A stretch of DNA of 64,000 nucleotides from Thermodesulfobacteriota bacterium (GTDB lineage: Bacteria > Desulfobacterota_D > UBA1144 > Nemesobacterales > JAJCZQ01): assembly GCA_965203965.1 (NCBI GenBank), contig CBDBDR010000017.1:1-64000 (forward strand), in the 5' to 3' direction. Both the position numbers and the translations under genes were made by a program. The stretch's first letter is position 1, and each line of letters starts with the position of its first letter. The notes under the pieces are model-generated. The model made no database searches. It was not told the DNA's origin and worked only from the letters and a program-made list of their open reading frames with translations. Positions 1-64,000 of this stretch are shown one piece after another.

Positions 1-1331
1 TTGAGTTCTATATCTCTAAAAAATTTGATTGTTTTATCTACGGATTGTTTTGAAAGCTCATAGATAGATTTTTTCCCTACCAGTATTGATAGAGATTCTT
101 TTTTTAATCTTGAGCCGCCACATTCTTTGCATGCAGTTGAAACAAGATACTTTGAAAGCGAGTTTCTCACTTCATCTGATCCTGTTTCGTTATACCATCT
201 GTTTATGATTTCCACTACTCCGGGGAACGTGCCTTGACTATATCCATCCCATTTTGTTCCCTCCGGAAGTGAAGGTATTTTTTCCTGTCCGCTGCCGAAC
301 AGGATTTTTTCCCTGATGTCTTTTCTAAGTTTATTAAATGGGGTGAGGGTGCTGAAACCGTAATGATCTGCAAGTGAATGGAGAACCTCTTTGTAATACC
401 TTGAATTTTTCCACGGAATAATTGCTCCCTGTTCCAGAGATATAGAAGGGTCTTCAACTATAAGTTCCGGGTCAAAAAAAGTCTTTGTTCCAAGTCCGTT
501 ACACTGCATGCATGCACCGTAAGGGCTATTGAATGAAAAGAGTCTTGGAGAGATCTCACGGTAGCCAAACTTGCAACGCGTGCAGGATGAGTTTTTACTG
601 AAAGTCATGGGTTTACCACTAAGATCACACGTAACAGTTCCTCCAGAGCGTTTGAAAGCAATGTCCAGGGCTGCTACAAATCTGCTCTTAAAATTTTTGT
701 TTGACGGACTTAAAACGTCAATTAAAACCTCTATTGTGTGGATTTTATATCTGCTGAGTTTTATATCGTTTTCAAGTTCATATTCTTTCCCATCAATACG
801 TACTCTCAAAAAGCCTTCCCTGCTTAGGTCTTCCAACTCTTTCCTGTATTCTCCTTTTCTGCCCTGCACAATAGGAGAGTAGATTTTAATGTTTTGTTTA
901 TCTGAAGTGTCCAGAATATTTTTCATAATGGATTCCGTTGATGAGGAAACGATTTTGCTGCCGCATTTGGGGCAGTGTGGTGTGCCTACACGGGCAAAAA
1001 GAAGTCTCATAAAGTTGTAGATTTCCGTAATTGTGCCTACGGTTGATCGTGGATTTCTCTGGAAAGTTTTTTGATCTACGGATATGGAAGGCGACAGTCC
1101 TTCAATGTAGTCAAAGTCGGGTTTTTCCAGTTTTGCGACAAACTGCCTCGCATAAGTTGAAAGAGATTCCATGAACCTTCTCTGACCTTCGGCGAAAATA
1201 GTATCAAATGCGATTGATGATTTTCCGGATCCACTAACGCCTGTTATAACAACGAATGAGCGCCTGGGAATATCCAGATTTATATTTTTAAGATTGTGCT
1301 GTCTGGCACCTTTGACGCTGATGTAATCCAC
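1..1331 (-). CDS. uvrA: Excinuclease ABC subunit A (partial; 3' end lies beyond the window edge)
   Basis: Not in ORF track. Manual translation from GTG at 1331: MDYISVKGARQHNLKN...TGVSGSGKSSIAFDTIFAEGQRRF; later FSFNSPYGACMQCNGLG. The stretches translated by hand (5' end and 590 to 1) are open. Confidence 0.96.
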   Translation of the reverse strand, partial: MDYISVKGARQHNLKNINLDIPRRSFVVITGVSGSGKSSIAFDTIFAEGQRRFMESLSTYARQFVAKLEKPDFDYIEGLSPSISVDQKTFQRNPRSTVGTITEIYNFMRLLFARVGTPHCPKCGSKIVSSSTESIMKNILDTSDKQNIKIYSPIVQGRKGEYRKELEDLSREGFLRVRIDGKEYELENDIKLSRYKIHTIEVLIDVLSPSNKNFKSRFVAALDIAFKRSGGTVTCDLSGKPMTFSKNSSCTRCKFGYREISPRLFSFNSPYGACMQCNGLGTKTFFDPELIVEDPSISLEQGAIIPWKNSRYYKEVLHSLADHYGFSTLTPFNKLRKDIREKILFGSGQEKIPSLPEGTKWDGYSQGTFPGVVEIINRWYNETGSDEVRNSLSKYLVSTACKECGGSRLKKESLSILVGKKSIYELSKQSVDKTIKFFRDIEL

Positions 1332-1462
1332 AGCTACCAGCTACCTTTTATTTTTCCCGGTTTTGGCGGTTTTGTATTGAAGCCTTTTTTTAATGCTTTC
1401 TTGATTCTAATATTCCGTTCTTAATAACGAATTTGTGACCTTGGGCACCAAAGTTAATAACA

Positions 1463-1729
1463 TTACTTATCATTCTCTATAACTTCGTAATCATTTTTTT
1501 CCAGAGTAAGAGTTTTTGTCCGTATATCGTAGTTGGCGTTTTTCTTTCCAGACGGTGTTACAAACCTCAATGCCGAAGCAATCAGTGCAAAAACTGAACA
1601 TGTTATAAGTGTTATAATACCGAAAAATGAAAACAGTATTAAAGCCAGCACAGTAAAGATAGAGAACATAAACGCTGTAAACGCTGAATTAGTTGATTTG
1701 TGTCCACGTATCTTAAATTTATTTTTCAT
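1463..1729 (-). CDS. Small hypothetical membrane protein
   Basis: 88 aa, long hydrophobic segment, co-oriented between secA and uvrA. Confidence 0.6.
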   Translation of the reverse strand: MKNKFKIRGHKSTNSAFTAFMFSIFTVLALILFSFFGIITLITCSVFALIASALRFVTPSGKKNANYDIRTKTLTLEKNDYEVIENDK

Positions 1730-1775
1730 TGTCTACTTGTTAATATTGTAAGTAAATTGAATTTTCCGTTTATAC

Positions 1776-4634
1776 CTACTTGCCACAGCATTTTTTATAT
1801 TTCAATCCGCTTCCGCAAGGACAAGGTGAGTTTCTTCCTATTTTTTCCCCGCGTCTTATGGGTTGTTGTTTTTTAACTTCACCACTATCTTCTCCCCTAC
1901 CAAGGATCATATTATGTTCTTCCTGTTTCCTTTTTTCTTCTATTTCTTGTACGTCTAATTCGGAGACCGGCTGCACCTTAAACAGTTTCTCACAAATCTC
2001 TTCATTATACCGTCTCATAGTAGATGTGAACATATCAAAGCCCTCTTTTTTATATTCCATAAGTGGGTTTTTTTGTGCATATCCCCGCAGACCTATCCCT
2101 TCCCTAAGGTGGTCCATGTTTAAAAGATGATCTTTCCAAAGGTAGTCCAGCGTCTGCAGCATGATATATCTTTCTACTTGCCTAAGAATATCAGAACCTA
2201 TTTTCTTTTCCTTTTCTTCATAGGATTCTTTCACTTTATCTTGCAAAAATTCGGTGATGGATTCCTGTGTCATATCTTTAGAGATTTTGTCAATATCCTC
2301 AATATCTGTATTGAAGACCCTCTGCATGGCATTTTGAAGCTCAGTAAAATCAGTATCGGTATCTGTTTTTTCAGGGAAGGAATAAGAAACTATTTCAACA
2401 ACAAGTGCATCAACAACCTGATAGAAATGGTCTTTCAGATATTCTTTCCCTTTCAGTATTTCTTTTCTTAACAAGTAAACGGTTTCTCTCTGAGTGTTTA
2501 GGACGTCATCGTATTCCAACAGGTGTTTTCTTATATCAAAATTGCGACCTTCAACTTTTTTCTGTGCATTCTCAATGGATCTCGTGATCATCTTATGTTC
2601 AATAGGTTCTCCTTTATTCCAACCGAGTTTGTTCATAATCCCGGTGATTCTATCGGAAGCAAAAATACGCATTAGATCATCTTCCAGAGAAATATAAAAT
2701 TTGGATGAACCCGGATCTCCCTGCCTGCCCGAACGACCTCTCAACTGATTGTCTACCCTTCGCGACTCATGTCTACAAGTGCCAAGAATATGCAATCCAC
2801 CCAAGTCTATTACTTTTTTCTTTTCATTATCGCATATATTTTTTGCCTTCGTCATAGCATCTTCGTATTGTTCAACGTTGGCGTCCTGTTCGTCTGTGTG
2901 ATGTTCCTTTTTCAATATATCTCGTGCTAAAAAATCTGGATTACCGCCGAGCACGATATCCGTTCCCCTACCTGCCATGTTGGTTGCAATCGTTATAGAG
3001 CCTATTCTTCCCGCCTGTGCTATTATTTCAGCTTCTTTTGAGTGATGTTTTGCATTGAGAACGCTGTGCTTCAATTTTTTGGCGTTCAGTTTTTTGCTCA
3101 AAATTTCCGATTGTTCAATAGAAGCAGTACCAGCAAGAATTGGTGTTCCTTTCTTGTTTAATTTGTTGATCTCTTCGCACGCTGCATCGTATTTTTCTTC
3201 TCCTGTTTTATAAATGGCATCGTTATAGTCGATCCTAGCAACAGATTGGTGCGTAGGTATAACGTTTACATCCAACTTGTAGATATTCTTGAATTCTGCG
3301 GCTTCAGTATCTGCTGTACCAGTCATACCGGCAAGTTTTTTATACATTCTAAAATAGTTCTGGATGGTGATTGTTGCCAGTGTCTGATTTTCGCTTTCAA
3401 TCTTGACGTTTTCTTTGGCTTCCACGGCTTGATGAAGTCCGTCGCTCCACCTTCTTCCCGGCATCAACCGTCCGGTGAACTCGTCTACTATTATTACTTC
3501 GTTATCCCTTATCATGTAATCAACGTCTTTCTTAAACAGACTGTGAGCCCTTAGCGACTGGTTGACGTGATGAAGGTATTCCAGATTTGTCGGGTCGTAA
3601 ATATTATTTATATTAAGCAATTTTTCCACTCTTGATGCCCCGGCTTCAGTGAGGTTTATCTGCTTGGCTTTTTCATCCAGCGTGAAATCTGTTTCGAGTT
3701 TTAGTTTTGAGACCACTTCGTCAACTTTATAGTAGAGGTCCGTATAGTCCTCAGATGGACCCGAGATTATCAAGGGAGTTCTTGCTTCATCTATCAGTAT
3801 GCTGTCAACTTCGTCCACAATTGCAAAGAAATGGCCATGCTGCACGTAATCATCAAGGGAAAATTTCATATTGTCCCTTAAATAATCAAAGCCGAACTCA
3901 TTGTTGGTTCCATAAGTTACGTGTGCGGCGTAAGCCTCCTGACGAGTGCACGGTACAAGCGTGGTTTTGAACGCGGACAAGACTTCCAGATTCTTTTCCG
4001 AAGGTATCTCCTTAGCCAATTCACTCTTTGACCACACGGACAAATTTTCTGCTATTGCATTTTCTGCTCTTTCCGTATTTTCCCAGTCAACAAGATATGA
4101 ACTGTCATGGTTTATCACCCCGACTTTTAAACCCAGTAATCTATATATGGGCCCCATCCAATTTGCATCCCTAGCAGCCAGATAGTCGTTTACTGTTATA
4201 AGGTGAGCGCCCTGTCCGCTTATTCCATTCAAAAATAACGGTAGAACTGCGACGAGGGTTTTTCCTTCACCGGTCTTCATTTCTGCTATTCTGCCTTTGT
4301 GCAGAACTACTCCACCAATTAGCTGTACATCAAAATGCCTCATTCCGATTGTTCTTCTCCCGGCTTCTCTTACCGCGGCGAATGCTTCCGGCAGAATTTC
4401 ATCCAATGTATCAAGTAGCTCTTTGGAATAGTTGTGTTCGAGGGAACTCCCGTTGAGATTAGTTTTTGATTTGATCACTTCAATGAAGTTTTCAGATCTT
4501 ATCTTGATCTCCTTATTTGTAAGCTCTGAAAATTCGGCTTCAAGGGAATTAATTTTGTCTACTATATTTCCCAGTTTTTTAATTTCTCTTTCGTTCTGGG
4601 AGCCTATAATTTTTTTCAGTATGTAGGAAATCAT
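1776..4634 (-). CDS. secA: Preprotein translocase ATPase SecA
   Basis: MKTGEGKT, DEVDSILIDEARTPLIISG, C-terminal SEC-C motif CPCGSGLKYKKCCG. Confidence 0.99.
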   Translation of the reverse strand: MISYILKKIIGSQNEREIKKLGNIVDKINSLEAEFSELTNKEIKIRSENFIEVIKSKTNLNGSSLEHNYSKELLDTLDEILPEAFAAVREAGRRTIGMRHFDVQLIGGVVLHKGRIAEMKTGEGKTLVAVLPLFLNGISGQGAHLITVNDYLAARDANWMGPIYRLLGLKVGVINHDSSYLVDWENTERAENAIAENLSVWSKSELAKEIPSEKNLEVLSAFKTTLVPCTRQEAYAAHVTYGTNNEFGFDYLRDNMKFSLDDYVQHGHFFAIVDEVDSILIDEARTPLIISGPSEDYTDLYYKVDEVVSKLKLETDFTLDEKAKQINLTEAGASRVEKLLNINNIYDPTNLEYLHHVNQSLRAHSLFKKDVDYMIRDNEVIIVDEFTGRLMPGRRWSDGLHQAVEAKENVKIESENQTLATITIQNYFRMYKKLAGMTGTADTEAAEFKNIYKLDVNVIPTHQSVARIDYNDAIYKTGEEKYDAACEEINKLNKKGTPILAGTASIEQSEILSKKLNAKKLKHSVLNAKHHSKEAEIIAQAGRIGSITIATNMAGRGTDIVLGGNPDFLARDILKKEHHTDEQDANVEQYEDAMTKAKNICDNEKKKVIDLGGLHILGTCRHESRRVDNQLRGRSGRQGDPGSSKFYISLEDDLMRIFASDRITGIMNKLGWNKGEPIEHKMITRSIENAQKKVEGRNFDIRKHLLEYDDVLNTQRETVYLLRKEILKGKEYLKDHFYQVVDALVVEIVSYSFPEKTDTDTDFTELQNAMQRVFNTDIEDIDKISKDMTQESITEFLQDKVKESYEEKEKKIGSDILRQVERYIMLQTLDYLWKDHLLNMDHLREGIGLRGYAQKNPLMEYKKEGFDMFTSTMRRYNEEICEKLFKVQPVSELDVQEIEEKRKQEEHNMILGRGEDSGEVKKQQPIRRGEKIGRNSPCPCGSGLKYKKCCGK

Positions 4635-4739
4635 AATATTGCATATACCGCGGGATGCGGATAAAGCAGTGAGAAGTATAAGGGCTAAAACATGTTAAAA
4701 CAATTTAATTATGAGTTGGTAATTAACAAGGGAAAAAAA

Positions 4740-7700
4740 TCAAATAGCCTTTAACTCTGCCGACACTACTTTTGAAACTGCCGACTTGTTTGCCGTAATA
4801 CCAATTAACTTGTCAACTTCAACCATTGTTGATTTGTTGTGGGTGACTAAAACAATTTGAGAATTTTTTGCTATATCTTTGATTAGCTTTAAAAATCTTG
4901 CCGTATTTGATTCGTCCAACGGGGCATCTATTTCATCCAGCAGCAGGAACGGGACGGGTCTGATCAAGCATGCGGATATGATAAGTGCAATTGCGGATAT
5001 GGTCTTCTCTCCGCCTGAAAGTAAGTTCATTGACTGAAATCTTTTCCCTCCTGGTTTAACTACCAGGTCAATACCCGTCTCAAGCAGATGATCTGGTTCC
5101 GTCATTACCAGTTTGCCTTCACCGCCTTGAAACATTTTGCCTACTACTTCTGCGAATTTGTCGTTGATTGATTCAAAAGCCTCTTTGAACCTTGTTATAG
5201 ATTCTTTGTCCAACTTGTTTATTGCTTTTTTTAGAGAATCAAGAGCGTCTTCAAGATCTTGGGTCTGTTTTTCCAAGAAGTCATGCTTTTCTTGAAGTTT
5301 TTTATACTCTTCCGGAGCCAGCAGATTTACCAGTCCGTGGTTGTCCACTTTCTTCTTCAAACTTTCATATTTCCTTGTCAGGTCGCCGAGATTAATTTTT
5401 TCACCGGGCTTATGAATAATATCAATATCGTTTGGCAACCCTCTTTGGTCGCTGATCTTATGGGTTTCTTCCCTTATGTAATTCAACTCAATATTTATGC
5501 TGTTCAGCTTAATTTCATAAGATGATTTGAGTTCTTTCAACTCCACTGATTCCTTTTCAATATCGATTAAATCCTGTTTGTTCTTATTTAGATTTTCTCG
5601 TGATCTCTGCTTCTGTTCATTTACATCCAGCAGTTTTTTTTCGGCAGTTTTGAGATTTTCTTCTAATTCGACAACTTCTTCTTCCGTAACCCTGCCCCTG
5701 TTTACCAAATTTACCTTTTCTTTATTTTTTAATTCAATCTCGCCCTTTCCCTCGTTTATTTTCAGATTAAGTTTTTCAATTCTTTCAATCAGGTTGGAAA
5801 TTTCACGGTTTGTGGATTTTTGTGTCTCACCAACTGAAGCTGATCTGACTTTTAATCCCGTAATATCTTGTTCTATGAGTCTTTCCCTGTGCTCATAGTT
5901 TTTAACTACCTCTTCAAATTTATTGAAACGAAGGTCAAATTTCTCCTTATCTTTCTCAAGCATCTGAAGAGTAGAGTCATATTGGAGAACCTTGTTTTCC
6001 TTGTCTTGTATTAATTCATTTAACTCTTTTATCTCACTTGTTGCTTTCAATATATTTTTTTCATTTTCTCTTATTACTAATTCCATATTTGATACGTCTT
6101 TTTCAAGCTCAACGATTTTTATCTCATTGTGTTTCAAAAGTGAATCAAGGTCACTCATATTGTTTTCCACACTGTGAATTTCATCTAAGAGATAGTTTTC
6201 CTCACTACTCTTGCTTCCGAGTTCGTCTTTAAGTTGAGTCAGATTTTTTTTCAATTCTTCAATTTCTCTTCTTCTCTCAAAAACTCCACCGGTGGCAAAT
6301 CCTCCCGTGATAGCACCAGATGTATCTATAAGGTCACCTTCAAGTGTTACATATAAGGCGGGAAAATTCGATAAGGATCTGGCATTTATGGCATCTTCAA
6401 TTGTAGGGACGACGAAGATATTTTTTAACATTGATTTTATTGGTTCAGTATCAATGCCGTTTACTGTAATAAGATCGGTAATTTTAGTGTGTTCATTGAT
6501 AAATTCATCTAAACCTTTCTCTGATTGCTCGCTTTGTAAAGGTATAAAAGTGCTTCTGCCTTTGCAAGAGTTTCTCAGTTTGTCTATTGCGGCTATTGCT
6601 TCGTTGCTGCTTTTTACAACCACCCAATTTGATCTTTCACCAAGAGCCGCTTCAAGGGCTTTTTCATACTGTTTTGAAGTGGTAACAAAGTCTGAAATTA
6701 TCCCAATGACCCCACCAAAGCTCTTATTGAGAATAAAATTTCTTGTTACTTCAGGCAACCAGTCGTAACTGGACTGTATATTTTGAAGCACATCGGCTTT
6801 GGAGCTTGCCTCATATATTCTTTCCCTGAGGTCATTTACCGATTCCGTAATTTCTTGATGGCTGCTTTTTTTTGACGCATGTATCTGCATAAGTTCAAAC
6901 TTATCCTTTTCCAATCCGATCTTGCTTTGCTTTAATCCGTCAAGATCATTTTTCATATTGTTGAGCTTGATCGATGACTGATAATTTGCTTCTTCCCTAT
7001 CCTCTCTGTATTTCTCAATCCTCTCTTTTCTAATCTTAAGCTCTTCAAGTTCTTTTGACGTTACAGCTGCGGTTCCCTTTACGGAACTGTATTTATCAAT
7101 AATTTCAAAAAGCACCTTTTTAGATTGCTCAAGTTCCGTTTTGTTATTAACCGATTCAACTTTAAGGTCATCAAGCTCTTTTGTTTTTAAGTTCAACTGC
7201 AAGTCAAATTTTTGCTTATCTGATTCATATTGGTTCAGGGTCAATTTCTTTTTATCTATGCTCTTGTTGATCTGATTTATCTCATTTTGCAGGGATGTTA
7301 TCTCTTTTTTTAACCTGTTAATGAACTCATCAACGCTTGCTTCTTGCTTGTTTACATATTCAATAAAAACTCTCTTTTCGCTGGTTTGTGATCTTACCAA
7401 GTGGATTGTATTTTCAATCTCATCTATTGAGTTGTCTATTTCGGAATTCTTAACTTCTACTTCACTTAATACTTTTTCCTTGTTCTCTTTTTGCTCACTA
7501 AGTTTTCTTATTTTTTCATCAAGCCCGGATCTTTTTTGCAAAAGAGCGTTTTTCTCAGTTTCCATTTCTGAAGACTTTGCATTCAGTATATTTATTTCCA
7601 GAGTAGCAAGTTGCTCATTAAGTCGTTTGTATTTTTCAGCTTCTTCAGCTTGCTTGCTCAAACTCTTCATCTGTTTCAGCAGATCTAATCTCATATCAGA

Positions 7701-8264
7701 TACTCTGCTGAGATTTTCATGTGTGGATTCAATACGGCTCTGGGTTTCCTTTCTGCGTGTCTTGTATTTTACGATGCCTGCTACTTCTTCAATAAGTCTT
7801 CTTTTATCTTCCGGTTTTGCGGTAATAAACTCTTCCACCTTTCCCTGACCGATTATTGAGTAGCTTCTGGCACCTGCGCCGGTATCAAGAAAAAGCTCCG
7901 TAATGTCCTTTAAGCGGCTTTTTATTCCATTTATGTAGTATTCGCTTTCACCCGATCTATACAGTCTTCTTTTTACGTTCACATCTTCAAAGCCCAAGTT
8001 CGGCAAGTTATTTACCGTCATGGACACTTCGGCCATACCGTATGGTTTTAGCACGTCTGTGCCATCGGAGATTAACTCATCCATGTTATCTGCCCTGAGC
8101 GTTCTTGCATTTTGTTCTCCGAGCGCCCATCTTACTGCGTCAATAATATTGGATTTTCCACACCCGTTTGGACCAACAATGGCATTTATACCTTTGCTTA
8201 GATCCACTTTTGTTTTGTTATAAAATGATTTAAATCCTATAAGTTCAAGTGATTTGATACGCAT
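4740..8264 (-). CDS. smc: Chromosome segregation protein SMC
   Basis: Walker A GPNGCGKSN, long coiled coils, hinge GAITGG, LSGGEK signature, LLLDEIDAPLD. Confidence 0.98.
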   Translation of the reverse strand: MRIKSLELIGFKSFYNKTKVDLSKGINAIVGPNGCGKSNIIDAVRWALGEQNARTLRADNMDELISDGTDVLKPYGMAEVSMTVNNLPNLGFEDVNVKRRLYRSGESEYYINGIKSRLKDITELFLDTGAGARSYSIIGQGKVEEFITAKPEDKRRLIEEVAGIVKYKTRRKETQSRIESTHENLSRVSDMRLDLLKQMKSLSKQAEEAEKYKRLNEQLATLEINILNAKSSEMETEKNALLQKRSGLDEKIRKLSEQKENKEKVLSEVEVKNSEIDNSIDEIENTIHLVRSQTSEKRVFIEYVNKQEASVDEFINRLKKEITSLQNEINQINKSIDKKKLTLNQYESDKQKFDLQLNLKTKELDDLKVESVNNKTELEQSKKVLFEIIDKYSSVKGTAAVTSKELEELKIRKERIEKYREDREEANYQSSIKLNNMKNDLDGLKQSKIGLEKDKFELMQIHASKKSSHQEITESVNDLRERIYEASSKADVLQNIQSSYDWLPEVTRNFILNKSFGGVIGIISDFVTTSKQYEKALEAALGERSNWVVVKSSNEAIAAIDKLRNSCKGRSTFIPLQSEQSEKGLDEFINEHTKITDLITVNGIDTEPIKSMLKNIFVVPTIEDAINARSLSNFPALYVTLEGDLIDTSGAITGGFATGGVFERRREIEELKKNLTQLKDELGSKSSEENYLLDEIHSVENNMSDLDSLLKHNEIKIVELEKDVSNMELVIRENEKNILKATSEIKELNELIQDKENKVLQYDSTLQMLEKDKEKFDLRFNKFEEVVKNYEHRERLIEQDITGLKVRSASVGETQKSTNREISNLIERIEKLNLKINEGKGEIELKNKEKVNLVNRGRVTEEEVVELEENLKTAEKKLLDVNEQKQRSRENLNKNKQDLIDIEKESVELKELKSSYEIKLNSINIELNYIREETHKISDQRGLPNDIDIIHKPGEKINLGDLTRKYESLKKKVDNHGLVNLLAPEEYKKLQEKHDFLEKQTQDLEDALDSLKKAINKLDKESITRFKEAFESINDKFAEVVGKMFQGGEGKLVMTEPDHLLETGIDLVVKPGGKRFQSMNLLSGGEKTISAIALIISACLIRPVPFLLLDEIDAPLDESNTARFLKLIKDIAKNSQIVLVTHNKSTMVEVDKLIGITANKSAVSKVVSAELKAI

Positions 8265-8490
8265 AGAAAAATTAAGAAACCTGCTCAGTTTATAAAGTCA
8301 GTTGCATTTTGACATCATAATCGGCAAAGTTTTACCCTCCTGAACATACATCTAACCAGAAGAAAATTCAATTTTCACGGGATTTTTTAAGTAAGTCCTT
8401 ATGTTATTAACATTATTAAACATCTTGAGAAAAGGGCATCCCACAGTATATTAAACACTTTAACAGATCAGTTGAAAAAGGAGCAGATGT

Positions 8491-10068
8491 TTGGAAGCAT
8501 TTTTTTTAGGAAATCTTACTTTAATAGTTTTTTTCCCCATAATCGGCATCTTTTTCATCTTGTCTTATTCTTTATTGTTTAAGGAATCCGACCAAAACAT
8601 AAAGATCGGTGTGTTAGTAGTATCCGTAATTGAATTTCTGATCTCAATTCCTTTGTTTACAAACTTTAATAATTCACTTGCTGGCATTCAGTTCGGACAG
8701 AAAGTAAAATGGCTCCCTGATCTGGGGATAAGCTATCAAGTGGGGATAGACGGTATAAGCCTGCTTTTGGTGCTTTTTACGACTTTCATAGTTCCAATTA
8801 CAATCCTGTGCACTTGGAACTCAATTACAAAGAGGGTCAAGGAGTTCTTGGGACTGATCCTCCTGCTGGAGACTGCTCTTATTGGCACCTTTGTAGCACT
8901 TGATCTGGTACTTTTCTTTATATTCTGGGAAGCGGTACTTATACCAATGTATTTCATTATAGGTGTGTGGGGAACCGAGAGGAGAATCTATGCCGCTATA
9001 AAGTTTTTTATTTATACTGCACTGGGAAGTGCTTTGATGCTTGTGGCGATCTTTTACCTTTACTTTGCACATAAGGAACAGATGGGTTTTGCTTCAATGA
9101 ATATATACAGTCTTTACAATGTAGCACTGCCATTTTCAGGATTTTTAAGTCCCCAAGGTCTTTGCTTCTTTGCCTTTTTTCTTGCCTTTGCTATTAAGGT
9201 GCCGATGTTCCCGTTTCATACGTGGCTTCCCGATGCTCACGTTGAGGCTCCGACAGCAGGAAGCGTTATCCTTGCCGGGGTACTTCTGAAAATGGGAACT
9301 TATGGTTTTTTGAGGTTTTTGCTGCCTTTATTTCCGGAGGCAACCGTTTTCTATGTTCCGTTTTTATCAATTATTGCGATCATAGGCATTATCTATGGCG
9401 CAATGGTGGCTTTTGCACAGAAGGATCTGAAAAAATTGGTTGCTTATTCAAGTGTGAGTCATCTGGGACTAATAATGCTCGGTATATTTGTTTTGAATAT
9501 ACAGGGAATACAGGGAGCCGTTTACCAAATGGTTGGACACGGTCTTTCAACTGGGGCGCTGTTCTTGCTAGTTGGAATGATCTATGACAGGCGCCATACA
9601 AAAAAGATTGAAGATTTCGGTGGTATTGCGAAGGTAATGCCCGTGTTCGCATCGTTTTTTATGCTTGCGATGCTTTCCTCAATAGGTCTGCCTCTACTTA
9701 ACGGTTTTATCGGAGAATTCCTTATACTGCTTGGAGTGTTCAAAGCCAATCACGTCTTTGCGGTTTTTGGAGCAATGGGTTTGATACTCGGGGCGGTCTA
9801 TATGATGTGGGTGTATCAGAGGGTAATGTTTGGACCAGTAGACAAAAGGCAAAATGAGAGACTTCCAGATATGGGTACCAGAGAAATAGTTTCAATGATA
9901 CCAATAGCTATAATGATCGTTATCATGGGCGTTTACCCAAAACCTTTCCTTGATAGGATTGAGCCTACGGTTGAGAGGCTTTTAGATGGTAAACTCAAGG
10001 TGGCAAGGGAAGCAAAGGGGATACCTGACCTGGGAAAAGACATATTGAAACTGGTCAAATTCAAGTAA
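8491..10068 (+). CDS. nuoM: NADH-quinone oxidoreductase subunit M
   Basis: FAIKVPMFPFHTWLPDAHVEAPTAGSVILAGVLLKMGTYG, KKLVAYSSVSH; TTG start after GGAG. Confidence 0.95.
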   Translation: MEAFFLGNLTLIVFFPIIGIFFILSYSLLFKESDQNIKIGVLVVSVIEFLISIPLFTNFNNSLAGIQFGQKVKWLPDLGISYQVGIDGISLLLVLFTTFIVPITILCTWNSITKRVKEFLGLILLLETALIGTFVALDLVLFFIFWEAVLIPMYFIIGVWGTERRIYAAIKFFIYTALGSALMLVAIFYLYFAHKEQMGFASMNIYSLYNVALPFSGFLSPQGLCFFAFFLAFAIKVPMFPFHTWLPDAHVEAPTAGSVILAGVLLKMGTYGFLRFLLPLFPEATVFYVPFLSIIAIIGIIYGAMVAFAQKDLKKLVAYSSVSHLGLIMLGIFVLNIQGIQGAVYQMVGHGLSTGALFLLVGMIYDRRHTKKIEDFGGIAKVMPVFASFFMLAMLSSIGLPLLNGFIGEFLILLGVFKANHVFAVFGAMGLILGAVYMMWVYQRVMFGPVDKRQNERLPDMGTREIVSMIPIAIMIVIMGVYPKPFLDRIEPTVERLLDGKLKVAREAKGIPDLGKDILKLVKFK

Positions 10069-10493
10069 TGTCCGTTAAGAACCTGATAACTAAAAGAGTG
10101 GAATTTTCTGCTTCCCACAGATGCTGGAATCCAAGTTGGGATGAAGATACAAACAAAAGGGTTTTTGGTAAAAATGCTTTTCCCATGGGACACGGGCATA
10201 ATTTTAAATTGGAAGCAACGGTTGCGGGCAAAGTTGACGAGCAAACGGGAATGGTGATCAATATTTTTGACCTAAAATCCATCTTGAATACGGTTCTGGA
10301 AAAATATGACCATAAATTTTTAAATGAGGATGTTGCGGAGTTTAAAACGTTGATCCCCACGCCAGAAAATATTGCCAAGGTTTTATGGAACGAAATTGAA
10401 GAAGAATTAAAGAAAAGAAATGCTGACTGCAGTCTTTTCAAAATCAGGCTTTATGAGACGGAAGATCTTTACGTTGACTACTGGAAGGAATAA
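10068..10493 (+). CDS. 6-pyruvoyl-tetrahydropterin synthase/QueD-family protein, copy 1
   Basis: FSASHR, HGHNFKLE, TGMVIN, DHKFLN, PTPENIA, LYET motifs. Confidence 0.88.
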   Translation: MSVKNLITKRVEFSASHRCWNPSWDEDTNKRVFGKNAFPMGHGHNFKLEATVAGKVDEQTGMVINIFDLKSILNTVLEKYDHKFLNEDVAEFKTLIPTPENIAKVLWNEIEEELKKRNADCSLFKIRLYETEDLYVDYWKE

Positions 10494-10496
10494 AAA

Positions 10497-10913
10497 ATGG
10501 AGAAGGTTTTTCTCACCAGAGTTTTCAATTTTTCTGCTGGACACAGACTTTTTATAGAAGGGCTAAGTGAGGAAGAAAATTCTAAAATTTTTGACAAGTG
10601 TGCAAATCCACGAGGGCATGGGCATGATTATAGAGTTGAAGTAAGAGTTTGCTCAGATATTTCAGAGCATACGGGTATGGTAATGCAAAGGTCGGTGATT
10701 GAGGAAGGGATTAACGAGATAAAAACCAATCTTGATCATAAAAGAATAGACTGTGAGGTTAAGTATTTTAAGAAGAATCAATCCACGGTGGAAAATATTA
10801 CGATTTACATTTGGGACAAATTGTCCACGAGACTAAAAAATGCACTTAAATACGTAAAGGTATGGGAAAATGACAGGAGTTATTTTGAATACTACAAGGA
10901 GGAGATCAGATGA
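10497..10913 (+). CDS. 6-pyruvoyl-tetrahydropterin synthase-family protein, copy 2
   Basis: [29 protein letters not shown] motifs. Confidence 0.88.
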
Positions 10914-11479
10914 GCGTGGAAGATGCCATTAGAATGGTCTTGAAATCTATGGGTGAAGATCCTGACAGAGAAGGTTTGGTGGGCACACCTGAAAGAGTTT
11001 CAAGGTTATACGGGGAACTTACGCGGGGCTACCAAGAAAATCCTATAGATATTATAAACAATGCTATATATGGAATTGATTATGATGAGATGGTTATTGT
11101 AAAAGATATTGAATTTTACAGTCTCTGCGAGCATCATATTCTTCCTTTTTTTGGTAAATGCCACGTTGCTTATATACCAGATGGTAAAGTGATAGGGCTA
11201 AGCAAGATACCCAGAATTGTTGAAGTTTATGCCAAAAGGCTTCAGGTTCAGGAAAATATGACCGTGCAGATAGCAAGTTTTCTCAATGAGTCGCTGAATC
11301 CTAAGGGTGTTGCGGTAGTTATTAATGGCTTTCATCTTTGTATGGCGATGAGAGGTATAATGAAGTCAGATGCTAACATGCTCACAAGCTCTATGATCGG
11401 TTCATTCAGGAAAGATGAAAGAACAAGAATGGAATTTTTAAGTTTGATAAACCATGGAGGAGGAAACAGGATTAGATAA
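10910..11479 (+). CDS. folE: GTP cyclohydrolase I
   Basis: [42 protein letters not shown]. Confidence 0.98.
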
Positions 11480-11508
11480 AATTTGAGACAGACTGTTTTT
11501 GTAGGTCA

Positions 11509-12828
11509 ATGTATCAATTAATACTATACGGGATAAGTCACAAAACCGCTCCAGTGCATATAAGGGAGAAGTTAGTACTGGATGCTAGCTCAAGGTCGTA
11601 CCTTATTGCAAAGCTGAAGAGCAATAAAAACATCCATGAATGCGTGGTTATTTCTACGTGTAACCGTACTGAAGTATGTGCAGTTACGGATGATGAGAAT
11701 GCGTGCATAAGAGACGTAAGGGGATACTTTATAGATAAAAATCACGTTGATGAAAAAATTATAGATAATCACTTTTATAGTTTTTCCAACGTTCAAGCAG
11801 TGAGGCACTTACTAAGGGTGTCATGCAGTCTTGATTCAATGCTTGTGGGAGAACCACAGATCCTTGGACAGGTAAAAGAATCATACAAATACTCCATAGA
11901 GAATGAAGCAACTGGCATCATACTGAACAGACTTTTTCAATATGCTTTCTCTGTGGCTAAAAAAGTTCGCTCCAGCACCAACATCGGCTCCCTGGCAGTA
12001 TCGGTGGGGTATCTTATAATCAAACTATCCAAAAGCATATTTGATGATCTTTCCAACAGGAACGCGTTGCTTGTCGGGACTGGGGAGATGGCGGAGATAG
12101 CTGCGAGAAATCTGATTGACTCTGGTATAAAAAATTTGTATATAGCTGGTAGGAGCTATGAGAATTCCGAAGCACTTTCACAAAAACTCCATGGCACCAC
12201 AATAAAGCTGGAAGAGATATATTACAAACTCACGGACGTTGACATAGTTATTACCGCAACCGGTTCCAATGATTTCATATTCAAACCCGACCGTGTTCTG
12301 CAAGCGGTCAGAATTAGGAGAAACGAGTTGATGTTCTTTGTTGATATTGCCGTTCCCAGAGACGTGGATCCTAGAGTGAACGACATACCGAGCGTTTATC
12401 TTTACGATATTGACGATCTTCAGAATGTACTGGATCAGAACATTCACAAGAGAAAAGAGCGTGCGAAAGACGCAGAAAGGATTGTTGAGGGGCATTCAGC
12501 AAAATTTATAAACTGGGTTAGTGGGTTAAAGTCCTTTCCGACAATAAGAAAATTGAAGAACAGGATGGATGAAATCAAGCAGACCGAGCTTGAATGGGCA
12601 TACGGTAAGCTGGGAACTATTGATCAGAAGCAGAAAGACATTATTAGCAATCTGGTTGAGAGAATCATAGATAAAGTAATGCACGGTCCCGTTTCAGGAC
12701 TTAAAAAAGAGGCTTCCACCCCGATCGGAATGCTCTATTCCGACACTATTCAAAAGCTGTATAATCTGGAAGAAGAGTCGCAAGACTTGGAAGTTTCACA
12801 AGACGACAATGTTAAGAGTTGGAACTAG
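11509..12828 (+). CDS. hemA: Glutamyl-tRNA reductase
   Basis: GISHKTAP, STCNRTE, LDSMLVGEPQILGQVK, DIAVPRD. Confidence 0.98.
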   Translation: MYQLILYGISHKTAPVHIREKLVLDASSRSYLIAKLKSNKNIHECVVISTCNRTEVCAVTDDENACIRDVRGYFIDKNHVDEKIIDNHFYSFSNVQAVRHLLRVSCSLDSMLVGEPQILGQVKESYKYSIENEATGIILNRLFQYAFSVAKKVRSSTNIGSLAVSVGYLIIKLSKSIFDDLSNRNALLVGTGEMAEIAARNLIDSGIKNLYIAGRSYENSEALSQKLHGTTIKLEEIYYKLTDVDIVITATGSNDFIFKPDRVLQAVRIRRNELMFFVDIAVPRDVDPRVNDIPSVYLYDIDDLQNVLDQNIHKRKERAKDAERIVEGHSAKFINWVSGLKSFPTIRKLKNRMDEIKQTELEWAYGKLGTIDQKQKDIISNLVERIIDKVMHGPVSGLKKEASTPIGMLYSDTIQKLYNLEEESQDLEVSQDDNVKSWN

Positions 12829-13699
12829 GGGAAGTAGACTTGCCCTGAAGCAAGCTGAAATCGTCAGGCTAAAATTTCTGGAAGTTTCCCCTCATATTGA
12901 TGTCCGAGTGTCTGTTATAAAAACAAGTGGGGATAAGTTGTTAAGCTCACCACTTGCCGAGATTGGTGGTAAAGGAGTTTTCGTAAAAGAGATTGAAGAG
13001 TCGCTTTTGAATAATGAAATTGATATTGCCGTTCATAGCTTGAAAGACGTTCCTTCGGTGCTTCCAGATGGGTTAATTATTGGGGCAGTTTTTGAAAGGC
13101 AATATCCTGAAGATGCAGTTGTTTCTAAAAAGAACTGTAGTCTAGAGGATCTTATTCACGGTTCCAGAGTGGGAACCGGAAGCATGAGGAGAGAGGTACA
13201 GATATTGCACTATTATCCTCAACTTGAAATTGTTCCAATCAGGGGAAACGTGGATACAAGAATTAAAAAGCTGGAAACTGAAAACCTTGACGCCGTGGTG
13301 CTTGCCAGTGCTGGGTTGCATAGAATGGGTTTTGAAAGCAAAATTTGTCAGGTTCTGGATCCTCACAATTTTGTTCCCGCACCCGGTCAAGGCATTATTG
13401 CTATTGAGTCCAGAAAAAATGATGATCCTACAAACGCTTTATTAAAAGAGATAAACCATCTGAAGACACTGTCCGAGTCTTTACTTGAAAGGTCTTTCCT
13501 GAAACGCTTGGAAGGTAGTTGTAATATTCCTGCCGGATGCTACGCTAGAATTTCAGGAGATAGTATAAGTGCAGTAGGTTTTATATCAGAGAGATCAGGA
13601 AAGAAATTCATAAGAAAGGAAATAAAAGGGGATAAGCAAAATGCAGAATATCTGGGCACAAAACTGGCAGACCAAATAATTGCAAATGCAGGGGTTTGA
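12809..13699 (+). CDS. hemC: Hydroxymethylbilane synthase
   Basis: GTRGSRLA, GGKGVFVKE, AVHSLKD, IRGNVDTR, PAPGQG. Confidence 0.98.
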   Translation: MLRVGTRGSRLALKQAEIVRLKFLEVSPHIDVRVSVIKTSGDKLLSSPLAEIGGKGVFVKEIEESLLNNEIDIAVHSLKDVPSVLPDGLIIGAVFERQYPEDAVVSKKNCSLEDLIHGSRVGTGSMRREVQILHYYPQLEIVPIRGNVDTRIKKLETENLDAVVLASAGLHRMGFESKICQVLDPHNFVPAPGQGIIAIESRKNDDPTNALLKEINHLKTLSESLLERSFLKRLEGSCNIPAGCYARISGDSISAVGFISERSGKKFIRKEIKGDKQNAEYLGTKLADQIIANAGV

Positions 13700-14474
13700 A
13701 TCGTTTTTTTGTCTTGAAAACACAATTCAACCGGAGCACTTATATCTTTAGCAGACTGCGAGGGATTTTTAGGAGGTAAAGAAACAGCAAAGATCATTTT
13801 AAAAATAGCAAAGGAGTACAAGCGTATTTTTTTTTCTGTTCTTTTGCCTGTGATAAGAAGTTTCCAACAAGTTGGATTTTTGGCGGCGAGTGTCAGATCG
13901 TCTCAGTTCTTCCTAATCAAGTGCACCGCCACCCCCACAACTCCCCTTCTCTGGAGGGGAATGTACTGCTCGGACAATTGATCTTACTTTCCCAATGCTA
14001 TTCCTGCATAAAGTCTATCCCCTGACTTGACCAGGGAGAGACTCAGAAAAAGGCTACCTATAAGTGGATGGTAACAAACCAGAGGGAGATACAAATAGTC
14101 TTACTTTCCGTTTTAGGACAAATAGGAACAGATAGTTTGATGGTATAAGCTGGATAACTAAGGTATTTGACTTAAATAACCGAAAAATATAAAATGCGTA
14201 TTGTAATTAAAATTGACTGTAAAACATCAACTATAGATCGTATAATATATTTGACCATTATAAAATAAGAAAAAAATTTAGAAGAGAGCAATTGGATGTA
14301 TCATTATTCAAATTTGGATTACTGAGAGAGTTTAAAACCCATCCACATTACTGGATACTTTCAATAAGAAAAACACTGGAAATGAGTGGAAGATAACTCG
14401 CCAAGATATTTAGTGATGTTTTCAAGCAAAACGTGTTTGTATTTGAACAGGTGAATTAAAGCAAAGGTGACATA

Positions 14475-15224
14475 GTGAAGATAAGGCTGATAAGAAGTGC
14501 CACGATGAAAATAGAGTATGGTGGAAAGATCATTTTGACCGATCCGATGTTAGCTGGGAAATATGCCTATAGGACGTTTATAGGAAGATCGCCTAATCCA
14601 CTTGAGGATTTACCAGTATCAGTTGATGAAGTATTGTCCAACGTAGAACTTTGCATTCTTTCACATCTTCATATAGATCATTTTGATCCGAAGGCACAGG
14701 AGTTGTTACCGAAGGATCTGCTGATACTTTGTCAACCAGAAGATGAGAAGGAAATTGAATCCGCCGGTTTTACAAACGTTCAAGTGATTGAGAGTTCGGC
14801 TATGTGGGAAGGCATTGAAATAATTAGGACCCCCGGTCAGCACGGTGTGGGGATTTGGGCACACACGATGGGAGCCGTTTCAGGTTTTGTTTTTAAAGCC
14901 GATAACGAGCCCACGGTTTACTGGACAGGTGATACTATCTGGTATGATGGTGTGAAGGACTCCATCCAAGAGCATAAGCCGGATGTCATTATTACTCATT
15001 CAAGCGGTGCCAGATTGGGAAATTCGGAGCCGATAATTATGGACGGGTCTCAAACCGTGAGTGCATGTAAATTTGCACCTGACGCGAAGGTTGTCGCGGT
15101 TCACATGGAAAGCCTTGATCATTATAAAATAACAAGAGAGAGTTTGAGGAAACTTGCCGAAAGAGAAGGGGTAAGTTCCGAAAGACTTTTGATCCCAAAA
15201 GACGGTGAAGAAATAGTTTTTTGA
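14475..15224 (+). CDS. MBL-fold metallo-hydrolase (UlaG-like)
   Basis: SHLHIDHFD, YWTGDT, VHMES motifs. Confidence 0.88.
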   Translation: MKIRLIRSATMKIEYGGKIILTDPMLAGKYAYRTFIGRSPNPLEDLPVSVDEVLSNVELCILSHLHIDHFDPKAQELLPKDLLILCQPEDEKEIESAGFTNVQVIESSAMWEGIEIIRTPGQHGVGIWAHTMGAVSGFVFKADNEPTVYWTGDTIWYDGVKDSIQEHKPDVIITHSSGARLGNSEPIIMDGSQTVSACKFAPDAKVVAVHMESLDHYKITRESLRKLAEREGVSSERLLIPKDGEEIVF

Positions 15225-15231
15225 CCCGCCT

Positions 15232-15495
15232 TTATTTTATATCAGTTTTCCCTTTTTTATTGTATTTATTCAAAAACCGCTCTACGCGTCCTTCTTTTTC
15301 AAAAGCCTTCTCTCTTCCAGTGTAAAAGGGATGTGAACCGCTTGAGATCTCAATCGTTATAAGAGGATATTCCTCTCCATCTTCCCATTTGATCTTCTCT
15401 TCGGAAGTTTTAGTTGATCTTGTCAAAACCGAAAAATCAGAAGCTGCGTCTTTGAAAACAACATAGTTATATTCAGGGTGTATATCCTTTTTCAT
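15232..15495 (-). CDS. rpmE2: 50S ribosomal protein L31 type B (zinc-free)
   Basis: MKKDIHPEY...[10 protein letters not shown], 87 aa, no Cys. Confidence 0.95.
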
Positions 15496-15586
15496 TTTTT
15501 TTCACCTTATAAGCCCATAAGTTAGAAATTCTATCAAAAACCATTTTGTTGTAAAGGAAAGAATTAAGCCGGATGCTCGTATAGCA

Positions 15587-16615
15587 TCATATCTCTCTCA
15601 GCAACTCTGCCGCTCTTGGTGCGAAGTAGGTTAGTATCATATCGGCGCCGGCACGCTTTATACTCATCAGACTTTCTAAAATAACCATGTCTTCATCTAT
15701 CCATCCTGAAACTGAAGCTGCCTTAATCATCAGGTATTCACCGCTTACCTGATATGAAGCAATGGGAAGTTCGGTATTTTCCTTGAACAGGGATACAAGG
15801 TCAAGATAGTATCCAGCAGGTTTAACCATGACTATGTCAGCACCTTCTTCTTCATCAAGCATAAGTTCTCTTAGTGCTTCGCGGGAATTGGCAGGATCCA
15901 TCTGATAGGTTTTTTTGTCACTCGATCTGGGAGCAGAATTCAGTGCACCTCGAAATGGTCCGTAAAATGCCGAGGCGTATTTTGCAGTGTAAGACATAAT
16001 TGAAACGTTTGTAAAACCTTCTTCATCAAGTGTTTCCCTTATTGTTCCTATACGCCCATCCATCATGTCACTGGGCGAGATAATATCCACTCCGGAACGT
16101 GCATGTGAGAGTGCCTGCTTGCATAATATCTCAACTGTGTAGTCGTTAAGTATTTCTCCTCTTTGGGATAATATCCCATCGTGTCCTTCACTGTTATAGG
16201 GGTCTAAGGCAACGTCAGTTATAACTGTAGCCTCTGGAAATTGTTTCTTGATTAATCTGACGACTCTTTGAACAATCCCTTTGTGGTCATATGACTCTTC
16301 ACATAGAGGGGATTTTAACGGATCATCAATTGCGGGAAAGAGCACAAAAGCTGAAATCCCAAGCTCAAGAGACCTGTTTACTTCGTTCAATAATCCTTTC
16401 ATGCCAAACCTTTTGCATCCGGGCATTGAACTTATATCTTCATTAATATCTTTATCGTGTATGAATACAGGATAAATAAAGTCTCCCGGCGTAAGATAGG
16501 ATTCTCGTATCAGTTTTCTAATACTCTCGGATTTCCTGTTCCTTCTTGGTCTGGAGGAAAGTTCCAAACTTGCTACGTCTTGATTGGGAACATTGTGGGA
16601 TGGCTTTCTTTTCAT
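15587..16615 (-). CDS. hemB: Porphobilinogen synthase
   Basis: DVALDPYNSEGHDG, PSDMMDGRI, YASAFYGPFR, MVKP, YQVSGEY. Confidence 0.98.
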   Translation of the reverse strand: MKRKPSHNVPNQDVASLELSSRPRRNRKSESIRKLIRESYLTPGDFIYPVFIHDKDINEDISSMPGCKRFGMKGLLNEVNRSLELGISAFVLFPAIDDPLKSPLCEESYDHKGIVQRVVRLIKKQFPEATVITDVALDPYNSEGHDGILSQRGEILNDYTVEILCKQALSHARSGVDIISPSDMMDGRIGTIRETLDEEGFTNVSIMSYTAKYASAFYGPFRGALNSAPRSSDKKTYQMDPANSREALRELMLDEEEGADIVMVKPAGYYLDLVSLFKENTELPIASYQVSGEYLMIKAASVSGWIDEDMVILESLMSIKRAGADMILTYFAPRAAELLREI

Positions 16616-16683
16616 TTTTTCTCCAGTGCTATAATACTACTTGATATAGATCATAACTAATAATTGTAAGGAGGTTGGATCTT

Positions 16684-17475
16684 ATGAAAATTAAACAAAT
16701 TAAAGTTCTTTTTGTTTCTATTATTGTAGTTGCATTAACGTTTGTAATCGGTTGTGGGAATAAACCGAGAGTGATTATTAGTAAGGCAGAGAGGTCGCCT
16801 GAAATTACGGGAAACCCTAAGGTAAGGATCGTAAATATCATTAGGAAAGGCAACGGAATCAGTGTGGAATTAGGTGTGGACAATTTTGTTTTAGGCAGCC
16901 AGACGCAGACACCAAGAGCGGCGAAAATAGCAAATTCTCCTAAGGGACAGCACGTTCACTTAATTCTTGATAATAAACCTTATGCTGCAGTTTACAAACA
17001 GGGGAAGGGTAATCTAGTGCATATAGAAAAAGTGGCAATGGGACAGCACACTCTGTTTGCATTTCCGAGCCGCTCCTACCATGAAAGCGTCAAGACGCCG
17101 GGTGCAAGCAGTATGGTGAATTTTGAGCTAACTGATAATAAGTTAGAATTTCTGACCGTAAAAATGGGAATGCCGTCAATCATATACAGTCGTCCCAAAG
17201 GGACTTATAAAGGTGACGCTGCAAAAAAAATCATGCTTGATTTTTATTTAAACAATTTAGAGTTAAGTGCTGATGGAAATACGGCAAGGTATAAGATACA
17301 CAAAGAAAGTGAAACCCGTGAACATATTTTTGACCTTAATGAATGGACTCCAGTGTTTGTATCTGGTCTTAGCGACGGCAAATACTTTATTACGCTGGAG
17401 TTGTTGGATAAGGATGGTAACTTGGTTCAGGGAAAATGGAACAACACTACCCGTGAAATAGTAGTTTCTAAATGA
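16684..17475 (+). CDS. Putative lipoprotein of unknown function
   Basis: ATG at 16684 after AAGGAGG; signal peptide with VIGC lipobox; GQHVHLILDN and AFPSRSYHESVK motifs. Confidence 0.7.
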   Translation: MKIKQIKVLFVSIIVVALTFVIGCGNKPRVIISKAERSPEITGNPKVRIVNIIRKGNGISVELGVDNFVLGSQTQTPRAAKIANSPKGQHVHLILDNKPYAAVYKQGKGNLVHIEKVAMGQHTLFAFPSRSYHESVKTPGASSMVNFELTDNKLEFLTVKMGMPSIIYSRPKGTYKGDAAKKIMLDFYLNNLELSADGNTARYKIHKESETREHIFDLNEWTPVFVSGLSDGKYFITLELLDKDGNLVQGKWNNTTREIVVSK

Positions 17476-17484
17476 GCAAACAAG

Positions 17485-18279
17485 TCATGGTATTAAGGAA
17501 AAGACCTCATCAGCAATATAGTTGGGTTTGATAGTGCTTTGTTTCAGATTTTTTTTGCCGGTCACCCCGCTCAAAGTGAGAACGGTATAAATGCCGAAAT
17601 TGATACCACCGAGAATATCCGTTTCAAGGCTATCACCAATTATAACTGTCCTGTTCTTTTTTACGCCCGTCAGTTTCAGGCATAGCTGGAAAATGTATTT
17701 TTCAGGTTTTCCAGTTGTGATGGCTTTTTTTCCCGATGCAATCTCTATTGAAGAAAGAAGTGCCCCAGTTCCAGGTGAAAATCCATATTTTGATGGATAA
17801 TACGGATCTCTATTTGAAGCGATCAGTTTTGCACCGTTCCTGATAAATCGTGAAGCAATATCTACTTCACTGCAGTTGAAGTTTTTGTGTCCACCCATGA
17901 TCACGTAGTCTGGTCTGAAGCTATCTTTGGGGTTGACAATATTGATGCCCGTTTTGCTGATAGAGTTTTTGAACTGTTTGCTACCAATCACGTAAGCTGA
18001 TTTACCGGTTATTCCTCTAATTTTGTTTTTAAGGTAGTAACAAAGGCTTCCAGTGGATGTTATAATCTGTTCAGTTTTTGCTTTTATGCCGATCTTTTTG
18101 AGTTTTTTTACATGTTCCGTTACCGATCTGGAAGGGTTATTAGTCAGAAAAATAATTTTTTTACCCTGGTTGTATAAATAGTTAATAAATTCAGCAGATC
18201 CGGATATCAGTTCATCATCCACGTATATTACCCCATCCATATCAAGTAGGAACAGGTCAAAATTTTCAAGAACATTCAT
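17485..18279 (-). CDS. HAD-IIA family hydrolase (NagD-like)
   Basis: DMDGVIY, FLTNN, GKP, IGDSLETDI. Confidence 0.92.
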   Translation of the reverse strand: MNVLENFDLFLLDMDGVIYVDDELISGSAEFINYLYNQGKKIIFLTNNPSRSVTEHVKKLKKIGIKAKTEQIITSTGSLCYYLKNKIRGITGKSAYVIGSKQFKNSISKTGINIVNPKDSFRPDYVIMGGHKNFNCSEVDIASRFIRNGAKLIASNRDPYYPSKYGFSPGTGALLSSIEIASGKKAITTGKPEKYIFQLCLKLTGVKKNRTVIIGDSLETDILGGINFGIYTVLTLSGVTGKKNLKQSTIKPNYIADEVFSLIP

Positions 18280-18331
18280 AGGTAAGAGTTAATAGTGCGT
18301 TGATATGAAGGAAGTATAAAGAACAGGGTGT

Positions 18332-18658
18332 TTATTCACCCCATATATGCTGCTTTAACTGTTCTTGCAGATCAGCGTTGTTTGAAGAGGTGTCGATTTT
18401 TACAATCTTCATTTCGTCGTCCTGCGTAAGATGTATCCCCATGAATTCCAATACGTCAGTAGAGGCTTTTCTATATCCCTCGTAAAATTCTTCCACCTCT
18501 CCCGAGGCGCGGACGGTATTGATGTCAAGGAAAAGAGTAATTGCTGCAAGTTCGTTGGAGATAGCTGGATCAATTTCAAGCATGTAATCCTCAAGTGGCC
18601 CCCTGAGTATATAGTTTTTCCATCTTTCAACTATTTTTTCAAATTCATCAACTCTCAT
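18332..18658 (-). CDS. Hypothetical acidic protein
   Basis: 108 aa, start overlaps the EIIA gene; no motif recognised. Confidence 0.7.
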   Translation of the reverse strand: MRVDEFEKIVERWKNYILRGPLEDYMLEIDPAISNELAAITLFLDINTVRASGEVEEFYEGYRKASTDVLEFMGIHLTQDDEMKIVKIDTSSNNADLQEQLKQHIWGE

Positions 18659-19088
18659 CTTTATCTCGTTTAACTGCCGCCTGATTATTGTTCAACAACT
18701 TGCTGGCGACTATAATGTTATCTCTTCCCGCTTTTTCTGCAATTTTAACTGCTTCACTGAGTCCGGTGTCGCTTTTTAATGTAGATAGCTTTAAAAGCAT
18801 TGGCAGGTTCACGCCTGATATTACTTCGGTGTTTTCTTCGTTCAGGAAAGTCAGGCTAACATTAGATGGTGTTCCTCCGAACATATCCGTAACAAGCAAA
18901 ACTCCATCACCTCCGTCCACTGACTTGATTGAATCCTCAATTATTTTTTTGAAACTGCCATATTCTTTGGATGGACCCAACGATACACCTGCAAGTTTGA
19001 CCGAAGGCTCTTCGGATAATACAAATTTCACCGCCGATATTAGTTCATTGGATAGGTTACCATGGGTAACGACTACTATTCCGATCAA
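18648..19088 (-). CDS. PTS EIIA, mannose/fructose type
   Basis: IGIVVVTHG, TDMFGGTPSN, GVNLPML. Confidence 0.93.
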   Translation of the reverse strand: MIGIVVVTHGNLSNELISAVKFVLSEEPSVKLAGVSLGPSKEYGSFKKIIEDSIKSVDGGDGVLLVTDMFGGTPSNVSLTFLNEENTEVISGVNLPMLLKLSTLKSDTGLSEAVKIAEKAGRDNIIVASKLLNNNQAAVKRDKDES

Positions 19089-19098
19089 TTTTGCATCC

Positions 19099-19950
19099 TC
19101 ATTTATAAATATCTCTATGTTTTACCAAAAGCTCAGATTCATTGAGACCTTTTGCCAACTCATTCGCAACTGCAACGGATCTGTGTTTACCTCCGGTACA
19201 TCCAATTGCTAGGTTCAGATAAGATTTACCTTCTTTTTTATATCTTGGAATTAAAAAGATAAGCAAATCTGATATTTTTGCAATAAATTCCATTGATTCT
19301 ACGTTTGATATTACAAACTCCCTGATTTTCGGGTCGTTGCCATCTAACTCCTTCAAAGAATCAACAAAGTAAGGATTGGGTAAAAACCTCGCATCCAAAA
19401 CTATATCGGCATCTATCGGGTAACCGTGTTTGAAACCAAAAGATATAATATTCAGCAACATCCTGTGCGGATTTTCATTGGTGAATATGTTGTTGATACG
19501 ATCGCGTAGTTCATGGACGTTATAATCGGAAGTATCTACAATATGGTCGGAGAGGTTTCTGACGTTCTCAAGTACTTTCCTTTCTTTTTCTACATTTTCA
19601 AGAATATCACCGTCTTTTGATAGAGGGTGCCTTCTTCTTGTTTCCTTATATCTTTTAATCAAAACCTCATTTTTTGATTCAAGGAACAGCATATTGACTT
19701 TTTTAACCCTTTTTTTGATCAGAGCAATAAATTCGGCAAAGTTATTTAACGTCTCGATCTCTTTGATCCTAATGTCAATTACCACTGCTATTTTTGTGAA
19801 ATTCGTTTCAGATTTTTTACAGAGATCTATGAATTCGGTTATTATAGAAGTGGGAAGATTATCAATGCAAAAATAGCCAATATCTTCCAGAAATTTTATT
19901 GCAGTGCTTTTGCCTGATCCTGACAGTCCGCTTAGAATAACTATTTCCAT
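19099..19950 (-). CDS. rapZ: RNase adapter RapZ
   Basis: SGLSGSGKS, CIDNLP, TRRRHPL, SFGFKHG, RFLPNP, GCTGGKHRSV. Confidence 0.97.
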   Translation of the reverse strand: MEIVILSGLSGSGKSTAIKFLEDIGYFCIDNLPTSIITEFIDLCKKSETNFTKIAVVIDIRIKEIETLNNFAEFIALIKKRVKKVNMLFLESKNEVLIKRYKETRRRHPLSKDGDILENVEKERKVLENVRNLSDHIVDTSDYNVHELRDRINNIFTNENPHRMLLNIISFGFKHGYPIDADIVLDARFLPNPYFVDSLKELDGNDPKIREFVISNVESMEFIAKISDLLIFLIPRYKKEGKSYLNLAIGCTGGKHRSVAVANELAKGLNESELLVKHRDIYK

Positions 19951-19956
19951 TTTTGT

Positions 19957-20460
19957 TCAGTTGTTGTTTATTTTAAATCCAGAATATTTTCCGCTGTTCT
20001 TAAGAATTTGATTTCTTACGGCTACTTCTACGATAGTGGCAACGTTCCTCCCAGGGCTTACCGGAATAATAATATAGGGTATTTTAACCCCCAGTATTTC
20101 GTATGACATCGTTTCAAGACCAAGTCTTTCATATTCGGTATCAGTATTCCACTGATCAAGTTCCACAACCATGTCTATCTCTTTTTTGTCCATAACTGAA
20201 TTTGCACCAAAGAGATTTTTGATATTAACGACCCCAATTCCTCTTATTTCCATCAGGTATTTAATATTTTCGGGACCAGTTCCGATGAGCCTTGATCTGC
20301 GTTCTCGTCTGATCTCAATTACGTCATCGGCAATTAACTTGGAGCCTCCAATTATAAGATCTATCGCACATTCACTTTTACCTATTCCGCTTTTTCCGAG
20401 TATTAAGACCCCGAGCTGTTTTACATCCAAAAGCACGCCATGAAAAGTTTTCATTGGCAT
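19957..20460 (-). CDS. hprK: HPr kinase/phosphorylase, catalytic domain only
   Basis: HGVL, GKSGIGKSE, LIADD, EIRGIG, PGRN; only 167 aa. Confidence 0.9.
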   Translation of the reverse strand: MPMKTFHGVLLDVKQLGVLILGKSGIGKSECAIDLIIGGSKLIADDVIEIRRERRSRLIGTGPENIKYLMEIRGIGVVNIKNLFGANSVMDKKEIDMVVELDQWNTDTEYERLGLETMSYEILGVKIPYIIIPVSPGRNVATIVEVAVRNQILKNSGKYSGFKINNN

Positions 20461-20556
20461 TTATGATTTGTACGGAATTTTATTGATCTTCGTTTAATAC
20501 ACGGTTTTTCACTATAAGAATATAGAAATACCTTGACCGTGAATCCTTGACTGGTT

Positions 20557-21012
20557 TTACTGGTCATCTTGTTCTATTATCAGATCATAGATCTCATCTG
20601 TCGAATTGGCTTTGAGAATATTTTCACGGAGCGTGGGATTTTTGAAAACCTTTGATATTGCCGAAAGAACTTGTATGTGCAGGCTGGATGAATTTCCCGG
20701 GGAAAGTATCAAAATGAAAATGCGAGTTGGTTGTGAATCTAGAGAATCAAAGTCAATTCCATTACAACTTCTTGCCAAAGCGCATATAATGCGGTTTGTG
20801 CCTAGTAACTTACCGTGTGGGATTGCAATCCCTTTATCAATTGCAGTGCTGCAAATATCTTCCCTTTCTTTTAAAACCTCTAATATTTTTTCCCGGTTCA
20901 GACTAGACCTGCCAGCTACAAACTCTGAAATTTCTTCAAGTGCTTGCTGTTTTGAAGTAGCCTTTAAATCCAGGATTATCAAATCATTGTTTATCAAATC
21001 GGTGATTCTCAT
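20557..21012 (-). CDS. ptsN: PTS EIIA-Ntr
   Basis: ERE..STAI..GIAIPH, GIDFDSLD; lies between hpf and hprK. Confidence 0.9.
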   Translation of the reverse strand: MRITDLINNDLIILDLKATSKQQALEEISEFVAGRSSLNREKILEVLKEREDICSTAIDKGIAIPHGKLLGTNRIICALARSCNGIDFDSLDSQPTRIFILILSPGNSSSLHIQVLSAISKVFKNPTLRENILKANSTDEIYDLIIEQDDQ

Positions 21013-21013
21013 G

Positions 21014-21559
21014 TCATGGTCGTATCAGGGAAACGGAGTTGTTTTTATTTTTATACATTATATTGATCTCCCCGTTTTCCTTGCTGTTACGGAATGCAAC
21101 AAATTTATATGGAGAAACGCTCAGTTGAAGCCTCGCTTCGGATATTGACATTGGTTTTAACGGCAATTTTTCCACAGTGATTTTATGATTAAGTTTTTTA
21201 TCCTGCTTATCGTGAATTTGCGTTTTTTGATTGCGGAGACTTCTTCGCTTTTCTGAGGTGACTTTATCAAGGTTACGTCTCAACTGTTTGATCACTATAT
21301 CAACAACCTTGTCAATTGATGCAAAATGATCCTCATCAATAACTGTAGCCGTAGTCTTATAGTTACCGTCAGTTACTATTATTTCTGCGATGTTTCTAAA
21401 TTTTTCAGTTGCGAGGATCAACTTTATCTCGCTCGGTTCATAGTCAGTTTTCATATATTTTTCAATTCTCGGAAACTTTTTCAATGCGTATTTTCTCAAC
21501 TGGGTTGACCTGTTCCTGTTATTTAGATGCCTTGTAGTGACGTTAACGTTTACTTTCAT
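21014..21559 (-). CDS. hpf: Ribosome hibernation promoting factor, long form
   Basis: N-terminal RaiA-like domain, C-terminal KPMSISEA.LQL; context upstream of ptsN. Confidence 0.9.
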   Translation of the reverse strand: MKVNVNVTTRHLNNRNRSTQLRKYALKKFPRIEKYMKTDYEPSEIKLILATEKFRNIAEIIVTDGNYKTTATVIDEDHFASIDKVVDIVIKQLRRNLDKVTSEKRRSLRNQKTQIHDKQDKKLNHKITVEKLPLKPMSISEARLQLSVSPYKFVAFRNSKENGEINIMYKNKNNSVSLIRP

Positions 21560-21666
21560 ATTTTTTGATCCTGCCTTTTTTGTATTCTTCTTGATGAGAA
21601 TGGTATTTTAAGCATCATTCCACACTTTTCAACAGTTTTCAGTGATAACTTAATCTCTCTCTGCTC
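21556..21666 (-). pseudogene. rpoN: Decayed 3' end of sigma54 (RpoN box remnant)
   Basis: Translates EQREIKLSLKTVEKCGMMLKIPFSSRRIQKRQDQKI*; TGA overlaps the hpf ATG; matches the RpoN-box pattern; in-frame stops just upstream. Confidence 0.7.
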
Positions 21667-21803
21667 TCGAGGGTTCTTTATATGTTATTAAATGATTTAT
21701 TAAGTTTTACCTGAAAATAATTTGCTCTTGCATAACAAGAAATCTGAACTAAGAATTGTGTGCATCTTTTGTAGGTGATTGATCATTGCTTAGGAATTTG
21801 GTT

Positions 21804-22424
21804 TCATAATTCGTAAGGTCGTCTCCACGGCATTGTATCCCTGACGTGTAATTCATGATCATTGATCTGTTTTTCAAGTGATAACGTTTGAGATATATCG
21901 TCAAGACCTTTTAATAGTGTTTCTTTTTTGGAGTCATCGACTTCAAATTTCCACGATCTACCAAAATCATCATATACTTCCTGTTTTTCCAGATCAACAG
22001 TCAACTCATAGGATTCAATGAGACGCGTATTTTCAAAGAGATTATTGATGACGTTTTTATCCATTTTCACAGGTAGGATAGAATTTTTAAAGCAGTTGTT
22101 GTAGAAAATATCTGCAAAGGAAGGAGCGATGATCGTTTTGAATCCATACTCTTTTAGCGACCACGGTGCGTGCTCCCTTGAACTTCCGCTCCCAAAGTTA
22201 TTCTTTGTCAAAAGGATTGTGGCACCACTGTATCTTTCGTGGTTTAAAATAAAATCAGGGTTTAGGGTGCCATCTTCATTATAGCGCCAGTCATAAAATA
22301 AAAATTCACCAAATCCTGTTCTTTCTATCCTCTTCAGAAATTGCTTTGGAATTATCTGATCTGTGTCTACGTTGGCTCTGTCCAGTGGGACAACTATCCC
22401 GGTCTCTTTAATATACGGTTCCAT
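21804..22424 (-). CDS. leuD: 3-isopropylmalate dehydratase small subunit
   Basis: [33 protein letters not shown]. Confidence 0.98.
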
Positions 22425-22433
22425 TATTTTTCT

Positions 22434-23858
22434 CTATAGATCTTTATTAAGTTCCAAGGTTCTGACGTCTACGAAACGTCCTTTTATGGCTGCTGCCGCC
22501 GCCATTATAGGGCTTACAAGGTGAGTTCTACCTCCTTTCCCCTGCCTGCCTTCAAAATTTCTATTTGACGTGCTTGCACACCTTTGCCCGGGTAAAAGAA
22601 TATCAGGGTTCATCCCGAGGCACATGCTACAGCCGGCTTCTCGCCACTCAAATCCGGCATCTCTGAAAGTCTTGTCTAAACCGATTTTTTCAGCCTGTAA
22701 TTTTACCATCTGTGACCCGGGAACAATCATTGCTCTCACATCTTTTGCCACTTTTTTCCCCTTTACAATTTTAGCGGCAGCTTTCAGATCTTCCAGTCTG
22801 GCGTTTGTGCATGATCCGATAAAAACCCTGTCAATTTTTATATCTTCAATAGGGGTATTTGGTTTTAAGTTCATATACTCAAGTGCGTGTATGGTGGATT
22901 TTCTTCTTTCTTCATCATCTATATCATCCGGGTCTGGAACTTTTGAGCTAACATCCATTACCATACCGGGATTTGTCCCCCAGCTTACCTGCGGAGCTAT
23001 TTCTGAAGCATTTAGAGTTATAGATCTATCAAACACCGCATCGTCGTCAGTTTTTAAAGTTTCCCAATAAGCGACTGCCTGATCAAGATCTTTCCCACTT
23101 GGTGAGTACTTTCTTCCTTTCACATAATCATATGTTTTTTGATCCGGAGCTATCATTCCTGCCTTTGCACCTGCCTCAATGGACATATTACAAATTGTCA
23201 TTCTTTCTTCCATTGATAAAGCCTTAATTGTGTTGCCCCTGTATTCAACTACGTGCTGAGTTGCGCCCGCGGTACCTATCTTCCCGATTATGCTTAATAT
23301 GATGTCTTTCGCACTGACTCCGTATTGGCACTTGCCATCTATTTTTATTTCAAATACTTTTGGTTTGTTCTGCCACAAGCACTGTGTTGAAAGCACGTGC
23401 TCAACCTCACTTGTGCCGATACCAAACGCAAGTGAACCAAAAGCTCCGTGTGTTGAAGTATGGCTGTCACCGCAGACTATGGTCATTCCGGGTTTTGTTA
23501 ATCCCAGTTCGGGACCAATGACATGAACAATTCCCTGAGAGTGGCTATTGACCGTAATTCCGTATAGCTCTATTCTATACTCTTCGCAGTTTTGCTTCAG
23601 AGTTTCCATCTGTTGTGCGGATATTTCATCTTCCACAGGCAGGGACCTATCCGTAGTTGGGACATTATGATCCATAGTTGCAAAAGTAAGATCTGCTCTC
23701 CTGACTTTTCTGTTGTTGAGTCTTAATCCTTCAAATGCCTGTGGTGAGGTTACTTCATGCACCAGATGCAGATCAACGTATAAAAGGCTCGGTTTCTGAT
23801 CCTGTTCATAAACTACGTGGGTGTTCCATACTTTATCAAAGAGTGTTTTTCCTTTCAT
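22434..23858 (-). CDS. leuC: 3-isopropylmalate dehydratase large subunit
   Basis: [42 protein letters not shown]. Confidence 0.99.
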
Positions 23859-23867
23859 CGTCTTCTT

Positions 23868-25145
23868 TCATCCCGATTGTTTTATTGTTTTAGACCCTGC
23901 ATATTTGGCTTCGGATCCAAGCTCTTCCTCAATTCGCAACAGTTGATTATATTTTGCAATCCTGTCGCTTCTGGATGCGGAACCGGTCTTGATCTGCCCT
24001 GAATTGGTTGCTACCGCTATATCTGCTATTATCGAGTCTTCAGTCTCTCCGGATCTGTGTGATATGATGTAGCTATAACCCCCGTTCCTCGCGGTTTCAA
24101 TTGCTTGTAAGGTCTCACTTAGCGTTCCGATCTGGTTGACTTTTATCAATATTGAGTTTGCAACCTGCTTTTTTATTCCCTTTTTTAAGATCTTGGTATT
24201 TGTAACAAACAGATCGTCTCCAACCAGTTGCACTTTGTTCCCTATTGTTTTTGTAATGTTTACCCAACCATCCCAATCATCTTCTGCCAACGGGTCTTCA
24301 ATTGAAACTATCGGGTATTTATTTATCCATTTGACGTATAGGTCTATCAGTTCTTTTGAAGATATTTTTTTGTTTTCCAATTCGTATTTTTCATTACTGT
24401 AAAACTCGCTGGATGCTACGTCAAGGGCAATGGATACTTGGTCGGCGGGTTCATAACCGGCTTTTGAAATTGATTCGAGAATCAGTTCAACTGCTTGTTC
24501 ATTTGACTTCAAGTCGGGGGCAAAGCCACCTTCATCTCCAACGGAGGTTGAGTAGCCATTTTTGCTGAGAAGTTGTTTTAAGTTATGAAATATCTCTACC
24601 CCGGCTCTCAAGCCTTCAGAAAACTTTTGAAAGCCGTGAGGCACGATCATAAACTCCTGAAAATCCAGATTGTTGTCGGCGTGTTGTCCCCCGTTAATTA
24701 TATTCATCAAAGGAACAGGCAGAACGTTTGACACTGGGCTGCCCAAATACCTATAAACAGGTATTCCAAGCGATGCGGAGGCAGCTCTGGCAACTGCAAG
24801 AGATACACCGAGTATTGCATTAGCTCCGAGTTTTGATTTTGAAGGCGTGCCGTCTATTTCAATTAACAGATTGTCAATTTGCGTCTGATTGCGAGAGTTT
24901 TGCCCCATCAATTCTCTTGCAATAACCTGATTTACGTTATTTACTGCCTTGATAACACCTTTGCCCATAAATCGTTTTTTATTTTTATCTCTTAGCTCTA
25001 GTGCTTCACGCGAACCCGTTGAAGCACCTGAGGGAATGGCTGCTCTTCCATGCGAGCCGTCGTCGCATTTCACGTCAACTTCAACTGTGGGGTTTCCCCT
25101 TGAGTCAAGTATTTCACGGGCGTGTATATTTGTTATTAGAGGCAT
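23868..25145 (-). CDS. eno: Enolase
   Basis: [30 protein letters not shown]. Confidence 0.99.
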
Positions 25146-25234
25146 TTTTATGCTTATTGTTGTTTATTCAAACTTTATAACTATGAACTTAATACATCTA
25201 TTTTCAAATTTTTTCTGTGGTAAAATACTCATCC

Positions 25235-25480
25235 ATGTTTAAAAATGATTTGTTAAAAGCCATTTCTTATGCGAATAAGGGAAAATGGGACGATGCGCAT
25301 AAAACCGTTCAGGATATAGAAAGCGAATATGCTTACTGGATTCATGCGAATCTTCACAGGGAAGAAGGTGATATATCCAATTCCAAGTATTGGTATGCAA
25401 AGGCGAACAGGGAATACACTGAGTTAGATTTTGAAAAAGAAAGGGAAAACATAAGAAGGGAGATTGAGGAGAGATTTTGA
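25235..25480 (+). CDS. Conserved hypothetical protein
   Basis: W..AH..VQD, WIHA.LHR.EGD..N..YWY pattern; ATG at 25235 (alternative GTG at 25217). Confidence 0.8.
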   Translation: MFKNDLLKAISYANKGKWDDAHKTVQDIESEYAYWIHANLHREEGDISNSKYWYAKANREYTELDFEKERENIRREIEERF

Positions 25481-25486
25481 AAGTGT

Positions 25487-25669
25487 ATTTCAGTAGAGAG
25501 GTTTTTGGTTATACTGGTGAAACACAGTTGGTCGGATTATTTACATTTCAAAATATCTGAATTTCAGTAGAGAGGTTTTTGGTTATACTGGTGAAACTTT
25601 TTGCAGCTAAGGTAATTGATAAGCCAGAGAAGATTTCAGTAGAGAGGTTTTTGGTTATACTGGTGAAAC
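25487..25669 (+). CRISPR. CRISPR array: 3 identical 37-bp repeats, 2 spacers (37 and 35 bp)
   Basis: ATTTCAGTAGAGAGGTTTTTGGTTATACTGGTGAAAC at 25487-25523, 25561-25597, 25633-25669; strand inferred from tracrRNA complementarity. Confidence 0.97.
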
Positions 25670-25676
25670 CCCTCTC

Positions 25677-25711
25677 TCCCAAGCCCTTATTACAGGAGCT
25701 TGGGATGTTTT
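25677..25711 (+). terminator. Hairpin plus T-tract after the last repeat (candidate pre-crRNA terminator or leader element)
   Basis: TCCCAAGC (25677-84) / GCTTGGGA (25698-705) followed by TGTTTT. Confidence 0.55.
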
Positions 25712-25762
25712 TGGAAAACAAGTTTTTCGTAAAAGGCACTTTTGCATTAAAAGACAATGATT

Positions 25763-25790
25763 TTGCGAAAAATGATTTTTGTGCTAAACT
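25763..25790 (+). promoter_or_regulatory. Putative sigma70 promoter of tracrRNA
   Basis: TTGCGA-16 bp-TAAACT with extended -10 TG; predicted start lies just before the anti-repeat. Confidence 0.55.
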
Positions 25791-25796
25791 TCACTG

Positions 25797-25930
25797 CAAC
25801 CAGTATAACTGATTACTTATTCTCTGTAATCATCTAAAAGCATGTTGAACGGACCTCTGCTTAGCACGTCTGCTCTCTTTATTAAGTAGAGACAAAGAGG
25901 AACTGCCTTCGGGCGGTTCCTTTGTTCTTT
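25797..25930 (+). ncRNA. tracrRNA (type II-B)
   Basis: Anti-repeat 25799-25830 pairs ungapped with repeat positions 1-32 (26/32 counting G-U); scaffold CTCTGTAATCATCTAAAAGCATGTTGAACGGACCTCTG...CACGTCTG closely resembles the F. novicida tracrRNA as recalled. Confidence 0.9.
25899..25930 (+). terminator. Intrinsic terminator of tracrRNA, convergent with the cas4 stop
   Basis: GGAACTGCC-TTCG-GGCGGTTCC followed by TTTGTTCTTT. Confidence 0.85.
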
Positions 25931-26504
25931 ATAGACGGTCATTGCATAAATTGACATATTCACAAGCACAGCATTGAGCGACAGTTGCACTTGTTTCTGG
26001 TTTTAGCCCACTTTGCAGAATTTTTCTTATTTGGTTGGCTACGTCCATCACGGACGCGCGTTTTTCCGAGTCAATGTAAATTGTATGTAAAACTTTTCCT
26101 TTGCCAACTAAGAATCCAACCGGGCTGGGTTTAGAGAAATATTTTTCCAAAAGCATTGCGTAAGCTACAAGTTGTAATTGGTCACCGCGTCTTTGATTGT
26201 TGGCGGAGAGTTTAAATTCTATAGCATGAACTGCCTCATCAGTCTCTATTGCCATATCAACAATGCCGTGAAGTTCAAGCTCATCATCTTTTATCACCAA
26301 GTTGTGATGGGTTTCTCCATTTTTCAGATTAAATCTAGATAGATTTCGGCGCCGCCATAATTTTTCTTCACGCTGATGAAAATCTTCGCCTTGTTTTATC
26401 CAAGTCGGATATTCAATCTTGAAATCTGTTAATTCAAAGTAATAAACTTTTCTTGGGCAATAACACCACTGGCGAATTAAATTAACAGGAATACTATATG
26501 ACAT
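25929..26504 (-). CDS. cas4: CRISPR-associated exonuclease Cas4
   Basis: YCPR, GIVD...IEFK, QLVAY, C..CEY..LC. Confidence 0.95.
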   Translation of the reverse strand: MSYSIPVNLIRQWCYCPRKVYYFELTDFKIEYPTWIKQGEDFHQREEKLWRRRNLSRFNLKNGETHHNLVIKDDELELHGIVDMAIETDEAVHAIEFKLSANNQRRGDQLQLVAYAMLLEKYFSKPSPVGFLVGKGKVLHTIYIDSEKRASVMDVANQIRKILQSGLKPETSATVAQCCACEYVNLCNDRL

Positions 26505-26796
26505 AATTTTCTTCCCAATCTCTAAAGTCTTCTTTTTGATGTCCTATAAAATAACTCTGACCTCGTCCGTTGAAGTTTGTATGTGTAATAAATGCCTTGT
26601 CTATTTTTTCCAAACTGTTTTTCAAGTAACGTTTAACCGCCTCCAGTTCAGCCAGAGTCAGGTAGCCCCAAAAAACCGATTTTTGCACGGACCTTAGTCC
26701 GTATTTGCCTAGTTCTTTGAAGATACGGGTGCGTATTTTGTTATCTTCCACGTCGTAACTAATCAGATATTCCTGCCTTAACGGATAGTTTTTCAT
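26494..26796 (-). CDS. cas2: CRISPR-associated Cas2
   Basis: YLISYDVEDNKIR, VQKSVF. Confidence 0.96.
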   Translation of the reverse strand: MKNYPLRQEYLISYDVEDNKIRTRIFKELGKYGLRSVQKSVFWGYLTLAELEAVKRYLKNSLEKIDKAFITHTNFNGRGQSYFIGHQKEDFRDWEENYVI

Positions 26797-26805
26797 ATTA
26801 ACGGA

Positions 26806-27762
26806 TTACCACTTGAACAAGTATGGCTTGTATGTCTTTTCACCGTAAAAGTGACCGCATAAACGATAAATCTGTCTCTGAATAATGTATTCCAACTTAT
26901 GCTTTTTCCCTCTGTAAAAGTATCTTTTGGCGCATGTTTTTTGGATCTCATCAATAAGTGTTTTTTTCAACTCCATGCCCAGTGTTGTCTTCCCTTCACT
27001 TTGAGAGCGTAGTTTTATTACGGCACGGTCAACTACCCATGCGCGATACTCTTCCATTATATCAAGTACAAGTGCCATTTTACCCGGACGGGTCGCGTGC
27101 ATAATGCCGAGATACGGCTCAAGTCCTGCATTTATAATGGCATTCAGTATATAACTGCTTAATACCGAATACCCGAGATTGAGCATTGAATTGTTAATTT
27201 CTTGGCTTCCTCTGCCTTCACGTTTTTTAAATGAGGATGAAAATAATTGTGCCTGACGTAAACTTTGAAAATAAATGTTTGCACTTATCCCCTCAAAGCC
27301 CAGCAACGTTTCAATATCCCTTGCATGCCCCGCTTCAAAGATGTTTTTCAATAACTCATCCGCTGCAAGTTGTATTGACGGGTGCTGATGATATTTGCCA
27401 AGGTAATTTAATACGGCGCGTTGATTTTTGATTTTAGCGGAGACAATTTTCCTCGCAAGTGGTAGGGTATCGTTCTGACAAAAACCCATTTGTGCCATTC
27501 TGACGGCCACAACGCCGTGTTGTGATTGTCCAACGATTGTAGAGTGCTGAACACCGCGAAAATCAAGAAAGAATAACTTGATGCCCCGTGCGCTCAAGGA
27601 TTCTACTAAGTCACTGGAAAAACTGACTCCTCGTTTGGCTATGGAAATGGTACATAGGCGGTTAAGCGGGAAATAGCGAGTTTCGCCATTCTGTTTTACT
27701 GCCAGACGATGGCTGTCAAGACCCAAAAATGAGCCATAGTCACTAATAACCAGATGCTTCAC
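26806..27762 (-). CDS. cas1: CRISPR-associated integrase Cas1
   Basis: KIKNQ, LGFEG..A..YF, NSMLNLGY, GLEPYLGIMH, LDIMEEYR. Confidence 0.97.
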   Translation of the reverse strand: MKHLVISDYGSFLGLDSHRLAVKQNGETRYFPLNRLCTISIAKRGVSFSSDLVESLSARGIKLFFLDFRGVQHSTIVGQSQHGVVAVRMAQMGFCQNDTLPLARKIVSAKIKNQRAVLNYLGKYHQHPSIQLAADELLKNIFEAGHARDIETLLGFEGISANIYFQSLRQAQLFSSSFKKREGRGSQEINNSMLNLGYSVLSSYILNAIINAGLEPYLGIMHATRPGKMALVLDIMEEYRAWVVDRAVIKLRSQSEGKTTLGMELKKTLIDEIQKTCAKRYFYRGKKHKLEYIIQRQIYRLCGHFYGEKTYKPYLFKW

Positions 27763-28028
27763 TATGTGGTTTTTACCTTAAGCGGAAATCTGCCGGGATT
27801 CTTGATAATTTCTTTTGTTAGATCAATATCAATAGCCAGCCAGTGATAGTGATTCTGGGATAATTGCTCCACGTTCAGTATTGCTTCGACGGTTTGACCC
27901 TTGAACCAAAGGAAGTATTCATAAGACATGAAAAACTCTTCGTCTTGCGCAAACAGCCATATTCCATGCGTGGATATATGCGTAATTTCAACTGCCGAAG
28001 TTTTATTGCCAAGCGTTGCTAAACTCAT
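27762..28028 (-). CDS. DUF2442-family protein
   Basis: VEITHISTHGIWL, FMSYEYF.WF, HW..IDIDL....I..P.RFPL; stop overlaps the cas1 GTG. Confidence 0.8.
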   Translation of the reverse strand: MSLATLGNKTSAVEITHISTHGIWLFAQDEEFFMSYEYFLWFKGQTVEAILNVEQLSQNHYHWLAIDIDLTKEIIKNPGRFPLKVKTT

Positions 28029-28047
28029 GGTAATTGTCCTCTATTCT
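27988..28047 (-). pseudogene. C-terminal remnant of a DUF4160-like partner gene
   Basis: Alternative frame across the DUF2442 start reads RIEDNYHEFSNAWQ*NFGS*, like recalled DUF4160 C-termini. Confidence 0.5.
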
Positions 28048-28062
28048 ATCTTTTGGTGTGAG

Positions 28063-28158
28063 TCAGGTAATAGCAAATTTTAACGTTCCTTTTACTACTA
28101 TGCTATTGTTGTCCAGTCCAAGAAGTGAACCATAGTCATCTACGACAAGATGTCTCAC
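28063..28158 (-). pseudogene. cas1: Truncated second cas1 (N-terminal 23 aa plus short tail)
   Basis: GTG overlaps the cas9 TGA; MRHLVVDDYGSLLGLDNNSIVVK is 14/23 identical to the intact Cas1 N-terminus. Confidence 0.85.
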
Positions 28159-31100
28159 TCCAGCTGATCAACTAACTTTGCAGTTTTGAATGCCTTTTTC
28201 ATTTCTTTTTTATAAGATGCCCCTTTGTAGCAAATTATAGCCCCTCGCTTCTTTTGTTTTATTTGATCTTCAAAAAACTCATCACGAATCTTTTGAGGAG
28301 ATTTTTCAGATTGTTCTGCTGTATTTTTTGTTGCTTTCTTTGCTGGCTTTTTTCTAAAACCATGTTGGCATATCGGGTCTTCCATAAACTCGGCATCTTT
28401 TATTTCTTTGCCGTCTTTTGCCAATTTTATTGCTATACTTGGAGCAGTAGAGTTATCTATTTGATACCAGAGCTGATCGATTTGAACTGGTAGCGTGAAT
28501 TTATCTTTATCAACCATATACCACTTTTTGGGGTCTATGGCTTCCCCAACTTCATATTTTTCATTTGACTTTAACTTAACAAAATTGTTTGATTTTGCCC
28601 ATGTTGCCAGTTTAACCCCTAGTGAACCGTCTTTTTTTCTTATAGGCACATTCGGTTTATTATCTGGTTTTCTGGAGTCCGAATCATTCATAACTTGATA
28701 GATATAATCTCCAGACCACGACTTCCTTCGCATCATAAGTTTTCCCTCATTGGTTAAAACTGGTAGAGAAAAGACCTTCCTCACTTTTTGATGGTCACCG
28801 TTTGTATGTGACTTGAAATACCAATGCAGAAACTCCTCAAATGTCCATTCTAGTTTTTCTTTTTCTTTCCATTTCTCATTGCAGTTTTCCCACTGTTCTT
28901 TCACAGGCAAATGTATATCTTTATTATAGACTTTCCAAGTGAAGTTTTTCTTTAGCCCTTTGTTTAAGTCGTCAGGCTTAGAAATTGCAAATTTCTCTGT
29001 TTTATAACTTAAAATCTTATAGACAAATGAGTCACTTTCAAATTGCTTTCCAGTTTTTGTATTGTAATTTTTTGTCCAGTATTCGTGTAGCTTCAATTTA
29101 TTCACTGTCAGATAACAATAAGAACTTTTTTGCAATTGCTTGGCAAAACATTCAATTTTTTTCATTGCAGAAAACAAGTCATTCCAACTGTCGTATTGGT
29201 TGCTTAAAAGGGTTGTATCTTCATTGCACAAAGGGAGCAAATTAACAATATTTTTCAATAGCTTTCTATCTTTCGCTTTGGTGCCTGTTTCTACTGCGGC
29301 ACTGTTCTCCAAGCTAAAACCGATCTTGATGCATATAGAATCATCTTTCTGTTTCATCAAAACAGGGAGATAATGATCAGCATAAAAAGTATCGCGTGTA
29401 AAAGAACGGTGAGATGAAAAGTTTTCATTAGGTTTCCTTCTATCTAGATTTCTTATGTTACACTCGTCATCATGAACTTGAATGCATTCCCATAAACCAT
29501 TAATCTCGCCTGTTTCCTTATCGTAGGGTTCCTTTCTAACAAAATCATCTAATTTAAGTTTTAGTCCACCGTCTTTACGGTGTGCATCTGCAGTAATTAC
29601 AAATGCCAACATTGCATCAATTAAATGCGAGTAGGCTTTTTGTTTTTTATCTTTACTTTTAGCGTATTCAGCCATTTTTGGGTAACATTCTTCATACAGT
29701 TTCCGTAGATCATGAATTCCATCTCCGCGAGAATTGCACTGTGCTTCAACACCAAAATAGTCAAAAGATAGAAGGCTTTCTTTGCCGATACGTTTGGCTT
29801 TTTTATAAAGCTTATTTGCTAACGTTTCTGCAAAATATCGCTGAGTGCCGTTCACTAACGACCTGTTCTTGTTGTTTATTGCGTTGATGACTTTTTCTCT
29901 CAGTGGATGCCCTACAAGAAACAAAGCATGGCGGAAGGCTGTTTGTTGTTCTGGTTCAAGGTTGATGAAACTACGATATTTGCCAAACTTGAAGTCTTCA
30001 CCGGAACCATCTCCAATTTTCTCAATGATCCATTCCTCGATCTCCTTATCATCATTCGTACCGAATTGTTCTTCCTTGTATTTAGGTTTTAATTGCTCTA
30101 GTGAAAATTCATAATTTTGCTTGATCTCTTTATTTCCTTTACCACTTGCCCAGATAAGGTTTGCTTCGTCATTCAAAGTTCCCCATTGTGAAGAACGAGG
30201 AATAATATGATCCTTATCACCCTCTGAAAGTGGATCACCTGTGTAAGGACATATCTTTTTACTATCTTCTTTTATTCTGTCGTTTTTATCTTTTAGTAAA
30301 TCAGAATTCTGATGTTTTTCATCTCTATTAGTTTTTAATATTTTAAGGCTTGGTTCATACTCAAATCTATTGGACTCAGTAATAATTGGAACACAAACTT
30401 TATTACCGTCTGTAAGTTCTTTTTCAATCCTTTCCCATTTATCATCAGCAATAGCGCCGCCGACAATCCGCGCCACACGCATAACAGCACCATCAATAAC
30501 GCGAGTGGAAATTGCGGGCAAACGTTGGGATTTTACTGTTGTGTCTTTCCCGTTCGCCGTGGAAATTATCTGCATGCGGAAAGCATTATCAGCACCACAC
30601 ACAGCACAAGTGCTGGCATTGCCGCTACGTTCCTTAAAGGTGATATTGTTGATCTGTGCGAGTAAATAAACGCCCGTTGCTGGGTTTTTCTCCAGATCCT
30701 TTTCCCATTCTTGTTGTGCTAAATCATCACACAGAGATTTCGTAAGAATTAGGCATAAGTCTTTTGCCCTACTGCAAAAACTATGGAGCTTATACGCATC
30801 ATTCACTGTAGAGTTTTTAAGAATCTTCTTGATGCTTTTATCAGGCCGAGATTCACTCTGTTTTCTGTGATAAATAAGCCCAAATACAGTTTGAATATCC
30901 AATTTGAGTCGTCCCCGGCGTTCTTTCTGCTCTCTGGAAGTTCGGTCACAATTTGCTTTTAATTTATCAATTCTGCTCAGCCAGTTGAACAATCTTTCGT
31001 CTATGGTTCCTCTATTTTGTTTTTCGGCAATGTTCTTCAATTTATGAGATGAAACCTGCAACAATCCTGCCAAATCCTCTAACATCTGGTAACGCTTTTG

Positions 31101-33170
31101 TCGGGGTTTATGATTACAATAAGTCAGCATGTGATCCTTATCATCAAAGCGACCGGTATTTTCATAGCCGCGCCCTTTAACAAAACGATACTCGGGATGA
31201 ATGTAAATCCTGCCGTTTCTGGCGCGTTGACGCTGCTTGAAGTATTTGCAGATTAAATGTAGAAAAGTGCCATTGGGGAAGAGATCATTTCTGTCATAAT
31301 CTGGCTTGCCTTTCAGTTCATTCGGCAGGTTACTTTTTTTAAGCGACTTTTCCAATTCTTGTTTCGTTTTTTTTACGTTCCTAACAGCATCTTCATCTGT
31401 TTTATTGGCATCCTGCTTAATTTTTTTGGCATGGCTATATATTTCATTGAGCTTTAGTGGGTCTTCGTCTTTAACCCTGTCAAAAATGAATTGCAAAATA
31501 CGGGTATTCAATTCAGCCATACTCCTGCGTCCGGAGTCCGTAAGCAAGTTACCTTTGTGGTCATCGCTAAAATAGTTTTTTCTTTTACCGCTTTTCAGTT
31601 TTTTGAGTTTTTCCCCATAATCACCAAGATAATCTTTAACGGGTTGCAGTTTTTTCAGTTCACTAAGCCAAGTTTGCCAGTTTGGATATTTTTTATTTAG
31701 AAAGCTGACATTCAAAATAAAACTTTGGCATTTGGGTGGACGGCGATTGTTATTATTCTGATAAGGTGGGATGGTCCAGTTGGGATTGGTTTTCAGCCAA
31801 AAATCAACAATCCCTCTGGTTTTTTCTTTTCCCCATTTTTTTCGTAATTTTTTGTAATTGTAATTTCCTCTTTCTGCTTTGTCTTTGTCTTTTTGTGAAT
31901 TGACACGCCACTCGCTCAGTATCCACCTTTCAAAAAACCTGTTAATCCGTTTTTCGTCCCATTGATCACCCTCTTCGTTTGTTCCGTTTATTTTGTGCAT
32001 CTTATGGTTGAAGTATTTGCGGAGTGGTTTTAGTTCTAAATTGCTGATATGTCCTATAAGGTTAGACAAATTTTCAATATTCAATCCCTGAAAACCCCCC
32101 GATTGTAATTGTTCGCAAAATTTTTTCAGATAGCTATGTGTATGATTCTTCCTTTCAAGAACGGTTTTGACTTCTTCAAAATACTTGCTGCGATGGCGTC
32201 CACCCGACTCAAGTTCGCTATAAATTTTGTGAATGGTAAAAGCAAGATGGTGCAGGTGGGTTTGTATGTTTGGACTCTCAGATTCAGAGTCATAAAATTT
32301 AGCATCTTCCATATCAAAGTCTTCGGCATTGAAATTCCAATCTGACTCTTTCAGTTCGTTCTTTTCTTTCAAATCCGGTAAGCTTCCTATAATTTTCTTT
32401 GCTGTTTCAGGTTTTTTCTCATTCAAGTATTTGACCATATCAAATTTGGTTTCCGAAAGATTATTGGGTAAACCATGAATTCCGCTTTCTATCCAATTCT
32501 TCAATACCCATCTGGGCAATTGCGACAAGTTAACTTTTTTCTCTTCAGGAATATTCTCACCTTTTTCGCGTGTTGAACAATATTTACGCAATTTTTCTGT
32601 TTTAGAAATGTAACAAAGCCTTTTACGGATTCTTTGGGGTTCCTGATTGAGGGATTTAAACAAAGGTTTGATTTTGTCTTTCCCTTCATTTGACCACTCA
32701 GTCAAAGCATTGGCAAAATCGTAGTCGTTTTCGCTTTCTGCTATCTCTTGCTTCAATTCTTGCTTCAATTTATCGGGCAGTTTACCAAAGGCCTCCCGAG
32801 GAAACTTGCTCAATATGTCAGTACTATATTGTTCCGTTAAAAAGTTGAACCCGCGGCGATTGAGTAAAAAACTGATGGTTTGTTGGATGTCTTTGTCCCA
32901 AGGCAGTTTGAAATGCTTATACCAAACCAACTTAAACAGCCGCTTTGCCATCTGTCTGCGGTCATACCCACGTTTCTGATGTCGCTTGTCCGTGCGATTA
33001 ACCATCAGGTAGGTGTAACTATTGTTATCCAGTTGATAGACTTTGCCTGTCTTTATTTCCGGCCTCTTGAAAACGTCCAACTCACTCCCCGCAGGATAAT
33101 GAGCAAAATACACGCCGGTGTTTTTGGCGCCGAGGTCAATAGCGATTGGGCTGATGAATTTCTTGTTCAT
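28155..33170 (-). CDS. cas9: Type II-B Cas9 (Francisella/Legionella-like), 1671 aa
   Basis: RuvC-I IAIDLGAKNTG, Arg-rich bridge helix, RuvC-II ITESN, HNH CPYTG...DHIIPRS...NDEANL, RuvC-III SHLIDA; cas4 present in locus. Confidence 0.97.
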   Translation of the reverse strand: MNKKFISPIAIDLGAKNTGVYFAHYPAGSELDVFKRPEIKTGKVYQLDNNSYTYLMVNRTDKRHQKRGYDRRQMAKRLFKLVWYKHFKLPWDKDIQQTISFLLNRRGFNFLTEQYSTDILSKFPREAFGKLPDKLKQELKQEIAESENDYDFANALTEWSNEGKDKIKPLFKSLNQEPQRIRKRLCYISKTEKLRKYCSTREKGENIPEEKKVNLSQLPRWVLKNWIESGIHGLPNNLSETKFDMVKYLNEKKPETAKKIIGSLPDLKEKNELKESDWNFNAEDFDMEDAKFYDSESESPNIQTHLHHLAFTIHKIYSELESGGRHRSKYFEEVKTVLERKNHTHSYLKKFCEQLQSGGFQGLNIENLSNLIGHISNLELKPLRKYFNHKMHKINGTNEEGDQWDEKRINRFFERWILSEWRVNSQKDKDKAERGNYNYKKLRKKWGKEKTRGIVDFWLKTNPNWTIPPYQNNNNRRPPKCQSFILNVSFLNKKYPNWQTWLSELKKLQPVKDYLGDYGEKLKKLKSGKRKNYFSDDHKGNLLTDSGRRSMAELNTRILQFIFDRVKDEDPLKLNEIYSHAKKIKQDANKTDEDAVRNVKKTKQELEKSLKKSNLPNELKGKPDYDRNDLFPNGTFLHLICKYFKQRQRARNGRIYIHPEYRFVKGRGYENTGRFDDKDHMLTYCNHKPRQKRYQMLEDLAGLLQVSSHKLKNIAEKQNRGTIDERLFNWLSRIDKLKANCDRTSREQKERRGRLKLDIQTVFGLIYHRKQSESRPDKSIKKILKNSTVNDAYKLHSFCSRAKDLCLILTKSLCDDLAQQEWEKDLEKNPATGVYLLAQINNITFKERSGNASTCAVCGADNAFRMQIISTANGKDTTVKSQRLPAISTRVIDGAVMRVARIVGGAIADDKWERIEKELTDGNKVCVPIITESNRFEYEPSLKILKTNRDEKHQNSDLLKDKNDRIKEDSKKICPYTGDPLSEGDKDHIIPRSSQWGTLNDEANLIWASGKGNKEIKQNYEFSLEQLKPKYKEEQFGTNDDKEIEEWIIEKIGDGSGEDFKFGKYRSFINLEPEQQTAFRHALFLVGHPLREKVINAINNKNRSLVNGTQRYFAETLANKLYKKAKRIGKESLLSFDYFGVEAQCNSRGDGIHDLRKLYEECYPKMAEYAKSKDKKQKAYSHLIDAMLAFVITADAHRKDGGLKLKLDDFVRKEPYDKETGEINGLWECIQVHDDECNIRNLDRRKPNENFSSHRSFTRDTFYADHYLPVLMKQKDDSICIKIGFSLENSAAVETGTKAKDRKLLKNIVNLLPLCNEDTTLLSNQYDSWNDLFSAMKKIECFAKQLQKSSYCYLTVNKLKLHEYWTKNYNTKTGKQFESDSFVYKILSYKTEKFAISKPDDLNKGLKKNFTWKVYNKDIHLPVKEQWENCNEKWKEKEKLEWTFEEFLHWYFKSHTNGDHQKVRKVFSLPVLTNEGKLMMRRKSWSGDYIYQVMNDSDSRKPDNKPNVPIRKKDGSLGVKLATWAKSNNFVKLKSNEKYEVGEAIDPKKWYMVDKDKFTLPVQIDQLWYQIDNSTAPSIAIKLAKDGKEIKDAEFMEDPICQHGFRKKPAKKATKNTAEQSEKSPQKIRDEFFEDQIKQKKRGAIICYKGASYKKEMKKAFKTAKLVDQLE

Positions 33171-33259
33171 AAAAAATCTCTTTTCACTTTTGTAAAAACA
33201 TAAGGGACTAAGACATCGCCTGTACAGTCCGGTTAATTTATATGGGATAAGAATTTAAT

Positions 33260-33281
33260 TCAAGATTGCAAACAATCTTGA
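33260..33281. promoter_or_regulatory. Perfect inverted repeat in the cas9 upstream region
   Basis: TCAAGATTG-CAAA-CAATCTTGA, 90 bp upstream of the cas9 start. Confidence 0.45.
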
Positions 33282-33449
33282 TCCGACCATTAAAACTTTC
33301 CTCAAATTCCATAATATAACAATCTAAAGAGACGTCCAGATGGTGAGTTGAACGGTGGTCTGTAGGTGTAAATCTGGGGTTATAATCAAGATTTCATCCA
33401 AACCGTGTCATTAAAAAATAAAGAGAGAGGGTCACACGTTAATATAATT

Positions 33450-34385
33450 TTACTTACTGAATTCGGGTATCACTTCCCTTGCAAACAGTTCAAGAGTTTC
33501 CTTATTCATAACGTCTGAAAAAAAGATCGTGTATTTTGTTATGCCTTTTTCCAGATTGGCTTTTATTTTTTCAATACATTGATCTGGTGTTCCAACTATG
33601 CCCAGTTTTTCCACGTCCCCAAAAAAATTGTATCTGCGTTGAGCTTTTTCAAGTTTTTCTGCAAGTTCATCTTCTTTGTTGACCAGCACACATACGGTTT
33701 GTTGCGATAAACGTATTTCACTGATATCTCTCTTTACATTTTCACAGTGCCGCCTTAATGCGAGATATTTTCTATCAAATTCAAGTGCGTGAGTAGCGGG
33801 GCAGTTCCATTCGTCTGCAACTTCGGCAACAACTTTTAACAGATTATTTTCCCCAGCTCCCCCAACTATAATGGGAACGTGGGGTTTTTGAACGGGTTTG
33901 GGGTTACACAATGCACCTTTTATTTCGTAGTGTTTTCCTTTATAGCTTGCTTCTTCCTCTGTCCATAACAGTTTTAATATATCAACGGACTCCTTGAGCA
34001 TCTCTATTCTGGTTTTTGCATCTGGGAAATCGTAACCGTATGCTTTGAACTCTTCTTCAAACCAACCAGCACCGAGGGCAAATTCAACCCTGCCACCTGA
34101 TATGTTATCAAGAGTTGCCGCCATTTTGGCAAGCAGAGGAGGGTGTCTAAAACTGTTGCATAAAACCATTGTTCCGATCCTGATACGCTCAGTAACTGAA
34201 GAAAGAGCAGACATAAGAGTCCAAGGCTCTAGAATGTCAATACCTATTACGCCCTGCCCGAGAACGTGGTCATAAAACCATACGGAGTCATAGCCTGATT
34301 TTTCACAAAACTTTGCTACTTCCCGTATATCGGGGAAATCAATCTTCTGCTGTCTAAGCATAACTCCAAATTCAACTTTGCTCAT
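33450..34385 (-). CDS. LLM-class flavin/F420-dependent oxidoreductase
   Basis: SVWFYDH, EPWT, RHPPLLAKMAATLD.ISGGR, PKPVQKPH.PI.VGG.GE. Confidence 0.92.
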   Translation of the reverse strand: MSKVEFGVMLRQQKIDFPDIREVAKFCEKSGYDSVWFYDHVLGQGVIGIDILEPWTLMSALSSVTERIRIGTMVLCNSFRHPPLLAKMAATLDNISGGRVEFALGAGWFEEEFKAYGYDFPDAKTRIEMLKESVDILKLLWTEEEASYKGKHYEIKGALCNPKPVQKPHVPIIVGGAGENNLLKVVAEVADEWNCPATHALEFDRKYLALRRHCENVKRDISEIRLSQQTVCVLVNKEDELAEKLEKAQRRYNFFGDVEKLGIVGTPDQCIEKIKANLEKGITKYTIFFSDVMNKETLELFAREVIPEFSK

Positions 34386-34464
34386 ACTAAATTCTTAAAA
34401 TCATTTTGAAAATCAACCTTTATGATACATTATATTCTTAATAGTATGAAAGGAGATAGTTGAT

Positions 34465-35097
34465 ATGAATGGCTTTTTTGATAAATACGTTAGGGTGATC
34501 TTAATACTGATGGTTATCGCGATACCTGTTACTTTATCGGCTTCCGATAAAAAAGAAAAAGGATTACAAAAATCAAGCAGCAGAGGAGTAAGTTCAATGA
34601 GTCCAGTAGTATTGATCTCAACGGATCTTGGTGATATTAAAATAAAACTGAACAAAGAGAAAGCACCAGTTACGGTGGATAATTTCCTTGCTTATGCTCA
34701 AGAGGGTTTTTATGATGGGGTTATATTTCACAGGGTAATCCCAAATTTTATGATACAGACGGGTGGATTTACCGAAGATATGAAACAGAAGCCGAGCAAA
34801 CAACCGATCAAAAATGAGGCTGATAATGGTCTTTTGAACAAAAAAGGTTCTATTGCCATGGCAAGGACGTCGGATATTAACAGTGCAACGTCACAGTTTT
34901 TTATTAATTTGGTTGACAACACTTTTCTTAATCACGGGCAAAGAGATTTCGGTTATGCGGTATTCGGAGAAGTTGTGGAAGGTATGGACGTGGTTGATAA
35001 AATTGCGGCAGTGGAAACCGGGAAGTCCGGATATCACGGAGATGTGCCTAAAAAACCTATAGCAATGAAATCGGTTAAGGTCGTTAAAGATAAGTAG
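34465..35097 (+). CDS. ppiA: Cyclophilin-type peptidyl-prolyl isomerase, exported
   Basis: [35 protein letters not shown]-terminal signal-like segment. Confidence 0.92.
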
Positions 35098-35127
35098 CCG
35101 TTATTCAAGTTGAACAAATGATATTAA

Positions 35128-36171
35128 GTGCGTAAAGCTACATACAAGAATTCTGGCGTGAACGTTGATGCTGGCAATAAATTTGTGCAGCTTATAAAAC
35201 CGTTAGTTGAATCCACACACAACAAAAACTCCTACACAAAGTTGGGAGGGTTTTCAGGGTCATTTTCTTTACCACGCAAGTATAAAGAGCCTCTGCTTGT
35301 ATCTTCCACCGATGGTGTCGGTACTAAGCTGAAGGTTGCATTTGATACCGGATTGCTTAACACAGTTGGGATAGATCTTGTTGCAATGTCGGTAAACGAT
35401 ATTATTACATCTGGTGCAGAACCGCTTTTTTTTCTTGATTACCTTGCAACTTCCAAATTGATGCCTGATCAACACGTTGAGGTCGTAAAAGGAATTGTGA
35501 ACGGATGTAAGGAGTCTGGGTGTGTACTTTTAGGAGGTGAAACTGCAGAACTACCTGGTTTTTATAAAAAAAATGAGTTTGATCTTGCAGGATTTGCAGT
35601 AGGTATGGTTGAAAAGAGTAGGTTTATTGATGGCAGTAGAGTAAAGCAAGGTGACGTGTTAATAGGTTTAAACTCTTCTGGTCTTCATTCCAATGGCTAC
35701 TCACTTGCAAGGAACGTGTTGTTCAAAAAAGCCCGACTGAAATTAGATCACAAGCCTCGAGGTTTCAGAAAGCCTCTTTACAAAGAGCTTTTGGTACCGA
35801 CGGCAATATACGTCAGACCCGTGCTGGACATTGTAAGCAGATACGAGATAAAGTCCATTGCTCATATTACCGGTGGAGGATTACTTGAGAATATTCCGAG
35901 GGTGATGCCTAAAACTGCAAAGGCAGTAATTGACCAATCTTTGTGGAAGATACCAAAGATAATGGAGTTTATCAAAGAGTTGGGAAATATTGAGCAAGAT
36001 GAGATGTTTAGGACGTTCAACTGTGGTATCGGAATGGTGCTTATAGTATCAGATCATGAGAAAACAAAGGTGTTGAAGAGATTAAGCAAATTAAATCAGG
36101 ACGCTTGCATTATAGGAGAAGTGGTGAAAAATCGTGCAAGGTCTCCACGGATTGATATTTTGGCATGCTGA
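35128..36171 (+). CDS. purM: AIR synthase
   Basis: TDGVGTKL, GIDLVAMSVND, GGETAE, SSGLHSNG, HITGGG. Confidence 0.98.
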   Translation: MRKATYKNSGVNVDAGNKFVQLIKPLVESTHNKNSYTKLGGFSGSFSLPRKYKEPLLVSSTDGVGTKLKVAFDTGLLNTVGIDLVAMSVNDIITSGAEPLFFLDYLATSKLMPDQHVEVVKGIVNGCKESGCVLLGGETAELPGFYKKNEFDLAGFAVGMVEKSRFIDGSRVKQGDVLIGLNSSGLHSNGYSLARNVLFKKARLKLDHKPRGFRKPLYKELLVPTAIYVRPVLDIVSRYEIKSIAHITGGGLLENIPRVMPKTAKAVIDQSLWKIPKIMEFIKELGNIEQDEMFRTFNCGIGMVLIVSDHEKTKVLKRLSKLNQDACIIGEVVKNRARSPRIDILAC

Positions 36172-37080
36172 TTACCATAAATAGAAAGATCCTGATAAGC
36201 GATATTCAAAAGAGGCTTTAAAGTGAAGTTTTTCCATTCCGTTCCAGCTTTTTGGGAAGGGGTGATAGAGGGATGCTACCTTTATTGCTCGTTTGGCTTC
36301 GTTGTCAAGGGAATCGTATCCCGAAGACTGTAAGATCTTCAAATCCTCCAGTTCGCCGTTCTTTGATATTGTGAAGATTACGTTCAGTGTTCCATACTCT
36401 CTCCTTATTATTGCTTCTTTTGGATAATGCCATACGCCTTCAATCTGCTTTTTTACTCCAATGAAATACGAATGGTATTTATAGTGAGTTGTGTTCAGAT
36501 CAACTGTGTCTTCTCTATTTTCAAGATGTCTTGCACCTAATTCCGGTTGTTGGGAAGGGATAGATCCAGGTGTTTTGCGGGCAATTTTCTCTTCGGTCTC
36601 GACTGTGTTCTTTTTTGGTATTTCTTCCGTTATTTTAGTTTCATTCCTCAACCACTTCTGTTTTGGAAGGGATGAAAGTACATGTTCCCTTGAAACGTCA
36701 TTGGGTGTTTTTTCGGGATTTTTTATCTGTTTCTTTTCAGGTTGTTTCTTTTGTGTTGCTTTGGTGGGTCTTTTAGAAAGAGCAGGTTTTGACGGGGTAG
36801 TTTTTGATAGTCGGGTAGTTTGGTCAGGAGCAGATTCTTTTTTAGCTTTGTGGTTTTTTTCTGCCAATAGTTTTGAGTCTTTGGGTGGTTCGGTCTCTTC
36901 TTCCTCTAACTCTGTTAATTCAAAGAAATCCGTTTTGGATTTATTTGCAATTTTTGGTTGCAAATCTGGGTAATAGAAAGACAAAACAAATACAAACAGC
37001 AAGTGAATTAAAACAGATATACAAAAAAAGATAAGAGTATCTTTTCTTAATTTTTCACCGTTTCTATAATGCCCATTCAT
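36172..37080 (-). CDS. Energy transducer TonB-family protein
   Basis: N-terminal TM S.LIH, Pro/Lys-rich linker, C-terminal YP..A...G, SSG...LD..A. Confidence 0.85.
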   Translation of the reverse strand: MNGHYRNGEKLRKDTLIFFCISVLIHLLFVFVLSFYYPDLQPKIANKSKTDFFELTELEEEETEPPKDSKLLAEKNHKAKKESAPDQTTRLSKTTPSKPALSKRPTKATQKKQPEKKQIKNPEKTPNDVSREHVLSSLPKQKWLRNETKITEEIPKKNTVETEEKIARKTPGSIPSQQPELGARHLENREDTVDLNTTHYKYHSYFIGVKKQIEGVWHYPKEAIIRREYGTLNVIFTISKNGELEDLKILQSSGYDSLDNEAKRAIKVASLYHPFPKSWNGMEKLHFKASFEYRLSGSFYLW

Positions 37081-37173
37081 AACTCTATAGTATAAATGAT
37101 AAACACCGGTTTTCTATCAGAAGATATTTGCCCGTTCGAGCTTTTGTGGTGATCGGAGTGAAATTGAAGTTTA

Positions 37174-37755
37174 TTATGTCAGTAATTTATAGATCAAGAT
37201 AGAAGTGATCGTCAAAACGGTAATTATTATGGTTAATGGATTGAAATATTTTTCTATAAAGACCTTTATCTTAGTGCCGAAAAAATAGATAAGTCCAGCT
37301 TCCAGAAAAAACCTTGCAGATCTGCCGATTGCAGACGTCACGATGAGATCAAACAGACTTATTTGGAAGACCCCAGCGGCAACTGTAAATACTTTGTAAG
37401 GGATCGGTGTAAATGCTGCTGTTAATAAAGCTGCAAAAGCGTTTTCATTATAAATTTCCTTTACGTTTAGGAAAAGTTGTTCACTGAAAACATAGTTAAA
37501 GAAAAAACTGTCAACTGTCGGCCATAGAGTTAAGCCGATGAAATAACCCAAAATTGCGCCGAGCACTGAAAAGAACGAGCATATAAATGCAATCTGAAGA
37601 GATTTCTTTGGCTTGCTCAGGCAAATGGTGAGGAGGATAGGGTCGGGTGGGATTGGAAAGATAGATGATTCAAAAAAAGAGACTCCGGCAAGCACGTAAT
37701 GGCTGTGTTTGTGCTCAGCCCAGCGCATTATTTCTTCGTAAAGATGCTTCAACAC
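37174..37755 (-). CDS. YqaA/DedA (VTT) family membrane protein
   Basis: SFFESSIFPIPPD, FTPIPYKVFT, GRSARFF. Confidence 0.9.
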   Translation of the reverse strand: MLKHLYEEIMRWAEHKHSHYVLAGVSFFESSIFPIPPDPILLTICLSKPKKSLQIAFICSFFSVLGAILGYFIGLTLWPTVDSFFFNYVFSEQLFLNVKEIYNENAFAALLTAAFTPIPYKVFTVAAGVFQISLFDLIVTSAIGRSARFFLEAGLIYFFGTKIKVFIEKYFNPLTIIITVLTITSILIYKLLT

Positions 37756-38510
37756 TACTTCAGTCCATTCATTTTTTCGTTCAATAAATTTAAGTACCCA
37801 TAATCGGTCATGTCTAGCTTTATGGGTGTTATAGATACGTAGCCTTCAACTACTGAAACAATGTCCGATTCTTCTATTTTCAGGTACCCTAACTCATTAC
37901 CGCCGATCCAAAAATACTCTCTTCCTCGTGGGTCTGTTTTCCGCACGACCGGCTCCTCATAGAGCCTTTTCCCCTGTTTGGTTATTTTTATTCCCTTGAC
38001 CTCGTCTACATTCAAGTTCGGGATATTGACGTTCAAAAAAGTTCCATCGGGGAGTCCGTTTGCGATTACGTATTCGGCGATAATTTTTGAATAATATGAA
38101 GCGGTGTCAAATTTGAAGTTGTTTCTTGAAGCCAGAGAAAAAGCGATGGAAGGAACCTTCAGCAGGGTGCCTTCCATCGCGGCGCTTACGGTTCCAGAAT
38201 ACGTTATATCTTCTCCAACGTTAGCTGCCTTATTTATACCAGATACTATCAGGTCAGGTTTTTTATCTTTGAGCAGACCGTTGATGGCAAGATTAATACA
38301 GTCGGTTGGAGTGCCGTCCACGCTGTAAACATTTTCGGCAATCCTGTCTGCTCTTAGGGGTTTGTGTAAGCTGAGAGAATGACTGGAGGCACTCTGATCC
38401 CTATCGGGTGCAACAATAAAAATTTCGGATGCAAGCTCCTTCACTGTTTCTGCAAGAGAGTGCAGTCCTTCGGAATTTATACCATCATCATTGGAGATCA
38501 GTATTTTCAT
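37755..38510 (-). CDS. surE: 5'/3'-nucleotidase SurE
   Basis: ILISNDDG, DGTPTDC, VSGIN, YSGTVSAA. Confidence 0.98.
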   Translation of the reverse strand: MKILISNDDGINSEGLHSLAETVKELASEIFIVAPDRDQSASSHSLSLHKPLRADRIAENVYSVDGTPTDCINLAINGLLKDKKPDLIVSGINKAANVGEDITYSGTVSAAMEGTLLKVPSIAFSLASRNNFKFDTASYYSKIIAEYVIANGLPDGTFLNVNIPNLNVDEVKGIKITKQGKRLYEEPVVRKTDPRGREYFWIGGNELGYLKIEESDIVSVVEGYVSITPIKLDMTDYGYLNLLNEKMNGLK

Positions 38511-38794
38511 GGGAACTATGTTAGATATTATGCTTGCTTGATTTTATTTCCAAAGTCAAAAAGATCGTTAAACCAGTATTTCTATAATTTCCTGGAACGT
38601 TCGCTATTTCTCGTCTTGGCTTGAGCAATAGCTTGGTGTTTATTGTAAATTTGTTGTAGGAAAAATTTTTGCTTTCTTTAAAACTTAAACTTTACAATCA
38701 TATTTTACCAGAGCAATCCTATCACCTAAAAATTTGTAAATTATAGGTCAAGATTAAATCCCCGCCATTTGCCGGTAAGTTTTCGAAATGAGTA

Positions 38795-39181
38795 TCATCT
38801 ATGATGTTTTGGAGATATAACTGCACAGTTTTTATAGAATGACTTAATCTTCTTGCGTGTATATTTTGATTTTTCCAGTCCCTCACAGATCAAGCCAATT
38901 AAATTTTTGTTCATATTTCTCTTGTATTCTATTTTGTTGTTGAAATTTTTCTCTAAATCTTTAACGGTCATAATTTGTGCATGTTTATAAACTACATAAC
39001 TGTCGTGCTTTATAAAACCGTGGTCTCTCTTGCCCAGGATACAAGTTTTATCATAATGCCCTGTATCGGGGTTAGAAGATATATTGACCACTATAACGCT
39101 TTCCTTATTTTCATACATACAAGGATTGTTTGCCAGTATAAACAGATGTTTTAAGTCGGGATCGGTCGTGTTGGGTGTTGA
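38795..39181 (-). pseudogene. 5'-truncated AT-rich hypothetical gene (PemK-like fold suspected) abutting the tRNA 3' end
   Basis: Frame open upstream of the tracked ATG (STPNTTDPDLKHLFILANNPC) to a stop at 39182-84; D.TCIL...DH.FIKHDSYV.Y motif. Confidence 0.5.
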
Positions 39182-39186
39182 TTATA

Positions 39187-39260
39187 TCGGGATGACTGGA
39201 TTTGAACCAGCGACCGCTCGCCCCCCAGACGAGTGCGCTACCGGACTGCGCCACATCCCG
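39187..39260 (-). tRNA. tRNA-Pro (GGG), CCA not encoded
   Basis: CGGGATG acceptor stem, anticodon arm CTCGT-CTGGGGG-GCGAG, GGTTCAAATCC T-arm. Confidence 0.97.
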
Positions 39261-39285
39261 ATCGGTAAACGGTAAAAATAAGACT

Positions 39286-39642
39286 TTATCCAAGTAATTT
39301 TTTTAAATGTTTAAGCTCCGTTAAAAGTTCTTCAATAATGTGCTTGTCGTTGTTTTTTTCCTTATTATCATTTGTTACCGATTTTTCTTTCAGTTTTTTT
39401 TTGGCACCTGCTATGGTGTAGTTTTGTTCATAGAGCATATTTTTAATCTTAAATATTGTATATATGGTTTCTCTATCATAAAGCCTTTGTGATTTTCTGC
39501 GTATTGGTACAATTTCATCAAATTCACTTTCCCAGTATCTCAAAACATAGGGTTTGATCCCCGTGTATTCACTGACTTCGCCGATCCTGAAATATATTTT
39601 ATCCGGTAAATTTAACTTTATATTGTTTGCTCTGTTCAGCAT
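39286..39642 (-). CDS. MerR-family transcriptional regulator
   Basis: YFRIGEVS...KPYVLRYWESEF, YTIAGAK; familiar merR-tRNA-Pro-surE order. Confidence 0.93.
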   Translation of the reverse strand: MLNRANNIKLNLPDKIYFRIGEVSEYTGIKPYVLRYWESEFDEIVPIRRKSQRLYDRETIYTIFKIKNMLYEQNYTIAGAKKKLKEKSVTNDNKEKNNDKHIIEELLTELKHLKKLLG

Positions 39643-39730
39643 AAACGCTTCACCTTTATTTGTTATTTACTGGTTTTATTATACTACATTTGCAGATTTG
39701 TTTAAGCAGTCTTGGAATAAGTGTTTATTG

Positions 39731-40324
39731 TCACCTAACGCCTTTATATGATAAACGATGTATTGGGCATGGACCATACTTCCTTATTGCCTCGTAATGC
39801 TCTTTTGTTGGATAACCTTTATTTTTAGTGAAGTTGTACTGCGGATATTCATTGTGTAGTTCTTCCATTATGCCATCTCTTGTTACTTTGGCAATAATTG
39901 ACGCGGCGGCAATAGATCGGCATTTTTTGTCCCCTTTGATAATTGTTTCTTGTTTTACGTCAATGCTTGTGGCCGTGTTACCGTCGATATAAACTATGTC
40001 AGGCTTTATCTTTAATCTACGAAGTCCAATTTCCATTGCCTTTATTGTGGCATTTAAAATATTTATCTTGTCAATTTCATCATTTTCAACGATACCGACT
40101 GAGTAGTCGCAGTTCTTCTTAATTGCACTGAAAAGTTTTTTTCGCTTTGAACGAGATAATAACTTGGAGTCATCTATACCATCAATTTGTATCGTGGATG
40201 AAAGAATAACACATGCTGCTACAACAGGTCCCGCAAGACAGCCTCTGCCTGCTTCATCCACTCCTACTGGTATTTTCCCGCTCTCCCAAAGTGGTTTTTC
40301 GTATTCGTATCCAGCGATCGACAA
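39731..40324 (-). CDS. rnhB: Ribonuclease HII
   Basis: GVDEAGRGCLAGPV, DSK, KGD, AASIIAKVTRD. Confidence 0.98.
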   Translation of the reverse strand: MSIAGYEYEKPLWESGKIPVGVDEAGRGCLAGPVVAACVILSSTIQIDGIDDSKLLSRSKRKKLFSAIKKNCDYSVGIVENDEIDKINILNATIKAMEIGLRRLKIKPDIVYIDGNTATSIDVKQETIIKGDKKCRSIAAASIIAKVTRDGIMEELHNEYPQYNFTKNKGYPTKEHYEAIRKYGPCPIHRLSYKGVR

Positions 40325-40330
40325 TTTATT

Positions 40331-41212
40331 TCAGGTTATAAGTCCGTAGTTCTTCAGTGCGTATTTGAGCTTGTCAAGATTTGTCTTTGACATTTCACAC
40401 AGTGGAAGTCTGAACTCCAACTCAATTTTATCCATCAGGGACAGAGCTCTTTTAACTGGAACGGGGTTTGTTTCCAAAAACAGGGCTTCATTAAGTGCCA
40501 GAAGATTATAATGGATTTTTCTTGCCCCATTAATATCGCCTGATGTGAACTTATTATAGAGTTCTGCAACTTCTTTTGGTGCTACGTTTGCCGTGACCGT
40601 TATAAATCCCTGTCCACCGATCGCGAGGATGGGAAAATTGATAGAGTCATCTCCCGAAAAAAGAGCAAAATCCATTCCACATAAACCGAGTATATTGCTT
40701 GCCTGTGCAAGCGAGCCGCTGGCTTCTTTGATGCCGACTATGGTATTACGACAGCTACTGTAAAGCCTATAAACGGTTTCCGGCTGAATGTTCACCCCTG
40801 TTCTCCCGGGGACGTTGTAGAGTATGAGGGGGATATCAACTTTGTCCGCTACCGCCTTGAAATGCTGGTAGATGCCTTCCTGTGTTGGCTTGTTGTAGTA
40901 GGGTGTTATAAGAAGAGAGGCATCCGCTCCGGCATTTTGGGCAAACTGCGTCAATGTGACTGCTTCTTGGGTGCTGTTTGAACCTGTACCTGCAATCACG
41001 GGAATTCTTTTGTTTACAACGTCAACAGTGAACTTTATGATGTTTTGGTGCTCTACATGAGAAAGTGTGGGTGATTCACCAGTAGTGCCGCATGGAACAA
41101 TTCCGTGAGTTCCATTCTCAATCTGGAACTCAATCAACTTCTCCATTGCAGTTTCATCAAATTTTTTGTCTTTGAACGGTGTAACGATCGCAACGATTGA
41201 GCCTTTAAGCAT
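40331..41212 (-). CDS. dapA: 4-hydroxy-tetrahydrodipicolinate synthase
   Basis: CGTTGES, GTGSNST, PYYNKP, YNVPGRT, GIKEASG. Confidence 0.98.
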   Translation of the reverse strand: MLKGSIVAIVTPFKDKKFDETAMEKLIEFQIENGTHGIVPCGTTGESPTLSHVEHQNIIKFTVDVVNKRIPVIAGTGSNSTQEAVTLTQFAQNAGADASLLITPYYNKPTQEGIYQHFKAVADKVDIPLILYNVPGRTGVNIQPETVYRLYSSCRNTIVGIKEASGSLAQASNILGLCGMDFALFSGDDSINFPILAIGGQGFITVTANVAPKEVAELYNKFTSGDINGARKIHYNLLALNEALFLETNPVPVKRALSLMDKIELEFRLPLCEMSKTNLDKLKYALKNYGLIT

Positions 41213-41218
41213 CCGATA

Positions 41219-41749
41219 TTATTTCTCTCCTGTTTTCTCTCCGCAATGACAACAATATACACTATTTTCAGGAATTTTTTTACCACATCCGTTACACAGA
41301 CGGTTTGCATCCTTGCTTTTGTTCAAGGCATCCTGAAACTCATCTAGGAAAACTTTAGCTTCCACCAATGAGTTAGGAGGAAAAGTTAGGATAGATTTTG
41401 AGTTTGAAGATTCAACGGTAAGATCTGGCATGTTGCCGTTTTCTTCATAGATGTGCCTTTCAATGAGATTCAAAGGGGTTTCGTGAAGTGTTTTGAGGTT
41501 TGAGCTATTTTTTGCGTGGATCAATCTTTCAGAAGTTACGATTGCGTATGTTCTATAAAATGTATTACTGGTGCGAGCAGTTTTTGTTCTATGAACAATC
41601 CTGTGGGTTTTAAGGCTTATTATAAAATTCTCCTTGATGTTCTGGAAGTTCAAATAGAGGTCTTCTCTGATTCGTTCCGGCAGCTTAAATGAGTCATCCC
41701 CAGTTGGATCTTTGAAGTGGTCAATGATTTTTTTAAGAAAATTGTTCAT
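41219..41749 (-). CDS. Hypothetical protein with possible bacterial PH-like domain and C-terminal zinc ribbon
   Basis: IVTSERLI segment; CNGCG...YCCHCG. Confidence 0.65.
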   Translation of the reverse strand: MNNFLKKIIDHFKDPTGDDSFKLPERIREDLYLNFQNIKENFIISLKTHRIVHRTKTARTSNTFYRTYAIVTSERLIHAKNSSNLKTLHETPLNLIERHIYEENGNMPDLTVESSNSKSILTFPPNSLVEAKVFLDEFQDALNKSKDANRLCNGCGKKIPENSVYCCHCGEKTGEK

Positions 41750-42774
41750 ATAGAATGTTGTGAAATAAGAAGCTCTGCTATCTGAATGGCGTTCAAGGCG
41801 GCACCTTTTCTAAGCTGGTCCCCGGCAACCCAGAGACTGATACCTTTTTCCACCGTGTGATCTTTCCTTATTCTGCCGACCAGACATTCATCTTTACCCG
41901 CTGTGTTAATGGGCATTGGATACAAGTTGTTTTTAGGGTCATCTGCAACTCTAATGCCCGGAAAGTTGTTGATTGCCTCTTTTGCAGTTTCTGGGGTTAT
42001 TTCTTTCTCAGTCTCTATGTTCAGGGAAATACAATGTGACCTGATAACCGGTACACGAACGGTGGTTGCGCTTATCTGTATTTTATTGTCTCCGAGTATT
42101 TTTCTTGTTTCATGATGGAGTTTCATTTCCTCTTTTGTGTAACCGTTTTCTTGGAATTTATCTATGAGAGGTATAACGTTGAACGCGATCGGATGGGGAA
42201 AAGTGTTATTTTCCATTTTACCCGGTTTATTATCAGCCCATGCCTTTGTCTGATTTTCCAATTCAATTATTCCCTCTGTTCCTGCACCGGATACTGCTTG
42301 AAAACTGGTTGCAACGACCCTTTTTATCTTTGCAAGGTTATAAAGGGGTTTCAAAGCCATAACTGCAACCGCTGTGGTGCAGTTGGGATTTGCAATGATT
42401 CCTTTTCTCTTATAGTTGGAGATAGCGTTGGGGTTTATCTCAGGAACAATCAAGGGCACGTTGTCGTCCAATCTATATGCCGAGCTGTTGTCTATAACCA
42501 CGGCACCTGCCTTGACTGCGTGTTTTGCGTATTCCCTTGACCTTGATGCACCGGCCGAAAACAGTACAACATCTAATCCACTAAAACAGTTATGGTTGAG
42601 TTCTTGGATAGTTGTACTTTTGCCATTAATGTTCTGTTCTTTGCCGGCGGATCTCCTTGAGGCAACAAGTCGCAACTCTCCAATGGGAAAACCTCGCTCG
42701 TTCAATATGTTTATCATTTCCCTTCCGACGGCGCCGGTGGAACCTACAATGGCAACATTATATTTATCTTTCAT
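41746..42774 (-). CDS. asd: Aspartate-semialdehyde dehydrogenase
   Basis: GSTGAVG, DNSS, IIANPNCTT, QAVSGAG, LRKGAALNA. Confidence 0.98.
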   Translation of the reverse strand: MKDKYNVAIVGSTGAVGREMINILNERGFPIGELRLVASRRSAGKEQNINGKSTTIQELNHNCFSGLDVVLFSAGASRSREYAKHAVKAGAVVIDNSSAYRLDDNVPLIVPEINPNAISNYKRKGIIANPNCTTAVAVMALKPLYNLAKIKRVVATSFQAVSGAGTEGIIELENQTKAWADNKPGKMENNTFPHPIAFNVIPLIDKFQENGYTKEEMKLHHETRKILGDNKIQISATTVRVPVIRSHCISLNIETEKEITPETAKEAINNFPGIRVADDPKNNLYPMPINTAGKDECLVGRIRKDHTVEKGISLWVAGDQLRKGAALNAIQIAELLISQHSI

Positions 42775-43219
42775 CTTGCTTGGAGTATTTTCTCTCTATT
42801 TCGTCTATTTTCCTTATGTTTTCCTCTTCCTCTCGTTCCGGTGATGAGTTGAACCATGCTTCGATGATCTCTTCGGCAACGGTCGGGGACGTTAATCTCA
42901 AGCTCATGGTTAGAACGTTTGCATCATTCCATTTTCTGGCACCTTTGGCAGTTTCTGCATCTGTGCAGAGAGCTGCTCTTATGCCCGGGACTTTGTTTGC
43001 TGCAATGGAAACACCTGTTCCTGACCAGCAGAAAAGTATTCCCTGGTCACATTCTTTACCTGAAACTTTTTCCGCAACTTCCCTCGCGACATCAGTCCAC
43101 TGGATGTTGTCATTTTTCAATGGTCCATGCATTTCCAATTCGATATCCATCTTCATTAACCTGTCAACTACAAAGTCTGTCAGGTGATTTTTTTCATCGC
43201 TTCCTATGGCAATTTTCAT
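42764..43219 (-). CDS. rpiB: RpiB/LacA/LacB-family sugar-phosphate isomerase
   Basis: IAIGSD, CWSGTGVSIAANKVPGIRAA, NDANVL. Confidence 0.88.
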   Translation of the reverse strand: MKIAIGSDEKNHLTDFVVDRLMKMDIELEMHGPLKNDNIQWTDVAREVAEKVSGKECDQGILFCWSGTGVSIAANKVPGIRAALCTDAETAKGARKWNDANVLTMSLRLTSPTVAEEIIEAWFNSSPEREEEENIRKIDEIERKYSKQDER

Positions 43220-43375
43220 GATTAGTTTGTTTATGTATTATTCATCAATATTGGGTTGTAGAATTTTAGCTGAGGTTAGAATATATAATATAATAACAAT
43301 CAAGTGGTTATATTAAAAACATAAATATAGTAAAATAAAGAAAAAAATTAATTAAAGAATAAAGGAGGAACAATT

Positions 43376-45844
43376 ATGAGAATAAAGAATTTTATCACTT
43401 TTATATCTTTTTTATTTTTGACATTCTGGCTAAGTTCGTTTGTTCAGGCAGGTGCTCCTCGCCCACAGGTTGATAAAACGCCGCAGGTTCAAGAAAAGCC
43501 ACCAGTTGAGGAGACGCGTAAAGTTGAAGAAACATCGCAGATAGAGAAAATGCCTCAGTTTGAGAAAACTTTTGAATTACTAATGGTAACTGCTACCAAG
43601 CGAGAATCTTCAGTGAAAGATGTGCCTTTCTCCCTGAATGTTCAATCTGAAGAGGACATTCAGCGTCTGAACACTTTCAACTTAGAAGATTTATCCCGCA
43701 ACGTAGCTGGGCTGTCCATACAGAACTTGGGTCCCGGGCAGAGCGTTGTGAACGTTCGTGGTATTTCGTCTGGGCAGGTAGTACGCGATCAACCCGGAAT
43801 AAAGGAGCAGGTGGGCATCTATCTGGATGAAACACCGATTTCCCTGTCATTGTTCACACCAGATATCGATCTTTTTGACGTGAATCGTGTGGAAACACTG
43901 AGGGGTCCGCAGGGTACCCTATTCGGTTCCGGTTCGATCGGTGGCACGGTTCGTTATATAACAAATCAACCCCAGCTGGGAGAAACCCAGGTCAACGCCG
44001 AGTATGATCTGAACAAAACCCAAGATGGTTCTATTGGTGGTCATTTTAAGACGGCTTTCAACATTCCTCTGGGTGATAATGCAGCTATTCGTATAGTTGG
44101 TTATGGAACCAAATACGCCGGCTTCATTGACGCTCTACGTAATACAGGTGGAGTGGATGATGACGTTAATGAAGGAAACCGTTACGGTGGTCGTATTGCT
44201 TTGAGGATAGAACCAACGGAAAATTTGTCTATTACGCCGCGTGTGGTCTATCAGAATATTGATATAGGAGGTTTCAACCGTGAGGATGTGTTCAACCTTT
44301 ATGCCGAGTCACTGGGGAAGCGTCAGCAATTTCTGATGTTGGATGAGGAATTTGAAGATGAGACCCTGATTCTTGATACGGTGTTTAAGTTGAGCAGGTT
44401 AGCAAATTTCTTTGATATTACATATTCAGTCAGTTACATCAAAAGGGATATTCTGGTGAGTCGTGATGCAAGTGCCTTAACTGGCAGTATTAGTATCTCT
44501 CCTTTTGCACTACCAGAAGCAGCGGTGCTTCTGCCTTCCAATCTGCGAGATACAACTGATTTAGGGCAGATTACTAATGAGTTGCGCTTCAGCTCAAATA
44601 ACGACAGTGCACTGCAATGGTTGGCAGGTTTTTTCTACTCAAATACGGAACGTGATTATTCACAGCGTCTCCCTACGCCGGGTTATGATCAGGCTTACGA
44701 TGACGGAGCGAGTCGTCCTCCTTTTCCCAACCGTGCAGACGTAGCAAATGGTTTTGATGATACAGACTCTCCGTATGTGTCCGACCTGACTTATGACCTA
44801 AGGCAAATAGCTGTTTTTGGAGAGGCAACATACACACTTCTTAATAGGTTCGGTTTAACCGCTGGATTACGTTATTACGACTGGAAAGAAGATAAGACCT
44901 TTAAGTCAGGTGGTGTTTTTTCTAATTCTAACGCACAAAATCAGGACGTTGTCGTTGAAGCCGATGGATTTGCTCCCAGATTCATTGTCAGCTATGACGC
45001 TACGGATCAAATTACGGTGAACGCACAGGTTTCTCGGGGATTTCGTCTCGGTGGTGTTAATGATCCACTGAACCAACCTGCCTGTGGAGATGATTATGCT
45101 ACTTACAGAAATTTTGAGGAATTTGAAGATGAGACTCTGTGGAACTATGAGATCGGTTTGAAATCATATTTTGATCGCGTTTCACTGAACGGTTCCGTTT
45201 TCTACACAGATATTGAAAATCTGGGTGTAAACGTGGATGCTGGCGGGTGTTCGTCGCGTGTTACCATCAATGTACCGGAAGCTCATACACTGGGTGCAGA
45301 ACTTGAGTTGTTTGTTCAACCTGTAGATCCTTTGCTGGTTATATTTGCCGGTAGTTATATACAGGCAGAGTTTGATTCCACTATCACGGGACAAAATGGA
45401 GAAGTAATTGAAGGCATAAGAGATGGTAATCGAATACCATCTGTTCCCGATTGGCAGTTATCCGCGTCTGCAAGGTATACTCTCCCGGGCATATTAGGCG
45501 CTAATGAGAGCTATATTTTCGGATCGTGGCAGTTTATTGGCGATCAGACCACACAGTCTGGCGATCAGGAACCCGGTGCCGGAAGAATTTCGCATGGCTT
45601 GGCTTTTGGACACCTGACGGGTAGTGAGGTTACTGATCTTGATCTACTCCTGGATTCCTACAACCTGTTCAACCTGAGTGCGGGAATGGTTTATGACAGA
45701 GTGGAGTTCATGCTTTACGTAAACAACATTACGGATGAAAATGTCAAATTATCATATGACCGCGAACGTGGTGGACGTGCCCGTCGTTCCTATCGCGTGG
45801 GTCAACCTCGCACCTTCGGACTGGTTGCGCGCACGTCCTTCTGA
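43376..45844 (+). CDS. TonB-dependent outer-membrane receptor
   Basis: Signal peptide, VTATKRE, plug RVETLRGPQGTLFG, C-terminal PRTFGL...F. Confidence 0.95.
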   Translation: MRIKNFITFISFLFLTFWLSSFVQAGAPRPQVDKTPQVQEKPPVEETRKVEETSQIEKMPQFEKTFELLMVTATKRESSVKDVPFSLNVQSEEDIQRLNTFNLEDLSRNVAGLSIQNLGPGQSVVNVRGISSGQVVRDQPGIKEQVGIYLDETPISLSLFTPDIDLFDVNRVETLRGPQGTLFGSGSIGGTVRYITNQPQLGETQVNAEYDLNKTQDGSIGGHFKTAFNIPLGDNAAIRIVGYGTKYAGFIDALRNTGGVDDDVNEGNRYGGRIALRIEPTENLSITPRVVYQNIDIGGFNREDVFNLYAESLGKRQQFLMLDEEFEDETLILDTVFKLSRLANFFDITYSVSYIKRDILVSRDASALTGSISISPFALPEAAVLLPSNLRDTTDLGQITNELRFSSNNDSALQWLAGFFYSNTERDYSQRLPTPGYDQAYDDGASRPPFPNRADVANGFDDTDSPYVSDLTYDLRQIAVFGEATYTLLNRFGLTAGLRYYDWKEDKTFKSGGVFSNSNAQNQDVVVEADGFAPRFIVSYDATDQITVNAQVSRGFRLGGVNDPLNQPACGDDYATYRNFEEFEDETLWNYEIGLKSYFDRVSLNGSVFYTDIENLGVNVDAGGCSSRVTINVPEAHTLGAELELFVQPVDPLLVIFAGSYIQAEFDSTITGQNGEVIEGIRDGNRIPSVPDWQLSASARYTLPGILGANESYIFGSWQFIGDQTTQSGDQEPGAGRISHGLAFGHLTGSEVTDLDLLLDSYNLFNLSAGMVYDRVEFMLYVNNITDENVKLSYDRERGGRARRSYRVGQPRTFGLVARTSF
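43466..43573 (+). repeat. Six imperfect 18-bp tandem units in the receptor N-terminus
   Basis: QVDKTP QVQEKP PVEETR KVEETS QIEKMP QFEKTF. Confidence 0.65.
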
Positions 45845-46612
45845 GTGAGTTATCTTGACACGGCAATCAAAGCTGCTACTGAGTCGGGTGGTATTTTACT
45901 TGCCAATCTCGGCAAGGCTGAAAAAGTGAATCTGAAGGCGAAAAACGATCTTGTAACGGAGATTGATTTGTTGTCTGAAAACTTGATAGTTGATCTGATA
46001 GTATCCAGTTACCCGACGCATTGCATACTTGCAGAAGAAGGCGGTCAGTCGGACAATAGTTCTGATTACAAGTGGTTGATTGATCCGCTTGACGGGACTA
46101 TGAACTATGCTCATTCGTACCCTTTTTTCTCCGTGTCCATTGCCATGGAGTATAAAGGCAAGGTTATACTTGGAGTGGTTTATGACCCTATCAAAGATGA
46201 AATGTTCAGTGCCGAAGTGGGTAAAGGTGCTTTTCTAAACGGGAACTTGATAAAACCATCTGGTGCCGACAAGTTGGAAAACAGTTTGCTTGCCACGGGA
46301 TTTTTACATGAAGATGAAAGGCTTGTGGAGATGAATCTGGTGAATTTTTGCAAATTTATCCGAGGTGCGAGAGGTGTGCGAAGGGACGGCTCGGCGGCGC
46401 TTGATCTGTGTTACGTTGCATGCGGAAGATACGATGGTTTTTGGGAGCTTGGACTTCACCCATGGGATACTGCGGCAGGTGCTTTCATTATTAAGGAGTC
46501 GGGTGGATTTGTTACAAATATCTCCGGCGGCGACTTTACGGATTATAAAGGTGAAATACTTGCATCCAACGGATTGATACACAAACGGATGGTTGAAGTA
46601 TTATCTTACTGA
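45845..46612 (+). CDS. suhB: Inositol monophosphatase family protein
   Basis: WLIDPLDGTMNY, GSAALDL, L.PWDTAAG. Confidence 0.93.
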   Translation: MSYLDTAIKAATESGGILLANLGKAEKVNLKAKNDLVTEIDLLSENLIVDLIVSSYPTHCILAEEGGQSDNSSDYKWLIDPLDGTMNYAHSYPFFSVSIAMEYKGKVILGVVYDPIKDEMFSAEVGKGAFLNGNLIKPSGADKLENSLLATGFLHEDERLVEMNLVNFCKFIRGARGVRRDGSAALDLCYVACGRYDGFWELGLHPWDTAAGAFIIKESGGFVTNISGGDFTDYKGEILASNGLIHKRMVEVLSY

Positions 46613-47464
46613 AATTCTGTATATACCAAGAATTATAAAACCTCCACCAATAATTAGTCCTGCGTCCAGTTTTGTTCCGAGTATTGCCCAATCAAGAACT
46701 AAACCGCAAACTGGCACCAGAAGTGAAGAATATGCCGTTACGTTCATATCTGATGTGTTCATGAGGTAAAACCAAAACGAAAAATTTACCGCCGAAGCTA
46801 TAACCCCGGTAAAAAGGATGGTGTATATTGAAAAATACGTCCATTCAACCTTCAAAAATCCTTCCGTGGATATTGCAAGGATAATTAAAAAGATCACTCC
46901 GATTATTTGCTGGTAGCCGTTGAGTAGAATGGGGTTGTTGTTTTTCAAGCGGAGTTTCATCCAGATATTTGCCACTGCCCATGAAATAGCTCCAAGAAGT
47001 ATAAGTATCTCGCCAAAGATTATATCTCTGTCCTGCTTGATCAACGTGTCCCATCCGAGTATGAAAACAATACCGATAAGTCCGGATAAACATCCGAGCC
47101 ACTGTTGCCGCCCCAATCTTTCTTTAACAAAAAAATGAAGCAGTAAGCTCGTCCAGATGGGCATTGTGTATAAAACTACGGCGGTTTTACCAGCGGCTAC
47201 AAATTTCATTCCATAGATTAAAAATCCAAACATTGCCGTGGTTTGAAGCAAGCCAAGCACTATATGGTCAATCTTAAAAAAAAATGAGATATTCAATGAT
47301 CTTCTTTTGAAGATTATTGGCAAAACAGCAAGTCCACCCACGGTAATTCTCAAAGCTACAAAGGTTAATGGCATCATGTATTGAAGAGCTTGCTTCATTA
47401 GCACCCACGAATAGCTCCAGGTTAGGATTACAAACGCCAGTATCAACAATTTAGAAAGGTTCAT
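46601..47464 (-). CDS. DMT/EamA-family transporter
   Basis: About 10 hydrophobic segments in two repeats; YTMPIW. Confidence 0.9.
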   Translation of the reverse strand: MNLSKLLILAFVILTWSYSWVLMKQALQYMMPLTFVALRITVGGLAVLPIIFKRRSLNISFFFKIDHIVLGLLQTTAMFGFLIYGMKFVAAGKTAVVLYTMPIWTSLLLHFFVKERLGRQQWLGCLSGLIGIVFILGWDTLIKQDRDIIFGEILILLGAISWAVANIWMKLRLKNNNPILLNGYQQIIGVIFLIILAISTEGFLKVEWTYFSIYTILFTGVIASAVNFSFWFYLMNTSDMNVTAYSSLLVPVCGLVLDWAILGTKLDAGLIIGGGFIILGIYRISVR

Positions 47465-47501
47465 TTTGCGATCTGAACAGATAGATAGAGTTACTGTGGA
47501 A

Positions 47502-47531
47502 TTGACAACCCGCGTTTTAGCAATATATAAT
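47502..47531 (+). promoter_or_regulatory. Consensus sigma70 promoter for etfBA
   Basis: TTGACA-18 bp-TATAAT. Confidence 0.7.
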
Positions 47532-47646
47532 TCATACTCTTTGTTTTAATTGTTATTATAGCGAAACAATCCAAGTCCTTGAAATGTGCTGAGGTTTTAA
47601 TTTCAAAAATATCCGTGAGTAGTCATAAATTAGGAGGTGCGACACT

Positions 47647-48486
47647 ATGAAAATTGTTGTATACGTGAGTCAAACTCTTGACACTGAAGCAAGGGTGTCG
47701 GTTTCGTCAGATGGAGACAGTATAAATACAGATGACGTTAAGTGGATACTGAATCCTTATGATGAATTTGCAATTGAAGAAGCAATTCAGACCAGAGAAA
47801 AACTCGGAGGAGAGGTGATCGTAGCAACCGCCGGACCAGCAAGAGCAATTGATGCCATTAGGCAAGCTCTTGCAATGGGTGCTGATTCTGGACTTCATAT
47901 AAAAGACGAGGGTTTTGCTGATACGGACAACCATACGTTGGCAAAAATTGCAGCAAGCGAGATCAAAAAAATTGAAGACGTGGAGTTTGTCTTAACTGGT
48001 ATGAAAGTTATAGACGATGAATCCGTTCAAGTCCCAGTTCAGTTGGCTGAGGGATTGGGTATTCCTCACGTTTCTCTTGTGAGCAAGGTAGTTGAAGTGA
48101 ACGAGGGTGAGAAAAAACTGGTTTGCCAGAAAGAAATAGACGGTGGTACCGAAATCGTAGAAGTTTCACTGCCTGCTTTAATTACTTGTCCCGACGCCAT
48201 GAATGAGCCCAGATATGCTTCGCTGCCGGGCATTATGAAAGCCAAGAAAAAACCGGTCAAAGAGGTTTCTCTGGATGAGGTAAATTTTGACAGTTTAGGT
48301 ATTTCAAGGGACATGGTGAGTAAAAACGGTTCAAAAGTGAAAACGGTAAAGATTGAGGTGCCTTTAGTATCCAGAAAACTCAAGGTTATAAAAGGCTCTG
48401 ATGATACTACCGTCAAAGGTGAGGAGATCGCTCAGTCAGTAAGCGAGTTGGTCAAGCTACTCAGAGACGATGCAAAGGTAATATAA
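47647..48486 (+). CDS. etfB: Electron transfer flavoprotein beta subunit
   Basis: LNPYDEFAIEEA, ALAMGAD, NEPRYASL.GIMKAKKK. Confidence 0.96.
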   Translation: MKIVVYVSQTLDTEARVSVSSDGDSINTDDVKWILNPYDEFAIEEAIQTREKLGGEVIVATAGPARAIDAIRQALAMGADSGLHIKDEGFADTDNHTLAKIAASEIKKIEDVEFVLTGMKVIDDESVQVPVQLAEGLGIPHVSLVSKVVEVNEGEKKLVCQKEIDGGTEIVEVSLPALITCPDAMNEPRYASLPGIMKAKKKPVKEVSLDEVNFDSLGISRDMVSKNGSKVKTVKIEVPLVSRKLKVIKGSDDTTVKGEEIAQSVSELVKLLRDDAKVI

Positions 48487-48517
48487 TTTTATTACAATTC
48501 AGGAGGAGGTCTTATAA

Positions 48518-49513
48518 ATGAAAAATGAGACATGGGTAATTGCTGATATGAAAATGGATGGGAGTGTCAGAAAAGTAACTTTTGAAACTATCTCCGAGGC
48601 TAAAAGGTCTATACATCCACAAATTGGAGGTGCCGTCTGTGGAGTTTTGATGGGAGACGGCGTGAAAGGAAAAGCTGGAGAGTTGGGGAAATACGGGGCC
48701 GATAAGGTTTACATAGTTGACGACCCACATTTAAAGGATTTTAATCCCGATGGCTACGTAAAAGCACTTTTAGAGCTTATAAAAAAGCACCAGCCCCAGA
48801 TTATTTTGGCAGGCAACACTGCTTTTACAGAAGATTACATTCCAAGGGTTGCCGCAAGAACAGGGTCAGGTCTTGCAATGGAAGCAATAAAAATAGGTTT
48901 GACTGACGATAATAGGCTTAAAGTTAGAAGATATACACATTCAAGCAAGGTTCTATCCGACATTGAGTTTCATTCTGGAAACACCATGATGGCAACTATA
49001 AGACCTAATACTTACAAGGAAGAGGAATTTAACTCCTCTCCCGAAGTTATTGATGAGCAGGTGGATATAAGTGATGATGATATAAAGATCAAAGTCGTAG
49101 AGGTTAGATCAAAGCCGTCTGACAGACCCGAACTTACGGAAGCCGAAAGAGTGGTATCAGGGGGTAGGGGTTTGGGAAGTGAAGAAAACTTTAAATATAT
49201 TTATGAGCTTGCCGATGTGCTTGAAGCAGCAACGGGTGCAACGAGGGCAGCTGTAGATGCAGGTTATTGTCCTTATGATATGCAGGTAGGGCAGACGGGT
49301 AAAGCTGTTTCACCTAATTTATATTTTGCAGTTGCAATTTCAGGTGCAGTTCAGCATTTCTCCGGTATGGGAACGTCAAAGGTAATAGTTTCAATCAATA
49401 AAGACCCGGAAACACCAATTTTTCAAAAATCCGATTATGGTATATGCGGCGATCTTTTTGAGGTTCTGCCCGTTTTGACTGCAGAATTGAAAAGTGCATT
49501 GTCTGAACAGTAG
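48518..49513 (+). CDS. etfA: Electron transfer flavoprotein alpha subunit
   Basis: VVSGGRGL, RAAVDAG, QVGQTGK, ISGAVQH, INKD. Confidence 0.97.
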   Translation: MKNETWVIADMKMDGSVRKVTFETISEAKRSIHPQIGGAVCGVLMGDGVKGKAGELGKYGADKVYIVDDPHLKDFNPDGYVKALLELIKKHQPQIILAGNTAFTEDYIPRVAARTGSGLAMEAIKIGLTDDNRLKVRRYTHSSKVLSDIEFHSGNTMMATIRPNTYKEEEFNSSPEVIDEQVDISDDDIKIKVVEVRSKPSDRPELTEAERVVSGGRGLGSEENFKYIYELADVLEAATGATRAAVDAGYCPYDMQVGQTGKAVSPNLYFAVAISGAVQHFSGMGTSKVIVSINKDPETPIFQKSDYGICGDLFEVLPVLTAELKSALSEQ

Positions 49514-49621
49514 TTGGTTCTTCTAAATCTAGTTAAATTATATGCAAATTCTAAGTAGAAAGTGTTTTTTTAGGAACTTATATATTTGCCTCATTAGTAT
49601 AAAGTTAGTAAGGAGGTACTT

Positions 49622-50074
49622 ATGGGAGTTTTTCAGGTTTGTGATGGGGATTTCCGCAAAGATTCAGTTGGTGGAATTAAGAATGGTGAATTAAGTGTGA
49701 TTGATAAAGATGGTAAGAGTTGTATTTTTGACAAGGTTAAAGAAGTAAAAGAGATAGCAATACAAAACAAAACTCAGTGGGGAAGGAAGGCGGCTTGGGG
49801 TGTTGGTGTAGGATTGGTTACCTTCGGTCTTGGAGGTTTAGTTGCTGGTGTGTTAGCTGGTAGAGGTAAAATTATCACCTGTGAAGTATCGTTCTTTGAT
49901 GACCGTTCGTTTATTGGAGTTACTGATAAGAATGGTTTTGAAGAGTTGTTGCGAATGGTCAAAAATCCTGAAACGGAAAAACTGAACGATAATCCGTTTA
50001 TGGAAAAATTACTAGAATATAAAAGGGTAAATCAGGAGCGAAAAGATAAAGCTATGAAAGAAACGAAAGAGTGA
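49622..50074 (+). CDS. Hypothetical protein with Gly-rich hydrophobic segment
   Basis: AAGGAGG RBS; WGVGVGLVTFGLGGLVAGVLAG. Confidence 0.7.
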   Translation: MGVFQVCDGDFRKDSVGGIKNGELSVIDKDGKSCIFDKVKEVKEIAIQNKTQWGRKAAWGVGVGLVTFGLGGLVAGVLAGRGKIITCEVSFFDDRSFIGVTDKNGFEELLRMVKNPETEKLNDNPFMEKLLEYKRVNQERKDKAMKETKE

Positions 50075-50192
50075 TTGGGAAAATTAGGTATAAAAAAATA
50101 GTAAGAATTTATTATAAGTGTATATTCCCCTTTCTATTCTTTCAAGGAACTTACTTAAAATACCAATAAATCTTTAGAGAACTGATTTTGTA

Positions 50193-51359
50193 ATGAATCT
50201 GGGTGTTTACATTCATCTGCCCTATTGTTTGACCAAGTGTCCGTATTGCGATTTTAATTCATACGGGGTGGGAAGCAGTTTTCCGGAGGAGACTTATACT
50301 TCGGCTATTATATGTGAAATAGATTCCTATTCCGAATATTTGTCCCGGGATTCTGTCTCCACAATATTCTTCGGTGGGGGCACACCATCGTTATTCAGTC
50401 CACGGAGTATCGGCAGGATAATTGAAAAAATAGGTGAATATGCTGATTTTGAGAGAGATATTGAAATATCTATTGAAATAAATCCCAGAACGGCAGATGT
50501 TGAGAAATTCAAAGGTTTTAGAGAGGTTGGTATAAACCGCGCCAGCGTCGGGATACAATCGTTTTCCAAGAAGAAGCTAAAGTTCCTGGGTCGTTCAAAT
50601 TCCCCTGAAGAAGGAAAGGAAACTCTGAAAGATATTTCTGACGCCGGCTTTAAGAACTTCAACCTTGATCTGATATACGGTGGTTCGGGTGAAAGTCTTG
50701 AAGAACTTGAGCATGATATAAGAATATCCATTGGATTGAACGTAACCCATATATCGGTCTACTGCCTGACGATAGAAGATGGAACAAAATTCGGTAGTAT
50801 GTATAGAAAAAATCTGCTAAAACTGCCGGGGGATGATGTTCTATCAGAGATGTTTGAACTGGTTGATACCTTGTTGACTTGTAATGGTTTTGAGCACTAT
50901 GAAATATCAAATTTTTGCAAACCCGGCTATGAATGCAAACATAACTTGAACTACTGGGAATGCGGCAGCTACATCGGATTTGGTGCAGGTGCGCACTCAC
51001 ACGTAAACAAAGAAAATTATCCTCTATGGGGAAAAAGATGGGCTAATTTGAGGGATCCAGTTAAATACATTGAAGTTGTAAGATCAAATAAGACTGCACG
51101 TGAATTTACGGAAATACTGACAAGAGAGGAGGCACTGACAGATAGATTGCTGATGGGATTGCGTCTTGAAAAAGGCGTGAATATAAAGCAGATGGAAAAA
51201 AGCTACGGCGCCGTGTTTCTTCAAGACAAGCTGAAAAATTCAATTAGGGATGGATTGATTGAAGTAAATCATGAAAATCTAAAGATAACCGACAGTGGGA
51301 GGATATTTTCAAATGAGCTTATATGCATTGCCATTGGCTCTTTTGAGTTTCCAAGTTAA
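50193..51359 (+). CDS. hemW: Radical SAM heme chaperone HemW
   Basis: YIHLPYCLTKCPYCDF, GGGTPS, HYEISNF, HNLNYW. Confidence 0.93.
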   Translation: MNLGVYIHLPYCLTKCPYCDFNSYGVGSSFPEETYTSAIICEIDSYSEYLSRDSVSTIFFGGGTPSLFSPRSIGRIIEKIGEYADFERDIEISIEINPRTADVEKFKGFREVGINRASVGIQSFSKKKLKFLGRSNSPEEGKETLKDISDAGFKNFNLDLIYGGSGESLEELEHDIRISIGLNVTHISVYCLTIEDGTKFGSMYRKNLLKLPGDDVLSEMFELVDTLLTCNGFEHYEISNFCKPGYECKHNLNYWECGSYIGFGAGAHSHVNKENYPLWGKRWANLRDPVKYIEVVRSNKTAREFTEILTREEALTDRLLMGLRLEKGVNIKQMEKSYGAVFLQDKLKNSIRDGLIEVNHENLKITDSGRIFSNELICIAIGSFEFPS

Positions 51360-51805
51360 AACTCACGGTTTATTTTTATTTTCCGTCCTCCTTTTACCCT
51401 TATAAAAAAATCGTTTCCTTCTTGCTCCAAATGCTTCATCAGTTCATAGTAAGCAGGACTTAAGAACCTTCCTTTATACTTGTTATTTTTCACCATTGTA
51501 TAAAGAACGTTGCCGTTGTTTATCCAAGTGTTTTCTAACTGTATCTCTTCCGTTGTTTCGTCATTGAGTGTTGCGTAGAATCCATCATCTTTTTTATTTA
51601 CCATTTTAACAACAAAAGGAGTGTCCTCTACTTCCACGTAAACTCTTCCAAATCCGTCGTCCACGAAAAATCTTTCTTCTACGTCAATATCAAGATTCCT
51701 GTTGTTTTCCAAATATGTCCACCTGTGAGTGATCTTGATACCGTCCTGAAACCAATTTCCTTTCTTGTCTATGAATATCCTGGCTTTGTTCTTTTTTGCG
51801 TTCAT
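51356..51805 (-). CDS. DUF1285-like hypothetical protein
   Basis: IFIDKKGNWFQDG..ITH, VEVEDTPFVV. Confidence 0.65.
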   Translation of the reverse strand: MNAKKNKARIFIDKKGNWFQDGIKITHRWTYLENNRNLDIDVEERFFVDDGFGRVYVEVEDTPFVVKMVNKKDDGFYATLNDETTEEIQLENTWINNGNVLYTMVKNNKYKGRFLSPAYYELMKHLEQEGNDFFIRVKGGRKIKINREF

Positions 51806-51927
51806 AGGTTCAGTTTGATTTTTTTCGCCCTTAGTGCTGGTTTTTCTCCCAGTTAGTGCAAAAATTTATTTTACAGCAATATTAACTATAATATCCGACC
51901 AATTTGTAGTCTCGGGCTTGTTCTGTT

Positions 51928-53025
51928 ATGGAAGACATAATATATCTGCTTGCACTAAAGAATATCAAAGGCGTTGGTGATATATATGCAGCAAGATTAC
52001 TGGAAAGGTTTGAGTCTCCCGGGTCTATTTTTAACTCAGAAGTGAATGAGTTGCTTAAAGTTGATGGGATAAACAAGACGCTCGCAAATTCCATAGTTGG
52101 GTATTCTGATTGGGATAAGAACAGGAAAGAAGCAGATATTATACAGAAAAGAGGAGTCAAAGTTGTCGGATGCCATAATCCTTTATATCCAAAAAATTTA
52201 AAGAACATTTATAACCATCCCTTATTGCTCTACTACGTTGGCGACATAGATAGAAAAGATGATATTGCCATTGGAGTTGTCGGTTCGCGCAACTGTGATG
52301 ATTATGGGATAAAGATCACGGAAAACATTGTAACGAAACTATCTCAGCGGGGTATAACAGTGGTCAGCGGCATGGCAAGAGGAATTGACACCGTAGCACA
52401 CAGATCGGCTCTGAAAGCAGGTGGAAGAACGGCGGCAGTTTTAGGGAGTGGAATTGATGTTTGTTACCCGAGAGAGAACAAGAAATTATTCTCAAAAATA
52501 TCCGAGTGTGGTTACGTGATGTCTGAATTCCCCTTGGGAACGGAACCGGAAGGGGTGAATTTCCCAAAGCGTAATAGGCTGATAAGCGGGCTTTCCCTTG
52601 GAGTTGTTGTTATTCAGGCAAATAGCAACAGTGGTGCATTGATCACGGCAGGCTATGCAATTGAGCAAAACAGAGAGGTGTTTGCAATTCCCGGTAACGT
52701 GGATAACAAAAGGAACAGTGGTGCAAATCAGTTAATTAAAAGAGGTGCCAAATTGGTTGAGGATTTGGATGATATAGTTGAAGAGATCACGGAATTCAAG
52801 ACACTAACAGGTGAAATTGATAAGAAAAAAATAAAAAGATTTGATATTACTAAGGAGGAAAATATCGTGTTTCAACACTTGCTTGAGTCCAAACTGCATG
52901 TTGACCAGATAGCTCATAAAACTGAAATTGACACAGTAAAACTTTTCCCCTTGCTTCTTAGTATGGAGTTGAAAGGAATTATCAGATCATTTCCCGGAAG
53001 CTATTACCAAGCCGTTAATAGTTAG
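51928..53025 (+). CDS. dprA: DNA-processing protein DprA
   Basis: VVGSR, VSGMARGID..AH, FPKRNRLISGLS, SGALITA. Confidence 0.97.
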   Translation: MEDIIYLLALKNIKGVGDIYAARLLERFESPGSIFNSEVNELLKVDGINKTLANSIVGYSDWDKNRKEADIIQKRGVKVVGCHNPLYPKNLKNIYNHPLLLYYVGDIDRKDDIAIGVVGSRNCDDYGIKITENIVTKLSQRGITVVSGMARGIDTVAHRSALKAGGRTAAVLGSGIDVCYPRENKKLFSKISECGYVMSEFPLGTEPEGVNFPKRNRLISGLSLGVVVIQANSNSGALITAGYAIEQNREVFAIPGNVDNKRNSGANQLIKRGAKLVEDLDDIVEEITEFKTLTGEIDKKKIKRFDITKEENIVFQHLLESKLHVDQIAHKTEIDTVKLFPLLLSMELKGIIRSFPGSYYQAVNS

Positions 53026-53184
53026 TAACATAAGATTTATAAGTCTGTGTCAAAGGGAAATTTTGAATAATATTAAGCCAGTAAGACCCAACGCCCTATT
53101 ATGGATCGGACAACGTCGTATGTAATTCCCTAAATTTTCGCTATTGGTTTTGTTTTATTGTATGTATTATTAAAATTTTTTCAG

Positions 53185-54483
53185 ATGAATATTACCGTTA
53201 TAGGAACAGGATACGTTGGACTCGTAACAGGAGCTTGTCTGGCTTCAAGTGGAAATAATGTTATATGTGTGGACATAGATGAGAACAAGGTTGAAGGTCT
53301 GCTTAGTGGAGTAGTGCCGTTCTATGAGCCCGGGCTTGAAGAAATAGTAAAAACCAACCTGTCAGAGGGTAGGCTCAATTTTACAACCGACGTTCAAACC
53401 GCGATAGAGAATTCCTACATAATATTCATTGCCGTTGGAACACCTCAATATAAGAATGGAGCTGCGGACCTCAATTACGTATGGGGGGTTGCTGAAAGTG
53501 TTGGTAAATACATCAACGGCTACAAGGTCGTTGTAACCAAGAGCACAGTTCCCGTGGGAACAACGGAAAAAGTGAGAGACATAATCAGATCCCTTACGGA
53601 GGCTGAATTTGACGTTGCTTCAAATCCAGAGTTTTTAAAAGAGGGTGCAGCGGTTGAAGATTTTTTAAAACCAGAAAGGGTTGTTATCGGGGTTGAAAGT
53701 GAAAAAGCAGGGGAGATACTGAGGGAACTTTATTTGCCGTTTATGAGGTCATCGGATAGAACCAAGACGGTTTCGATCAGGTCTTCTGAAATGTCAAAAT
53801 ACGCCTCCAATGCAATGCTTGCCACCCGTATATCCTTTATGAATGAAATGGCAGATCTGTGTGAGGTGGCAGGTGTGAACGTATCGGACGTAAGGTCTAT
53901 AATGGGTTCAGATAAGAGGATAGGCAGACATTTTCTGTTCCCAGGTCTCGGCTATGGAGGGTCTTGTTTTCCCAAAGACGTGAAGGCATTGATGAATACG
54001 GCAGAGCAGTTTGGTTATGAACTTGAGATATGCAAAGCAGTTGACAAGATCAATCAGCAACAGAGGGTGTGGTTCTTCAATAAGATATTGAAATACTACG
54101 AGGATGATCTGAAGGGTAAAACCTTTGGTATGTGGGGCTTGTCTTTTAAGCCTAACACAGATGATACAAGGGAGTCTCCTGCTTTGTTCTTGGTTGACAA
54201 ACTACTCGATAATGGAGCGTACGTTATAGTACACGACCCCGCGGCGATCAGCAACGTCAGGAACATCTATGGAGATAAAATAGGCTATGTTAACTCAAAC
54301 TATGATGCTTGTAAGGGGGTTGACGCCGTGATCGTCAGCACCGAATGGAGTGAATACAGACAGCCTGATTTCATCCGGATCGCCAAATTGGTTAAAGGTC
54401 GGGTTATTTTTGACGGACGCAATCTATATGACAGAGAAAAATTAGAGAGTTTGGGGTTTGATTATTTTGCCGTTGGGATTTAA
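53185..54483 (+). CDS. ugd: UDP-glucose 6-dehydrogenase
   Basis: GTGYVG, KSTVPVGT, SNPEFLKEG, GYGGSCFPKD; start placed at ATG 53185. Confidence 0.95.
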   Translation: MNITVIGTGYVGLVTGACLASSGNNVICVDIDENKVEGLLSGVVPFYEPGLEEIVKTNLSEGRLNFTTDVQTAIENSYIIFIAVGTPQYKNGAADLNYVWGVAESVGKYINGYKVVVTKSTVPVGTTEKVRDIIRSLTEAEFDVASNPEFLKEGAAVEDFLKPERVVIGVESEKAGEILRELYLPFMRSSDRTKTVSIRSSEMSKYASNAMLATRISFMNEMADLCEVAGVNVSDVRSIMGSDKRIGRHFLFPGLGYGGSCFPKDVKALMNTAEQFGYELEICKAVDKINQQQRVWFFNKILKYYEDDLKGKTFGMWGLSFKPNTDDTRESPALFLVDKLLDNGAYVIVHDPAAISNVRNIYGDKIGYVNSNYDACKGVDAVIVSTEWSEYRQPDFIRIAKLVKGRVIFDGRNLYDREKLESLGFDYFAVGI

Positions 54484-54528
54484 CCGATGGAGAACTGATC
54501 AATCCAAGTAAATCTTCCGAGGAGATAC

Positions 54529-55497
54529 ATGCTTATAGTAGTAACGGGATGTGCCGGATTTATAGGGTCAAGGGTTTGCGGTCTGTTAATTAAAAAAGGC
54601 AATAGGGTTGTAGGAATTGATAATTTAAACGATGCCTATGACGTTAAACTCAAGCAATACAGATTGGGTCTGCTAAAAGCCAACAAAAATTTTATCTTTC
54701 ACAAAATAGACATTACCAATATGCACAACCTAAAAGCCTGCCTTCGCAAATATGACGTTATTGATGCGATCCTGAATCTCGCAGCCCGTGCGGGGGTTAG
54801 AAAAAGCATTGATATTCCTGCTGAATATTACCTTACCAACGTTATAGGCGTTCTTAACTTACTTGAGATCAGCAAAGATATTAACGTGTTGAAATTTGTT
54901 CAGGCTTCCACCTCTAGTGTTTACGGTGAGAACCAGACCCCCTTCCGTGAGGATCAGAATACGGATATTACAATTTCACCTTATGCGGCTTCAAAAAAAG
55001 CCGCTGAAAATTTGTGCTATACCTATCATAAACTCTACAATATTGATATTTCTGTGCTCAGGTATTTCACCGTCTATGGTCCCGCGGGCAGACCCGATAT
55101 GGTTCCCTTCAGGCTTGTAAGATGGATAGCACAAGGTGAGAACGTGATTGTTTACGGGGATGGAAGTCAGGAAAGAGATTTTACTTATGTTGACGACATA
55201 GCCAAAGGTACGGTTTCTGCAATAAAGAAAGTGGGTTTTGAAATAATGAACCTTGGTAATGACAGACCTGTTAAATTATCCGAACTGATAAGTCTAATTG
55301 AGTTAAAACTGGAGAAAAAAGCTCGTATAGTTGAGCATAAACCACATATAACCGATGTTTCTGCAACTTGGGCGGATATATCAAGGTCAAAGAAAATACT
55401 TGGTTGGAAACCTGAAGTTGACGTTGAAAAAGGGCTTGATCTGGTTATTGACTGGTATAAAAAAAACACGGAACTCGCCAACAGTATAGAGTTGTGA
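54529..55497 (+). CDS. NAD-dependent nucleotide-sugar epimerase (UDP-glucuronate 4-epimerase-like)
   Basis: TGCAGFIG, LAARAGVR, YAASK, RYFTVYGP.GRPDM. Confidence 0.92.
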   Translation: MLIVVTGCAGFIGSRVCGLLIKKGNRVVGIDNLNDAYDVKLKQYRLGLLKANKNFIFHKIDITNMHNLKACLRKYDVIDAILNLAARAGVRKSIDIPAEYYLTNVIGVLNLLEISKDINVLKFVQASTSSVYGENQTPFREDQNTDITISPYAASKKAAENLCYTYHKLYNIDISVLRYFTVYGPAGRPDMVPFRLVRWIAQGENVIVYGDGSQERDFTYVDDIAKGTVSAIKKVGFEIMNLGNDRPVKLSELISLIELKLEKKARIVEHKPHITDVSATWADISRSKKILGWKPEVDVEKGLDLVIDWYKKNTELANSIEL

Positions 55498-55627
55498 TGT
55501 TTTTCTCGTGACTATAAGTGGAGTGGAGATAAATAGTTGCCTATTTGGAAATCATTGTTATTTTAAGTTGTTTATCTTTAGGATTATACTCATTAAAATT
55601 AAAATTTGTGCAAAGATCGGAGGACAA

Positions 55628-57856
55628 ATGACAAAATCTTTGGTAATTGTTGAGTCACCCTCAAAAGCCCGTACAATAAGCAGATACCTTGGGAAAAATT
55701 ATCAGGTGGAAGCTTCAGTGGGTCACGTTGTTGACCTGTCCGATAAAACCCACAATAAGATGGGTGTTGACATAGAGAATGATTTTCAGCCGGACTACGA
55801 AGTTATAAAAGGCAAAAGTAAGGTTTTAAATGCTCTTCGTAAGTCTGCCGTGAAAAAAGATAGAGTGTACCTTGCAACCGATCCAGACAGGGAAGGGGAA
55901 GCCATAGCATGGCATATTTCCGATCAATTAGATCTGGGTGAGAAGGCACGACGCGTTCTAATATGGGAAATAACGAGGGAGGGCGTTCTTGAGACATTCA
56001 AAAATTCCGGGAAGTTAAACAGAGCAAAATTTGAAGCCCAGCAGGCGAGGCGAATTCTGGACAGGATAGTTGGTTACAAAATAAGTCCCCTTTTATGGAA
56101 AAAGATAGGAGGTAGGCTCAGTGCAGGAAGGGTTCAAAGTGTTGCTCTTGGGTTTGTAGTTAGCAGGGAGCGGGAAATAGAGGCATTTAAGCCACGCGAA
56201 TACTGGAAGTTGCAAGCACGTCTGCTAACTCAGAAAAATGAATCTTTTTCCTCTTATTTGAAAAGTTTTGGGAATTATAAGGATGAACTTCCGACCGGTG
56301 ATCATACCACGGAGATAGTAGATGCTTTGAAAAATGAGCAATTCCAGGTTGTAGAAGTTGAAAAGAAAAAACAGACCCGTAAGGTTCCATCTCCTTTTAT
56401 CACAAGCACGCTTCAGCGTGAGTCATCAACCAAACTCGGATTTTCAGTTAAAAAAACAATGAACCTGGCACAAAAACTCTATGAAGGCGTTGAACTTGGA
56501 AATCAGGGACCGGTTGGGCTTATAACCTATATGAGAACGGATTCCACTCGTCTTTCTTCACGTGCTGTTGAGGAAGCCCGCAAGTTCATTGAGAACAGAT
56601 GGGGGAAAGATCACCTTCCCTCCAAGCCTCCCGTTCAGAAGATAAAAAAAGATGCCCAGGATGCCCATGAAGCTATAAGAGTGACCTCGGTGGAGAGAAT
56701 CCCGCAAGACGTCTCCAAATTCCTGGAAAAAGATCAGGCAAAACTTTACGAACTGATATGGAGAAGATTTATTGCTTCCCAAATGAGTGCTGCAATTGAT
56801 GAGCGGACAACCGTGAATATAAAGGCTGGTGAAGGGATTTTTCGTGCAGTTGGCACGGTTCCTGTTTTTCCGGGATGGAGAGAAGTCATTCCATTGCCTA
56901 AATCTGATGAAAAAGAAAATGAAACAGTTCTTCCATTGCTTGTGGAAGGTGAAGACGTGAGTTGTGAGGAGTTAATACCATCACAGCATTTTACAAAGCC
57001 ACCACCTCGCTACAACGAGGCATCGTTGGTAAAAGAACTTGAGGAAAAAGGCATCGGAAGACCTTCAACTTATGCTTCAATACTTTCCACTATACAGGAA
57101 AGGGAATACGTGAAAGCGGAGAAAAAGGCACTTTTTCCAACACCCCTCGGAATTTCCGTGAATGATTGTCTTGTGAAAAATTTCCCCAATATAATGGATG
57201 AGACCTTTACTGCATCGGTTGAAGAAAATCTTGACAAGGTTGAGCAGGGAAATGAAAAGTGGAGCAGTTTGCTGAGCAATTTTTATTTTGATGAGGAAAA
57301 GGGATTAAAAAGGCGACTGGAAGCTGCGGAAAAATCCTTGAACTTAATAGAAAGAACAGATATTTCTTGTGATAAATGTGGCAAGCCCATGGTAATCAAG
57401 CAAAGACGCCGAGGTAGGGGAGAGTTCCTATCCTGTTCCGGTTATCCAGAGTGTAAAAACGCATCTGATTTTGAGAGAGATGGGGGTGTTATTAAACTGA
57501 AAAAAACCCCAGAGCCGCAGTCTACCGGTATTAAGTGTGAAAAATGCGGTGAAGAGATGATCATAAGGACTCGCCGTCGTGATGGGGTAGAATTTCTTGC
57601 CTGTTCAGCCTATCCAAAATGTAAAAACGCATCTGATTTTGAGAGAGACGGGGGTGTTATTAAACTGAAGAAAGCCCCAGAGCCGCAGTCTACCGGTATT
57701 AAGTGTGAAAAATGCGGTGAAGAGATGATCATAAGGACTCGCCGTCGTGATGGGGTAGAATTTCTTGCCTGTTCAGCTTATCCAAAATGTAAAAATGCCG
57801 CTAACTTTGAGAGAGACGGAAACGTTATCAAACTAAATAAGCCGCGTGCTTCTTAA
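55628..57856 (+). CDS. topA: DNA topoisomerase I
   Basis: LVIVESPSKA, ATDPDREGE, SAGRVQS, ITYMRTDS, three C4 zinc ribbons; ATG at 55628 after GGAGG. Confidence 0.98.
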   Translation: MTKSLVIVESPSKARTISRYLGKNYQVEASVGHVVDLSDKTHNKMGVDIENDFQPDYEVIKGKSKVLNALRKSAVKKDRVYLATDPDREGEAIAWHISDQLDLGEKARRVLIWEITREGVLETFKNSGKLNRAKFEAQQARRILDRIVGYKISPLLWKKIGGRLSAGRVQSVALGFVVSREREIEAFKPREYWKLQARLLTQKNESFSSYLKSFGNYKDELPTGDHTTEIVDALKNEQFQVVEVEKKKQTRKVPSPFITSTLQRESSTKLGFSVKKTMNLAQKLYEGVELGNQGPVGLITYMRTDSTRLSSRAVEEARKFIENRWGKDHLPSKPPVQKIKKDAQDAHEAIRVTSVERIPQDVSKFLEKDQAKLYELIWRRFIASQMSAAIDERTTVNIKAGEGIFRAVGTVPVFPGWREVIPLPKSDEKENETVLPLLVEGEDVSCEELIPSQHFTKPPPRYNEASLVKELEEKGIGRPSTYASILSTIQEREYVKAEKKALFPTPLGISVNDCLVKNFPNIMDETFTASVEENLDKVEQGNEKWSSLLSNFYFDEEKGLKRRLEAAEKSLNLIERTDISCDKCGKPMVIKQRRRGRGEFLSCSGYPECKNASDFERDGGVIKLKKTPEPQSTGIKCEKCGEEMIIRTRRRDGVEFLACSAYPKCKNASDFERDGGVIKLKKAPEPQSTGIKCEKCGEEMIIRTRRRDGVEFLACSAYPKCKNAANFERDGNVIKLNKPRAS
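57452..57787 (+). repeat. 168-bp in-frame tandem duplication in topA
   Basis: Copies 57452-57619 and 57620-57787 differ at about 4 positions. Confidence 0.95.
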
Positions 57857-57975
57857 AAAATTTTCAGTCTGTTCGGTCAACTAATCAACAATATGAAGTA
57901 GGACAAATTCTTAACCCGGTAAGCGTAGATCAGAAGCTTCTGTTTATTTCAATTACCTTGTAAAATTAGGTCCCT

Positions 57976-60456
57976 ATGCCGGACGGTGTTACTACACAGC
58001 TTGACAAATTGGAAAAACCACTGACCTTTGCATCAGGGAATAATTTTTTAAACCTTTCCAGGATTAGGGATATGGAGGCAATAGTGTCTGATATTGTCCT
58101 GAACCTGACGTCGGGTGAAAAGGATCCCGCGATCAGAAATCACCTGCAAAACATAAGAGAAAATTTTAAGGGTTTTGATCTGCTTGAGCAGGAAGCTAAA
58201 AAGCAAGTTATTAGCAATGCGTTAAAAACGTTATCCCGAATGAGATCATTTAACAAAGAAAAAGATAATGTTCCAGGCTTGGTTACGCCTCAATATTGTG
58301 AAGAACGTTCCGGTCTTTCAGGGGTTGAATGTGGAATACGATACTTGAGGGGAGTTGGTGCCAGAATTGCGAGTGTTTTAGCGAAACGAGGGGTTACAAC
58401 GGTTGAAGACTTACTATTTTACTTCCCAAGGAAGTATGAAGACAGGAGAAACGTTCAGCCTATTTTGTCAGTCAAACACAACCATAAATGTATTGTAATT
58501 GGAGTTGTCTTATCAGCAAGACAGATCCGTGCAAGAAAGGGTGGTTTTTTTTATAAAGTTACGATTGCCGATGACACGGGAAAACTTGACCTGATCTGGT
58601 TTAGAGCCAATAGAAGATATATTCAGAACACTTATAGGAAAGGTGTAAAAGTAGTCGTTAGTGGTGAGGTTACGATCGATCGTTATGGTCATTCCCCAAA
58701 GATAATACATCCAAAACCTCAGGATATGGAAATTATAGAAGAGGGGTGGGAGGTTGAGGATCAAACTCATTTTAACAGGATCGTTCCCATATATCCTTTA
58801 ATGGAAGGGTTAGCGCAACGTAGAATAAGATCAATAATTAAAATGGTAATACAAGAATACGCGAGCCGTCTTACCTATTCAGTTCCCGAAAAACTTGTGA
58901 GTAAATTCTCATTGCTTAATTTGCCCGAAGCAATCATAGAGGCTCATTTTCCTGATAAGTTTGAAAAGGTCGTTGATCTTGATGACCCGGGACAGGTCGC
59001 GGGCTCTCTACCTCATAAGACCATAATCTTTTTTGAATTTCTCATGCTTCAGCTTGGGCTTGGACTTAAAAAGCGGAGTATCGTAAAGAAAAAAGGAGTT
59101 TCTTTCAAAAATAACGGGGAAATAGCCAGTCAATTTATAAACAGTTTGCCATTTGGTCTGACAGTTGCCCAGCTCAAAGTGATAGAAGAAATAAAGAATG
59201 ATATGAATTCGGAAACACCAATGAACAGGCTTGTTCAGGGAGACGTTGGGAGTGGTAAGACCATTGTGTCAATAGTATCAATGCTTATTGCGGTGGAGAG
59301 TGGCTATCAATCCGTTCTAATGGCGCCTACGGAGATATTGTGTGAGCAGCATTACAGGTCAATAGTTAATTATCTTAGTGATTTTGATATAAATATTGTT
59401 TTGCTGAAAAGTGCCTTGAACGTTGCTGAAAAACGAAGGGTCATTCAATCTATCAAAAGCGGTGAGTCGCAAATTGTGGTTGGCACACACGCTTTAATAG
59501 AAGATGGAGTTGAGTTCAGCAAGTTGGGACTTGTAGTTATTGATGAGCAACACAGGTTCGGGGTTATGCAGAGAGCAAAATTAATGGATAAAGCCGACAA
59601 TCCAGACGTTCTTGTACTAACTGCAACGCCGATACCAAGAACACTTGCTATTACGGTTTATGGTGATCTGGACACCTCTTTTATTGATGAATTACCCGCG
59701 GGTAGGAAAAAAGTCACAACCCTTCATTACAGGGATAGTGAGAGTAGCAGGTCTGAGCTATACGGACTACTTGAATCTGAATTGAGAGACGGACGACAGG
59801 GATACGTTATATGTCCTTTCATTAATGAATCAGATAATCCGGAACTCAAGCACGTTAAATATATGGGAAGTGTTTACGATGATCTAAAAAGTAATATTTC
59901 TCCCAAATTTGACATTGGTTTGTTGCATGGACAGATGGATTCAGATGAGAAAGAAGAGGTTATGAAGAAATTTTTAGACAATGAGTTCAATATACTGGTT
60001 TCAACCACAGTGATTGAGGTAGGGGTTGACGTGCCAAATGCAACGTTCATGGTAATTGAGAACGCCGAGCGTTACGGTTTGTCGCAACTGCATCAGCTAA
60101 GGGGAAGAATAGGGAGGGCTGAACTGAAATCATTTTGTGTATTGATCTCAAGTAGTTTTGTATCCGAAGACGCTGAAAAGAAGTTGAATATAATGACCGA
60201 AACCTATGATGGTTTTAAGATTGCAGAGACAGATCTACAAATGAGGGGGCCGGGTGATTTCCTCGGGACAAAGCAGTCCGGAATACCGCAATTCAGATTG
60301 GCAAATTTAGTGAGAGACTGGCAACTGCTAAACAAGGCAAGAGATGCAGCCTTTGAACTGCTTGCCGAGGACCCTAATTTGGATAAGTATGATGAACTGA
60401 AAAGATACGTTAAATCCAGATGGGAGAACGTCCTCGGATTTAGGTTAATATCTTGA
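57976..60456 (+). CDS. recG: ATP-dependent DNA helicase RecG with N-terminal extension
   Basis: QGDVGSGKT, DEQHRFG, TATPIPRT, QLHQLRGRIGR, RGPGDFLG. Confidence 0.98.
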   Translation: MPDGVTTQLDKLEKPLTFASGNNFLNLSRIRDMEAIVSDIVLNLTSGEKDPAIRNHLQNIRENFKGFDLLEQEAKKQVISNALKTLSRMRSFNKEKDNVPGLVTPQYCEERSGLSGVECGIRYLRGVGARIASVLAKRGVTTVEDLLFYFPRKYEDRRNVQPILSVKHNHKCIVIGVVLSARQIRARKGGFFYKVTIADDTGKLDLIWFRANRRYIQNTYRKGVKVVVSGEVTIDRYGHSPKIIHPKPQDMEIIEEGWEVEDQTHFNRIVPIYPLMEGLAQRRIRSIIKMVIQEYASRLTYSVPEKLVSKFSLLNLPEAIIEAHFPDKFEKVVDLDDPGQVAGSLPHKTIIFFEFLMLQLGLGLKKRSIVKKKGVSFKNNGEIASQFINSLPFGLTVAQLKVIEEIKNDMNSETPMNRLVQGDVGSGKTIVSIVSMLIAVESGYQSVLMAPTEILCEQHYRSIVNYLSDFDINIVLLKSALNVAEKRRVIQSIKSGESQIVVGTHALIEDGVEFSKLGLVVIDEQHRFGVMQRAKLMDKADNPDVLVLTATPIPRTLAITVYGDLDTSFIDELPAGRKKVTTLHYRDSESSRSELYGLLESELRDGRQGYVICPFINESDNPELKHVKYMGSVYDDLKSNISPKFDIGLLHGQMDSDEKEEVMKKFLDNEFNILVSTTVIEVGVDVPNATFMVIENAERYGLSQLHQLRGRIGRAELKSFCVLISSSFVSEDAEKKLNIMTETYDGFKIAETDLQMRGPGDFLGTKQSGIPQFRLANLVRDWQLLNKARDAAFELLAEDPNLDKYDELKRYVKSRWENVLGFRLIS

Positions 60457-60505
60457 CTTTGTTTTTTAGTTGGATTCCAAGACGTGTTTGTTAAAAACCT
60501 TTGTA

Positions 60506-61735
60506 TTACCCTTCAATAAGCAGTGATTCTGGATCTTCTATCAAATCTTTTATTTTTACAAGAAATTGTACAGCTTCCTTACCGTCCACGATCCTATGGT
60601 CGTAGCTTAGTGCGGTATACATCATAGGTCTGATAATTATTTCACCGTCTTCCACAATGGGTCTTTCTGCTATTTTATGCAGTCCCAAAATACCAACTTG
60701 TGGCGGGTTGATAATGGGTGTGCTCATAAGTGAGCCAAAAACCCCACCGTTGGTTATTGAAAATGTACCGCCCATCAGATCGTCAAGTGATAACTTTCCT
60801 TCATTTGATTTAACCGCAAATTCTTTTATTCCTTTTTCTATTTCTGCAAGACTTTTCCTGTCTGCGTCCCGTAATACCGGGACAACGAGTCCTTCATCTG
60901 CACCGATTGCAATGCCAATGTCGTAGTAGTTTTTATATACTATAGTATCATTTTGAACTTCTGCATTTAACTGAGGGAACTCCTTCAGTGCCGCTATACA
61001 TGCTTTTACAAAAAAGCATGAAAATCCCATGCTGACGCCGTACTTCTCTTTAAATTCTTCTTTTTTTCGTTTCCTCAGTTCCATTACTTTGTGCATGTCA
61101 ACTTCATTAAAAGTTGAAAGTATCGCTGCAGTTTGCTGAGCTTCCTTGAGCCGTCTTGCGATTGTTCTGCGGCGACGAGACATCTTCACCTTGTTTTCAC
61201 GATTTGAGTTGATCTTTGAAAGTGAAGGGAACAGTTCTGAAAAATTCGTATGTTCCGACTCCGTATTATTTCTGGATCCGATATATGATTCCACGTCTTC
61301 CTTTGTGATTTTATTACCCGTGCCTGTTGCTTCAACGTCGGATAGATCAATCTTATTTTGTTTCGCTATATTTTTTGCCACAGGGGTTGCTCTAACCTCA
61401 AGTTTTTCTCTTTTTACGTTTGTTATCTCTGCGCTTTGTGGGGTATGGGTATCTTTTACGGTTTTTTCAGGGTTGCTTTTGCCGATGGCTTGTTCATCTG
61501 AAGGTTCAATCTGTCCCAGTGTATCTCCTACTTTAACGTCCTCTTCGGCTTTTTTCGAAATTTTAGACAGTAAGCCACTGATTTGGGCTGCAACCTCAAA
61601 ATTAGCCTTCTCTGTTTCAAGCTCAACAACAGTCTCTCCGAGCTTTACATAGTCCCCTTCCTGCTTTACCCATCTTATGATCGTTGCTTCTATGACGGAA
61701 TCACCAAGTTCTGGAACAGTTATGTTGGTAGCCAT
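60506..61735 (-). CDS. sucB: 2-oxoglutarate dehydrogenase E2
   Basis: Lipoyl domain ELETEK, E3-binding [27 protein letters not shown]. Confidence 0.97.
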
Positions 61736-61751
61736 TTTTTCCTCTCTTATA

Positions 61752-64000
61752 TTAATAGATATTCCATGCTATGCCACTTTCCTCAATTCTGCTTACCACT
61801 TTCTTGATACTGAACGCTTGTTCAATTATCAGTTGTTGATTGACTTTGTGCATGGAGGACGAGCCCTCGGCAGGACTAGAATTGCGTTTTCTGCCTATGT
61901 AGTGGATGGGGTTCTGATAATTTGTTATTTTCCTTCTCAGGAAAGGGAGCATGTATTTCCACGCTCCCATGTTTTGAGGTTCTTCCTGAACCCATACCAG
62001 TTCTTTAATATTTGGATATCTTGAAACTACTTCCCTGATCTCTTCCTTGGGACGAGGGTAAAGTTGCTCTACTCTTGCAATGGCGATTTCAGGATGTTTT
62101 GCTCTGATCTGGCTGGAGGTCAGATCAAGGTATATCTTTCCACTGCACAGTATAAGCCTTGTTACCTTTACGGCTTGTTTATCACCCATAGGGTCGTCAA
62201 TTACAGGCATCCATTTGTTCTTTGAGAAGTCATTTAGAGATGAGGCAACTTTTGGATTTCTCAACAACCCTTTTGGTGTCATTACAACAAGCGGCAGGGG
62301 ATCAGTTTTAACTATAAGTGCCTGTCTCCTAATCAGATGGAAAAATTGTGCTGAAGTAGTGCAGTTGGCAATCCTAATGTTATGCTCACCTGCCATCATT
62401 AAAAACCTTTCAAGCCTCCCGCTTGAGTGGTCGGGTCCCTGTCCTTCATAAGCGTGCGGAAGTAGCAAGACAAGGGAAGGGGTCTGCCCCCATTTTGCTC
62501 TGGCTGATACAATATATTCATCAATTATTATTTGTGCACCATTGATGAAGTCACCATACTGGGCTTCCCATACCATAAGTGTATCGGATCTCTGAACGTC
62601 GTATCCATATTCAAAACCTATGCAGGCATTTTCGCTCAATGGGCTGTTGTGTATTTCAAAAGATGCTTTTGCCTGTGGAATGTTCTGTAAAGGAATAAAT
62701 ATCTTACCATCATCAGAATCGTGCAAAACTGCATGCCTGTGGCTGAAAGTTCCTCGCTCGGTGTCTTGTCCCGTAATTCGTATTGGTATCCCATCGGCAA
62801 GGATAGAAGCATAAGCCAAATCCTCAGCCGTTGCCCAGTCAATTGTTGCAGCCCCAGGATCATTCATAATATTGATTCGTTTGTCTCTGTTTTTTTTGAT
62901 TTTATCGTTCACCATAAAATTTTCAGGAACTTGAAGCAATGATTTGTTCAATTCCTTCAAAAGTTTGGCGGGAACTGAGGTCTTTGTTGTTTGGGCAGTG
63001 CGTGGCAAGGGAGGTGTGGACTGGGTCTCCTCGGGCATATCGTCTGGAGTCAGCGACTCATATTCTTTGTGCAGGGTCTCATTCTGCTCTCGAACAAGTT
63101 GATCTGCAAGAGTTTCATTTATTACGTTTCTCTTTATGAGTCTGTTAGCCCATATTTCTCTGACCGTCGGGTGAGAGTTTACCTTTGAATACATCGCGGG
63201 CTGTGTAAATGAAGGCTCATCAGCTTCGTTGTGACCATGTCTCCTGTAACCAACCAGATCTATCAGGAAGTCTTTTTTGAAATTTCTTATATATGCAAAA
63301 GCCAATCTTATTGTTTCTATACATGCTTCTGGGTCGTCAGCATTGACGTGGACTATGGGTATTTCAAATCCTTTTGCCAGATCGCAACTGTATAAAGTAC
63401 TTCTTGCGTCGGAGGGTAAAGTGGTATAACCCAACTGGTTATTAGTGATAATGTGTATTGTCCCCCCGGTATAGTACCCATTTAGCCTTGATAGATTCAG
63501 GGTTTCTGCGTTAATACCCTGACCTGGGAAAGCTGCGTCTCCATGTATCTGAACGGGAATAGCTATTGATGGATTGAATTCCGGTTCGCCCGGTTTATCA
63601 GATACTGTTCCCGCAGCTCTTGCCATTCCCTGAACAACTGGGTTCACGGATTCCAGATGGCTTGGGTTGGGAGCGAGGTTAATTATCATGTTTATGGTTC
63701 TGCCGTTGTCAACTGATCTGCTTGCAGATTCATGGTATTTGACGTCACCAGTCCACCCCATATCATCTCTGAAATCTCTTTCAAGCACGGGATCCTTAAA
63801 TTTAATGAAGGTGTGTTTGTAAGTTTTATTCAGAACGTGATGCATTACGTTCAGCCTGCCGCGATGTGCCATTCCCAGGATGATATTGTGAATATCATCT
63901 TTTGCGGCTAAAGATATCAGTTCATTCAACATCGGGACGACTAGGTCAACACCTTCAATAGAAAACCTGAATTTGCCCGGGAAAATCCTTTGAAGAAAAT
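61752..64000 (-). CDS. sucA: 2-oxoglutarate dehydrogenase E1 (5' end beyond window)
   Basis: [29 protein letters not shown]; frame open to window edge ([11 protein letters not shown]). Confidence 0.98.

Follow-up and report, generated by a model that had tools for sequence, protein, structure and literature searches.

The cas9 gene in the window, the 64,000-nucleotide stretch of DNA analysed here, encodes a type II-B Cas9 that carries Ala and Gly at the positions of the two PAM-reading arginines of FnCas9. It is probably a working enzyme with a distinct and conserved PAM-interacting (PI) design that still reads the guanine at PAM position 2 and does not read position 3 as guanine. The evidence comes from residue equivalences to FnCas9, conservation across a clade of related enzymes, and protospacer flanks in a relative.

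The cas9 gene and its locus

The gene product is a type II-B Cas9 as judged by TIGR03031 and PF21069. The TIGR03031 equivalog model gives 594.8 bits, above its cut-off of 399.4, PF21069 matches with E = 2.7e-117, and phmmer against the PDB aligns residues 4–1584 with FnCas9 chains 9ehf and 5b2o (E = 0, about 1104 bits). Pfam matches place cas1, cas2 and cas4 directly downstream of cas9, with a DUF2442 gene as the sole extra gene.

28155..33170, minus strand: cas9, type II-B (Csx12), 1671 aa, an intact open reading frame by translation
27762..28028, minus strand: DUF2442 gene, an insertion that separates cas9 from cas1 (Pfam PF10387, E 1.9e-10)
26806..27762, minus strand: cas1 (Pfam Cas_Cas1, E 9.6e-62)
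26494..26796, minus strand: cas2 (Pfam CRISPR_Cas2, E 2.2e-13)
25929..26504, minus strand: cas4 (Pfam Cas_Cas4, E 2.9e-14)

A 70-nt direct repeat (27694-27763 and 28090-28159, 396 nt apart) lies around the DUF2442 gene. This gene was not seen in the loci of relatives, where the gap from cas9 to the array is about 2.1 kb and therefore leaves no room for it.

Residues E932, D987, H988, N1013, H1182 and D1185 are invariant among 23 II-B Cas9s and D12 is nearly so. H988 aligns with the HNH histidine of FnCas9 (position 968 of the chain, 969 in the native protein). Taken as the RuvC and HNH catalytic residues, these are kept, and the window Cas9 looks like a working enzyme. An AF2 model of residues 1242-1671 has a pLDDT of 85.6, with values of about 78-87 in the insert described below, and by fold it is most similar to FnCas9 chains (Foldseek E 5e-24).

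Ala and Gly occupy the positions of the PAM-reading arginines

FnCas9 is reported to recognise its NGG PAM through two arginines, R1585 as the reader of G2 and R1556 as the reader of G3 (PMC11213958; PMC12231574). The engineered RHA variant of FnCas9 combines E1369R, E1449H and R1556A. The earlier note proposed that the window Cas9 lacks both arginines and likened it to a natural R1556A enzyme. The peptides on which that proposal was based are present in the cas9 translation (28155-33170, minus strand): YQIDNSTAPSIAIKL from residue 1569 onward and FMEDPICQHGF from residue 1595, with the Lys-rich stretch RKKPAKKATKNTAEQSEKSPQK after it. The residues compared are as follows.

28290..28466, minus strand: PI-domain stretch, residues 1569-1627, with the T-A-P strand, the C-Q-H-G-F-R-K motif and the Lys-rich insert
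28443..28445, minus strand: Ala1576 codon, in the column of FnCas9 R1556, the G3 reader (HMMER alignment)
28431..28433, minus strand: Ala1580 codon, aligned with the second Arg in the FnCas9 strand RPKVRVKL (HMMER alignment)
28353..28364, minus strand: His1603-Gly1604-Phe1605-Arg1606 (profile alignment to FnCas9)
28359-28361, minus strand: Gly1604 codon, in the column of FnCas9 R1585, the G2 reader (profile and MAFFT alignments)
28995..28997, minus strand: Glu1392 codon, equivalent of FnCas9 E1369 and not the Arg of RHA (alignment)
28746..28748, minus strand: Glu1475 codon, equivalent of FnCas9 E1449 and not the His of RHA (alignment)

The phmmer alignment against the PDB sets YQIDNSTAPSIAIKLA opposite YKIDNNSRPKVRVKLD of FnCas9 and ends at FnCas9 residue 1564, which makes Ala1576 the equivalent of R1556 and Ala1580 that of R1560. 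The RHA crystal chain 5b2q has Ala in the same column as Ala1576. The single-sequence alignment ends short of R1585, and this loop was aligned by profile and MAFFT methods, neither of which is independent of the other. The profile, built from 18 PI domains, sets SLLKSRYPDK of FnCas9 against SLLKPGFRKK and pairs Gly1604 with R1585, Phe1605 with Y1586 and Arg1606 with P1587; two MAFFT alignments agree. Arginine is thus absent from both columns, and the codon coordinates given for Ala1576 and Gly1604 in the earlier note are correct. An alignment that placed Arg at both sites was to have counted against its proposal; Ala and Gly were found instead.

The likeness to RHA does not extend beyond the Ala. 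The E1369R and E1449H equivalents are missing; Glu1475, for example, lies in LTNEGK, compared with TNEGK in the wild type and TNHGK in RHA.

The altered PI domain is shared by a clade

The clade set consists of 18 related Cas9s, mostly from metagenome-assembled genomes of sponge-type (marine) symbionts, and shows that II-B Cas9 has undergone a large and uncharacterised radiation in such genomes. T1575, A1576, P1577, A1580, C1601, H1603, G1604 and R1606 are each present in 18/18 members, which is not a chance pattern. The clade signature is a T-A-P-x-x-A strand and then C-x-H-G-[F/L]-R-[K/R], after which come a Lys-rich insert, about 20 residues long, and a conserved helix. Two basic residues are specific to the clade (R1511, 18/18; K1532, 17/18), and in most members column 1475 holds Gln. 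In the Fn-like group, Arg occupies both strand columns (1576 and 1580) in all ten sequences. On the sequences compared, the altered PI domain is a trait of the clade and not a private mutation. The description as R1556A-like therefore holds for the Ala itself and fails as a description of the domain, which has undergone a coupled, clade-wide rebuilding and not a lone change.

The coupling was measured in 101 II-B PI domains that span both sites, in which the 1576 column holds Arg in 60, Ala in 27 and another residue in 14. An H-G-x-R motif occurs in 22 of the 27 Ala-type domains and in none of the 60 Arg-type or 14 other domains (Fisher p 3.6e-16, uncorrected for shared ancestry). The closest Arg-type relatives have the same Cys...Phe frame with Arg at 1604 and Asp at 1606 (CRGRFD, CKRRFD); in that frame the Ala types have Gly and Arg, respectively, in these two columns. 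The Ala-type group was not recovered as a clade in full-length or N-terminal trees, and its history may be either a single origin or PI-domain exchange.

Array, tracrRNA and protospacer flanks

The locus contains a short array and a tracrRNA, which was recognised by its sequence, terminator, duplex and conservation.

25487..25669, plus strand: CRISPR array, three repeats of 37 nt and two spacers (25524-25560, 25598-25632)
25797..25932, plus strand: tracrRNA, antisense to the cas genes; the start is approximate

The tracrRNA has a 5' anti-repeat, a conserved core and a 3' terminator hairpin with a T-run; the terminator-like site is at 25896-25923 on the plus strand. In an alignment of 10 loci the core is conserved and the stem of the terminator shows compensatory changes. 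The repeat:anti-repeat duplex has a free energy of -28.5 kcal/mol in the plus sense versus -18.7 kcal/mol in the other, and the plus sense is favoured in 9/9 loci. The array is read on the plus strand, and the PAM therefore lies 3' of the protospacers in the plus sense. A reading of the array in the direction of the cas genes was dropped once the strand of the tracrRNA was clear. A search of the locus with Rfam returned no matching tracrRNA family, and a promoter scan called no sigma-70-type promoter for the tracrRNA. By eye, a -35/-10-like pair that scores 8/12 can be seen.

The earlier note proposed reading the PAM from protospacer hits of the window's two spacers, and these have no target in any collection searched. 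BLAST against the 1.99-Mb genome that carries them and against all fetched loci returned the array itself only, exact scans of viral_contigs gave 0 matches, a scan of metagenome_contigs with one of the spacers gave 0, and the array had no blastn match in the phage and plasmid collections. All 856 spacers from 32 arrays, compared with that genome and the loci, gave nothing beyond duplicates inside arrays and matches of <=22 nt that are expected by chance. Arrays of clade members, compared with their own and each other's genomes and with 126 genomes of one order, had no target beyond a pair of sites in the G003 prophage. Other matches of clade arrays were rejected as array-to-array matches, orphan repeats (G038), low-complexity sequence or AT-rich noise, and a loosely thresholded spacer scan gave noise only. 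The array of L005, a clade relative, had no match in the phage collection, three leader-side spacers of L005 and L006 gave 0 matches in viral_contigs, and a repeat-based scan of metagenome_contigs for more arrays gave 0. The tape-measure protein of the targeted prophage had no relative in viral_contigs, and related prophages in the same order, at 65-77% identity, are too distant for spacer matching.

Targets were found for population arrays in sponge metagenomes, whose spacers match a prophage in the genome of a clade member perfectly. The PAM evidence is indirect and slight, and comes from the L005 lineage and one prophage; the L005 Cas9 is about 60% identical to the window Cas9 in the PI region and has the same motifs. 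The three perfect protospacers among the matches listed have the 3' flanks CGACAT, CGGCGT and AGACCG. Two imperfect protospacers in the G003 prophage have the flanks CGAGGA (32/36) and C/TGAGGA (29/36), both taken from a homologue and not from the true target. Position +2 is G in 5/5 flanks (chance 0.0014, for a position named beforehand), and position +3 is A in 4/5 (chance 0.012), including two of the three perfect matches. One flank is therefore NGG and four are NGA (n = 5, two of them imperfect); NGG, found at a perfect protospacer, may also be an accepted PAM. The first two bases are CG, CG, AG, CG and C/TG, a pyrimidine followed by G in 4/5 (n = 5). The opposite flank has no base in common at its first three positions in the two protospacers with defined far ends.

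A model for PAM reading and its alternatives

The invariant guanine at +2 indicates that a G2 reader probably persists. The alignments bear out the loss of both PAM-reading arginines as a statement about positions; as a statement about function it probably does not hold. The guanine at position 2 would most likely be read by Arg1606, possibly aided by His1603, both of which the earlier note named as candidates. Arg1606 is a plausible replacement because it is invariant and, two residues past 1604, extended-strand spacing puts it on the same face as 1604. Position 3 would no longer be read as G, and A would be accepted or preferred there, giving a PAM near 5'-NGA, NGR or NG. The basic insert may make non-specific contacts with the DNA backbone that offset the lost arginine-guanine contact, which would be the logic of E1369R/E1449H in RHA reached by a different route. 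A relaxed or non-NGG PAM, as originally proposed, is the likeliest reading of A at +3 in 4/5 flanks of the relative, with the qualification that G is kept at +2 throughout. The analysis shows the residue equivalences, the coupling of the changes across the clade, the orientation of the guide RNAs and the five flanks in the relative's lineage. We infer which residue reads which base, what the insert does and that the relative's PAM applies to the window enzyme; for Arg1606, His1603 and the insert these roles are conjecture. The fuller proposal, a natural clade-wide PAM module made of T-A-P, C-x-H-G-x-R and the basic insert that keeps G2, frees +3 and recognises NG or NGR, is put forward tentatively, as somewhat less probable than the general reading above.

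The same flanks could come from an enzyme whose PAM is still essentially NGG or G-rich, with other residues, for instance Arg1606 and either R1511 or K1532, reading both guanines, so that the arginines are merely relocated. The CGG at one of the three perfect protospacers, the G at +2 in every flank and the near-invariance of the two clade-specific basic residues fit this account. It is nevertheless unlikely, given A at +3 in four flanks, two of them at perfect matches; a strict NGG enzyme would not be expected to acquire or keep such NGA spacers. A longer or different PAM, such as a YGAC-like motif or one reaching beyond +3 and read partly by the insert, would make G2 and A3 only part of what is recognised. 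With its length of about 20 residues, the conserved insert could extend to more distant positions of the duplex, and C is present at +1 in 4/5 flanks and at +4 in 3/5. One flank is AGA, however, the bases at +4 (C C C G G), +5 (A G C G G) and +6 (T T G A A) differ between flanks, and five flanks are too few to support any extra position, so this too is judged improbable.

The last alternative is that the Cas9 is no longer a PAM-dependent DNA cleaver and is decaying or repurposed, for example as a regulator only. This would explain the tiny array of two spacers in the window genome, and a foreign DUF2442 gene does separate cas9 from cas1. R1556A alone is reported to abolish the activity of FnCas9, as are R1556Q and R1556T (PMC11213958; PMC12231574). 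Against these points stand the full-length 1671-aa frame with conserved catalytic residues and a PI region as conserved as the remainder of the protein (54-67% identity over residues 1380-1671 versus 46-67% for the full-length protein). In addition, arrays of 19-71 spacers occur in relatives that have the same motifs, and a resident prophage is targeted by population arrays. Loss of cleavage is accordingly considered very unlikely, and a working enzyme that reads G2 and not G3 is the reading carried forward.

Relationship to FnCas9, RHA and PsCas9

Type II-B enzymes such as FnCas9 and PsCas9, for which the stated PAM is NGG, are valued for high specificity and limited by their PAM and activity. 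The clade may supply II-B enzymes with an NGA or NG PAM, which would widen the targets of precise enzymes. A conserved design without R1556, accompanied by long and evidently active arrays, marks Arg1606, His1603 and the basic insert as residues of interest. If the module is real, it stands on the scaffold of a family reported as high-fidelity and might be transplantable to FnCas9. Substitutions of R1556 abolish FnCas9 activity, and the module, if real, would therefore show nature's solution where that of engineering is partial. A literature search returned no paper on a II-B Cas9 with Ala at the R1556 site or with a non-NGG PAM; the PAM of the Legionella (Lpn) enzyme was unchecked.

FnCas9 (PDB 5b2o, 9ehf) belongs to the same family as the window Cas9 and has the same architecture and WED-PI fold. 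Both systems also have cas1, cas2 and cas4, repeats of 37 nt and a tracrRNA whose core is conserved, and E1369 and E1449 of FnCas9 are still Glu in the window enzyme. They differ in that R1556, R1585 and the second strand Arg of FnCas9 are replaced by Ala, Gly and Ala, and FnCas9 lacks the C-x-H-G-x-R motif, the basic insert and the conserved helix. The PAM of FnCas9 is NGG, whereas the flanks in the relative of the window Cas9 are mostly NGA.

RHA FnCas9 (PDB 5b2q) shares with the window Cas9 the Ala at the R1556 column. Its compensating substitutions are absent from the window enzyme, and any compensation would have to lie in other changes, of natural origin; unlike RHA, the window Cas9 is also without an R1585 equivalent. 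The PAM of RHA is given as YG (PMC11213958; PMC12231574) and the variant is reported as poorly active (PMC11213958), whereas a clade whose arrays are long has conserved the design found in the window. PsCas9 from Parasutterella secunda (PDB 8umf, 9ko9) is a type II-B enzyme with cas4, like the window system, and has a related PI fold (Foldseek E about 1e-11 to 1e-12). It is far more distant (phmmer E 1e-52) at about 1435-1462 aa, and its PAM is reported as NGG (PMC10482872).

Type II-B identity of the window Cas9

The cas9 gene is one uninterrupted ORF of 1671 codons in the following locus.

28155-33170, minus strand: cas9, type II-B (TIGR03031, PF21069, phmmer to FnCas9)
Downstream of cas9, minus strand, in order: DUF2442 gene, cas1, cas2, cas4
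25487-25669, plus strand: CRISPR array beyond cas4, three 37-nt repeats and two spacers

The protein scores 594.8 bits against the TIGR03031 Cas9/Csx12 equivalog (cut-off 399.4), matches Pfam PF21069 and aligns over residues 4-1584 with the Francisella novicida Cas9 (FnCas9, Fn) chains 9ehf and 5b2o (phmmer, E = 0, ~1104 bits). The FnCas9 HNH histidine corresponds by alignment to H988, which is invariant among 23 II-B Cas9s together with E932, D987, N1013, H1182 and D1185; D12 is nearly invariant. The source assembly is 1.99 Mb with a completeness of 99.5%. Every II-B feature tested was found, and judged by its sequence the window Cas9 belongs to the type II-B family.

The DUF2442 gene (27762-28028, minus strand, 88 aa) lies between cas9 and cas1, and its stop codon overlaps the cas1 start by one base. 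A 70-nt direct repeat on both sides of the gene (27694-27763 and 28090-28159, 70% identical, 396 nt apart) resembles a duplicated cas9/cas1 junction, and the ~2.1 kb from cas9 to the array in relatives is too short to hold a DUF2442-like gene as well. The gene seems to have entered the cas operon recently. The window array holds 2 spacers versus 19-71 in relatives, and its repeats start with A (ATTTCAG...) where all relatives start with G (GTTTCAG...).

Residues aligned with the FnCas9 PAM-reading arginines

According to the available text of PMC11213958 and PMC12231574, G2 of the FnCas9 NGG PAM is read by R1585 and G3 by R1556, activity is abolished by R1556A, R1556Q or R1556T, and the engineered RHA variant (E1369R/E1449H/R1556A) has a YG PAM. 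The earlier note had placed A1576 (28443-28445) and G1604 (28359-28361) at R1556 and R1585 by manual alignment. Its codon positions and its alignment are correct: HMMER gives Ala at the first site, a profile of 18 aligned PAM-interacting (PI) domains (A2) and MAFFT give Gly at the second, and the peptides it quoted (YQIDNSTAPSIAIKL from residue 1569, FMEDPICQHGF at 1595, then RKKPAKKATKNTAEQSEKSPQK) are present in the translation. A phmmer query with the C-terminal 272 residues set YQIDNSTAPSIAIKLA opposite YKIDNNSRPKVRVKLD, the latter ending at Fn 1564, which therefore places A1576 at R1556; the RHA crystal chain (5b2q) has Ala in this column. The phmmer alignment ends short of R1585. The A2 profile extends to Fn residue 1616 and sets Fn S-L-L-K-S-R-Y-P-D-K opposite S-L-L-K-P-G-F-R-K-K, a register of R1585 = G1604, Y1586 = F1605 and P1587 = R1606 that two MAFFT alignments reproduce.

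Conservation of the PI-domain motif

Cas9 orthologues are expected to vary in their PI domains. Residues 1380-1671, used as the query of a word-indexed search, returned 30 proteins, and a scan of species-representative genomes gave 39 loci, nearly all in MAGs titled sponge-type or marine symbionts and spread over many phyla. The alignment of 57 near-full-length sequences was made without P0002, whose C-terminal region is identical, without P0005 and P0019, which are partial or truncated, and without four proteins duplicating loci and any locus with a frame <1400 aa. T-A-P at residues 1575-1577 occurs in 18 of the 57, and in all 18 T1575, A1576, P1577, A1580, C1601, H1603, G1604 and R1606 are invariant; K1607, K1612, K1623 and R1629 are each found in 16 and E1631, F1632 and F1633 each in 17. 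The Fn-like group has Arg at columns 1576 and 1580 (10/10). The proposal of a natural R1556A-like variant holds for the Ala at the R1556 column, which is a clade trait (18/18) and not a private mutation.

A profile search that covered 1.84 billion representatives exhaustively (E up to 0.001) returned 175 proteins. Pooled with the earlier matches, with some redundancy, these gave 192 aligned rows, 101 of which span both sites and have Arg (60), Ala (27) or another residue (14) at column 1576. H-G-x-R occurs in 22/27 Ala rows, 0/60 Arg rows and 0/14 other rows (Fisher p = 3.6e-16, with rows counted as independent despite shared ancestry). On the same Cys...Phe frame, the nearest Arg-type relatives have C-R-G-R-F-D or C-K-R-R-F-D, where residue 1604 is Arg and 1606 is Asp, and the Ala types have C-[Q/K]-H-G-F-R; the arginine is in effect shifted two positions along. 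By these alignments, the window Cas9 is of a conserved II-B type that lacks both FnCas9 PAM arginines and carries a new invariant motif.

The PI-domain tree groups the 18 T-A-P sequences with three variants (TSP, TCP and one TRP; support 0.88), and the N-terminal and full-length trees nest the Fn-like group inside the T-A-P sequences and variants. The conflict between the PI-domain and N-terminal trees hints at either PI-domain exchange between lineages or weak resolution; the Ala type may have a single origin or may reflect PI exchange.

AlphaFold2 modeling of residues 1242-1671 with alignment A2 gave a mean pLDDT of 85.6 and a pTM of 0.76, with pLDDT ~78-87 in the insert at 1606-1627 and a helix at ~1625-1637. 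Foldseek ranked FnCas9 chains top (E 5e-24, TMq ~0.6) and PsCas9 next.

Guide strand

A conserved block common to 10 loci lies between cas4 and the array.

~25797-25932, plus strand: tracrRNA, antisense to the cas genes, with the anti-repeat at its 5' end, a highly conserved core and a stem-loop

The 10-locus alignment has compensatory changes in the stem-loop and a T-run after the stem, and a terminator scan called this stem-loop at 25896-25923 (plus strand). We take the conserved core to resemble the FnCas9 tracrRNA scaffold. The repeat:anti-repeat duplex has -28.5 kcal/mol in the plus sense versus -18.7 in the opposite sense, and the plus sense is preferred in 9/9 loci. The tracrRNA strand and duplex energies therefore put the reading direction of the array on the window plus strand, with the PAM 3' of protospacers in the plus sense; reading in the cas-gene direction was ruled out by these and the terminator.

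The array-tracrRNA interval (25670-25796) has short motifs kept across loci, of TTTTCGCAAA and TTTGCGAAA types. A weak -35/-10-like pair immediately upstream of the tracrRNA start was not called by the promoter scan. The interval could hold the tracrRNA promoter or another small RNA. Degenerate or orphan II-B repeat copies lie just past the array ends of related loci L002, L003, L007 and L008. Orphan copies also occur at G038:C1:889922-895708, and the scored matches in that genome are isolated repeats only.

Protospacer flanks

The two window spacers have no target in their own genome, the fetched loci, phage and plasmid collections or viral_contigs, and an exact scan of metagenome_contigs with one of them gave no match. 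Flanks were obtained from a related locus, L005, whose Cas9 is 60% identical in the PI region and has the motifs DATAPTIA and CKHGFRK. Of the 71 spacers in its array, two match its own genome imperfectly: spacer 3 within a tape-measure gene (Pfam TMP_3) and spacer 66 within a DUF5675 gene (two copies). The two sites lie ~20 kb apart in one prophage. The prophage stretch L059 (G003:C1:1084501-1104450) was found in four sponge-metagenome runs, and metagenome contigs join an exact L005-type repeat directly to prophage sequence; these are population-array spacers perfectly matching the prophage.

Table. Protospacers and their PAM-side flanks
L059 from 4503, minus strand: perfect; CGACAT
L059 from 16916, minus strand: perfect; CGGCGT
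L059 7105-7140, plus strand: perfect, repeat at both sides; AGACCG
L005 spacer 3: 32/36; CGAGGA
L005 spacer 66: 29/36; TGAGGA in prophage, CGAGGA in a variant contig nearer the spacer

Position +2 is G in 5/5 flanks (chance 0.0014 from prophage composition at a pre-named position; 0.019 if only the three perfect matches are counted), and +3 is A in four and G in one (chance 0.012). For the two protospacers whose far end is defined, the opposite flanks have no common base at the first three positions. Five flanks from one phage and one lineage are a thin sample that argues against strict NGG and for a kept G2. The non-NGG or relaxed PAM suggested in the earlier note agrees with the mostly NGA flanks of the L005 lineage, but such relaxation would not extend to +2, where all five flanks have G.

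A second, unrelated 36-nt CRISPR repeat lies beside L059 pieces at 460, 5267 and 19499-19528 (run X2), the last a 30-nt spacer next to that repeat; another community CRISPR system therefore also targets this phage. An 8.6-kb prophage stretch occurs twice in one chromosome at 100% identity (G003:C1:7854-16488 and 1084501-1093135). Against the resident tape-measure gene, the L005 array still carries a spacer that differs at 4 positions, two of them in the 11 nt nearest the PAM end. In a SUP05-type II-B array (L027 8711-8815), two neighboring spacers overlap with a 4-nt shift and 30 common bases; for this different PI type, the overlap in principle makes a few bases of flank visible at one protospacer.

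Proposed PAM recognition

The mechanism that we consider reasonably probable combines three elements. R1606, perhaps with H1603, would read G2, because it is invariant and lies two residues after 1604, on the same face if the strand is extended. Position 3 would not be read as G, given Ala at columns 1576 and 1580, and the PAM would be NGA, NGR or NG. Extra backbone contacts from the Lys-rich insert may offset the lost Arg-G contact.

A PAM that is still NGG but read through other residues would fit the kept G2; it is unlikely given the A at +3. A longer or different motif is unlikely as well; four flanks have C or T at +1, and one has A. That the window Cas9 is inactive or repurposed is very improbable for a gene with an intact frame and the invariant II-B residues.

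Comparison with known systems

The II-B PAMs stated in the available texts are NGG, for FnCas9 and (PMC10482872) for PsCas9. The available text of Gasiunas et al. 2020 (PMC7606464) characterizes only one II-B enzyme, Lpn. Full-text literature searches returned no paper on this motif or on a II-B Cas9 with a PAM other than NGG. The variant is of interest in practice for engineering the PAM of high-fidelity II-B enzymes. The window Cas9 has neither arginine of the FnCas9-type pair, with Ala in the R1556 column and Gly in the R1585 column. Its sole likeness to RHA is this Ala; the helper changes are missing, and the counterparts of Fn E1369 (E1392) and Fn E1449 (E1475) are both Glu. The proposed role of the insert may parallel the compensation logic of RHA, by other residues.
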